Assembly (NCBI GenBank): GCA_951406725.2
Contig: OX597830.1
Span: forward strand, 4,774,001 to 4,838,000
Direction of reading: 5' to 3'
From: Octopus vulgaris
Lineage: Eukaryota
Length of the DNA stretch: 64,000 nucleotides
Positions 1 through 64,000 of the stretch are shown in pieces. A program made the translations under genes and the position numbers. Each line of letters opens with the position of its first letter. The stretch's first letter is position 1. The notes under the pieces were generated by a model. It had not been told where the DNA came from. It saw only the letters and a list, made by a program, of their open reading frames with translations, and did not search any database.

Positions 1-108
1 AGTTTAAGGACCTCTGATCTAACTATTCTTCAGTTTTTCTTGGTCTAGTCTAGTGGATAATCTGTTTTTTTTTTAATTTTATTTTTATCTGTCATAAGGG
101 ATATTAAG

Positions 109-147
109 GCTGTCTGATGAAGCTGACATACTCTGAAAGTTCAAAGC
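109..147 (+). ncRNA. Minimal type-I hammerhead ribozyme-like motif (slightly decayed)
   Basis: GCTGT-CTGATGA-AG ctgacata CT ct-GAA-AGTT-C-AAAGC. Core boxes are intact, stem I is GCTGT/AAAGC (1 mismatch), helix III is near-palindromic, and a (TA)n run follows. Confidence 0.55.
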
Positions 148-394
148 TACTGAGTTACTACATTCATATATATATATATATATAAATTAGAAAAAAAGCA
201 CCTTTTATCAATTCAAAAGGAACAATTAAATTACACCATCTAAAAATTACATATAATAGAAATAATAAAATTAAAATAACAATCATATACTGATGATTAA
301 GTAAACTGCAAAATAATAATAATTATTATATATATATACAGAAACAATATTTATAAAATACTGTATTAGTTTATTGCTTAAAAGAAAATGGGAA

Positions 395-432
395 CTTCTT
401 GATATTTTGGGCATTAGTCCTTCGTCTGAAGG
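395..432 (-). ncRNA. Decayed hammerhead motif at the end of a pyrimidine-rich (minus-sense) PLE-like segment
   Basis: Minus strand cttCAGACGA-AGG actaatg CC c-AAAA-TATC-aagaag is a mutated CTGACGA..GAAACGTC. On the minus strand it is preceded by a ~500-bp CT-rich tract (430-930). Confidence 0.35.
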
Positions 433-1109
433 AAGAGAGAAGCATAGAGGGAGTAAGAAAGAAAAAGTTGGGTGAAAGATCAGGCGCTAAGTGGGAATGT
501 GGTTCAACGGAAAGAAGAGGGTAGGTGTGTATACGCAAGTGTAACAGTGTAGAGACATGCATATATAGGTGGAGGCAGTTGTATGTGTAGAAATATAGTG
601 GCATTGGTGCATGGGGATATGATGTGTTGGTGTGTGTGTGTGTGAGGAAAGCATGGCAGCAAGGAAGTGGGAAAAGTTGTAAGTATGAGACAAATGGGAA
701 AAGGATGAGGAATGTGGATTGTATGAGAGAAATGTGTGCAACGGTATGGGTGTGAGATGCTGTTACATGGAAGGAAGGGACAAAAGAAATGAAAGTGAAA
801 GAAAAGTTCAGAGGAAGAAGAGAAATCAGAGAGAAATTAATTACAATATTTATGACTGGCTAAAAAAAGAAAGAGTGAGAAATATTATGAGGCCTGTGAG
901 AGAGGAAATATGTAGGAGAATGATGAATAGGATAAATACTGAATAATGAATGACATAATTGTTCTACAGAATATATAAATGAACATCACATAAATCGAAT
1001 ATCTAAAGATGATGAATAATGTTTAAAGCCTTTAACGATGTCTACTTTGCATATCATTGAAGCTAATTTTTATGTTAGATAGTTGCGTGATAACCATTTG
1101 ATGTGGAGT

Positions 1110-1270
<161 letters not shown>

Positions 1271-1343
1271 CTTTGCATATCATTGAAAGTGCTTCATTTG
1301 CCAGATACAATCCTAGATTGATAGCCAATTGCTAATTCCATTA

Positions 1344-1384
<41 letters not shown>

Positions 1385-1410
1385 GTTAAATGCGATACAA
1401 TAAAATTAAT

Positions 1411-1468
<58 letters not shown>

Positions 1469-1476
1469 TCAGTCAA

Positions 1477-1595
1477 GCTTATAATCGTGAGGTTGTGAGT
1501 TCAGTTCCCAGACCAGGCTGTGTGTTGTATTCTTGAGCAAGGCACTTTATTTCACATTGCTCCAGTTCATTCAGCTGTAGAAATGAGTTGTGATC
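1477..1595 (+). mobile_element. 5'-part of a tRNA-derived CORE-like SINE (related copies ~3925-4265 minus, 43170-43300 plus, 48380-48596 minus)
   Basis: B-box-like GAGTTCAGTTCC followed by cttgagcaaggcactttatttcac..ctccagttcattcagctg, repeated at 43170-43300. Confidence 0.6.
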
Positions 1596-1629
1596 TCCCT
1601 GGTTCCAACATACACACATATATATAAAT

Positions 1630-1912
1630 AAAATCAAAATAAGTAGACACAGAACGACTTTAACACATCTTTAATGATCAGTTACAATTGTTTCTACACC
1701 AACTCTGCTTGCAACGCCAGACCACACTAAAGTTCTGAGTGAAAAGAGTACTGAAAAAGTGCCACCCTAATGATTATAACCACAAATACTATGTAAATTT
1801 TCCCCTTGAACTTTTTGCATAAACAGATGTTGAAAGCAGACTTGGTGCAGAAACAACTGATAGTTGAAGATGTGTTCAAGTTCTCTTTGTTTTCTTATTT
1901 CAATTCTATTTT
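1630..1912. mobile_element. Decayed inverted-repeat element between (TA)n runs, with hammerhead remnants (PLE-like)
   Basis: Arms ~1630-1715 and ~1828-1912 are reverse complements. The left arm on minus reads GAA-ACAATTGT-A (palindromic helix III). On plus, CTGAAAA..tgccacc....ggtgca-GAAA spans 1751-1851. Confidence 0.5.
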
Positions 1913-1917
1913 ACTCC

Positions 1918-1948
<31 letters not shown>

Positions 1949-2284
1949 CACACACATACATATATATATACACATATATATATATATACATATATATTTG
2001 CACATATATATATACATATATATATATTTACGCACATATATATTTGTTCATACATATATATACATATATATATACATGCATATACATATATATATATACA
2101 CACATACATCATCATCATCATCATCATCATTTAACGTCCATTTTCCATGCTGGCAGGGTTTGAACAGTTTGACCAGCTGAAGGGATGTCCAAGTTCCATG
2201 TCTGTTTCTGTTTTGACATGGTTTCCATGCTTCTATCTATCAATCTATATATATAGAATAAAACCGGTAAATTTATTCCAGGGT

Positions 2285-2568
2285 AGCACTACAATTGTTT
2301 CATTGAGATGTTTATTGTGACATAGACATCACACAAGTAGTTGTGTATAGATATGTAATATCAATAATGACATGCAATGTGTTACATATAAACCCTCAAA
2401 TCATCAAATAATACCATAATTCAGGTGATGAGAATATGATATGCCTTTTTGCGCTCAGTACAGTGGCTTTGCACACTCTACTCACTTGAGCTTTGGTATA
2501 ATCTGACAATTTGAGGGATCATATGTAATGTATTACATAACCTTATTGATATTGGATATAACTATTTG
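2285..2568 (-). mobile_element. Decayed inverted repeat carrying a long-stem-II hammerhead remnant
   Basis: Minus strand TTGATGA-t-ttgagggtttat....ataaacatctcaa-t-GAA-ACAATTGT-A (2410 to 2290). 2335-2428 and 2482-2568 are degenerate reverse complements. Confidence 0.5.
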
Positions 2569-3162
2569 CATTATGTTTATGTAGTAGTGAGCTGGTGGTA
2601 TCAGTGGCATGCCAGACGAAATGCTTTGTGTTCTTTCGTCTGCCACCATGTTGTGAGTTCAAATTTCGCCAAGGTCGACTTTGCCATTCATCCTTTTGGG
2701 GTCGCTAAATTAAGTACCAGTTACACTATGGAGTCAAGGTAATCGAATAGGCTCCTCCCCCAAATTTCAGGCCTTGTGCCTGTAAGAGAAAGGGTTATCT
2801 TCATGTCACAATAAAATCTCTTAAACAATTATTGACATACTGTAAAATCCATTTGTGTGTTATATTTATTATATCATGCCACAGTTAAAGTTCCAATTAA
2901 ATTTGGATACTCCTAGATTTGCAGAATATCAAAGACCAATAAACTTTCCTTCACTGATATCTCCTTCACAACCTGAATGGATTGTTATGGCTGTTGATTT
3001 GTACCATTTCGTCTAGACACCATATGTAGTATTCTTTCCTTTGATCAACCTCAATTTATTCAATATATCCACATCAACGTGAGTGATGTATATATATATA
3101 TATGGAAAAGAGGAGGGAGTGTTGACATGGTTCTGTGTCTTTGAAATTTGCTTCATACAAAT

Positions 3163-3226
3163 ACACACACACACAGACAGACAGACAGACAGAAAGACAG
3201 ACAGACAGACAGACAGGCAGGCAGGC

Positions 3227-3285
<59 letters not shown>

Positions 3286-3314
3286 GTGTGCATGTGTGTG
3301 TGTGTGTGTGTGTG
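3163..3314. repeat. Compound microsatellite (AC)n(AGAC)n(AGGC)n(AGAT)n(GT)n
   Basis: Direct inspection. Confidence 0.95.
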
Positions 3315-3691
3315 CATGCATCTTTGAGTGTTTGATTCTGTATTTTCAAATTAGCCCCATTTGGACTGATGGTTCCATTTTTATAGTATCTGAACCAGAT
3401 CCAGAACCTGGATTATTTTTAGGGGACTGCACCAAAAAAGCTAAGCAGAAACTAATCAAAGTAAAATTTATTATCATATTTAGAGAGGGAAGACTGTCAA
3501 GCATTTTCCCCAGGGTGCTAACATCTCTGCCAGCCCACTGCCTTCCTGCTGTAGAATATTGTCTGAATAATTCTTGGACAATCCATAACAGCATGCAAGA
3601 AGGAAACATAAAATGATTATGATGTGTTATGTATCGCACATGTTATATATCATTCAAAATGTAACCACATGTGAATTGTTGGCATTCCTCT

Positions 3692-3810
3692 GTTTGTGAA
3701 GAAGAGCTTTACTCAAAATGTTAAACCATCTTTCTTTCCTTCCCTGAGCGTCTGCTAATACTCTACATGTACCATGTACTTGTGTTGTTTTTCTTGTGTT
3801 TGTTCTTCAT
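3692..3810 (+). mobile_element. Decayed copy of the 38219 hammerhead-bearing family
   Basis: gtttGTGAAGAagagctttactcAAAATGTTaaacc..ctgagcgtc..aatact..tgtgttgttttt, followed by (TA)n, aligns with 38219-38340. The catalytic core is mutated. Confidence 0.6.
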
Positions 3811-5960
3811 TTTATATATATATACATATATATATACACACACACACACACACATACACATGTATGTACATGAGTGTGTACAAGAATATGAATACATGTG
3901 TATATATAACTAACACACTATATATAGGGAAAATACCCCCTTCATTCATGAATGACCATGGGATTGCACCTAGAAAATTCCCCTCTGAGTCACAAGTCAG
4001 GGCAAGGTTGTTTATGGAAGACCAACAGTTACCCATGCACACCAGCCTCACCTCTCCACGCCACTGATGTTATTCAAGGGAAAAGCAAAAGCCGATTCTG
4101 CTTGGCAGCAGTGATGTTGCAACTAATTTCTACAGCTGAGTCAACTGGGGCAACATGAAAATAAAGTGTCTTGCTCAAGAACTCAATATGCAGAATATAT
4201 GTCGGGAAATCAAACTCACTACCTCATGATTGTAAGGCTGATGCTCAAACCACTGAACCAGGCGCCTTCATTTATATATACATACATGCATAAACATATG
4301 TAATAAATGGAGCAATATTTTAACTGTAACATATATGAGAGAGAGAGAGGGAGGAGAGAGAGAGAGAGAGCGAGAGAGATGGAATGCAGAATAAGCTCGA
4401 AGCTAATATAGTTCATTAATAAAAATGATTAACTGAAGAATATAAAAAAAAGCCTTATTCTAAAGAACACTGAAATATATAAAAGAATTGAAAGAGGCTC
4501 AACATTTTTCTCTTTCTGATGAAACAGACTTTTTTTCTTTTTTTTGCTTTTGCTGTTTGTTGTTGTTCAATATAATAACCAAGTTTCTGTTGGGCTTCCT
4601 TTCTATTTCCATATCTGATGAGGTCATGATGCCATGTTAATTAGAACCAGTTTGATAGAAATCAGCAAGCCTTAAAAACAATTAACCAACAAAAACCCGC
4701 AAGGCCTTCTGTAGCCAGAAATGCTTTGTCTTTGGATTATTTTCATGCTGCTGGAAGGTTTTAGAAGCAGTGCTGTCAATGTCTATGTAGAATGGCAAAC
4801 AAAGGAATGATTCTGCAGTGCATTTCTTTTGTGTTTAAAATTCAAATGATTTTTATTTATAAATTTATATTTCAATGAAAAGTAAAAGCGTTGTTGTTAT
4901 ATTGCCATCATTAAGAATAATCTAACAGATATTTCATGTTCTGAATGTTTTCACTTGGCAACTATGGTAAGCACTCATTTCTGTTTGCAAGAAATAATAT
5001 GAATATTAATTCTACAATACGTTTACACAGGCAGCTGTTTCATATTTGAATTGGTTTTTTCTTCTTTTTTTTTTATATACTTTGATCATCAGGTTCATGG
5101 TTTAATGACTGTGAAATTGTTACAGTACTTGGGAGTAAGTGATATCTACAATCGGATGCCCTTCCTCTTATCAACCATTTAACAGAGAGTACTGGGTGAT
5201 GCATTTGTGGCACCAGCCTGAGGAAGGTTGCACAGTAGCTTGCAAGACAAAGAATATATATATATGACTATGCACCACATAAATTAAGTTTGAATAACAA
5301 GTGGGACAACTAACTACAGAATGTAATTACTCCAACAGAACTATTCCATTCTTTCAAAGAAACTGAATGTAAATTGGGGGAACAAAGCTTGTTAAACCTA
5401 ACGTATTTGTTATCAGACAAACTGAAATTCCCTGCTCTTTTTCTTACATTATTGCACATCTGATCTTCCATACTAGCAAAAGTCAAACAACTTTTACATA
5501 TTTGGACATTTGCATTTAGTTGGAGAAAAGATCTATCATACAAAAATAGGTGCCAGTTTAATTTCAAGAAATTCTCAATTTCAAAAAATGGTAAACATTA
5601 TATAAACATTCTTTTATTAAATCTTAGTTAATTAACTAATTACAGCAATAAGAAACAGAGAAAGAAAATGATTCAATAAAATAAAATAGTAATTTTAGTT
5701 AAGCAAAAAATGACAGAGGCCACTTCCAATCATCTTCTAGACTGTGATCACTTATTGATCACTTTTAAAGATTACACTGCTTTTGAAGGTGAAGGGGGAC
5801 GAAAAGATGCATTTATTGAAAATAGTTTTGCTTTATTAATCTACATTCATTTTCTGCTGGATGTGTTGTTAATGATAAAACTATTAACATTATATAATTA
5901 CATTCTAAGTAATTTATACAGCAACTATAATAATTTAACTTAAAATTGATAGTATATTAT

Positions 5961-6360
5961 TCTGTTCTATATCTGAGAGGTGAGGAATTCTGGACATTAT
6001 TTACATTGGATGGATATGTATCCTCCTCTTATTTGATGTTACCACAATGTTTCAGCTGATCCACTATCCAGCGTTCATCATGTGTCCTGCTAGAATTTTG
6101 TACCCAACCTTGGGTTCTCATTCCTAAGGTATTTTTTTGATGATGTTAATAATAGTAATAATAATAATAATAATAATAATAGTGATGATGATGATGATGA
6201 TGACATCATCAAAAAATCCGTTAGGAATGAGAACCCAGGGTTGGGTTCAAAATTCTAGCAGGACACCTGATGAACGCTGGATAGTGAATCAGCTGAAACA
6301 TTGTGGTAAACAAACAAGACGGGGGACACATATCTGTTCAATATAAAAAATGTGAATAAT
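5961..6360. mobile_element. Palindromic element: ~155-bp inverted arms around a (TAA)n(TGA)n core, hammerhead motif in each arm
   Basis: Arms ~5994-6147 and ~6203-6354 are reverse complements. The right arm has CAC-CTGATGA-a-c-GCTGgatagtgaatCAGC-t-GAA-ACAT-T-GTG (6264-6305). The left arm has the same motif on minus with C3 mutated. Confidence 0.8.
6264..6305 (+). ncRNA. Minimal type-I hammerhead ribozyme motif
   Basis: CTGATGA 6267-6273, stem II GCTG/CAGC, GAAA 6295-6298, stem I CAC/GTG. Helix III ACAT may be a CpG-decayed ACGT palindrome. Confidence 0.65.
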
Positions 6361-6619
6361 GAATAGTATATCATGTTAGCAAAAACCATGACTAAAATGG
6401 AATTATTTGAAAATTACAAACAAAATCATGGTAAATAATAAAACTGTATAAGTTTCAGGCATTGAAATCAGGAAGTCCTATTGCTTCTGAAAACTTGCAA
6501 GGTTAATTTATAATTTTTCAAAAAGAAGAAATTCCTTTCATATATGCCTGCATAGATATGATGTTTCTTTTAAAAATGGAAACATTTGGGTTTGTAGAAC
6601 TACCAGTAACACATAAAAG

Positions 6620-6820
6620 TAGCTGTACTGGTGACACATTGAAGGTACATTCTGTAGAATGGTTGGCATCAGGAAGGGCATCCAGCTATGGAAAGCAGTC
6701 CAAAACAGACTGGAGCCTGGTACAGTTCTCTCACTTAACAGTTCCAGTCAAACCATCTAACCCATGCCGACGTGGAAAATGGATGCTAAATAGTGATGAT
6801 GATGATGATGATGATGATGA
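6620..6820 (+). mobile_element. SINE with (GAT)n tail (family C; further copies ~10735-10925+, 22113-22330-, 29960-30165+, 34085-34256+, 49375-49515+, 51245-51460+, 60362-60572+)
   Basis: Recurrent tggttggc(g/a)ttaggaagggcatccagc..aacccatgccagcatggaaa..gacgttaaatgatgatgat. Confidence 0.8.
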
Positions 6821-8756
6821 TTCTCTTTTTGCTACAACCAAATCATAATTCATTCAGACTCGTTAGATTACCAGTAAAAATTTGATCCTTAATAAAATGT
6901 CAACAAAATTTTTTAGAACAAGTGAAGAATTCAAAGACAACACAATATATTTTGAACCCCCAAAATTTACTTCTGACAATACGACTAATATTGGTTTCAA
7001 GCTCACAGTTTGTTGCAGAAACACAAGTGTGTGACAAATGGAAGCATAATTCTTTTTTTATAATTACATATAAACTTAGCATTGTTGAGGTAATCTATAA
7101 CTTGATTTTACTCCATGTTTGTACATTTAATAACGAGAGGGAAGAACACTGATGTGGCAGAGGAAGGTGACAGTTACTAGGTTTCTAAAGTTAATGGAAT
7201 AATTGTCATTGTACAGCTGAAGAAAGCAACAAAATATTGTCTTTAAACCTTCCTTATCTTTACTTACATACGGCTGCTTTAAGGTGTGCATGTGTGTGTG
7301 TGTGTGTACATGTGTATGTTTGTGTCTATATGCTGTAAATCCTCTATGTACGGAAAATAGTTGTTGAAGGGTTTTATATTACATGTTTATATACCCTGGG
7401 TAGAAAGACTTACATGTGATTTATTGACAACAAGAAAAAAAAAACTTGTTTAACTATAACAGTATATATAAGATTCTTAATTATCTTAATCTGGATCTTT
7501 GTAATAAATTCTTAACTTTGTTTTCTGTGGACTCAAGGATTAAGTTCTGAATTAAATTACCAGATCTAAACGATGTTAAGCTCTTTTACAGTTATATTTC
7601 ATAAAGTTTGAAGTCGAGAGTTGTTTAATAGATCAGCCACTAACAAAATCTCCTTTCCAACTAAATGGTTATTCCTGTAGAGTAAAATTAATCTGGTTAT
7701 TTAACAGTAATATTTATAGAGAAGTTCTCCTTTCCTAATCAATTTATAAAAGGAAATGGGTGAATAAATGACTCCTTCCACAATCCTCTTTCCTTCTCCT
7801 CCTCCTCCTCCTCCCCCCACTCCTCCAACTTGTTTGCATGTGTCCCCACCCTCATCCATTCTTGCTCTCTCTTCTCACATACCACCATCATTTTCTCCTC
7901 AAAATCCTGGTCCCATTTCAAGTGACCTGGGTTTTATTAGAAACTTTGCTTCCCTCTTTCTCAATCTTCTCTCACTCTCTGTACCCTTTCACCACAACTT
8001 TCTCTCACTCTTTCTTCCTGTTTCTGTTGTACATGTATTTCAAAGGGGCCAGCCTTGTCACACTCTGAATCTCCCCGAGAACTACATTAAGAGTACATGT
8101 GTCTGTGGAGTGCTCAGCCACTTGCATGTTAATTTCACGAGCAAGCTGTTCTGTTGATTGGGTCAACTGGAACCCCCATCATCAAAACAAACAGAATGCT
8201 GTAATTATATGATATATTAATCCCCTATATATTATGTTGAAACTTCAGCTATATTACAGATATACTAACTGAGGTTTCAAATTAATATATAAAGTGATTT
8301 CATTGAATCAGTAAATATGAAGGCTGTTGTTATTGTTTTTAAGGGCATACACTAAAATAAAGAAAGGTTGATCACAGCTGGAAACAATAAGTGAACATTT
8401 TAATCTTCAGTTTCTCTACTCAAAGTTGCAACGTCAATCCACAACTGTAATTAGCTTCTTTAATTTTGATTAAAAAGAAAAAAGAACAAATTGTACCAAA
8501 TTTTAACAATTCTTTTCTTTGTAAAATGATGTTTAGATATCATTAAGTTTAATCTCTCATAAAAGGAAACATCTGACTACATCCCTCTCTTTCTTCTCTG
8601 GTTCTTCCAATCCAGTAAGACACACCTGCTTGCATGGAGATGGAGTGGTGTATAAGTCAATGGAATTGAATGCATGGAATACAAGTTATGCCATGGAAGG
8701 TCTATTAGAGAAGCAACAAAAGTAACACACACACACACACACACATATATATATGG

Positions 8757-9172
8757 AACAGAAGGGCTAAGCAGTGATGCGTATAAACACAAACTTGTTA
8801 TCCATTCAAATATGCTTGAGGCATATTTGAAAATGTAAAAAAGTCATTCAGTGTATTTTGTGACAGAAAAATTTCTCACTGTAGATAAATAGGCGTAAAC
8901 GCATCAAATCAGTTCGAAATGCCCTCTAACCAGACTGATGGATACATGCATTTTGGAGTGGCTATCTCCTCTTTCGCACCAGATACCAGAAAGCAGGGAA
9001 TGTTAGGAACTTTCAAGAAATAGATATCTTCTATTATATTCCTATCATCATACTGTGAATGGTTGCACTAATTAGTGGCATACCGTAAATAAAATACAGA
9101 ATAGAAATGCTGAGCAGTGATGTGGATAAACACAAATTTGTTACCAGTTCAAATATGCTTGGGGCATATTCA
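8757..9172. repeat. ~70-bp diverged direct repeat pair (8760-8830, 9104-9172) between (TA)n runs
   Basis: gctaagcagtgatgcgtataaacacaaacttgtta..ttcaaatatgcttgaggcatatt vs gctgagcagtgatgtggataaacacaaatttgtta..ttcaaatatgcttggggcatatt. Confidence 0.75.
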
Positions 9173-11022
9173 AATCCTAAAGAAAGTTATCCACCATAAG
9201 GCAATTATATATATATATATATACATATGAGAAGCTTAACATCATATATTTTAAAATCAATAGTGTATAAGTGTGATTGAGAGAGATGGTAGCTTACAAA
9301 TAGAGGCTGCAAGCTAAGAGTGAGACAACTACGCATAATAAGGCAGAAAATAATTGGTAATTATGTTAAAAACAAAACAAAAATATGGCCCATTATTGCA
9401 AGGTGAATCCATAATTCTAATTAGTTTTTCTCATTTTACATATCTTCTTACATTATTTCCAAACATTGTTCTTAATGTCATCATAATGGTTTGTTAGAGA
9501 TTCTCCATTAATTTATGCAATAAATTTCATTTCTTTCTCAGTTTCCACACCTTACTCTCTATATTATTAATCAGGTTCATGAAATAACCTTCCTATTTGA
9601 TTATTAAAAACCATTTAATTAACTTTATATTACTTAATCAACATATTTCAGAAATAAATGTTGACAAAACAACAAAAATATAGACAGTATTTATGTGTAA
9701 TTAAAGAAAACAAATGAGAGAGAGAGAGAGAGAGAGAGAGGGTATGAACATTTACTGAATGATGATGATGACATCACTGTCTCTATGCACATAACACTGT
9801 TTGTCCTTGGGTGCATCAGTGTAGCAGCTTAATATCTATTTTAGATGCAATCCTCTGAAAGGAAACACAACTATACTCATTCATCATCCCCTACCAATAA
9901 CAAACACAAAACAATATTTTTCATGTTCACTTTTCCATTCTGGTACAAGTTTTTAGAAAGAAATTTGAAATTGTTTCAACACTAATATTAAATATATGGT
10001 TACAGGACAATAGACCAAAAATCTTTGGTTCAGTAAACATGTTTTCCCACATGGGTTAGCACGGAAAGATGAGGCACAATCAGTTCTTCTTGTTACCAAT
10101 CCTTGCCAATAAGATATTTCTTTATTCTACAGATCTTTGAAAGTGAAGTGACCAGCCACCCCTACATACCTCTGACATCCAACTCAATCACTGTACATTT
10201 CTCTTTCACTAACACTCCACCTCTTCCCCTCTACACAGTATTTCCATATTTTCTTATCTACCTACAGGTTTATTAAACTGTTATTTTTCTCCCTTTTTTT
10301 AAACCTACAATTTATCACCCATTCCTTTCTGAATTACTCCTATTCTCCTCCCCCCACTCCCTGATATTTGCCACCAACCACACCATCTTTGTTCTATTCC
10401 TTACATTCACCTTTACACCCATCTCTAACCATCTATCACTCTCCTCTGCCTCTAATGGATTCAACTACCCATCTTTCCCGATCCTGTTCTCTCATACTCA
10501 CCTTCTTGTATTCTGGGGGGTACATTTTCACACCCCCACCATGGTTATCTTCTTTCCAGTTACCCCCACCCATTCTTATATCATGTAGAACAGCCTTGTA
10601 TCTCCTCTATAGAAAGACACCTGTGCCAGTCCCCCTGTCATACCTGAAATTCTCAACACCTTACATAAAACCATTTCCCTCTCAGTGCCAACCCCACTCA
10701 GTGGCAGGCTCTTTGCTTTGTTTTACAACCTCACAAGTGCCAGTGACAGGGAAAAGTATGCAGTACACTTTGTACAATATTTAGTATTAGGAAGGGAATA
10801 CAGCTGTAGAAACCATGCCAAAGCAGATATGAACTTCAATATTGTTTGTCAGCTCATTATATCCTGTCAAAATCTCCAACTCATGCCAGCATGAAAGACA
10901 GATGTGAGATGATGATGATGATGTTGACATGCAACATTGATAATTTACTCCTTGGTTGATTTTACAAGAATGCATCTCTCTAAATTAACATTCTATTTCA
11001 TTGAATATTGAAAATATTCTAT

Positions 11023-11400
11023 GAGCAGGCATGGTTGTGTGGTAAGAAGCTTGCTTCCCAAACACATAGTTCTGGGTTCAGTCACACTGCATGGTACTTT
11101 GGGCAAGTGTATTCTACTATAGCCTCAGGCTGACCAAAGCCTTCTGAGTGGATTTGGTAGATTGAAAAAAGACTAGCTGATATGTGTGTGTGTGTGTTTG
11201 TCCCCTACACTGCTTGGCAACTGGTCATTGGTGTATTTACATGCCTGTAACTTAGTGGTTCAGCAAAAGTGACTGATAGAATAAGTACCAGGCTTTAAAA
11301 AAAATAAGTACTGGGATTGATTCATTCAAATAAAAATTCTTCAAGGCAGTGCCCCAGTATGGCCACAATCCAATGACTGAAACAAGTAAAGGATAAAAGA
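11023..11400 (+). mobile_element. Full-length tRNA-derived SINE (family B; copies 27755-28124-, 39605-39995+, partial 29608-29770+, 44035-44215+, 59830-60040-, 60600-60770-, 63765-63985-)
   Basis: A-box-like TGGTTGTGTGGT, B-box-like GGTTCAGTC, CORE-like ttgggcaagtg, an internal (TG)n, and a 3' end gcagtgccccagtatggccacaatccaatgactgaaacaagtaaa shared among copies. Confidence 0.85.
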
Positions 11401-12099
11401 TACATTTGAAACCGTACACTCGATCATTAACTCTTTAAACTTTGTTTATCCCGCAAATCAATTTTACACATCTTCATGAACTCATTCTGAAATGGTCTCC
11501 TTGAGGCTTATTTTATGTAAATCTTTTAATTAATGTCCCAGAGACAGATTATAAAAACCAATAACAAATACAAAAAAAAAAAACATTGCCTTATGGAATT
11601 TAGTGCCAAATGTAGAATTACAATATCAATCAGGAATTATATATTGATTCACTAGTAATCCAATTTATAAACAGCTATGTACATATAAGATGTCAGACAT
11701 TGAGAACTATGAAAGGACGAGGACTCTATGAATTCTAGTTTGTGATAGGTTTGATAGCATGAAATCTTCTCAATATTTCACTATCTGAAATTCTAAAAAA
11801 AATTCTTTAGCGTCAATGAAAATAGTCCAAAAGTTTGCAGACATTCAGAAATAAAAGATCAATACACAAAATTTATTTCATCTTTGATGTATTTTAGTAA
11901 TAGCCATAATTTCTAATTCCTTCACACTTACAAGCCTCATCTGGCTACAGAAATTAATGGGAGGAATTCCTTTGGGATGCTGTTTATTTCCACACTAACA
12001 ATCTGTCAGAATGAAGTTTGTTCTGCAAAATTATTTTCCATCCTATTAGAAGAATTATAAATAGCAGGTTTGAACTTGCTGATTGGGTTAACGAAAGGG

Positions 12100-12329
12100 T
12101 TAACATTTTTATTATCACATTTCTGTTGAAATTTGCTGCCTTTATTTCAATTAATTTCAAAAATAATGAAGAATTTAGCCAACTAACTTTGTCATTATTA
12201 AGTTAGTGCTTGCAACAGAAATGAACATGAAATTTTAATGGAAAGTTTAAATTTTGATCATTTTAAAACATGAATTTTGTATCGTAGAACCAAGGGTAAT
12301 CTCAAGTGGGTTACTATCAAAAGAGTTGG
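12100..12329 (+). mobile_element. TTAA-flanked (piggyBac-type) MITE; reverse copy at 28262-28476, fragment ~16545-16681
   Basis: Shared internal sequence (tttcaattaattt..aagaatttag..taactttgtcattattaag) in inverted orientation at 28262-28476. Ends are degenerate TTAAC...AAAG(G/A)GTT. Confidence 0.55.
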
Positions 12330-12853
12330 AAGATAAGAGCCAGCCATATTGGTGTTGTTATTTGGAACAGAAAAAGAAAAAGTACAAAATGTAACAGATT
12401 TCAACTTTTGAATTTATTAGGAGTTACTTCGTTTCTTTTTCTGAAATTTTCAGTTTATATTTCATTTTTGAAATTCACCTAGAATCATTTTGAAATATCA
12501 TCTCAAAAGTTTGAAAAGTTTTTACAGTTTGTTTATTTTAGCTGTACATTGAAACCCATTGTTCCACTTGCATCAGTATCCACTACCTGAGATATTAACT
12601 TCATCCACTTCGAATTTTTAGAATTTGGCCCAGAAAAATGGCATTTCATTATAGAAGATAAGCATTAATTTATGCTAATCATTGAATGTTAAACACATTC
12701 AATTTATTTTAGTATATGATGTATTAATATAAATTACCAACAGAATTTGTTGATGCCAATTTAAAAACCTGGATCATTTGACATTCATAACATTTATTAT
12801 GAAGTCAGAGGTAATTTTAAAATAAATGAAAATTATTATTTTTTATTTTCCAG

Positions 12854-13529
12854 GTGAATGGGGCCCATGCGAACATCGTTGGTGTGGCGAAAATGGAACA
12901 AAAACGCGGACTTTGAAATGTGTTGGTGTATACGGAGAAACAGTGGATATAGCGAGATGCGATAACGTCCACAGACCGGCAACACAGGAAAACTGTTATA
13001 AACCTTGTAATCATCACAGAAGTAATTTCAACTGGGAAATTGGTACCTGGGGAAAATGTAAGCCATTTTTGCCAACATTAGCTTGTAAAAGGCAGGTGGG
13101 TCTTCAGACTCGACCTGTCAAATGTTTCTCAGTGAAAGACAAAAAAGTAAGAGATGATGATGTATGTAGTTACTTCTTAAGAAAACCCAACACGGAAAGA
13201 GAGTGTCAGGTCTATTGCCCGCAGGACTGTATTGTTAGTGAATTTTCAAACTGGAGTTCTTGTGATTCTTGTACTTACATCAATAAAACAAGAACGCGAA
13301 CTGTGGTGGTTCCTCCTTTTGCTGGTGGTAAACCTTGTCCTGTTCTTTCTGAGATGAGACCTTGTCCAAAATGCATCGATTCTTTTACATTTAAAATTGG
13401 ACCATGGAGAAAATGTATGGAAATTCACACTAAAAATTCAGTTCATAAACAAAGATTTCATCATTACATTGGATACCAGGAAAGGGATATAAGTTGTCTT
13501 GGGCGACATGGAAGACTTGTTCCTCTAAA
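12854..13529 (+). CDS. THSD7A: Internal coding exon of a thrombospondin type-1 domain-containing protein 7 (THSD7A/B)-like gene
   Basis: Cys/Trp-rich open frame GEWGPC..CGENGTKTRTLKC..RPATQENCYKPC..WEIGTWGKC..GLQTRPVKC..CPQDCIVSEFSNWSSC..RTRTVVVPPFAGGKPCPVLSEMRPC..IGYQERDISC matches the N-terminal TSP1 array of THSD7A as I recall it. The acceptor is a polypyrimidine tract + CAG (ttttattttccag|g, AG 12852-12853) and the donor is AA|GTAAGT (GT 13530-13531). Phase 1 start, phase 2 end. THSD7A vs THSD7B orthology cannot be resolved. Confidence 0.92.
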
Positions 13530-14610
13530 GTAAGTGATAACATCTTTCATTTTCCTTCCATTTCACTGTAACAGAAAAAATTACTTTGAAGTTTATTGAA
13601 CAAGTGTGCAATGTTGTTGTTTGACCCTGAGTCAGCTATAATTGTCTATATTCCAGGCAGTACTGGCAACGACCTTGCTCGAATCTTTTTACACATACCA
13701 CTGGCCCTGGTGCCAGTAAGGCAGTGCTGGTAATGATCACGGAAGCCAGTTAGCCCTTTTGGCAACGATCATGCTCAGATGGTGCTCTTAGCACCCTACT
13801 AACATGGGGCACAAGTGCCAGTAAGGCAAACAACATGAAATGAATACCTTGCTTAAGGTCACAATGCACCCCTCAATCTAGAAATTGAACCAATGACTTT
13901 CTGATTGAGAGACCAACACCCTAGATGCAAAGTTACAGATGCCTTCCCTCCACACCTGCCACCTCATCACATATACAAGTCTAACACTTCATTTACATTA
14001 AATATTTTCACTCTGATTTCCTATTTGCAATATGACCATCTACAAAGTGAAATATTACTAATCAATTTTTGTTTTCTTTTCATAATATGATTTTGGAGGT
14101 GATGACAATATGTAACACTAGAGCCAATCAGTTTTAATAGAATGTTGAATACTCCATTGCTGGTATACATTTCACAATAAACTTCTGTTCCAATAATTCC
14201 AGATTCCCCCCCCCCCCACCTCTTCTCATATATCTTCTTAGTAGCACTTCTATTAACTTTCTAACAAAATGTGATCATTGTTAAGTCTTACTCTCCATTA
14301 TATTTTGGGTGATAGGTTTCAAATTCTTTGGAATATATTTTGTCAATAAATTCTTCCTAACTCAGGCAACACCTATCAACTCATCAAAGAATTTGTGTCA
14401 AATGTAAATTTACTTCTCTACAACACTTTATTACATGTTCTGTTCTACACCATTTTTATTCTCTCGACAACTTTCTAATATCAAGTGATTCAAATTTATA
14501 TTTTTCAATACTTCATGCACCTTTACACTACTGAGTTTGAATTTCTCTAAAATCTATTAACTCCATATTATGGAAATTAATCTTTATTAATGGTGATGAT
14601 GATGATGATG

Positions 14611-15178
14611 ACCAAACCTGCACAGGATCCAATATTGTGATGTAAATTGATAATATTGTGTAAACTGGGGGGTTTATACTGTCACAGCAACGACCTCAGA
14701 CAGACAGTACTTTATGCAGTTCCAAGTAAAACCGATTTTTGCAAAGCACAAAGATTGTAGGGTATTTATAAAGTGTCCAGAGGTTTCTGCAGTGGGGGTG
14801 GTGTTCAACCCAATCCTTCAATGACACAGGAACATCCTTTACGCTTGAATCTTGCAGCAACCACATCTTGGTGATCTCAATTTGCAGGTCTCCATATCTG
14901 TCAACCTTTTCTCTTTCTTTCAAGATAATAAGTCGATCTCCTGGCACTGCCATGTCAATCATTAGGCACCTCTAACACCTTGTAGGTCTGGAAGTCCCAG
15001 AAGACCTTTGCCTTCCTGTTTTTGCCCATTACCTTTCTCGGTGTATGTTGGTACCAAGTGTGCCTGTTATCTCATATCCGTACCTCTGGTACAAGAGCAA
15101 GTGAAGTTTTACAGCTACTTTGTCATGTCTGTGCTCGTAATCTTCCAGTGCAAAACTTTCATAGGCACTAATGATGAA
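14611..15178 (-). mobile_element. 3' fragment of an R4/Dong-like non-LTR retrotransposon (restriction-like endonuclease domain), frameshifted
   Basis: Minus strand IISAYESFALEDYEHRHDKVAVKLHLLLYQRYGYE / WYQHTPRKVMGKNRKAKVFWDFQTYKVLE / IDMAVPGDRLIILKEREKVDRYGDLQIEITKMW..V.DVPV matches the RHD..WYxH..WDF..D.AVP.D..KE.EK..Y.DL RLE consensus. It ends in a (CAT)n run and begins at a TAA-rich run. Confidence 0.88.
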
Positions 15179-15204
15179 TATTATAATTATTATTATTTCT
15201 AAGA

Positions 15205-15850
15205 GGCAGCAGGCTGGCAGAATCGTTAGTGTGCCAGGTGAAATGCTTAGCGGTATTTTGTTTCTCTTTATGTCCTGAGTTCAAATTCTGCTGATTTTCA
15301 CTTTGCTTTTCACCCTTTTGGGGGTCGATAAATTAAGTACCAGTTGAGTACTGGGGGTTGATGTTATCGACTATCCCCCTTCCCCAAATTTCGGGCCTTG
15401 TGCCTATTGTAGAAAGGATTATTATTATTAAGGCAGCAAGCTAGCAGAATCATTAGCATTCTCAGTAGCATTTCATTCATCTTTATGTTCTGAGTCCAAA
15501 TTCCACCAAGGTTGACTTTGCCTTTCATCCTTTTGGGGTCTATAAATTAAGTACCCGTGAAACCCTAGGGATCAATGTAATCAACTAGCCCCTTCCCCCT
15601 AAATTTCAGGCCCTGTGCCTTTAGTAGAAAGGATTATTATTATCATCATTAAGGTGGCAATCTGGCAGAATGGATAACAAGTCAAACAAAATGCTTCGTA
15701 GCATTTCATCCATCCTTACTTTCTGAGTTCAAATTCTGCTGAGATCAACCTTGTCTTTCATCTTTTCAGGGTTGATGAAATAGTACTGGGGTTGATGTAA
15801 TTGTCTATCCCCAATTCCCACCAAAATTTTGTCAATAGTAGAAAGGATTG
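15205..15850 (+). mobile_element. Three tandem family-A SINE copies separated by (TAT)n
   Basis: ggcagc(g)agctggcagaat..gagttcaaattc..gactttgcctttcatccttttggggtcgataaattaagtacc..gtagaaaggattatt at 15205, 15431 and 15652. Confidence 0.85.
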
Positions 15851-16441
15851 TTGTTGTTGTTATTATTATTATTACTATTATTATTATTCTTACTGACTGA
15901 GAATATACCCATCATGGCTACCCATCTGAAAAGGGTACACAAGGCTCAAACATCTTAAATATATGTACAAGACATGGTGATCTCATATCAAAATAAAGAG
16001 CACAGGGTCTTTTTGCATGTGGGGCCCAGCTAGAATTTTCTTCAGACCATGTAGCTCATCCACCTCAAAAAATCCCTGAATAAGGTTTGTTTAAGGATGA
16101 TGAATGAAACACCCATGTTTCCAGATGTGAATTATTCAAACTCCAAAGTATTCCTCTCAACACATGACTATGATGCTCCTCCACTATTCCTGCTCATGAT
16201 CAGAGATGCACATATCATCAGCCATAAAATATAGAGGGCTTGAATGGCTGCTACAGCCTGGCCTCTGCCTTTTAAGATGTCATGAAACCACTTTCCCAGT
16301 TTTCCAACTAATCCAAGTCTTTGCTATTTGTGGCATATCATTCTATGATCAACCTTTAAGATATATCACATCCATATCTGAGCAATTCAATTTAACATAT
16401 GTATATGCACACATATAAAAGTGTGTACATATAAATATAAA

Positions 16442-16478
<37 letters not shown>

Positions 16479-18722
16479 CAGAGACAGACAGATAGATTTA
16501 TATATAAAGCAATGAAGCTATTACAATCAAGAGTCAAATATATACTGGTGTCATAATTTACTTGGTGTATGAAAGAGAATTTAACATGAAATTTTGAGGG
16601 AAGTTTTTCATTTCAATAAGTCTAATACAAAAAGTTTGTACCATAGAAGCATTGGTGGTCACATTGGTGTCAAAAGGTTTAGTCCAGCTCACTCTAGACA
16701 CAAATTATTTATTTAAAGATCACTACAATATACTCTGAATAATTAAAGCAAAAATGATTCATGAGCTATATTTCAGGTCTTCTAATATTTCTGGCAGTAA
16801 AACATGCTTTTCGTTGGTATACTGTTCAGTTAAGAAGTGTCAACAATTATTTTTAACTGAATTTTGAAATTTTAAAATAACGCTGCAGTTAACTGCCATG
16901 CTGAATGGGAATTAAATTTACTTTCAAATTTCAGAATAGAAGAAATTATCTCACTTTTAAATTTTGTGGTAATTTTAATTTATGTTAATTATAAAATAGC
17001 AATGACATTGACATGAATCATAACTTCCAACCAAATATCATACCTGTCCTTTATTTTTTTTTAATTGCAGATTGATAAGGGAGCTCAAAACACAAATGAT
17101 TTTTCAAATTTATTATTTTAGTGGGTTTTTTTTCTTTCTCTCTTCTTAAAGGAACATATAACTACCTTTGTAATTGCTGTCAGGAAAATTTTTGAGCTCT
17201 GTGTTTTCATATAAGCTCTAATTAGCATTGTATTAATTGATGCTGCCCAATTTCTAAGATACTATTGAACTTTTTTTTTTAATTACATTTGATTAAACAG
17301 AATAATAAAGTAGTACACAGGCCATCAGCATTTTTTCTTTCTTCTTCTTTGCTTGGTGATTTGAAATATAAACATAATCTGAGAACTTCAAATAAAAACC
17401 AACTGAAATTGATGCCAACACTAATTAGGGACAGTAGAAGAAAACAATGACTTTCTAAATAATTACTTTGACAAAGAAAATAAAGAAATTTAGTGTAAAC
17501 AATAATAATGGTTTGTAATTTAGGCATAAGACCAACAATTTTGAGGTGGGGGTGGAGGTTATGCTTTGTCAAAGCAAGTACATGACTAGTACTTTATTAA
17601 TCCTTGGAGGGATGAAAGGCAAAGTTGACCTCGGTGTAATTCGAACTCAGAAAGCAAGGAACTGAAAGACAAGCAGCTTAGCATTTTCTTCAACATTCAA
17701 ACCATTCTGATAATAAGAAATGACCGCTAACACTGAAAAATAGAGACAGTTATTTGTTGAAGAATATTGTTTTGGCAATCCTTTATCCTTTCTATGTGAG
17801 TGTTGAGACACTTCCTTTCAGTTCATTTTATTCATTATAAATTATAATGAAATTAGTTTATGTAAAGATCATATTTTCCTGCACATACAATATTCAGTAA
17901 GTAATTATAATATAATTTAAACTTCTCATAATTCAAATATACAAGTGTTAAGTTTACGTGCTAATATTAAAAATCTCAATCTTCATTTTATAAACATAAA
18001 ACGTCATAAAATTGTCAATGTTGGAAGATTCTGGAGGAATTGATTAAATATTTGGTGAAGTTCAGTTCAACAAGTTGATAATTTATTCCTTAAAAATATG
18101 TAATAACTTCCAGTACAAAACTCCATGATAATATTATTTAAATCATGATGTGAAAGCTTTTATTTACACTCCATTATACATTTTCTTATTTAATTCCTAA
18201 TGTAATCACTTTCAGATTAAAACTTCGTAACACATTCTGATATTTGGATCCTGGTGTAATAACCGCTTCATCATGCATACTGCTATTTATATCATGATGT
18301 TATGTCAGTATGAAACCCCATTATATATTGTTATTGAAATCTTGATATAACTTTTGATATTAATCACCATAATACATGTTATTCAACTGGTGCTGCCTAA
18401 TATAAACTACCCAACTATTTCCATCACAAATACAGATATTTTATAAGTGTTATTACCCTATCACTTACAAAGTGTTCATTTCACCTCCAAAACAGGTGGG
18501 AATGTTAATTATGTTCTAAAGGCTAAATATATATCAGAAATATACTAAAAAATCCTCATATTCTTTCCCTGCTAAAATAATTATATATTGAGAATATGTC
18601 AGGTAGAAATTAACTTTGATAATTCAAAGCCAATAGCTTATCACTTCCAAAAAGTAAACATGGCAAATATTTTTAGGGCACATTTATAAACATATCTCTT
18701 TTATCTCAAGTCACCCTGTAAA

Positions 18723-18938
18723 CAAGGAGTGCTGAAAATTTCCTGGTTTTAAGGGTATTGCAAAAGGCCTGGTTGGAGGCCCTACCTTTTGAGTTCTTTT
18801 ACAGGGCTTAGAAAAACTGAAGGACCACTGCAATAAGTGTGTGAACCTGAGAAGGGAATATGCTGAACAAAATCATAATTGACTGATCCCTCTGTATTTT
18901 CTTTTACCCAAAGCCTGGAACTTTTCAACACCCCTTCA
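18723..18938 (+). mobile_element. Non-autonomous mariner (Tc1/mariner) deletion derivative
   Basis: ~28-bp TIRs caaggagtgctgaaaatttcctggtttt / aaagcctggaacttttcaacacccct. The interior encodes QGLEKLKDHCNKCVNLRREYAE, matching the mariner transposase C-terminus (G..KL..RW.KC....G.Y.E). Confidence 0.85.
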
Positions 18939-20175
18939 CAAATGGTAATACTGTATTTCAGTGCATCATTTACCTCCCTTACAGTCTTCATATAGATTGC
19001 ACCCATTCAGATTTAGTTATATTTTTCCAGACATATGTATATCTTCTGCGAACAAAAACATTTTGCCTAATGAACCTAAAAATCCACAGCATTAAAACTC
19101 CATAACATGAAAACAATGATACTCATTAACACAATGATACTCATTATAAATTCTACTGTAAATGGGGCATTATATCTCTGTGGTGACTCTTCATGTATTT
19201 CACCTAAGCAAAACTACCTTATTGCTTGACCTTCTGTTTTCAGAACCAGATAATACTTCAGCAAAGAAGATCTGATCACAATCTATCAGAACTACAACAT
19301 ATGCCACCTGATGGAATATTGTTCACATATTTAAGACATGTAAAATTTTGTGGGCAACGTTTTCACTCTGTCAGTATTATTCTAACATAAGTTCACCCTC
19401 GGCAGCCTCTGTTACCATTACAACAGTTTCTAAACTTGACTAGAATTTTGTTATTTATTCCATGGTTTTTGTATTTTCTTTTGAAATAACTAGTGGCGTG
19501 GTTGGGGTGTCAAAATTAAACTCAATAAATCTTCTCCAGTTATGATTATCATCCAACTGAAGACAGTCCAAAAGAGATTTTCTTCTCTAGAAATTAAATT
19601 GCTTAATATTTAGTGTTGTGTGACAATCAGCTAAAACAGAGTCACTGTTCATATCAACCCAACAGGAATTCGTAAAAAATACCTGAAACTTCCATGTTTT
19701 TCTCTTTCTTACCAACTTATTTCCATTTCACATTTGTTGGCAAGAAAGAGGTATTTCACACACACACGATAAAGGTATGTGTTCTAATTGGATTGGACTC
19801 ACAAGTATAAGATTATGGGTTCAACTCCTGAACCAAGCAGTGTCTTGTGTCCTTCAACAAAGAGCAATATTTATTGCTGCTCAATTCAAATGAGTAACAA
19901 GTATTTATACAGGCCTCTCTCTTGCCAACCATTACATTCTGGCTGTTTCTCCGGGTCACAAGGAGTCAGAGCTGAGAGGATGTTGACAAGGGCATCTGCA
20001 ATCATTACATGACACCAATTCACATTGGTTTTATATGACAGATGTAGTAGCATTCATGCATGCCAACATACACATGGCAGCCTGATAAAGAATGCTATAT
20101 ACCCACAACTTTAAAGTCACTGTCATGTGTTCCCAAAAGTTATGAAGTAATCTCTCAATTCAATGGGATTTTTTC

Positions 20176-20599
20176 ATATATATATATATATATACACACA
20201 TAAAAAAAATTAATGTGTGTGTGTGTGTGTGTGTCCGTCCATAGGTATGGAAACAGTAAGAGGAGGAGTTACCAAACCTTGTTATGGTTTGGTGGCATAT
20301 ACCTATTTCTTGTACTGGTATGACTCCAAAAATGCCAAGTTGTCATGGTTACATTAAGCCTGGCAGCCTAGATCTGGTGTTACCAATTTTCATATCTTCC
20401 AAAAGCAATCGTCAGCCACAAGAAAACTTCTTCCATAACACACAAAGATCATTTCTCAGATTTATTGAGTCCAGTTTTATAGAAATGGTTAAATTTCCTT
20501 GCTTTTTTTTTTTTTTTTACCATTAATGTTGTTTCTATGAAACACTTTCCATTTATATTTGGAATAAATTAATCATATATTACTGCATTCTCCAACTAG
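20176..20599 (+). mobile_element. Possible decayed non-autonomous Helitron
   Basis: (TA)n-AAAA-(TG)n-tccgtcc start and a ..ccaaCTAG|T end; no clear subterminal hairpin. Confidence 0.25.
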
Positions 20600-21035
20600 T
20601 TTCACCCCATTCTATGGCTCCACAATTTAGTTTTCTATAACATTCCATTTGGTTTTAAGTAACATTCACGGAAGTAATTTAGAATTGAAGCAACGAACTG
20701 CGTCCATTATTATCGGAAATCAAAGGACTATAAACTACGTTTTTTCTTCAATCTTTTTTTTTTCTTTAGTTTTCTTTTTTAAATTTGTTTTAAACTGAAG
20801 CAGTAAAAACTTCACATTTTCGTTAGGGAATATCAAAATATCTCTATAATTACATATTTCTACATAGCATTACCATTTTGTTATCGATCAACTTTGTATT
20901 TGCAATCTCATATACTATATATATTAAAAACTTTAATTATTATTAAATATTATATCATTATTTATTTGATATTATTTAAAAAATACTTTTTTAAATTTCA
21001 ACTTTTTGACGATGTTAATGATAATAATAATAATA

Positions 21036-21374
21036 AGGTGGGGGAGCATCATAGCCATGTGTTGAGAAGAATTCTTTGGGGTTTGAATAATTCACCTCTG
21101 GAAACATAGGTGTTTCGTTCAACGTCCTTAAACAACCCTTATTCAGGGACCTTTTGAGTGGGATGGGTTACTCGATCTGAAGAAAATTCTAACTGGGCTC
21201 CACCTGAAAGGTCATGTGCTGTTAATCTTGATATGAGATCACCATGTCGCACACATATAGTTTTGATGCATGTTACTGGTGTACCCTTAGCAGACGGGTA
21301 GTCATGATGGGTATACTGGGCTTCGTATATTTTACCCCAGTGTCACTTTGATGGCATGCTCTGCTCGCTCACTC

Positions 21375-21400
<26 letters not shown>
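21036..21400 (+). mobile_element. 3' end of a retroelement ending in/targeting (AAT)n (family D; minus copies ~15900-16225 and 48790-49330)
   Basis: Three copies share ~340 bp (gggagcatcatagccatgtgttgag..cccagtgtcactttgatggcatgc..ctc). All lie in AAT/TAT repeats and are truncated at variable points. Confidence 0.8.
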
Positions 21401-21409
<9 letters not shown>

Positions 21410-22455
21410 TAATAGTAATAATAATAATGGTTTCCCATTTCAACACAAGGTGAGCAATATTAATGGGGATGGATTCATTCGACAACAGACTCTTATACCT
21501 TACAGGTACTTCATTGACTCAAGCAGATGAATGGCAAAACTGACGCATATAAGATTTGAACGCAGAATGCAAAGAAAGCACATTTCTAATGCTTTAAAGA
21601 TTCTGCCAGTTTAACACTTTACCCATTTTTTTGTAAATATCAATAATAATTGCTTTACAAAGTCTGGAATCAGTAAAATATTGTCTGTGCAACATATATT
21701 TGTTTTATTTTTTTGTAACATGTCATGTTTTTGAAGTGGGGGGGTAGGCAAGCATGGCACTTTTCTGAGCTTCTCAGATAATGGAAGCAAATGAAGTTAT
21801 CCACAGGCCTGGCCCTAAAGCTTGCCGCAGGATGGATTCCATTCAAGGTACTCTAGAGCCAGGTGGTGGTGTAAAACTAGTCAGCTGATTAAGTCTGCCA
21901 CCCCCGTACCAGTAATTGTCATAATAATCATAATATGATCAGCAAACATACTACTACTATTACTACTACTACTGGTAATAATAATAACAATGATAATGAG
22001 GAACATAAAAATAAAGTAAGTGGTTATGGTAGACCTGCCAGAGTGTCAGACACTACACCTTGTAGCATCTAATTACAGCTTTTCATGCTCAGAATTCAAA
22101 TCTCAGTGAGATCATCATCATCATCATCATTTGACATCCGTTTTCCATGCTAGCATGGGTTGGACAGTTTGACAGGAACTGGCATTTCAGAAGTCTGCAC
22201 CAAGCTCTGCTGTCTCTTTCAGCATGTTTTCTATGGCACGATGCCCTTTTCCTAATACCAACCACTTTGCAGAGTGTACTGGGTGCTTTTTATATGGCAC
22301 CAGCAGCAGTGAGGTCACCAAGTAACTTGCAGAAAAATACCCCTTCGACTGGTGCTAAGGAGAAGTATTGTGGAGGTGCGTTACTTTACAAGATTTCAAA
22401 AGGAGATGTGAGCTAGAAGTGGAGAGGAATGAATGGGACTTAATAGGGAGTATAA

Positions 22456-22685
22456 GCGGCGAGCTGGCAGAAATGTTAGCACGCCGGGCAAAATGCTTAG
22501 CGGCATTTCATCTGCCGTTACGTTCTGAGTTCAAATTACGCCGAGGTCAACTTTGCCCTTCATCCTTTCGGGGTCGATAAATTAAGTACCATTTACGTAG
22601 TGGGGTCGATGTAATCGACTTAATCCTTTTGTCTTTCCTTGTTTGCCCCCTCTACATTTAACCCCTTGTGGGCAATAAAGAAATA
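22456..22685 (+). mobile_element. Young family-A tRNA-derived SINE with TSD
   Basis: A/B-box-like head, retained CpGs, TSD agggagtata at 22445-22454 and 22686-22695. Confidence 0.9.
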
Positions 22686-23238
22686 AGGGAGTATATTGTG
22701 TGCAGGTAGGTGGATATATGAGGGAGAATGGAGGGGAGGGAGAAGCAGCAGTTGTCGACATGGATGAGGTCAATAAAATTCTAATCAAGAACTAGAATAT
22801 GGTATCACCAAAATTACTGGCCATGCATCTAGGTCAAAAAATCATCATCGTTATTATCACTACTACTACTACTGCTTCCATCACCGCCAACAGGTTATAG
22901 GATGAAAAGGAAATGTTGAATGTCAGGAAAACAGTGACACAGGTGGAAGAGGGAAAAAAAAAAATGACTACTAATGAATATAAATGGCAAGTTTCAGAAT
23001 ATTCAGAGATGTGAAGAAAAAGTTATAAATGAATTAGGAAATAATGGAATAACTAAAGAACGTTCAGCTAGAAAGGTTGGCATCATTAAGGGCAATCAAG
23101 ATGGCCAGATTAGTCTTGTCAGCATAAAAAAAAAAGAATCTACTGTGATATCAATGATCTGTTATATTGTGTAAATGTGTACAAGTCACAAAAATATTAT
23201 ACAGAGATTAGAGAAGGAAATCAGATAAAACGGAAGTG

Positions 23239-23385
23239 GAAAGGAGGCTGAAGGGATAGAAGGAGTGAAAGGAGGCTGAAGGGATAGAAGGAGTGAAAGG
23301 AGGCTGAAGGGACAGAAGGAGTGAAAGGAGGCTGAAGGGATAGAAGGAGTGAAAGGAGGCTGAAGGGATAGAAGGAGTGAAAGGG
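23239..23385. repeat. 28-bp minisatellite, ~5.2 copies (GAAAGGAGGCTGAAGGGATAGAAGGAGT)
   Basis: Units start at 23239, 23267, 23295, 23323, 23351 and 23379 (partial); a single T>C variant. Confidence 0.97.
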
Positions 23386-24039
23386 ATTTGAAGTTAGTTT
23401 TCCTTAGGATGAAAACCATCAGAAACAAGAAGCGTTCTGTAGGAAATATAGGTCATGACAAACTGCGGAGATAACAAACTGTAAAAGAAGAAATAGAATG
23501 AAGAACTAAGGTGAAGATGGAAAAGATTGGGAAGATAGTTATGGATAACAAATAGAACAATGAAGTCAAAAACAAAAACAAAAAAGAAATCCAGAGTGTG
23601 TGGAAACAATAAGTGGAAATTTTATGAATAGCTGAGCTGTATTGAAGAATATTATGGAAATGAAATGCCAGATTTAAGAGAATCAAAAAGAAAGTCATCG
23701 GCAAATATTTGAAGTAATGCAGTAGAACATGAAGCAGATGAAGGTTGAACAGAGAAGCTGTTGACGAGATTATTAAATGGCCAAACATTTATTACACATA
23801 AAAGAGATGGCAACGGGACACAAAAGTCGTTGATGGAATTAGTAGAAAATATTATATAGAGAAGAACTAAACTCTACTTAAAGACAAAACAAGAACCAAA
23901 AGAAAATAACCAATTGGTTTTTGGGTTTGAAATGTTTTAAAATGTCTAAAATAGCATCTTGATAAATATTTTGTCAATTTGTGGCATTATATATGAAAGC
24001 TATTTTGTTCTATCATGATTCCTTTTCTTATTTCCAGGC

Positions 24040-24495
24040 TATTCTAAAAGAGGGTATTGTTTTTGGTAACAATGACGCCCAGAACATCACACACTAACTT
24101 TATTTAGAGTTTATCTTTGATCTCTAATACTGTCCACAATCCTATAGATCGACCTTATAAAGCTGTTTACATTTGAAGTTTTGTCTTCATACGAATTCCT
24201 CTCATTGTGAACAACTGTTCTAATATGTCAGAGACCATTCCTAAGAGAATCTCCCACACCACTCTGGTATTACAACTAGCTTTGATGATCACACAGTTAC
24301 AATCTAAATCTTGAGATTGTAATTCCTAACTTGTTCTTTGTCTCTAATTCTGGCATCACCAAATATTGATTTAATATAATAATCTCGCTGCCTCAACATC
24401 AATAATATCTGCTCTCCATCTCTCTCATAAATGATTACATTGAATTTCAAATTCCAAAGAATTTTAAAGGCCTTTAATTCAGTTATATCCAATAG
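24040..24495 (-). mobile_element. Older R4/Dong-like RLE fragment
   Basis: Minus strand KILWNLKFNVII...IFGDARIRDKEQVRNYNLKI..KLVVIP resembles KILWDF..PGDARI.EKE.EK..Y..L..VIPV. Confidence 0.65.
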
Positions 24496-25184
24496 TTGAT
24501 GCTGTTATTGTTGTGGTTATTATTATTAAAATCATAGAATCAGTACAGTAGCAGACAAAATACCTTCTGGTGTTTATATCTTAACCTTCCATCCCTTCTG
24601 AAATCATTACAATATAAGTATCAGCAAAGCATCACCATTATATTTGCGGTCCTTTTGGTTTAATAAAAGAAATTATAATTAATATTATTATTAGACTGGG
24701 ATATTTGGCCCCATAATCACCTAAAAGGAATCATTATTTTTATTATTGTTTGTTTTCTTGTTGTTAGGTGAAATCGATAATGTCTGTAGTGACTCAATAA
24801 TGTTTGCTAGTCTTGAGTGAGGCTGAGGTCTGTTTAATGAGCAGTTTAATGTGGTAGCTTAATGTAATTTCCCGATACATTAAATCAGGAAATATTTCCT
24901 TCAAATTCTGCTTAAACTTGTGTTGAATGCTTTCGGGACTAATCGTTAATGCAGGCAAGTAAATTAACACCTTGATATTCTGAAATCATAGTCAATTAAA
25001 GTTACAATGATAATGTATCTCTCCAGAGAGTAACCATCTCTAAGCCATGCTAACCACAACTTTCCTTCATATGTTACACAGCCACTCGATTAACACCCTC
25101 ACATTTAAAAATATTCACTACCAGCCATAGTGTGTGTATGTAATGTAATTACATACATACACATATGTAAATATGTGTGTATAA

Positions 25185-25240
<56 letters not shown>

Positions 25241-26128
25241 TATCTCTGTAGAAAACCAGTAGAGATAAACTTGAAAATCAGAACATGCACTGCAAACACA
25301 AGAGGAAGGCACAATATTGACTTGTAAACCTATTATAGACTTAGTAGCATATCATGGTTGCAAAATGCAAGTCTGTGTCCTTGATTGTGATTGACATACA
25401 TATACACACACACATATATATATATTTATATATTTATATGTGTGTGTGTGTGTGACTGTTTTTTGCACAAGTAGAAGTGTAAAGGGGAAAAAATGGTTGA
25501 AAGACCTTTAAAAACATTTGTTCACATTTACCTGTCATGTTTCACAATTTCATTGTTTTTGAAAGCTGCGTAAGACGGAAGGAGCTGCAGCTATGCCTGA
25601 TTTAGTCTGGACCTTGGCTGGAATTTGAAATTTTGCTTCTTTTCTTTATTGCTAACCTGAACAACAGTGCCATTTGCATGACACCAGTACCTACCATGAC
25701 TGCAATTTTGCTCAGCTTAATGGGCTTTCTTCTCAAGCACAACATAATGCCAAAGGTCTTGGTCATTTGTCATTGCCACCATGAGGCCCAACACTCAGAA
25801 GTTGCTTTTCTCATACCACTGGCATTGGCCACCTTGCCTCAGTAAGGCCCAATGCTTGAAAGGTGCTTTTTTATGTGCCACTGGCATGGGTGCCAGTTAA
25901 GTGATACCAGCATCAGCCATGACCATGATTTCACTTGGCTTGGTGGGTCTTCTTAAGCACAGAATATCACCAAAGGTCTTGGTCACTAGTCATTGCCTCC
26001 ACGAGGCCCAAATTTCAATGATCATGCTTCGCTACCTTGTCCCATGTCTTCTTCAATCTACCTCTACCACAGGTCCCCTCCACAGTTAGAGATTAGCGAT
26101 TCTTTACACAGCTGTCCTCATGACCATA

Positions 26129-26212
26129 CCTACACATGTTTCAATATCTACCTTCATTCATATTGTGAAATTGTAAAATATGAACGAAAGTAGATATTGA
26201 AACATGTGTAGG
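26129..26212. repeat. Near-perfect 36-bp-arm hairpin
   Basis: cctacacatgtttcaatatctaccttcattcatatt / aatatgaacgaaagtagatattgaaacatgtgtagg; 2 mismatches, 12-nt loop. Confidence 0.9.
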
Positions 26213-29200
26213 CATTATGAAATTGACTATTATGTAAATAAATTCATTTTGCTGTGTTCAAACTCTTCATTTTCTTTATATTAGCTAAGTAAGTATGTAT
26301 GTATGTATAAATGTACATATAGGCAGTCATCTGTATGCTTATCTTTCAGTTCTCCTCTGCAACATTCTCTCATAGTGTGTTGGGGATAACAACAGAAGAC
26401 ACTTGACCAAATTTATTACACAGTTGGACTCATCCAAAAGTCATATGGCTATTATGTGTGCTTCTTAACCACACAGCCATGTCTGTGCCTACATAATTAC
26501 GTGTGTGTGTTGTGTGTGTGTGTGCATGTGTGTGTGGATATGTACTAGGCTTATAAAGAAAAAGTACTAGGCTCAATTCTTTCAACTAAAATTTCTTCAA
26601 GGCAGTGCCCCAGCATGGCCACAAGAAAAGGAAAAAGATGTGTGTGTGAAATCCTTTTTAACTGTCTGGAACTGAAATGAGTCTCACAATGCTGCTCCAG
26701 GAATCTGTTGTGTATGCATGTGTATGCATATGTGTGTACATACACACAAGCATATAAACATCTGAGTGTGTGTATTTGTGTATAACATAAATGTACACAC
26801 GTGCACATTAATGTATCTAGCATATATAGTTATATATACGCATACATGTTTTTTATATAGGTATATATTTATGCATGCATGTTGGGGCAAGGTATACCTA
26901 CATTTGTATACTTATATCTAAAAGGATATACAAAGCACACATACGCAGGCACACATTAAAAATCTTGACAACTCTAATTTGCCACAGTTGCTGATATCAG
27001 CTGTTGATTTTAGAAATTCTGTCTGTTATTTGACTCCCCTAGATCAACTCTGCTATTTATTTGCAGGTCAGCTGCCTTTTCAATCTAAATATATATGTTG
27101 CTGTTGACACAGTCTCACGTTTATTTTCTATTATCTACACAATCTAATCCACTTTATATTTTTGTTGTAGATTTTGTTTATACATTTTTTTCACAATGTA
27201 GTTTACAGTGATTTAGTTTATTCTCAAAACTGCTTCAAGAATCTAAAGTTACTTCCACTTTTAATAAATACACTTTCATAGTTACCGACATATATTATTT
27301 AAAAAGATTTTAGTTTTTCTTTCACACTATTTCCTGTTTGTTGTTATCCTCATCCTTTTAACATACATTGTTCCATGGTTGCACAAGTCAGACAGAGCTA
27401 ATTGAAGCAGATTTTCAACAGCCGGATGTCTTTTTCTGGCAGCAACCCTCACCTTTTCCCAGATTTCTCCATGGCCAGGATCAGAAATGAAATGACACTG
27501 CTTGTATAACAGTGATACTCACAACTATTATGCAAGACAAGGAGACACACACACACATACCTGATAGGCTTCTTCCAGTTTCCATCTATCATATCTATTC
27601 ACAAAGTATTGGTTGGCATTTGTCCAAGGTACCATGCAGTGAGACTGAATTGAAAAGCATGCAGTTGGGAAGCAGACTGCTACACCTGTCTTTTATTTGC
27701 TGATTTATAGATTTTGATGCAAAAATTAGTGCATTAAACCATTGTCTCATGGGTTCTTTTATTCGTTCGCTTGTTTCAGTCATTTGACTGTGGCCATGTT
27801 GAAGCACTGACTTTAGTTGAACAAATCGACCCCAGGACTTATTCTTTGTAAGCTTAGTACTTAATCTATCGGTCTCTTTTGCTGAACTGCTAAGTTATGG
27901 GGGTGTAAATGGTTGTCAAGCAATGGTGGGGAAACAAACATAGACACACATATGTATATACACGACGGGCTTCTTTCAGTTTCCATCTGCCAAATCCACT
28001 CACAAGGCTTTGGTCAGCCCAAGGCTATAGTTGAAGACACTTGCCCAAGGTGCCATGCAGTGGGACTGAACCCAGAACCATGAGGTTGGGAAGCAGGCTT
28101 CTTACCACACAACCACTCCTGTGCTTATATATTGTTAAAATGTCCACTTGCAACTCTGGTTTTGATCCCACAGCACCACAGCTTGCGGAAGTACTTTCCT
28201 ACAATAGTCTCAGTGTTGGGCAATACCCATTGTATATGTGTGTATGTACATCACCAACAGATTAACTGTTTTGCACTAAACCATCTGAAATTGCACCAGG
28301 TTCTATGATGTAAATCTCTTGTTTTAAAGTGTTGTAAATTAAAGCCTTCAAGTAAAATATGAAGTTAATTTGTTACAAATAGCTTAATACTGACAAAGTT
28401 ATTTTACTAAATTCTTTGTTAGTTTAAATTTAATTGAAACAAAGATCTCAATAGCAATACAGTAACAAAAGAATTAAACTTTGACAAGAAATTGTTTGTA
28501 AATTATGATGAAGCCGTGATTGGTTTATAAGCAACAAATTAAAGAAAAACATAAGTAAAAAAACAAAACAAGGCAATGCATACTTAATGTTAAGTGATTG
28601 TTATTGTCATCTCCAGGCTCTTAGAATTGCCTACATATTCCTCTCAACTCTGTTGATAACTGTACAACAATTCATATAAGATAAAGCTTTATAATTTTGT
28701 ATTTTCCTAAATGTCTTATAAATAATCAGGAAACATATTTCATAACTGATTGCATTTGATGAAAAATACTTCAGTTTTCTAAATGGATTTTAATAAATGC
28801 TATTTCGTTATTCCATAGTAATAATTTATCTATACGAGGTTTTTGTTTCTTTTATTTACTGCAAGTTAAATGTCTTCGTTTACTGACTGAAAAGATTTAT
28901 AAAAAGGTAGTTTTGGAATGATCTTATAAAGCTATTAGTGAGAGCTACTTTCTGAATCTGTGAAGAAGATTTTTATGAGGTGTTGCTTTCACATGTGTAC
29001 ATTTAATGTTATCAAACAAATAATTTGTCATTTGTTGGACCACAAGGAAAGCAAATAACAGAAAACAAAGTGTATGGTTTATGGAATCTGGTTTTGTATT
29101 TAGGAAATGAAAATATTTTACAGGATCAATTCCTTTGATTAACATAAAGGGATCAAGCCAATTACTAATTAATTTCAGTTTTATTTTGAAACTATTAAAA

Positions 29201-30369
29201 AGTATCATTGGCTACAGGTTTCTAATGGGCTGTCCATTATATGATGGTGAGAATAACAAGTGTCTGTAACTCAGTGTAGAAGAAATATCCTTATGACACT
29301 TACAAGCTGTCACTTCTAATTCAAGGGACATATGTACATGTAGCTGGCTTCAATATGTTGCTAGGGTATTCAACTGACCAATGGAAGTCCAAGCATTCTC
29401 ACCCAGAAGTCATGTTAAAATATTCCTTTGTAGCACTGACTGCATACATCTGAGGATGTAGACAAGTATCTATGCCTATGAAACTTTAAACAAATCCGTT
29501 ATGAAATACTTCAATTCCTACTAAATGTGTAGAGTGCTACTTTCTTTCATCACAGAAGTGGACAGAATGATTATGATGACATACATATACACATACATAC
29601 ATCCAGATGAGCATGGCTGTATGGTTAAGCAGTATACTGACTGACTACACAGTTTTGGGTCCAGCCCTACAGCACAGTGTCTAAAGCAAATCTTTTCTAC
29701 TGTAGCTGTGGGCTGTCCAAAGCCTTGTGATTGGAACTATTAAAGAGAAACTGAAAGAAACCTATCATACATATGCATCTTTGAAACGCTTTAACTGAGG
29801 AAGTTTATGTAATGGATGCATTTTCTATTATATATTATGCAAACCTAAACAAGCATGTTAAATGAGTTCAAAATACCAGCATTTAGTAGGTGGGGGGGCG
29901 CACATGTGCATCACCTTATCTTAATAATATGTGATAACTGGAAGCAAGATTGCCAACATCATACGAGCAGTGTCCTTTATTTTCAGTTTTCCAAGGAAAC
30001 ATATCCAGCCATGTAGAAATATTACCTTATTTGAAAACAGGTAAGGGCTGGCAAGAAGAAAGGCATTAGGCCATAGAAAGTTTGCCTTAATGAACTCCAT
30101 CTGACCCATGCAAGCATGGGAAACTGGACACTAGAACAATGGTGATGATGATGAGGACGACGATGGCATATGTGTGTCTATGTGCGTATATAAAGGAAAA
30201 AAAAAATATTTCAAACCAATTTGGGTTAAAAGTAAACAAAGTAAAACTAAATGACAATTTGTTGAGAAATCACAAAATATAGAGAAAACTAAAGCAGAAA
30301 AAAAAAAAATTGCAGTGCCTTTGTAATACAGCATAATATGATTGGCAATATTTGCCTGACAATCATGTA

Positions 30370-30416
<47 letters not shown>

Positions 30417-30680
30417 ACAGTAACAACTATAGATTATTTTCATTGTAAACTCTGTTATCAGAAGGTGTTCTTTTGCATGATAGCATTCTTGGAAACTAGA
30501 TATATTTTTCTCCTACCCCCCTCCCACGAATTAGTTTCACATCAGTTCCTTCTAAATCAACCAGCTGTCACAATATAATGTTTGATCTACACATTCTCAT
30601 ATATCATTTCTCACAGTTCATTGATTACATAAAAATATAAGCAGAGAAACAAGGTAAGATGGTCTGAATAAAACAGGTAA

Positions 30681-30682
<2 letters not shown>

Positions 30683-30729
<47 letters not shown>

Positions 30730-30953
30730 TACATATATACATGTGAATGTGTGTATGTGTCTATATACATATCTATACACACACACACATGTGAATGTGT
30801 GTATATATATGTATATACACGTCTATGCACACATAATACATAAATATAGGTGTGTGTATATAAATATACACACACACACACACACATATATATACACACA
30901 CACATATATGTTACATATATATATATATACACACACACACATATGTTACATAC

Positions 30954-31001
<48 letters not shown>

Positions 31002-31075
31002 CACATGTATGCATGTAACACACATGTGTATGCATATATATATATATATATATAATACCTATATAGATATATATG
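30683..31075. repeat. Compound (TA)/(CA)/(TG) low-complexity tract
   Basis: Direct inspection. Confidence 0.95.
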
Positions 31076-32339
31076 TGAATAGTTTGAGTAAGAAATATTT
31101 TGAAATTGAGGGCATATTTCATATGGTATATATTCTCTGGAATTTGAAATAGAGTACAAAATAGAAAAATTATATAACAAGACTCAAGAAAAGTTTAGAT
31201 TTAATCTAGACGCACACTGTGTGGTAGACAGGTTGATATTTAAGTGTAAATATAACCTGGCAGCTGGTAGAGCACTGAAGAGCGGAGAATATAAGTAATG
31301 GGTTGTTTGTGTTTTTGCTAATAAACAGAAAGATGCTGCCACACCCCAGCAATAGGATCTCTGATTTAATTGCTTTCTCTATCTTACACACACACACACA
31401 TATACATTGCATATATTCGTACATATACACACATAAGTGCATATATACATAGACATTATATACATACACACACACATCAACAAACAAGCATGTATGTATG
31501 TGTGTGTGTGTATCTTTGCCATTATGTTAAATTGTATGTCCAAATTTGACCAAATGCTTTTTTTTTTTTTTCAATATTTATTTTTGCTTGCAATAGCCGG
31601 TTCTTTTGGGCAAACTGTCGTATATCCAGCTGCTTCAGATGCCAAGATATCAAAAACTGTCAAAGTGTAGTACAACGGTTTTGCTATGGAATGGTGAAAC
31701 TATTTTTCCATTTCCTGATAAAACAACATTTTGGACTTTCAACACTTTTGCACATTAGTAACGATATATATATATATATACACCCTAAGGCCACTATTAT
31801 TCAGAGTTAGCCATGCATCAACATCTGCAAAGACACTCCTTATGCCAGGGCAAGATCTCTTTATTGCAAAACCACATCAAACATTTTCCAAGTTGGTCTT
31901 GAATTAAAAAAACAAGTTTACACACTGGAAGGACAATTCTGTAGTTATTACAAAATATTCGGTTGAGATCTGAAAAAAAAAACAAGAGAAAGTATATCAC
32001 CCTGGATCATGATGTCTGCTCTGTTGATAACGAGTTGTTAGAATGAGAGTTAAATGCTGCAAAGTGAGAATGTAGTTTGCATGACAGCGATTCTCCACAA
32101 TCTGAAACTTGGCACCCAAAACATGCCTGCTTATAAGCCTCATTAGGAGACATTCTAGAAGATTCAAGAAGATTGCATCCTGTGATCTCTCAATACTGAT
32201 TGGTTGTTTAATCAGCCAATCACATGAAATGGCAATTACTAAGCCATTGCTTTTACTTGGCAATTTGTCGATTCAGTTTCAAATCTGCTACATGTAACTC
32301 AAACTAATATGTACTGACTTGCAAGAATTAGACAACTTT

Positions 32340-32760
32340 TCTCAAACACTGCATCTTGCCATGCATCATTCATTCATTAACTCCATTGTGAGATCCAACA
32401 TCTTGGGATCAGTTTCCAACAAGTCTTCCCCTTCCACATATTGCATCCTCTAGGAACAAAAACATGTCTTTATACAATGGTCAACCTCTTTATACATCCT
32501 ATGTCTATACTAACACAGTCTCCTCTTTTGCATACCACATTTGATTCCTCACATATCTGCCCTAGGTTTTCACTCAGCTCATTTGTGCTCCGTTATTCAC
32601 ACCAACTAACATTACACATTCATCTCTTTTCTTTCCAGCCTCTGCTGTCAATGTCACATGTTTTACTTCTATGTAACATTGTAACTCCAGAGACAAACAC
32701 GGCTCAGTCTATTCTTCACCAAGAGACATCCTTGTGACTAGCAAAAATAACTCCCTGGAC
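32340..32760 (-). mobile_element. Decayed RTE-clade LINE 3' fragment
   Basis: Minus strand MCNVS..STNELSENLG..GIKCGMQKRRLC..ICGRGR, homologous to the 50925-51190 fragment. Confidence 0.65.
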
Positions 32761-33380
32761 TTTATTTGCACACATGCCTGCAACCGGTCTTATTTTGGGT
32801 AGCATACTTTCAGCTATTTCTATGGATCTTTCTGACAATTCAAAAGAATTTATTTCCTAAGCTCACTTGTTGTTAACCCCTTGTTCTGCTCCAAATGCAC
32901 ACAAAGCCAGCTTTGTCTGCCCTGATATGAGACTCTGTCACCCTTCATGATGACCAAAATCAGTCATCAAAGTACTTCACATGAATCCCTCATAAAAATG
33001 GCTATTTTGCTCATTTATCAGAGTTGATTGCAGTGTGTATGCTAAAACAACTGTTTCTCACAACATACAATTATGTAATACATAAACACAAATATACATA
33101 TAGAGACATATATACACACACATAATTACATAGATGCACACAAATATTCACACATATAAATGCACATACATATGTACAGATATATCAGTGTGTATACTCA
33201 TATATATATATAGATGTGTGTGTGTGTCTATTGCATGAAACTAGTTAATTTGATTGAATTGTCTAATTAATTTATGAATATGGTGACAGCTAAAATCTTT
33301 GGCTATATCCCATAAGTCATTGTGTGTGTGTGTGTGTGTGTGTGTGCGTAAGCCTCATCAGCCCAATGCACTTCTATTCA

Positions 33381-33970
33381 GTAACCAAGATAGACTTTGA
33401 TAAAATTGCTGATAGCTAATTTATTACACAGAAAGAACAAACAAGCCGACCAATTCAGTGTTAAAGCAAGAACTACCATTAGCTTTACATTATTTCTAAC
33501 ATTGCAAAATCTTCACATTCCAAAGCTACTAATGCAAGAAATGTGTTCACAAAGCCACTAGTGGACAAGAATTGGCTTTAAGAACAACAACATTCTGAGG
33601 ACTGGTGCATGTTGAGAAAGTCCAATATCAATGAGAGGCTTATACGAGAGCCAATCCTGCCATGTATGAGGATACAGTAAGAAAAATAAAGATGGTTAGA
33701 AAATTCTGTGAAGAATTCAAGGCACTATGTTTAAATTCTTAGTCTTCGTTTATTGGTTATAGTTATTGAAGAATTACTGCACAGGTGCATATCTCAAAGA
33801 CCCTGAGAACTACTTTATGTTAACAACTTGTTCTTCCTGGCAAAACTTGCTGAAGAGCTGTAAAGAAGAATTCATAAGAATATTCTACAGTCTGAAGACT
33901 TAATTTACTAAAAGAAGACTTAAAATCTTAGGATCTGATGAAAAGTGGCTTTCCTTGATATGCATGAATG
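33381..33970 (+). mobile_element. Highly decayed Penelope-like element: GIY-YIG endonuclease remnant followed by a CTGATGA box
   Basis: Across frameshifts: VTKIDF..C..YYTERTNKP..LKQE..IGFKNNNIL..KSNINERLIREPIL, compared with PLE VYKI.C..C..YIGQT.R..R..EH..IDF.N..IL..E.N...RLIKEAI. CTGATGA-AAAG tgg CTTT follows at 33935. Confidence 0.45.
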
Positions 33971-34025
33971 TGTGAAAATATATGAATGATGTCTATAATA
34001 AGGTGCATATGTATGTAGAGGTGTG

Positions 34026-34062
<37 letters not shown>

Positions 34063-35104
34063 CTTGTCTTGTAATTGGTATCTCTGTCAGTACTGCTGCC
34101 ATGTAAGAAACACCCAGTACTGTCTGTAATCTGGTTGGCATTAGGAAGGGCATCCAATTGTAGAAACCATGACAAATCAATAGAACTCCTCTCAAACCAT
34201 CCAACCCATGCCAGCATAGAAAACAGAAATTAAATGATGATAATGATGATGATGATCTTTAATATATATATATATGCATAAATGAATGTTTGTGTGTATA
34301 AATGTAAATATATGCACACGTATGTATAACATATGTGTGCCTATGTATACATGTGCATACATATATGAATGTATATGTAAGTTAGTGTGCTTCTGTACAA
34401 ATGCATCTTTACGAGTGAATATATATCAGTATATATGTGCAGACATATGAATGTATGTATGTGTGCATGTATATGATGCTTGTCTATAAAGTTATTAGCC
34501 AGTTACATTATTACTCATTACTTTTATTGATTGCTGTCTACGTCATATTTCATGTAAATTAGGTTTAAATTATATTTATTTTATGCCTTTTCATTTCATG
34601 GCAGTTCTATGTTATATAACATAGAAGCAATATAGAATAAAATATTGTGACTAGGAACACAGTGAAGCACAAGTAGAAGGTTTGAACTCACAACCAATGA
34701 CTAGAAAGTTTCATTTTTTATCTACTTGCCTATCTTATTTCTATTGTTGCTTTATTACCTTTAGAGACACTTGAGCCAGTACGCTTAGAGAATTGCATCT
34801 TGTTACCTTATTTCACTTTAATAGACTTTTAAGGAGAAATGTCTTTTACGGAAATGTCTAAGTATGTATTAAGGAGTGTTTCACAAAATGTCACCAAGCA
34901 CTTGATTATCTGAATTTGGCTGTAGAACCTAATAAAGCTGTAAGATGATTTCAAAAATGCCTTCTTTTATACTTTTTTTTTTTAGAGTTCCTTCAGAAGA
35001 AATTGAATAAGTCTTCTAATCTTACTGTCTTTTTTTTAAGGGTGGGAACTAAAACAAATGTTATTTGATTAGCTAGAGTGAACTTACTCCATAATATTAC
35101 CTCT

Positions 35105-35425
35105 GCTGAGCTGAAAATGTGTGACAGTGCAACATTTCTTTACAATACAGAGTTGAGAAAGTGTGATACTATCAGCTCTGGTATATACCCCATCTATCTG
35201 AAAATATATAAGTGTATCAGGTATGTGATGTACCCTGTCTATCTGAAAATATGTGACAGTGTCAGGTACGTCATGTACCTTGTTTATCTGAAAATGGGTG
35301 ACAGTGTCAGGTATGTGATGTACCCTGTCTATCTGAAAATATCTGATATTAAAAGCACTGTGATGTACCTTACATACCTGAAAATATGTCATGACACATC
35401 TACATCGTATCCCGTCTATCACACA
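35105..35425 (+). repeat. 45-bp minisatellite (~7 diverged copies) with an open 15-aa repeat frame
   Basis: ctgaaaat at 35198, 35243, 35288, 35333 and 35378 (45-bp period), plus diverged copies near 35111 and 35153. Plus frame YPVYLKICDSVRYVM. Confidence 0.9.
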
Positions 35426-35520
35426 GCTTAAGATAAAAGCATTACATAAGTAGCTTTTTGACCTGGATTTTCTTTTTTCAATTGATGTATTACCATTAAT
35501 GACATATCAAATGAATAGTA

Positions 35521-35551
<31 letters not shown>

Positions 35552-35748
35552 CTGTGGAATTGATTATACCATTTCTGTTCGATTTTCTAAGATATAATGA
35601 ATAAATAAAGTGTCACCTTGAATTGATCTTGCTGTTTATCTGCTCCACACTTCAATTACTATCAAAATCACAATTGATATCCTCTCACCTATTTATGTGT
35701 GTAGGAGGTGAACATTAAAATTACATGACAGCTCTCAAATCTATGAAG

Positions 35749-35816
<68 letters not shown>

Positions 35817-37353
35817 GTGTAACTCGTGAATTGTTTTCAAAATACAATATGGAGCTAATGTTCCCCTCACATTAACTCGAAAAACTTTATACAACAACAG
35901 CAACAACAAAAAAGAAAACACAAACTAAACACACACACAAAAATGCTTCATTTGTTACGATGTGTCAGGAATCTAAAAAAGTTTGCATCAATGCATTTCA
36001 TTTCAAGTCATGAAATCATAAGATAACAACATATGTCAATAAAGACAGAAATAATAACTATTTTGTACAAGAATACCTACTATTTCTAGTCTATTCATTC
36101 ATATGATTATATTCTTCATCTCTTCAAGTGGAATAGAATCAATAATGGTAATATAAAGCTTTCTTACACTTCTTTATTATTAGTAGTTTTTTTTTTCTTT
36201 CTTTTTTTTTTTACATTTTGGTAAAGCAAGCTGCTTGCTAAAATAGGTGCAGCAAATAGGCCTGAAGGAATCTCTTCTATAAAATATTAATAATGAAGAA
36301 AATATTTCAATAGCTGCAAGCCAATTGTTATTTTCTCTTGTTTTCAATTGCTGAAGGGTCAAATAAAATGTAAAACCTGCATTCAGACGTTAGCATTGAA
36401 AATAAAAATTTATATTCTTTTGATATTTTACTATAAACTATATATTTCTTTTCACACATCCCAAAATAATCACATAGGATTTAGGAATATATCTACTTTC
36501 ATTTTTTGCTTTGTCTTTCTTTTTTTTTATTTACACCGTTAAGTTAAACTTAGCTTTCAAGAATCTTATTTTCTTGTCAGTCAAAAATATACATTCAGTA
36601 ATCCTATCTTAGCCATTTCATATTGCAACATATGGAAATTTACTTTTAGATTTGGCCTTTAAGCCATCTCAACTGTAAGGAAGCGATATTTATTTGAATT
36701 TTAGATTATTATTCAATATATTTTCATCTAAGTAATTTTAGGCATCATCAGAATTAATAAAATTTCAAATCCATTTTATTTTGTATTTGTTGATTTTATT
36801 CTAAACTTTTGAAATCTAATAACAAATTCACTTAGTTGATATTGATATTTCAAAAATTATTTTTGGCTTAATGTTTTAATGAACCTTATGATACAAATGA
36901 AGATGTTACTAGTCACCTAACAGTATTGCTGCATGTAAATAGAATATTCTAGCATTCTTTAAGAGTTTGCTACTTAAAAGTGAAAGTTTGTGCAAAGAAT
37001 ATTTTTACCATTTCTAAGATGACAAAATCTGTTAATGTAACCAAAAGTTGTGTTAGTCTTCCTTAGATTATTTTAACTATATGTAGTTTACATTTGAAAA
37101 TTGTCTTCAGGTAAAGTCTTCCATTTGTTTCAATCACTAGAAAGCAGCCATGCTGGAGCAGCACATCTTGAAGAGTTTAATCAAGCAACTTGACCTTAGC
37201 GTTTATTTCTTTTATGTCCAGCGCCCTTATTCTGTTAGTTTCCCATCACAAATCAATAAGTTATGAGGACACAAACAAACACCAGTGTGGGGACAAAGAA
37301 AGACATGCACATACATACATGTACACATACACATATATATATATACATACATA

Positions 37354-37385
<32 letters not shown>

Positions 37386-37565
37386 CATATATAAACATAT
37401 ATATATATATATATATATAAAAGCAATAAAGATTCAAGTTAATTTAAATGAATTTACTTGAATATGGTACCTAATTTAGATGCACCAAAAAAAACTATAC
37501 TGATTTAACAATACAGTAATGTGGGGTGATTATAAGTGAGAATGAAGCAACAAGAATGGATAGGT

Positions 37566-37656
37566 TTTTAGTACAATCGTTTCATACAAGGACAGGTTTT
37601 ATTAAAAGTTGTAAAAATTACAGCATATAAACGTGTCCCATACTCATCAGCTAAAA
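37566..37656 (-). ncRNA. Type-I hammerhead ribozyme (antisense twin of 38004-38094)
   Basis: Minus strand ttttagCTGATGAgtatgggaca..tgtccttgtatGAAAcgattGTActaaaa; core intact. Confidence 0.78.
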
Positions 37657-38003
37657 TACATGTGAGTTCTCTAGACATCCTAGATACAAAGGATTAATTC
37701 ACCCTCTCTGTAATGCTAATAAGCAGGAATTGAAACCCACCTCGTTGTAATTAACAATGGATAAATTTGTCTTCTGTGAGTATGTAATCCCTCATCATAT
37801 CTCTGGAAATTCATATGTGCACTATGGATTATGTCACCTCCTCTGTGATGCTATTAAGACTTTTTTAAAATTCTGTGATAAGACTGTACATCATCTTTAA
37901 AGAACTTTAATGAACTTTTGAAATCTGTTTATGTTACTTAATTATCTACATTACTTCATGAGTATAGCCTCAACCACTAGGATGTCTAGAGAACTCACAT
38001 GTA

Positions 38004-38094
38004 TTTTAGCTGATGAGTACGGGACACGTTTATATGCTGTAATTTTTGCAACTTTTAATAAAACCTGTCATTGTATGAAACGATTGTACTAAAA
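38004..38094 (+). ncRNA. Type-I hammerhead ribozyme with long stem II
   Basis: Stem I TTTTAG(38004-9)/CTAAAA(38089-94); CTGATGA 38010-16; stem II GTACgggaca..tgtc(a)ttGTAT; GAAA 38077-80; helix III AC-gatt-GT; cleavage triplet GUA (38086-88). Confidence 0.8.
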
Positions 38095-38124
38095 ACCTAT
38101 CCATTCTTGTTGCTTCATTCTCGC

Positions 38125-38177
<53 letters not shown>

Positions 38178-38218
38178 TATATACATATATATCTTCTCTG
38201 GATCTTTCCTTCTCCTAT

Positions 38219-38253
38219 GTTTCTGACGAAGAGCTCCACTCGAAACGTTAAAC
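38219..38253 (+). ncRNA. Minimal type-I hammerhead ribozyme (PLE-type, palindromic helix III)
   Basis: GTTT-CTGACGA-A-GAG ctcca CTC-GAA-ACGT-T-AAAC: stem I GTTT/AAAC, stem II GAG/CTC, ACGT palindrome. It lies in a ~150-bp insert (38192-38340) flanked by (TA)n. Confidence 0.8.
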
Positions 38254-38336
38254 CCTCCTTCTTTACTGAGCATCCAATAATACTATATTTGTTCCACGTC
38301 CTTGCGTTGTGTTTTTTTGTGCTTTCTTGTTTGGAT

Positions 38337-38389
<53 letters not shown>

Positions 38390-39525
38390 AGGAAGGGCAT
38401 TAGGAAGGGCATCCAGCCGTAGAAACACTGCCAGATCTGACTGGGCCTGACGAAGCCTTCCAGCTTCACAGACCCCAGTTGACCCGTCCAACCCATGCTA
38501 GCATGGAAAGCGGACGCTAAACGATGCTGATGATGATGATGATGATATATATATATATATATATATATATCATCATCATCATCATCATCATTTAGCGTCC
38601 GTTTTCCATGCTAGCATGGGTTGGACGGTTCAACTGGGGTCTGGGAAGCCAGAAGGCTGCATCAGGCCCTGTCCGATCTGGCAGTGTTTCTACGGCTGGA
38701 TGCCCTTCCTAACGCCAACCACTCCATGAGTGTAGTGGGTGCTTTTTACGTGCCACCCGCACAGGGGCCAGACGGAGCTGGCAACAGCCACGGACGGATG
38801 GTGCTTTTTACGAAAGTAAAAACGACTTCTTATATTTCAAAGCAAATCCTCTCAACCAAAATGCTCCCACTACACTCATGTAAATGATAATATCAAGTGA
38901 ACAGCATGCTATAAAACCTTGTGGTTAAATTATACTAAAATAATAATTATATATGTAATTATATGTAATTATATATGTTCCATTATATAATTTATATATA
39001 TAATTATTACTTTGGTCTATATATATACATGTAGTCAAGCATTGCCGATGCTAATGCCGCCTGACTGGCTCCCATAATGGTGGTATGTAAAAAGCACCCA
39101 CTACACTCCCTGAGTGGTTGGCATTAGGAAGGGCATCCAGCTGTAAAAGCCTTACCACGTCTGACTGGAGCATGGTGCAACCTCCTGGCTTGTCAGTCCT
39201 CAGTCAAACAGTACTACCCTTGCTAGCATGGAAAGTGGATGTTAAATGACAATGATGATGATATATATATATATATATCATCATCATCATCATCGTTTAA
39301 CGTCCGTTCTCCATGCTAGCATGGGTTGGACGGTTCGACCGGGGATCTGGGAAGCCAGAAGGCTGCACCAGGCTCCAGTCTTATCTGGCAGTGTTTCTAC
39401 ATCTGGATGCCCTTCCTAACGCCAACCACTCCGTGAGTGTAGCGGGTGCTTTTTACGTGCCACCGGCATGGAAGCCAGTGGAGGCGGCGCTGGCATCGGC
39501 CACGAGTCGGATAGTGCTTTAGTGC
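38390..39525. mobile_element. Two tail-to-tail pairs of family-C SINEs around (TA)n
   Basis: 38390-38545(+)/38571-38812(-) and 39040-39262(+)/39278-39525(-); each junction is (GAT)n(AT)n(CAT)n. Confidence 0.88.
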
Positions 39526-39558
39526 TATATATATATATATATAATATATATCTGTGTG

Positions 39559-39602
<44 letters not shown>

Positions 39603-39995
39603 AGCACAGGCATGGTACGGTGCTTCTTTCTCAAACACATGGTTCGGGGTTCAGTCCCACTTCATGGCATCTTGGGCAAGTGTCTTCTACTATAGCCTCA
39701 GGCCTACCAAAGCCTTGTGAATGGATTTGGCAGATGGAAACTGAAAGAAGCCCGTTGTGTATATATATATATAAATACATATGGGTGTGTTTGTGTCTGA
39801 ATTTGTTCCCTGTCCATCATGTGACAACTGATGCTGGTGTGTTTACATCCTCGTAACTTAGCAGTTTGGCAAAAGAGACCAACAGAATAATTACCAGGCT
39901 TACAAAGAATAAGTCCTTGGGTAAATTTCTTCAACAAAAAGACAGTGCTCCAGCATGACCATAGTCAAAATGACTAAAACAAGTGAAAGAATTAA

Positions 39996-40035
<40 letters not shown>

Positions 40036-43000
40036 TTAATGTAAACAGCAAGTTGCAATGCTGCACCAAAATGGAGAATTATAATTGTCACTAAATGTGA
40101 CTAGGGTGTTAAAAACCACCTATATTGCTAGAAATGAGAGCTAAAATGCTCTAATGCAATAGTTAACACACATGAATGAAAACATGTACACTGACAGGGA
40201 CCATAGTTATCCAAAAAATACTGACCAAGAATTCTTAAGACTGATATGTCAGTTTTGGCAATTTCCATTGCCATCATGCATATGCACACATACTGGGCTT
40301 CCACACATTTTCTGACAAGGCTTTGGTCAACCTGGAGTTATAGACAAAATCACTTGATCAAAGTACCCAGGTGCTGAACAGTAGGACTAAGCCAGAAACC
40401 ACGAGGTTGTGATGTGGACATTTTAAACCAAACACTTGTGCCTATAATACAACTATCCATGGGTCTATGTGGAAATACCTCACATGAAATACTCAAACAT
40501 TAGTTTGCAACTTAAGATAATCGAAAATTAGCCAACTAATTAAAATACCATGTTCTGATGCTCTGCATTCTGAGATCAAATCCAGCTGATGTCATTTTGC
40601 TGTTCATCCTTTCAGGGTCAATGCATTAAGTCTGATACAGTAACAATTTTGTCAATCTAAAGCAATTATTCATATATTGGACATAATGCTTTGTGGCATC
40701 CATTCCCAGTCTTTGCATTCTGATAGCAAGATCTGCACCAATACTGGTGCCAAAAGTATTGGCTTTGCCTTTCCTTTGGATTTTAAGACATGAATTAGGA
40801 GACATGCATGAATGAACAACTGCTAGTCTTCTTGTGTGGAACTGCATCTTCAAGGGGAATTTTCCAGGTGCAGAAACTCAAGGTCAGCCAAAACAGAAGT
40901 AGGATTTGGAATATGGATTTTATTCTTTTTCATTAAAATAAGAATGGTGGATACCAGAATTACTTGAGTAACAGAGAAATTGGGGCTAGGGATTAGTTAT
41001 ATCTATTAAGGTATCACATTCAAAAGTCTACCACTATTTAAGGTTTAGTAAATGCTAAATTGATTAACTCCTTGTAAAAGTGTGACACCTTGAGCAAGAG
41101 TCTTCTACAAAAGCTTCCAGGCCAACCACATCCTTGGGAGTGAAGGAATTCTGAAAGAAGCCCTTTATGTATTGTGTGTGTGTGTGTGTGAGTGCGTATG
41201 TGTACATATGCACACATGCGCATGACTGTGTGTTTGCTTACATTTGCACTTCTCCAAAATTCGTTGAGATCCACTGAATTGGTACTGATGTCACTTGCAC
41301 TCTCAACAAATTACCCTTTGTCTTTGAGTAAAAACATAATGATTAGCAACGGGAACGATATCCAAATATAAAATAATACCTCAAAAATATACTCACCTAA
41401 CCCATGCAAGCTTTAAAAAAAACAAAAGACAGTTGCAGAAATGAATAAGCCCAAGCTCAGCTGAAGCTGACCACGAATGCAGATCTCTGCAGTGGAAGCA
41501 AATATCCAAATGAACAAATGATTAAACTGAAGGAGAAGCACAACAACAGTGAAATGAAGATACTGGATTATCGGATTTTATTACTGGACTCACTGTTCTG
41601 GAACATTCAGTTAGATTCATGACTCTTCTTACTCCATCATTTTTTCCCTTGCTCATATTTTACAGCTAAGAGCTCCATGGATGAAACAGTATATTTGGCT
41701 GTTTGAAAATTAATTGTTTCAAAAAATAACAGCTTACATCAACTAACAGAATGGGTCTAAAGCAACCACAAGGAACCAAAATAATAAATATGACATAAAA
41801 CTGGGAACTAATTCTTTAGCTGTAAAATTCTTCAAAGCAATGTGAGATAGTCTTTTAAGATATCTGCATTGTATTTGACATCAAAGATTTTGTTTTTATT
41901 TCTCATGTTATAATGCACTTTAATATTTTTTTATTCCCAAGGCTAATATATAAGTTCTTTCATTTAATTTGATCCAATATTTTGCAAAACATAAGACAAG
42001 CTGGCAGAATCATTAGCATGCTTGGCAGTATTTTGTCTGTCTTTACATCCTGAGTTCAAATTCTGTTAAATCAACTTTGTCTTTTATCCTTATGGGGGTG
42101 GGGGAAATAAAATAAGCAACATTTGATCCCTGGGGTCAATATTATCAAGTTAACCCCTCTCCCAAACTTGCTGGCCTTAAGCCAAAATTTGAAATCGATA
42201 TTTTGCAAAACCTGGCCCAATTGTTTGTGCATACGTGCACATGCATGTGCACGTGTAATAACTGCTCCTTTTAGATAATAAAACCCCTATTCACAGATTA
42301 AAATATAATTGCTTTGCCCACTTTTCATGGCCCTTTGTCTGGCTGAAAGAAAACTTAATTGCAATATCAAAAGTTCAACCACGTGGTCACTGACAAATGG
42401 TTTCTTCCATTTCAGCAGAATCAGTGAAATAATTGTTGTTTTTCAATCTGTTGCTCTCGGGAATTATTTCATAGTTTCATTAGTTTATATTTTATGCTTC
42501 ACTTCACTCCTCAACCATTCACTACCATTTTATTATGCAACTACTTCAAACGTTACTCTTGTATAATGTGCTTCGCTTTTCATGGATCGTTGATCTTTTC
42601 AAATATTCTTTCTCCCCGCTTCTCTTCTTTGCATAACATACAATATGTTTAAGCTATGACTCAATACAATCTAAAAAGTATTGAACTTAATACAATCTAT
42701 AAAGTATTGAATTAAACCGATGATGGTACTTTCGAGTGCAGTTCAATTATTGATCTCTTTTTAATTAAATTCTCACCTGCATATTTTCTTCGTTGTCTGA
42801 AGCCTTAATGAAGTCACTGTTTTTGAAGGCTATTTATCTCCACTTGATGCTCTTTTAATATCTCTTCCAATTCAAGCGGTGTATTTTATTCCCCCAAAAT
42901 GATGTTTTGGTTCATTGGTCCAAGAACTTTCAGATATATTCACCCAATGACTTGCATATGAAATATTCTAATATTCAGGTTATTATTTTATTATTCTTCT

Positions 43001-43480
43001 TTAATTTTAATAGAACTTTAGAAAATGGTAAAATATTTTTGCATAACTTGGATTTTCTAAACATTGTAAAACTTTAACAAAATCTATTCAGTAATTTTAA
43101 ACAAAAGAAGCATTTTAAGAAAATTAAGCAGAATATATATTGATATGTGCTATTATATAACATGTGGTCAATACGCTAGGGTGCTGCACTCAAGATCATG
43201 ACATTATGGTTTCAATTCCCAGACCAGCTATGCATTGTGTTCTTGAGCAAAACACTTCATTTCATGATGCTCAGTCCACTCAGCTGTAAATAGGTGGTAA
43301 CCTTGTGACACCTAAGCAAAGAAAGGTGAGATTGTGACTCAAGAAAATCCCTCGAATGTAAGTCTCATGAGCCACGATTTGTACTTAGTGGTTTGAAAGG
43401 ATGAATTTACAACCCGTTCTACAAACCCTAACTTGTTAGAATTGGTTGTTCAACTACATAAAAGGTCATCATTGTTATAA

Positions 43481-43872
43481 TCTCTCTATATATAAGGCTG
43501 AAGTTGTCTGTGTGTGGCAGGTTTGGTAGCCTTCAACTAACACTATCTCCTCCGAGACTCTACAGCGCAAGTTAACCAAAATTGAGAGTATGATAGGAGA
43601 AGGCTTGCTCTTCCTTATGTAGAAGAAAAAATTCAAATCGGACCATATTAACACCAAATTTATTTACATAAGAAAAGGTGCTTTTTTTCTCTGAAAATCC
43701 CTATTTTTTACGATTTTTTTACTGCTGTGTCGCCATTTTTCGGTGTATTTCAACCAGAAAAATGTTCACTTAAAGAGAATAACAAGCTACATAATGCAAA
43801 ACTTTTACTTTTCAAAAATTCTAATTCTAAAGGGTTGAAATAAACCCGAGCAATGCCAGGCGATACTGCTAG
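43481..43872 (+). mobile_element. Non-autonomous Helitron, copy 1
   Basis: Starts TC (TCTCTCTATATATAA) after host A and ends CTAG before host T, with no TSD. Subterminal imperfect hairpin cccgagcaatgccagg. Second copy at 55480-55869. Confidence 0.85.
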
Positions 43873-44659
43873 TATATATATAACAGTAAGTTCAAATCTT
43901 CATACATCTCCTATAACTGAGCATCAGGGTCCACCAGTATTATCCAAATGACTGATAGGAATAAAACTTTAGTCAACAAGACTGTTAATTTACTGAAAGG
44001 ATGCCAACAGTTTTGAACTCACAAAGCTGTAGGAATGGTTGTGAGGTTACGAAACCTGCTTCCCAACCATGTGGTTTTCAGATCAGTTTCATGGCACAGC
44101 AGCTGGGGTAAGAGTCTTTTATTATAGTCACAGACCAGCAAAAGATTTGTGAGAGCATTTGGTAGATGGAAACTGAAGGAAGCTTGTCATGTGTGTGTGA
44201 GTGTGGGTGTGTCTTTGTCATAAAAAAAACATATTGTTCATTTTCAGTCTTAGACAAAAAAACATGTCTGACTTCGGAGAAATATTACTTTGCTAGGAAA
44301 GTGGTGTGGGTTTGCAGCAGGAAGATCATCTGACTACAGTAAATCATATGCATAAAGGGAAAAGAAGACATGACTGTGATATGAAGCCCCACCCAGCAGC
44401 CATCTGTTGACAAACTTACCTGGATACATCAATAAACTTTGAAAAAAAAAAATCAATTACAACAGCTGATCGTCAGTTTGTAATGTGAAAAATTTCACTA
44501 ATAAAAAAATAAAGCAAAATGTTTCAACCCTTCAACACTCCACTCCATCACACAGTCTTCACACTCATTATTGCTCTAGTTTCTCTTGGCACCATCAAAG
44601 GGATGACTAACATTTGTTCTCAACTTTCATCATTTTGAGACAATATTTCTTCCACAGAA

Positions 44660-44853
44660 GGTGGCATGCCAGGCGAAATGCTTAGCGGTATTTCATGTCT
44701 TAACATTCTGGGTTCAAATTCTGCTGAGATCGTCTTTGTCTTTCATCCTTTAGGGGTCGATAAATTAAGTACCAGTTGCATACTGGGGTTTATTTAATCG
44801 ACTGGTCCTCTCCCCAAAAATTTTGGGCTCTGTGCCTAGAGTAGAAAAGAATC
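44660..44853 (+). mobile_element. Family-A SINE with 14-bp TSD
   Basis: TSD tttcttccacagaa at 44646-44659 and 44854-44867. Confidence 0.85.
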
Positions 44854-45839
44854 TTTCTTCCACAGAAAATTCAGAAGCATCAACAGTAGAGAATCTTCTC
44901 AAAACATTGTGTAAAACGTCCATTTAAAGACTTATTCTCAATACATTCCCCAACTAAAGATACGCTTTTTTCCCTTTTTTTCTTTTGCTATAAAAAATAA
45001 TTTTGACATACTCTGCTGATAATAGTTAGTCAACGCAAATATTCTTAAGTTTATTTTTTCAGTTTACAAACACCAATCAGTTGAACCTTGACTTATGATG
45101 CTGTGATGCTATCCTTTGAAATACTTATTCCTTGTAAATCTATGGATGTTGCATGACCAATGCATTTAGTTAGATTAGCTCTTTTCAGTCAAGCAGTGAC
45201 TGCATTTTCTTGGTTCTTCCACTTATTTTGGGGATTGCTACAGAGATGTGGGTGTCACCCGATAGATACCCTTTGTTCACAATGTTGGGGAATGATGCTA
45301 CAATTAAAAATATTGCTAGTATAATTGTGCAAAACTTGCTGATGAAAAACAAAAATATTTGCTCCTTTGAATATCAGTGAACATTGAGAAATTGGATGAG
45401 AAAAAGCCTGATCTTGTCATTAAAATGTCATATGTAATTAGCATACTTTGTTAATTTACATCTTTTTTTCTTCTCTAGTTAGCGTATAATATTAATTATT
45501 TACTAGCTTCTTTTGTACCACAAGCAATTACGGATGTTATGTTGACACTTTTCTATGAACATGGAATTTTTAATTTGCATTACTTCAATTTCATGACAAT
45601 CATTTCTTCCTCGTTTTGCAATAAAATCAAATCTAGCAGAATAAAATTTTAGTTTTAGCTGTATCTGACACTGAAATTTTACCATTATTAACTGTTATTG
45701 GTGGGAAACAGAAACATAATATATGATTTAGAATATGTGCACCTATCATTCAAAAGTTAACCATAACAAAATGGAACTGATTTTATCTCTAGCATCATGC
45801 TAAACTGTTGTCATGTCGACTCTTCTCCAGTTTTGAACT

Positions 45840-46480
45840 ATTGTCAAAAATTAAAATGCTTACAGCTCACACTCTTAATATCCATTTTATGGACAGACTT
45901 TACCATAATTAAAACATTTCTGTCTATATTCAAAACAGGACCTAGAAAGGTGTGAGGATCTACAACTGCTGAAAGCTTATCCCAGTTACTTGATTGGGGA
46001 TAAACTTTATTTCTAGTGTAAAATATTTTGGTACTATAATGTGTCTTTACCAATGACCCAAAAGCAATAGCTTGCTCTGAAGGTGCCATTACAAGTTTCA
46101 TTAAGTCTGAGACAGATGATTTAGACAAAATTCTTAAAGAATAATTGGCCTTATGTTGAACACAGTTTTATTAATGAAAATCAATTTTTATAAGTACTTG
46201 TGGGATCATCTTTGATTCTAGAGTTTTTATGCGAAAACAAGTCTTTTGTTAGGTTTTATTTTCAACAACTGACTTCAGTATTCAATTGAGCAATCTTCAA
46301 ATGTTGATCTTTTTCTTTGATGATGTCATTGATGACACATAATTCAAAGAATTTTGGTTTCACTCAAGCTTAGTGTCATCCATAAACAGAATTGGGTTAA
46401 ACTGTATTAACCCTGCCTGTTTCTTAACCATTAGCATGGTTTAAATAGTTATCAGACTCTCTCTTAGAATTGGTAACTGT
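45840..46480 (-). mobile_element. Possible decayed non-LTR reverse transcriptase fragment
   Basis: Minus strand LMVKKQAGLIQFNPILFMDDTKL resembles the R4/Dong-type RT motif NHLLFMDDLKL; the flanks are interrupted by stops. Confidence 0.4.
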
Positions 46481-47730
46481 TTATTAGAATTGTAAACCAG
46501 TATTGTCAATATATTTATTGTGTTTAGAATAATTATACAAACAATAACTTCAAACCTTCAAACATCTGTTTGAATGAAGAATCTAATATACCAACATCAT
46601 TTAGACATTTGATATAAAGGAGTATCATGGTATATACAGCTAGACATTTCTTATAAAGAGGTATCTTGGTTTATCAACCTCTGTCGTGCAACACACCAAA
46701 AATCTCATCTGAATCCTAACCTTTAAATGTATTTAAATATAATTCTTCAACCTTTAAATATAACATATATCCATATATATGGTGATATTGAAAATATATT
46801 TCTAAAACAAGGGATGATCTTATCTGTATAAGTGTAGCCAATAATTAAAACCTGCTAATCAATCTTTAGCTCAGATTTGATCCACTTCCCTTTAGAGTCA
46901 TTCTCAGCAGGTCTTAGCATTTTCACCATTTTATATTTATTTCAATTGTGTTTCTTGGATGCTGTTTTCTTTTATATATCTTCTGACCTTTTTCGATCGG
47001 TCAGGGAAGTGTCAGTTTGACCTTCTTGACCTTACTGTCATAATTCATTCTGCTGGCTAAAAATATATAAAACAATGCCAAGAGGTGAGGAATCAAGCTC
47101 TGGTTTTCAACTGAGACACACCAACAGACGGCCCTGGTTTCTTTAACACTAGGCTTAAATCTACCTCCAGCACCATCACCATCACCACTTCAACATGGCA
47201 GCAGATGAAACAAAAGGTGAAAGTCACCACTATTACTGACTAGCAAGTCTATCTTTCACTACACAATGCAACTATAACCAATGTGAATTATTCTCACACA
47301 CACACACATACATACACATGCACTGCCCAGCACATTAAAGCATGAATCGATAGAAATTCAGAAGGTAAAGAAAAATCAATATCGCAACATTTGTAAATAA
47401 ATGTTTTCCTGTGACAACATCCACATGTCTACAATTTGTTTACATTCTTTACCAAACCTTTGCATTTGGTGACAGGAAACAGTTAAACAACGGTCATCCT
47501 AATGTTACCACCAATGCACAGTGCAAGACAAAGTGTCTTCGTAAATGTGTAAACTTACCCAGGTGTTATCTTACTGGAATACCTCCAAAACTCTCTTCTA
47601 TGAAGCTGAGTACTGATATTATACCAATTTACTGATTTTCTCATGGGGGAAGACACTGTTCTTGAATTCTGTATCTAAAATATTTGCTGTGATATCTATG
47701 GCAACAATTTATTGAAGTAAATGAAGGTAG

Positions 47731-47965
47731 GGCAGCGAGCTGGTAGAAACGTTAGCATTTCGGGCGAAGTGCTTAGCGGTATTTCATCTGCCGTTATGTT
47801 CTGAGTTCAAATTCCGCCGAGGTCGACTTTGCCTTTCATCCTTTCAGAATCGATAAATAAAGTACCAGTTATGCACTGGGGTCGATGTAATCGACTTAAT
47901 CCCTTTGTCTGTCCTTGTTTTTCCCCTCTGTGTTTAGCCCCTTGTGGGCAATAAAGAAATATATA
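47731..47965 (+). mobile_element. Young family-A SINE with 19-bp TSD
   Basis: TSD tattgaagtaaatgaaggt at 47710-47728 and 47966-47984. Confidence 0.92.
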
Positions 47966-50341
47966 TATTGAAGTAAATGAAGGTCCTCTGGTTATAGCAT
48001 ACAGGCAGACTGCTTTCCGAGACCCCAGCTCACGGAAATGTGGATGTGCTCCAAATCAGTCACATGATCTAGTCTCCCCAACTTAGAATTGAACAGGTTT
48101 TATGCAACAAATGTAACCTCAAGAGAAAAAGAAAATCTAAATAAACCAGTGGAAGGAAATGGGAAACCGCTGCAGTAATTTCCCAAGAAAAATCTCGAAT
48201 CTCCAGGTTGTGGTGCGGTGGTCCATGATTAATTACAAATGTAGGTGTGACATGCAAAGTAAGGAAATTAGTCTATAAACTGTACTAAGTTATGCGGGAA
48301 CTTCATCATCATCATCACCACCATCATTATTATTATGGCTAACTGACAGAATTGTTAATATTTTTTTTTTTTTTCTTTTTTGTACTTGTTTCAGTCATTT
48401 GACTGCGGCCATGCTGGAGCACCGCCTTTAGAGTGGTGAAAGGGTACAGCAGGGATCACCACCTCCTGCCGGAGCCGCGTGGAGCTTTTAGGTGTTTTCG
48501 CTCAATAAACACACACAACGCCCGGTCTGGGAATCGAAACCGCGATCCTCCGACCGCAAGTCCGCTGCCCTAACCACTAGGCCATTGCGCCTCCACATGT
48601 CAGACAAACTGCTTCACCTGTCTTTATATTTTGAGTTCAAATTCCACTTGGGTTGACTTTGTCTTTCATCCTTTTAGGGTCGATAAATTAAATACCAGTG
48701 AAACACTGGGGTTGATGTAACTGACTAGTCCCTTCCCCCAAAACTTTAGGTCTTGTGCCTATAGCAGAAAGCATTATTATTATTATTATTGGGAGAGCAG
48801 TGCATGCCATCAAAGTGACACTAAGGTAAGACATACGAAGCTCAGTATACCCATCATGACCACCCATCTGATAAGGGTACACAAGGCACATGGATCACAA
48901 CCATATGTGTGCGACATAGTGATCACATATCAAGATAAACTGCACATGACCTTGCAGGTGGGGTCCAGTTAGAATTTTCTTCAGGTCAAGTAGCCCAACA
49001 AAAGGTCCCTGAATAAGGGTTGTTTAAGGATGTTGAACAAAAAGCCATGTTTCCAAAGGTGAATTATCCAAATCCCAAAGAATTCCTCTCAACATATAGC
49101 TACGATGCTCCCCCACTACTTCTGCTCATGATCAGAGGACATGTTCAACTGGTTACAGTCAAGGAACTGACAAGCAAATCTGTGGTATTGAGCAAAATAT
49201 TTGCTGTAGCCCATCTTTTATACCAAGACAATACAATGTATATGATAATACTTCCTATCAGCTGAGATCGGAAACCATGAGAATCACTGCCTGGTACTGC
49301 ATCAGAGCATCATCATCATCCTCATATAATAATAATAATAATAATAATAATAGTAATAATAATAATAATAATGAAAAGCACTCAGTCTGCTGTATAAGGT
49401 AGCTAGTATTAGGAAGGGCATTCAGCTGCAAAAATCTTGCCAAAACTGACAGTGAAGCCTGGTGTAGTCCTGTGTCTAGCCAGCTCTGGTCAAACCATCC
49501 AACCCACTCCAGCATTTTGATAGACAGTTTTGGTGAGATGTTACATGCTATTTCTCAAGTCTTCAATAGTTATGGCATCAATAGTTTTGAGAAAAATAAT
49601 GAGGCATCTCAGAAACTGTCCTAAAATGATTAAAATTAAACATCAAAATTAGAAATAATCAAAAAGATTTATTAAATATTGACAACTTGGTGATTTACTT
49701 AATTGGTAAAAATTACACTTAATTAAATTTTTTTTTAAATTTTAAAAATTGTTAGAAACTTCACTAATTAGTTATGAGTCTTACCTTGCTGTGGTTAATG
49801 AGTTGTGAATTTACAAGTTTAGACAAAAGAGTCTCTAATTCACCACACTTTAGGAAAACAAAAGAAAAAACTTTGAAATGTTTACTATTTCCATATTTAG
49901 TATAAATAAAAGAATTATATAGTAATACATTCCATAAATCTATGAATATCTTATCTCTATTTGCATGAAGAATGGATGTCTGTTATTTGTTTTTCATTTC
50001 AAATATTAAAGACACAGCTGCTATTTTTTAACAGAGAAATAAATAGACTTAAGTAAAATATGTGGTTGTCAAAAATATTACATTACAGAATTATAGTTTA
50101 CCATAATGGATCTGTGAGTTAATGTTACTTTCTAAAACACCTTTTTGTGTTTACATAAGTGTTTCTATTTTGAATGACATTAATAATTTACTACTTAATA
50201 TTTCTATTTTCACATTTAATTTACATCTTTCAAAATAAACTTACGAGATGGAAGCAGGAGATAATTGGTTGATCATTGACATCTACCTATTATGCAACTG
50301 TAGAAACATTGAAATTATTTTTAAAAAAAACTATGCAAAGA

Positions 50342-50409
<68 letters not shown>
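50342..50409. repeat. (TAT)n microsatellite followed by a family-A SINE cluster (50411-50920)
   Basis: Direct inspection. Confidence 0.95.
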
Positions 50410-50414
<5 letters not shown>

Positions 50415-50924
50415 TAGTGAGCTTGCAGAATCGTTAGCACACCAGGTGAAATGCTTAGCAATATTTCATCTGCCACTACATTTTGAGTTCAAATTCCACT
50501 GAGGTCCACTTTGCCATTCATCCTTTTGGGGTCAATAAATTAAGTACCAGTGAAACACTGGGGACAATGTAATCAACTTAATCCCTCCCACAAAATGGCT
50601 GCCCTTGAGGTAAAATTTGAGACGATCATCATCATCATCATCATCATCAAGGCAGCAAGCTGGCAAATTTGTTAGCATGCTGGGCAAAATGCTTCATGGC
50701 ATTTTATCCATCCTTACGTTCTGAGTTCAAATCCAGTCGAGGTTGACTTTGTCTTTCATCCTTTTGGGGTCGATGAACTAAATACCAGTGAAATACTGGG
50801 GTTGATGTAATCGACTAGTCCGCTTCCACAAAATTTCAGATTGTTATTATTAAGGTAGAAAACTGGCAGAATCATTAGCACACCAGGTGAATGCTTGTTG
50901 GCATTTCGTCTGTCTTTGTTCAGT

Positions 50925-51190
50925 ATTTTGAGAGAGAAGTTAGGCATAAGAGGAATTGGTTGCTGTGTGCAAGAGAGAAGACTGTACTGGTTTGGTCAGG
51001 TAATACAGATGGATGCCGACAGTGCCATAACGAAGTGCCAATCTCTCAAAGTAGATGGAACATGTGGAAGTGAAAGACTCAGGAAGACATGGGATGAAAT
51101 ACTGAAGAACAACCTCAGGATACTGAACCTTTCAGGCGAGATGATAAAGGACTAAGATGTCTGGCACCTTGCTGTACTCAAGAAGGCCAG
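50925..51190 (+). mobile_element. RTE-clade LINE ORF C-terminal fragment
   Basis: LREKLGIRGIGCCVQERRLYWFGQVIQMD..KCQSLKVDGTCGSERLRKTWDEILKNNLR..MIKD*DVW matches the RTE RL.WFGHV.RM..G.R..GRP.KTW..D..W consensus. It runs into a family-C-like 3' end. Confidence 0.85.
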
Positions 51191-52977
51191 TACTCTGCAG
51201 CAGAAGCATTAAGACTGGTCCCTCTGGTGGAGAAAAATACTCATGGCAGTGTCACATAAAAGTGCCCATGCAGTGCTGCATAAAAGCATTCATGCTGTGC
51301 CATGTAAAAGCACGCATGAGGTGCCCTTAAAAGCACCCAGCACACTCTAAAAACAATGCCAAATCAGACAAGTCTTGTTCAGCCCCCGCAGCTCTGGTCA
51401 AACCCAACCCATGCCAGCATGGACAATGGACATTAAATGATGATGATACTGATGATGATGCATGTATTGTATGTAAGGATGGGCTTCTGTACAATTTCTG
51501 TCTTCCAAATGTCATTCACAAATTATTGATTTACCTGAAACTTGTAAAAGGTGTTATACAGTGGAGACTGAAACTGGACCCTTTTGTATTTGTGAAGCAT
51601 GCCTGTCAACCACATGACCAAGTTTGTTCCCTATTTTATTTATCAATCTCATAATTGTTCCTCGATTTTTCTCTCAGACTGTGACATTTCATGTCTTTGG
51701 CAGTGATAACACCCAATCCAAACTCAGGTGGTTTCTTTCTATAAACAATTATGGATTTATAAAATATTTATTTACCTTGATAATCTGACTGAGTTTCTTA
51801 TCTTTAATGCTCATTAACTTATTATTTTGTCTCTAATTACCAACTTTTGGGTAATTAATGATAGTAACAAATAGAGGGAAGATATCATGTAATTTCACAT
51901 GTTAGATGCTATAATGTTCAAAGTTTATCTCAGTTATAGACTTAATGATATCAAAGGGGATTTCATACACAATTTAGAAATATATTTACTATTTCTGGGT
52001 AGTATTTTCGAGAACTTTTGTTTTATTATTACATGAAGGAGGAGAAGGAGGTAGAGGGGGGGTCATTAGAAGGACTTCTCAGACTGAAAGCTACTGAAAC
52101 AGTTTGTATTTAAAATGGATGTTTGCAGATAAATTACAGTAGGAAAGTTGCAGAAGGTTTCAGAACAAGTCAAAGGAGATAATGGGGGAGGTGTTCAGTG
52201 CAAGAACTGTGAAGAGAAATTATTTGAGGTAGGAAGAAAGAGAGGCAGTAGCAACTTCACCAGAGACTGTTCTTAAATGTGGAACATTAAGTTTGGTTCT
52301 CAAGCAAGAACTAACAAGGAAACCAAAACTTTTCTTTGCATTTGTCCAAGTTTACATGCAGTCAAATGTCACACATTCAATTTCTGTGCTTTGATGACGA
52401 TTTTAATTCAAATATTTCTAAAGATCATCCAAAAGGGTTTGTTTTCCAGAACCAAATTTATCAGAGCAATCAAAACCACCATTTGAAAAATTCTTGAAAC
52501 CACAGTCTGTATTTACAAGTATTCATCAATCAGGCTATACTCCACAAATGTCTTTCATTGCTTCTGTAGCGGTACCATCCTTTCAGATTTTATACAGTAA
52601 GCAATGATAAACAAACATAAAGGCTTTTAAAGCTTTTATCTTTCAAACAGATTAAACTTTACTGTACACCATAGATGACATACTAAAATATAAGCGGATA
52701 AACAAAATCTAGGCATATCTTTCTACCATTTAAGAATCATCATACTTATATTTATAACAGTGAATACATTAATACTTACTGGACACTCCAATATATATAA
52801 ATGTGTGTGTGTGTGTGTGTGCGTGCATGCGTATATGATTTTTGTATGTGCTGCACAATCCTTGGTGTGAAATAGCATATTGAAACAAATGTATATTGGG
52901 AGGGTCGTTTTTTTTTTCCAATAAGAAACACAAAAACTGGTTCTGCTTCACTTCTTTATTATCATCATTATCATAAC

Positions 52978-53010
<33 letters not shown>

Positions 53011-53095
53011 CTTTAAGAGCTAAAGCTGTGAGAATATATTAAAAAGAGATCTAATACAGAACAATGCCAAGATTAGTTTGCTTCTATTTGATTTG

Positions 53096-53372
53096 ATTAG
53101 GGCCGATGTGATTGATGCCAGAGCCACCTGACTGGCTCCCGTGCCAGTGGCACGTAAAAGGCACCATTCGAATGTGGCTGATGCCAGTACCCCAACTGGC
53201 TCCTGTGCTGATGATGCATAAAAAGTACCCACTACACTCTCGGAGTGGTTGGCATTAGGAAGGGCATCCAGCTGTAGAAACATTGCCAGATCAGATTGGA
53301 GCCTGGTGCAGCTGCTGGCTCTCCAGTCAAACCATCCGACCCATGCCAGCATGGAAAACAGACGTTAAATGA
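53096..53372 (+). mobile_element. Family-C SINE in (TAT)n with a 72-bp extra segment at its 5' junction
   Basis: Family-C consensus; (TAT)n on both sides; 53024-53095 is the reverse complement of 54341-54412. Confidence 0.85.
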
Positions 53373-53472
53373 TTATTACTATTACTATTATTATTATTAT
53401 TATTATTATTAAACTTATCAACAAAGTGAGATAAAAAAACATATATTATGCATCTTTATTTGTATACATTCA

Positions 53473-53514
<42 letters not shown>

Positions 53515-55479
53515 CGTATCTGTAAATAAATGTAAACAATCAATGCAAAGTTGCAGTAAAGATTAAAGATAATGTACAATAACGTAATGATAGAATAATC
53601 CCAAAGACAACAACCAGAATGTGTAATAAAGTGCTTGATGTTGTTGGTGTATCTGGTTATTGTATACTTTAATAATATATGTGCAATCTAAACAGCTGTC
53701 AATTCACAGCTGGGCAGTCGCACTTTTGCTGCATTCAGTTTAAAAATATTATCTTGGCACCAAAGATTTTTTATTGAAAATCAGATCTACTTTAACTGAT
53801 TCTCTATCATGTTTGCATGAAGTGGTCTGCTTTTGAGAAGGAGAAATGAAATTCTAAACAGACATTGGAAACCATTCAGGTGCTTACTCAAAGAAACACC
53901 CACACTTTACAAATAAAAAGGAAACAAATTGCTAAAATGAATGTTAGAGAATTTTACTAACGAGATCCTTATCAATGAGAAATTAGTTGATTCTTCATAA
54001 TTTGGAACATGACGATATTTATGTTTTATTGTTAGGGTTTTGTTTAGGTGATCTGTATTTAGATATATAAATCCCCACAAGAGTATATTTTTGGCAAAAC
54101 GAGCAATTTGTTCTCACCAATCTATTCTCATTTGTGTTAAGTCAAATCTGAATAAAAATAAAAAGTAAATGAAGTCACAAAGTTTAATTTACAATGAAAT
54201 ATTAGACTTAGTAAAAATATTAGCAGGATTTTCTGAAGTGATCTGTTTATCATAAGGAACCTTTAGCATACAGTGTAAAAATTGCAAATAAATCCAAAAT
54301 GAAAATCGTTTTTCTTCATACAAAGCAGTAAATTAAAAACCAAATCAAATAGCAACAAACTAATCTTGGCATTGTTCTGTATTAGATCTCCTTTTAATAT
54401 ATTCTCACAGCTCCAACTCTTCTTTTGCTGTATCCAATCAGCAACAATTCTTCACGTGAGTTCAGTTCAGATTATGGTAATTATAACTTCCCACGTGTAA
54501 CGTACACAATCAACAGTGTTTTTTGGCAATATGTTTGCAAATAATGAGCGTTATTGTTTTCACCCAAGTATTCTTGGTGTTGTGAAAAGTATTGATTTAG
54601 TAGTCAGGATGGTGTTTAGCAATGATATTCATATTTCAATCAGTGATAGAATTCCAAACTATCTTGGGTCAAATAAACATTTCCTCTTCATTTCAAATAC
54701 TTTTTCTGTTATCAATATATTTATTATAACATCATATTTTACCTATCTCTTTCTTATCTCCCTATCTACATGAAATTTGTTTACAAATAAATTACAACCA
54801 TGATGACGATGAGGAGGAGAAGTAGGAAGAGGAAGTTTGAATTAAAATTACATAACCTACTCTAGAACATATAAATTAATTATTACAACATGACAAACTA
54901 TTTCCAATCTACTCCAACCATATTGGTTTAAGAATGTCTCTAAAGGAGACAAGATTCTGACAAGCAAAGGTTCCCAAGCTGTCCCTCATTCTGCTTCAAT
55001 TCATGCTGCTTCTCTTACTAGACTATTTATAACCAGAATAAATTGCTGAATTAGTGTATTAGTACTGTTATGTAACTTATCATAGAGCTTAGGAATTAAT
55101 TCCATATAAGGGAACAGTTGTAGCTTTCCTCTAAGGTAATTTGAGGTTGTAACTCTGAGAGAGAACATTGGTTAATTCCTGTATTCATTGATGCATTAAA
55201 TAATGTTCCTGTAACATTATAACAGTAGCCATTACCTGTCAGTTCACTGAGGTCATTGAAGGAACTTGTGTGGTCTTTGTGATCTATAATCTACACAAAA
55301 TGAATTAAGTGGCATTTTTATAATTTAGGACTAAAGTGAGAATTCATGATTCAAATACATATTGATTTCAGTAGAAATGTTATGGGGGAGGGGAGTGATT
55401 CCCAGTAAAGAAAATGGAAAGAATTAAAATAAATTTGAAGCAAAACTGGTGTAGATTTAGCTTTTAGATATTTCTCAAA

Positions 55480-55869
55480 TCTCTCTCAATATAAAGCTGA
55501 AGTTGTCTGTGTGCGGCAGGTTTGGTAGCCTTCAACTAACACTATCTCCTCCGAGACCCTGTGGCACAAGTTGACCAAAATTGAAAGTATGATAAAGAAG
55601 GCTTGCTCTTCCTTCCATAGAAGAAAAAATTCAAATCGGACCGTGTTAACACCAAAAATTATTTACATCAAAAAGGTGTTTTTTTTCTATGAAAATCCCT
55701 AGTTTTTACGATTTCTTTACTGCTGTGTCGCCATTTTCAGTGTATTTCAACTAGAAAAATGTTCACTTAAAGAAAATAGCAAGCTACATAATGCAAAAGT
55801 TTTACTTTTCAAAAATTCCAATTCTAAAGGGTCGAAACAAATCCGAGCAACGCCGGGCAATACTGCTAG
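55480..55869 (+). mobile_element. Non-autonomous Helitron, copy 2
   Basis: A|TCTCTCTC...ccgagcaacgccgggcaatactgCTAG|T; collinear with 43481-43872 over its whole length, with unrelated flanks. Confidence 0.87.
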
Positions 55870-56749
55870 TAAATGATATTCTTACATGATCATTATCATA
55901 ACCCATCTTTTCCATTCACATTATCATCAGGGTTATGTACTATTTTGTGCCAGCACCAAACAGATACAGCTGTTTCATTATATTTCTTAATACTATTGTC
56001 TATTAATGTCTAAAGATGGTTTGTCATTTCCTTCTCTACATCATTATTTAAAACAGGGAATTTTCCTTTGGAGGTTGCTAGTTTGAGCTGCCTAAGTGGC
56101 CCTGAAGAACTGTCTCACCACTAAATAGCAGGGCTTAGAGATACTTTGCTGACTTGATGCTATTAGACTGTTATATTGCACAGAATTCCATGGCTGTAGA
56201 TGTCATCACAGTGCATCCCTTCCATTTGCCACCCTAGAACCCCACAATAAACACATATTGCCTACAGCAGACCTAAAAGTGCTGCCCAGGGTGGACTGCT
56301 CCTACTGCCCCCCACGAGCTATACTAGTGTGTGTGATCCCAATAATTCCCAATAATCTAAATACAATGTAATATGTATAATGACAAGACAGATTGAAACC
56401 AAAGTAATTTTCTGTGAATAATCACAAAACCTAGATTTATTGACTATTTCCATCAGTAAAGGTTATTATTATTCTACCAAGAATGGCTTTGCATTTCATC
56501 TTCTTTTAGCTTATAAAATATGTACCAGTTGAAAATTGGGATCATTGTAACTGACCGAATCAATTTCCACAAATTTGCTGGTTTTGTGCCAAAATTTGGA
56601 ATCATTATTATGACTTGTTTTTATCTCTTGGTCTCATGTGCTAGACCAGTTCATTCTATTGGATAGCAAGTCGCTACCCTTGACCTTAAGTATCCAGCAC
56701 CTTTCTTAAAGATTCTTGCTGGCCCTAATAATTTTTATTATGTTTACAA

Positions 56750-57170
56750 AGGCAACAAGCTGGCAGAATTGTTAGCACACTAAGGCGGCAAGCTGGCAGA
56801 AAATTTTGCATGCCAGACGAGATGCTTAGCAGTATGTCTTTATGTTCTGAGTTCAAATTCTGCTGAAGTCGACTTTGCCTTTCATTCTTTTAGGGTCGAT
56901 AAATTAAGTACCAGTTGGGTACTGGGGGACAATCTAATCGACTGCCCCACCTTCCCAAATTTCAAGCCTTGTGCTTAGAATAGAAAAGAACTGTGAGCAC
57001 ACTGAGTATGAAGTTTGTCTTCATGTTCTAATTTCAAATTCTGCCATGGTCCACTTTGTCTCTTAGCCTTTCAGGGTCAATAAGATAAGTCTGAGTTGAG
57101 CAACGGGGTGAATGTAATTGACTTAACCCCTCCCCCAAAATTGCTGGCCTTGTACTAAAATTCGTAACCA
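56750..57170 (+). mobile_element. Nested/tandem family-A SINEs
   Basis: Repeated ggcaacaagctggcagaa heads and gactttgcctttcattcttttagggtcgataaattaagtacc bodies. Confidence 0.8.
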
Positions 57171-58809
57171 TTATTATTGTGTTTACATTGTTGTTGCTAT
57201 TTTGTTTTATACAAGCTTTTCGAAGACCTCAAGTAGCAGGAAATCATATCCGAGTAGCAACGACATATTTCAGGGAAAGGAGACCAAATAAGGAAAACTA
57301 AATTTGCATTAAAAGTTTGTTGCAATATTCGCAATTTAAAAAAAAAATAATTAAAATCAAATAATTTCCGGTTGACAGTGTTTTCAACTATCAAGGTGGT
57401 GAGCTAACAGACTCATTAGCATGTTGGACAAACTAAGAGATATATGAAAATCAAAGAGATGGAAATTGTAATGAAAGTACAGAAATGTATAAACAAAAAT
57501 AAAGGCACCCATTGACCACCTGAGGATGTTAAAGTAGGGGTCACATTTTATTTTTTAGCTCTAATTAAAATTACTTAGTTTCTCCTAAAAGTTTATAATT
57601 TATCTTCTGAATAAGAGCATTTTTTATTATTATCCATTTAACTTTTTATTTCCTTCCTCTGCTTCTATAAAAAGAAAAGAATTTCATGTTTCATTTCTAA
57701 ATATCTTTCAATAAACAGAATTTTTTCCCTTCTCATAGAGAAATCTCAAAACGTCTGATGTCTGTTTTAGTGGGTTTTTTTTTCTTTTCTGTACAAAAAG
57801 TTTTAGATAATTTTGTTATCATACATTTACCATTTACAGAATTCCTAATGTAAATGTTGTCATCATCTTATTGCTAATACTAAGGTTTGTGAGCTGACAA
57901 AAATTTTTTTTTATTCCAAACTTGTTGGAACTACTAGATACAGTATCATATCATTTGCCTCTTAGATGATTCAAGCGTTTTTGTTCAAAAACAAAGATTC
58001 ATTCAAAATTCTGTTCTTCATTTCTTTCCTCCTATTTCGTTTTTGCTAACAAATTTCAAATTTATATTCTCTATCCGTTTTAGTACTCGTATTAGAATTT
58101 CCGTGTGAGTTTTTTCTTGTAGTTTTTAATATTCATTATTACTCTCCTTTCTTTTGTTGTCCCTTACAATTTTTCGTTTTCTACTTTTATCCATTCTCCT
58201 AGGAGTTTTATTCAGCCAAACCAATAAATTTATATTAAACTGATGTATATCTACATTGTTTTATCATCTTCTCCCCTCTCTTGATCTATGCCTCAACTAT
58301 TTTAAATACACTAACATCTTCAGACAGCACATCTAAAAACAATATTATTTACAAAATTTAATAAAAAAATAAAGTTCAGTAAACTTTACTAAAAACATTT
58401 GATTAATCCTTTTTCTATTTCCAGTGTAAGTATTACAGTTTTTTAGTAAACAGCATTTAATTTTGGTTTTATAAACTAAATTTTATAGCTGCATTTTATT
58501 CTAAATTATTTATGAGCAGTAGGCAGAGGACAAAGTATCTTTTCTATAAACATGCATATATAAATACATACATGCTGACATATATATACACATACACACA
58601 CACACACACATGTGCATATACATGATTGCAGTATGTATCCTTTCAAAATTGCAAGTTTCATACCAAACACACACACAACACAGCAATAATCAACTAGTTA
58701 AGTCAAATAATGGAAGCCTTTTGGTTTCTACAAATTTGATCCTGAAGCCAAACCATTAATTTTTATTTATTGTTAAAATAACGTGTAAATGAATTTCTGC
58801 TTGACAATT

Positions 58810-59230
58810 AGTGTACACCTGAGTTTTACACAGGATTAAATAAAACATACTCTGATATCTTCCATACCTGAATATTGTCATAAAAATTGTCCTTTCTCTT
58901 ACACAAGTCTTCATACAGATTAAATTCCATTTCTATCCTCAAAACCATTTTTATCCTCTCATTACTTCTAATCTTTAAACAAAAGTGATTTCCTTCCTCT
59001 CTCCTCTTTTCCATGCTATAAAGTTTCACTATGCTAATGCCAGTTCACATTTTTCTTGTTGTTCCATAAACAATAATTTTAGCCTTTTTCATGCTGCCCC
59101 AAAAGTGCAGAGATTCAGTAAATTCTGCCAGAGGAAATTTCTTGGAGACTTATTGCAATACCAAATTCCTCACTGATTCCACTGACCCAGTTCTTTTAGG
59201 AACTTAATGCATCATTCCGACATCTGCTAC
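58810..59230 (-). mobile_element. Possible decayed CR1/L2-like LINE 3' fragment
   Basis: Minus strand KLYSMEKRRE resembles the L.LYSLERRRE motif downstream of CR1-group RTs. Confidence 0.4.
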
Positions 59231-59651
59231 AAACCATTCCTCCACAGCTAATTGCATGTAATATACACAAAAACAACCCACTTCAAAAATTTGCTGTTTT
59301 ACTAGCTTCACTCCCTGGATTGTGGTCAGTCTGGAGCACCACCTTCAAAGATTTAGTCAATCATACTGGTCTCAGTATTTATTTTATCAATCTCTATTTG
59401 TCAAACCTCTAACTTACAGCATAAAAACAGGCAACAGCACATGGAAACACACACACACAAGGCGTTCATTGATTCAAGGCTTGTAGTAAGACGTATACAA
59501 GATGTCAGGCAGTATGGCTGAATTTAAAACTGTGTGGTACCAAAGCAAAATTATTACTGATATATCCATAAGAAAAAGTGAGTGTTGCTGGTCATGTGAT
59601 ATAGTTTAAACCCTAGATGACTTCAACAGGTGTTCATTCATCCAATAAACA

Positions 59652-59704
<53 letters not shown>

Positions 59705-60053
59705 CAGATAAATATGTTGTAAAAACTGTTTGGCTTTTGCTTTCTACATGTACTCTGAGTCCAACCACATGAAACTCAAACTATAACAAGAGTTTTTCTC
59801 ACAGCTCTTCTTTGGATATACAGGAATAAGTGGATTACTTGTTTCAATAATTGGACTGCAGCCATGCTGGGGCACTGCATTCAAAGTTTTTTGGTCAAAT
59901 GAATCGACCCTAGTACTTGTTTATTTTTCTAAAGCCAGATAGTTATTCTATCCATCTCTTTTATCAAACTGCTAAGTTATAGAGATGTAAAACACACCAA
60001 TGCCAGTTGTCAATCAGTGGTAGGGGACACACAAACGCACACAAATATATATA

Positions 60054-60106
<53 letters not shown>

Positions 60107-60568
60107 AGTACAAAGTAAGATAGGGGTTATGAGGGTAACCCACTATGGGATATCAGTTATCCTATATACTACTGATTAAGCACCCAAAAGGCAAATACAT
60201 AAATGCTTATAATTGCAATGCAATTAATTCATTTATTGTTTCGGATGGGCGAAGGTAAAATATTTTACCGTAAATTCATAATACAAATAAGAAAATGGAG
60301 GAACAAATTCATTTCAATCATCAACTTACAGATATTACCATTTCATATATATATATATATAATCAATGCCAGTACTGCCTGATTGGCCCTTGTTCCAGTG
60401 GCACGTAAAAAGCACTCACAACACTCTCAGTGGGGTTGGTGTTAGGAAGGGCATCCAGCAGTAGAATCCTTGCCAGGTCAGATTAAAGCCTGGTACAGCC
60501 TTCTGGCTTGGCAGTCCTCAGTCAAACCGCCCAACCCATGACAGCTTGGAAAGTGGATGTTAAACGAT

Positions 60569-60600
<32 letters not shown>

Positions 60601-63274
60601 ATAGGCTTCTTTCAGTTTTCATCTGTCAAATCCCCACCTAAGGCTTCAGACATCCTGAGGCTATAGCAAAAAACACTTGCCTAAGGTACCATGCAGCAGG
60701 ACTGAACCCAGAGCCATATGGTTGGGAAGCAAAGATAGTTACTTACCACACAGTCATACCTGTGGCTACACACCCACCCACACATATAAACAACATTAGT
60801 TGCTGATTTCTTTGTAATAATGTATAATAATCAAGGTGTGCATAAGCTTCTTGGCATATACGTAAGCTTTTCTGTAGTTATGTATCCATATGTACACTCG
60901 ACACACGCCCACACATGCAGATATGGAATAGGTTTTGTAATACAAAGCTGAACGTTGTTAAGTTGTATCAAAATAACAATGACAGTAGTGTTACAGTCTC
61001 TATCCATGCTTTTAAGAAGAATCATATCCTTCATTATAATCCTCCCAGTTTAAGTGACATGACACTTTCGATTAAACAAAACGTTTTCATTAAAGTCACT
61101 CAACCAAATGACCTTCATGTGAAAATGATAGAATCCTCGTTGTCAAAGAATTATTAGGAAGGCTACACTGGAAATATCCATCGGGACATGCAAACATCTC
61201 ATCAATTTTACTTGATGTTGGCAATCCACAATGAAGCATTCCATGCTTTTGCATAATGTTGATCGAAAACACAACATAATTGGAAAAGCAAATGAATTTA
61301 TTGAAGCTAAACCCTACAATCCTATTTATCATCGGCAGCGCCGTGCAGATGCATGATATAACAAGACAATACTGTAATAAATCCCGCTTTATAGCTTTGT
61401 TCTAACAAGATGTTTACTGTGTTGTGAAGTGAATTTAAAAACTAAACAATTTAGCTAAACCTCGAAATATATTAAAACAAATCAATAACAAATTTTAAAT
61501 TAAACTATAGATATAAACATTATTATTATTATACTTCTCATGTCAGCAGTGAAGAATAATTTCCTATTCTTACTAAGTTTAATGAATAACAAAAGCCTAC
61601 TATGAGAATAATATGATGAAGAATATGGCAGCTTGGAATATTTGTGTAGTTCCCAGTGATTCTTCAAGTATAAACACAAATTTGTATTACAGGATTACAA
61701 CAGGTTAAAACCGAAAGAATCTCTAAGTACTATCTCTACATGCTAGAAATAGAAGTCAAACCTCACACAAATAACTTCTAACTGTTTAAAAAATAGGACA
61801 CTGGATAATATAGTTTTAGCTTTGCTATGTCAAAATGATTTATGTGGCAGTCAAAGCTGGAATGTCTTTGATTGCAGATCAGGACTGACCTTAGATAAAT
61901 GCCTAACAACAATAACACCATGCCCTAACACCAAATCAGATATGATTTCTAGAATTCTTCCAACTTTAACAATTTCTATTATTACCAAAATCAGTATTCT
62001 GATATGGTTAATTGTGTGTTGTATATTGAGCAGAAAAAACATCAAACTAGAAAGAAAAGTCTTGTAGATGCTGTCTATAATGAAGGAAAAAGGGTAAAAA
62101 AATCTGCCAGAAATGTTTACCAAAAGGGTCAAAACAAAACAAAATAATCATTATTGGTGCTTACATGAGATTCATTTTCTGAAATATTTTTCTTTTGAGA
62201 TTTTTTTCTCAATACAAAATGTTTGTCTTCTCCCATATTTTGGATATTATTTATTCTGTAGAATGCAAAGTTCCTAACGGACCACATTTGGTTTTCTGAT
62301 CATAGTTCTAAATTACCATATTCTTTCTACTCATTCCTCTCCATTGTTCCATTCTCTATTCCACCCATTACTATACATGTCATCACTAGCTCCACATTTT
62401 CACTTGTCACATTTTCTCCATTTACTCGAATGACCAATTGTATAAGATTGACATGTAACTAGCTTAATATTCACAGAATATTCCTCATTCTTACTTTGGC
62501 AGAGCCATTGTTAACAACATATCATTTTCATGCATATTACCAACATTTCGTTTGTGCTAAGGCTTTCTAATCTGTATACATTTCAAAACGGTGAAACACA
62601 AATTAACTTTCCATTTTCTTCTCTTTTCTTTGCCTTTATATTTCTAGTGTTACAAAAGCAAAAAAATAATGTTTGCTTATTTTGTATTCATGGTTTGCCA
62701 AATTCTAAACAGATTCTCTGCAAAATGTATACTATCTCTTATTACTATTATCCCAAGGTGACTATTATTTCTTAAAGAACTACAGCATAATATAAGCCCT
62801 GAAAATGTTTGTACATGTGTATATGCACATGTAATGTAAATGCAGAGTGGTGCGCCTTTTAGTTATTCCGTGGTTGGATCACTTTTTTTTTTTTCGTTGA
62901 CAAGTTATTTCAATGATTACTGGTGATTCCTAAGTTGTCTATAATGTTATTTGATGGATGAAGAAGTTTCTGGCTTAAAAATTATTAATCATATAATTTG
63001 AATTTACTGGAATCAGTTTTTTCACATGGCCTGTAAATTTCTTGTCACTTATGAGGATAAATTTTATGAATAAAACATCAATTTCATCAACAAAATAATC
63101 TGGATTTGTGAGCATCCAATAATGTAATATAGACATGGCTGAAAGCTAGTGTCTACACAAGCATTCTTGAATACATACTCATAAATACATACATCTATGA
63201 TTGCTTGAATACACACACACACACACACACACATATGAGTGTGTGTGGCTGTTGATTGGTTTTTCTGGTTGTAA

Positions 63275-63506
63275 GGCGGCCAGCTGGCAGAACTGTTAAA
63301 ACGCCGGGTGAAATGTTTAGCCGTATTTTGTCTGCCCTTACATTCTGAGTTCAAATTCCGCCGAGGTCGACTTTGCCTTTCATCCTTTTTGGGATTGATA
63401 AATTAAGCACCAGTTACGCACTGGGGTCGATGTAATCGACTTAATCCGTTTGTCTGTCCTTGTTTGTCCCCTCTGTGTTTAGCCCCTTGTGGGTAGTAAA
63501 GAAACA
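63275..63506 (+). mobile_element. Young family-A SINE with 14-bp TSD
   Basis: TSD gattggtttttctg at 63254-63267 and 63507-63520. Confidence 0.9.
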
Positions 63507-64000
63507 GATTGGTTTTTCTGACTAGAAAATGTACCTAACAACACTACATTTTTGGTTACAAATCCATACTGTGTTTCTGACATTCCATACAAACATATTG
63601 ATATGTCTGTGAATCTGTGTGTTACATGTGTATATATATATATATGAATATTTGTACATCTTCAAATATGCATTTTCAAATGTGTGCATGTCTTTCATGT
63701 TATTCAAAGCCCTTAGATACACTTACATCATAAAAAGGATATTTTAGATATTTCATATCTTTTATGCTTTATCTGTTTCAGTCATTAGACTTTGGCCATG
63801 CTGGGGCACAGCCTTGAAGAATTTTAGTTGAATGACGATTGTACCTGTTGAACGAAAACTGTACTTGTTATCATTTGAAGCCTGATAGTTAGTCTGTCTG
63901 GTTTTTTTTGCCAAACAACTATGTTATAGGGAAGTAAATAAACCAACACCAGTTTTCAAGTAGTGGTGGAGGACAAATGCAGACACTCCCAGGCGCAAAG

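Follow-up and report, generated by a model that had tools for sequence, protein, structure and literature searches.

What kind of element leaves two near-identical hammerhead motifs on opposite strands of one intron, and does their pairing serve to silence them? The question is raised by an inverted repeat in the window analysed here, a stretch of 64,000 nucleotides from Octopus vulgaris (contig OX597830.1, positions 4,774,001 to 4,838,000). A preliminary description of this sequence saw in the repeat a very young inverted-repeat element with twin ribozymes, and proposed that the antisense arm could sequester the ribozyme in a long double-stranded RNA and thereby protect the host pre-mRNA. Our analysis covers the arms themselves, their relatives in the 2.8-Gb genome searched, and the wider class of hammerheads to which they belong.

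Anatomy and setting of the inverted repeat

The two 149-nt arms are 97% complementary, are separated by 293 nt and differ at exactly four positions (38020/37640, 38048/37612, 38070/37590 and 38123/37537), the arm length and the number of differences being as first reported. Each contains a type I hammerhead motif whose parts lie where the preliminary description had placed them (stem I, CTGATGA, GAAA and a GUA at 38088), cleavage being predicted. The features of the locus are as follows.

12853..13530, plus strand: host exon, THSD7A-like, amino acids 41-266
37309..37418, no strand: left-flank (TA)n/(ACAT)n microsatellite, likely insertion target; the ends of other copies also join TA runs
37419..37683, minus strand: tailed, 5'-truncated 3' end of the Hydra-type Penelope-like element (PLE), 265 nt, ending ~153 nt beyond the cleavage site
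37419..37534, minus strand: 116-nt tail, on this arm only; continues into the 5' UTR and ATG in longer copies
37535-37683, minus strand: minus-strand arm, 149 nt
37566..37656, minus strand: type I hammerhead motif with a 60-nt domain II and three private changes; CTGATGA starts at 37650, predicted cleavage base 37572
37684..38125, plus strand: tailless, inverted, 5'-truncated copy, 442 nt of 3' UTR/pLTR, ending 37 nt beyond the cleavage site
37977-38125, plus strand: plus-strand arm, 149 nt
38004..38094, plus strand: type I hammerhead motif composed of stem I, CTGATGA, 60-nt domain II, GAA and a palindromic stem III word; one private change
38004-38009 with 38089-38094, plus strand: stem I of this motif, 6 bp
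38010-38016, plus strand: CTGATGA
38017-38076, plus strand: domain II, 60 nt
38077-38079, plus strand: GAA
38080-38087, plus strand: stem III word ACGATTGT, 8 nt, palindromic
after A38088, plus strand: predicted cleavage
38126..38192, no strand: right-flank (TA)n
G000:C17:4848632: next matched host exon, amino acids 266-352, with further exons in L222

The window motif possesses the hammerhead core CUGANGA, GAAA and NUH together with stems I-III, and scanning the whole window on both strands for such pairing brought up the twin motifs plus one weak candidate. The genome-wide copy count called for in the preliminary description gave 1,166 first-look candidates for the arm (all 42 matches listed are 98-100% identical) and 904 matches to a core-plus-stem-I pattern, against none for the reversed control: the twin motifs are far beyond chance. 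Rfam yielded no hammerhead match in the window up to E=10, which reflects a model mismatch and not a missing core.

Stems II and III call for corrections to that description. Of the long stem II first described, the length of ~60 nt stands; the continuous stem does not, as the domain is an interrupted hairpin made of a basal helix, internal loops and a distal hairpin. Its length is atypical, as was already remarked. Published Hydra-clade hammerheads are short-armed, and the motif does not have the minimal form of PLE hammerheads, in which helix III is absent and helix II spans 7-8 bp. The base of stem II is a G-U pair in the window family and G-C in sister families, and the window domain II taken alone is no more stable than its shuffles (z -0.5 and -1.0). 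Stem III, missing from the preliminary description, is an 8-nt self-complementary word that forms no stable hairpin: it self-pairs across all 8 nt, including two G-U pairs, into a duplex of -5.8 kcal/mol, while in the monomer a folding model gives it two pairs with a probability of ~0.02. Hammerhead numbering here, like the two-nucleotide-loop argument applied below to the third stem III pair, follows general background on the motif.

All four arm differences are departures from the family state, the family base being found at each position in 29/29 other loci, which were chosen by likeness to the plus arm. The first 100 listed of the 904 matches likewise hold the family base at the three in-motif difference positions, one copy being otherwise changed at 38070. 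Three of the private changes fall on the minus arm, two of these at CpG, and one falls on the plus arm.

The host exon at 12853..13530 is 99.6% identical to the Octopus sinensis THSD7A protein; its position and that of the next matched exon place the element within an intron of ~61 kb transcribed on the plus strand. The surroundings are rich in other repeats. A minimal type I hammerhead of another family lies at 38219-38253 (+), ~130 nt downstream of the plus-strand ribozyme and between TA repeats, with a 4-bp stem I, a 12-nt domain II and a 4-nt palindrome, and has near-identical copies in L034 and L165; a mixed dimer between it and the window motif is unlikely because the palindromes differ. 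Inverted pairs of another, GC-richer repeat occupy 38396-38716 and 39064-39479 (148 nt at 92% and 133 nt at 81%), the former being centred on (ATC)n/(TA)n, and these pairs cause spurious miRNA matches. Minisatellites with 45-bp (35186-35389) and 28-bp (23239-23384) units are also present in the window.

A probable Hydra-type Penelope-like parent and its paired 3' ends

The view of the repeat as a young element is borne out, and it is PLE-derived. The minus-strand segment 37419..37683 is about 95-98% identical to the region in which other copies end at 3' (L002-L030, L032, L033), and walking upstream in other copies defines a unit of ~4.66 kb, in which a 3' UTR of ~1.6 kb separates the ribozyme region from a 951-aa ORF. 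The ATG lies 209 nt past the cleavage site. Pfam produced no domain match on this ORF. Its reverse transcriptase (RT) and GIY-YIG regions, identified from unnamed homologues and from motifs read by eye against the alignment provided with PMC8557442, display RWK, DKT and YRDD, a CxCX5C linker, a VIY..YIG core that lacks an internal Cys pair, and CxxC plus CxH at the C-terminus. The marks listed for the Hydra clade in PMC8557442 (RWK, DKT, CxCX5C, no CCHH, C-terminal CxxC/CxH) are present. The single ORF with RT and C-terminal GIY-YIG that characterizes PLEs is found in longer copies, the window copy having no ORF. Among 8,000 scored candidates, 37 are protein relatives, including an argonaut protein at 43%; 9/150 scored nuclease matches sit in open frames of 947-984 aa, which indicates that the family is young and may be active. 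In one copy (L033:5160-8015) a pair of long Asn-rich insertions interrupts the ORF near the RT-nuclease interval, and the 3' UTR contains a long pyrimidine tract.

The copies further display the pLTR, or partial tandem, arrangement of PLEs and insertion into (TA)n. From 30 ORF-start loci taken, 19 were parsed and 11 were not; 14/19 reach upstream through the ribozyme, starting 82-1206 nt upstream of the cleavage site, 5/19 stop downstream of it, and 0/19 begin there. This distribution suggests that the template was probably uncleaved or circular, the data fitting either. Four sequencing runs, presumed to be of RNA, supply contigs that span the pLTR and some of the ORF, two of them crossing the cleavage site; these carry no information on strand, end or level and are not used as evidence. 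On the sequence evidence of ORF motifs, (TA)n targets, and pLTR and tail layout, the parent is most readily identified as a Hydra-type PLE.

How the copies are paired was surveyed in the first 100 listed of the 904 matches, which lie on contigs C1 and C2 only and represent 60 loci. Divergent pairs occupy 38 of these (37 pairs plus one complex divergent locus, with spacings of 113-5437 nt), 22 have one exact-match copy, and none is convergent; the inverted-pair frequency raised as a check in the preliminary description is therefore high in this sample. The 3' ends are equally constrained. Among 58 ends, counted with an anchor spanning the cleavage site so that copies ending at the site are invisible, 24 lie +35-41 nt past the site, 33 lie at +144-162, and one continues into the ORF. 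Nearly every pair (24/26) combines one tailed and one tailless end, and the two exceptions belong to one complex locus. In the window, the two copies meet head-to-head at 37683/37684. An inverted 5'-truncated partner and a one-ended tail have been described for PLEs (PMC8557442), here with a tail of 116-120 nt vs 30-40 bp as published, and dual hammerheads on opposite strands 100-700 bp apart have been reported, as noted in Schistosoma (PMC4209133). The inverted pair is thus the default of the family, in a layout already described for PLEs and PLE hammerheads. In the account given in PMC11167929, two RT start sites bound the tail and both target strands are extended; our two clusters of 3' ends match these two tail-defining start sites.

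These regularities bear on two other readings of the inverted pair. Near-perfect inverted arms between TA flanks would also fit a MITE or a DNA transposon whose terminal inverted repeats measure 149 bp; we give this practically no credence, however, since both arms correspond to nested segments of a single retroelement 3' end, their inner junctions vary, the tail is asymmetric, and an RT ORF lies upstream. Adaptive self-silencing supposes that the monomer is active and that intronic inverted pairs are kept because the antisense arm blocks cleavage of the host pre-mRNA. Several elements of this proposal stand: the locus is intronic and is crossed by the plus-strand host pre-mRNA, and folding predicts an arm-arm duplex (mean pair probability 0.98) that would outcompete and exclude the ribozyme fold (stem I ~1e-80), whichever strand is transcribed. 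The antisense arm is indeed made first on the plus strand, but this order is not limited to that strand, as it holds in both transcription directions. Depletion of retrozymes from Xenopus introns, as stated in the preprint 10.64898/2026.07.22.740005, implies that active hammerheads can be selected against in introns, and the window stem III has 2 bp plus a tetraloop, a form described in PMC7229834 as more stable than a 1-bp helix. A special protective arrangement is nevertheless not what the pairs amount to: they are the family default under a fixed tail rule, so that selection is not needed for the layout, and Naiad elements make the same inverted structures without canonical hammerheads, as presented in PMC8557442. 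Moreover, a lone copy that barely forms stem III, as the monomer fold predicts, would probably offer little to silence. Adaptive self-silencing is therefore unsupported, and we regard it as very unlikely.

Long-armed hammerheads in the octopus genome

Motifs with a long domain II (42-76 nt) and an 8-nt stem III word are abundant: three mutually exclusive patterns gave 2,607, 8,218 and 1,651 matches, with reversed controls of 82, 52 and 0, hence about 12,000-12,500 long-armed motifs against a control of 134. A matching short-armed pattern (9-31-nt spacer) gave 4,452, with a control of 170. Both counts are lower bounds, covering one stem III type and spacers of 42-76 and 9-31 nt.

The 60 long-armed loci that we sampled, from the first two long-arm patterns, which demanded no pairing beyond fixed outer stem III letters, fall into 16 clusters. 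When one member per cluster, the first, is examined, the stem III word is self-complementary in 15/16 (chance ~0.19), stem I has at least 3 bp in 12/16 (chance 0.06) and the basal stem II has at least 3 bp in 14/16 (chance 0.15), this last figure being partly forced by the pattern. All three pairing tests were passed by 10/16 clusters vs 0/80 matches to a similar pattern in a metagenome null, where at least 119 pattern matches occurred, 80 were examined and none had an element protein. Rfam recognized none of 18 long-armed loci at gathering score.

An alignment of 11 motifs from the window family and its nearest sisters shows 93.7% of cells pairing, compared with 30-49% in slid controls; 9/26 pairs change on both sides, and the covariation score was reached by 0/500 shuffles. 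The covariation sought in stem II is thus found, the distal hairpin included, and it extends to stem I. It constitutes support and not proof, because the rows are related (about four families) and themselves supplied the structure. The third pair of stem III is G-C, G-U or A-U while the word stays self-complementary, and in the monomer it would enclose a loop of 2 nt. By eye, domain II seemed able to form a pseudoknot with the 3' or 5' flank, but this was rejected in a permutation test on 17 family representatives (p 0.85, 0.38, 0.91), in which Watson-Crick family-specific pairing between domain II and flanks was not found.

Families B, C, D and E, as labelled in the present analysis, have a Hydra-like protein beside them; most sampled copies of other long-armed families are without one, matches being present at 3/20 loci in one scan. 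A second abundant Hydra-type family (L170-L174, L182), with a 51-nt domain II and an RT region about 58-69% identical to that of the window family, accounts for most of the 100 matches listed for one long-arm pattern and also makes divergent pairs. At L175, L177, L178 and L179 (532-535 nt) and at L176 (594 nt), long-armed hammerheads recur once per unit in tandem arrays of 98-100% identity; these appear retrozyme-like and are candidate sources of circular RNAs. Short-armed arrays of about 545-560 nt are seen among the short-pattern matches.

What the long arm and the core are for can be read in other ways. The arm may be neutral baggage, any hairpin being tolerated, length drifting among families, and only the core and basal pairs mattering. 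Consistent with this, domain II lengths in the genome range from about 10 to 85 nt, the sequence is not conserved between distant families, pairing with either flank shows no family specificity, and short-armed Hydra elements exist, one of them from Octopus bimaculoides. Against it, long forms outnumber short ones by ~2.8 to 1 for the 8-nt stem III type, 14/16 cluster first members fold better than their own shuffles (mean z -2.0), and changes in the distal hairpin are compensatory among the nearest families. Neutrality remains a serious contender, although we lean against it. A different proposal is that the motif no longer acts as a catalyst and persists as a signal for RNA dimerisation or protein recognition. 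None of the parsed copies starts at the cleavage site, and in the insertion assays of PMC11167929 ribozyme mutants left in vitro insertion unaffected and no RNA reads ended at the site. The same source, however, relates that the Anolis ribozyme cleaves once protein is added, and core and cleavage triplet are common to ~17,000 motifs in many families, bearing in mind that the patterns demanded both and that reversed controls gave 304. We consider loss of catalysis quite unlikely.

Origin of the pair and comparison with known systems

Taken together, the locus is very probably a truncated young Hydra-type PLE, whose tailed and inverted tailless 3' ends stand head-to-head in (TA)n, each with a predicted hammerhead. 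Direct observations are the ORF motifs, the match to full-length copies, the two fixed positions of the 3' ends, the tailed/tailless rule, and the conservation and covariation of stems I, II and III. Both ends likely derive from one insertion event with two primings. The GIY-YIG nuclease would nick both (TA)n strands, and each nick would prime reverse transcription at one internal RNA site, ~36 or ~155 nt beyond the point of cleavage; both cDNAs would end early and then be joined. As 149 nt are copied twice, this scheme requires either two RNA templates or a re-copying step. Dimers paired through the 8-nt palindromic stem III are the predicted working form of the hammerhead, which would process a tandem precursor RNA, possibly into circles. 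The 60-nt domain II, a conserved interrupted hairpin, is likely an appendage with a structural or protein-binding role. Catalysis and dimerisation, like any function of the arm, are predictions. In the host intron transcript there would be a single sense copy caught in a 149-bp duplex, so that the locus is most likely an inert by-product.

A bolder extension holds that octopus genomes contain a large overlooked class of active long-armed hammerheads, in which the palindrome pairs two RNAs, domain II provides a protein handle, and a two-RNA particle primes both strands and so gives the tailed/tailless pair. We judge this unlikely. If true, circular retrozyme RNAs would come from the tandem long-armed members, and long double-stranded RNA from hundreds of inverted pairs within introns.

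The kind of element and its inverted arrangement are known; new, as far as the literature searched indicates, is the long-armed structural variant. Our literature search, whose coverage of variant surveys and supplements was incomplete, found no description of long-domain-II PLE hammerheads in cephalopods, and 'hammerhead' and 'ribozyme' are absent from the main text of PMC13282606. Given the Rfam misses and a published relaxed core search with a 7-17-nt spacer (PMC8557442), cephalopod ribozyme counts may be underestimates, and some 'no hammerhead' calls in PLEs may likewise undercount. The many natural covarying families offer a ready series on arm length and dimer formation in the control of cleavage.

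The closest systems are the Hydra-clade PLEs in Craig et al. 2021 (PMC8557442), including Hydra-1_Obim and Penelope-13_HM. They share with the window element the RWK, DKT, CxCX5C and CxxC/CxH motifs, the Cys-pair-free GIY-YIG core, (TA)n targets, a 3' hammerhead with palindromic stem III and an inverted partner truncated at its 5' end; in File S2, Penelope-13_HM bears hammerheads on both strands. The window element differs in its larger unit (~4.66 kb vs generally under 3 kb) and longer tail (116 nt vs 30-40 bp), its Asn-rich insertions, its ~1.6-kb 3' UTR, and a domain II of 60 nt, where the Hydra rows of File S2, judged by eye, have about 12-26 nt. The minimal and dimeric PLE hammerheads of Cervera and de la Pena 2014 (PMC4209133) are alike in being type I, in lying within pLTRs, and in their palindromic helix III and expected dimers; their helix II has 6-8 bp and they have little or no helix III, whereas in the window motif the palindrome measures 8 nt and the 60-nt domain II is built of several segments. 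For the long arm itself, precedent exists in the spike-moss PLE-X1 hammerheads (File S2 of PMC8557442), with a domain II of ~50 nt; these are, however, two single plant cases flagged as non-canonical, from nuclease-less Chlamys-related elements, with no covariation shown there. Non-LTR retrozymes, as presented in PMC7229834 and 10.64898/2026.07.22.740005, resemble only other long-armed families found here, those in tandem arrays of 532-535 and 594 nt: the window locus derives from a coding element and is arranged as an inverted pair, and not as a non-coding tandem repeat with one hammerhead per unit.

With its intact ORFs, two widely spaced ends and near-strict tail rule, this young family is a good substrate for studying how PLEs form inverted insertions, named an open question in PMC8557442. 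The Poseidon element PAc of Anolis, in the work of Frangieh et al. 2024 (PMC11167929), likewise has a tail between two RT starts, AT-rich targets, cleavage and extension of both strands, and a hammerhead near the ORF start; it belongs to another clade, has a short stem II, and its hammerhead overlaps the start codon, in contrast to the window family, where the ATG lies well past the cleavage site.
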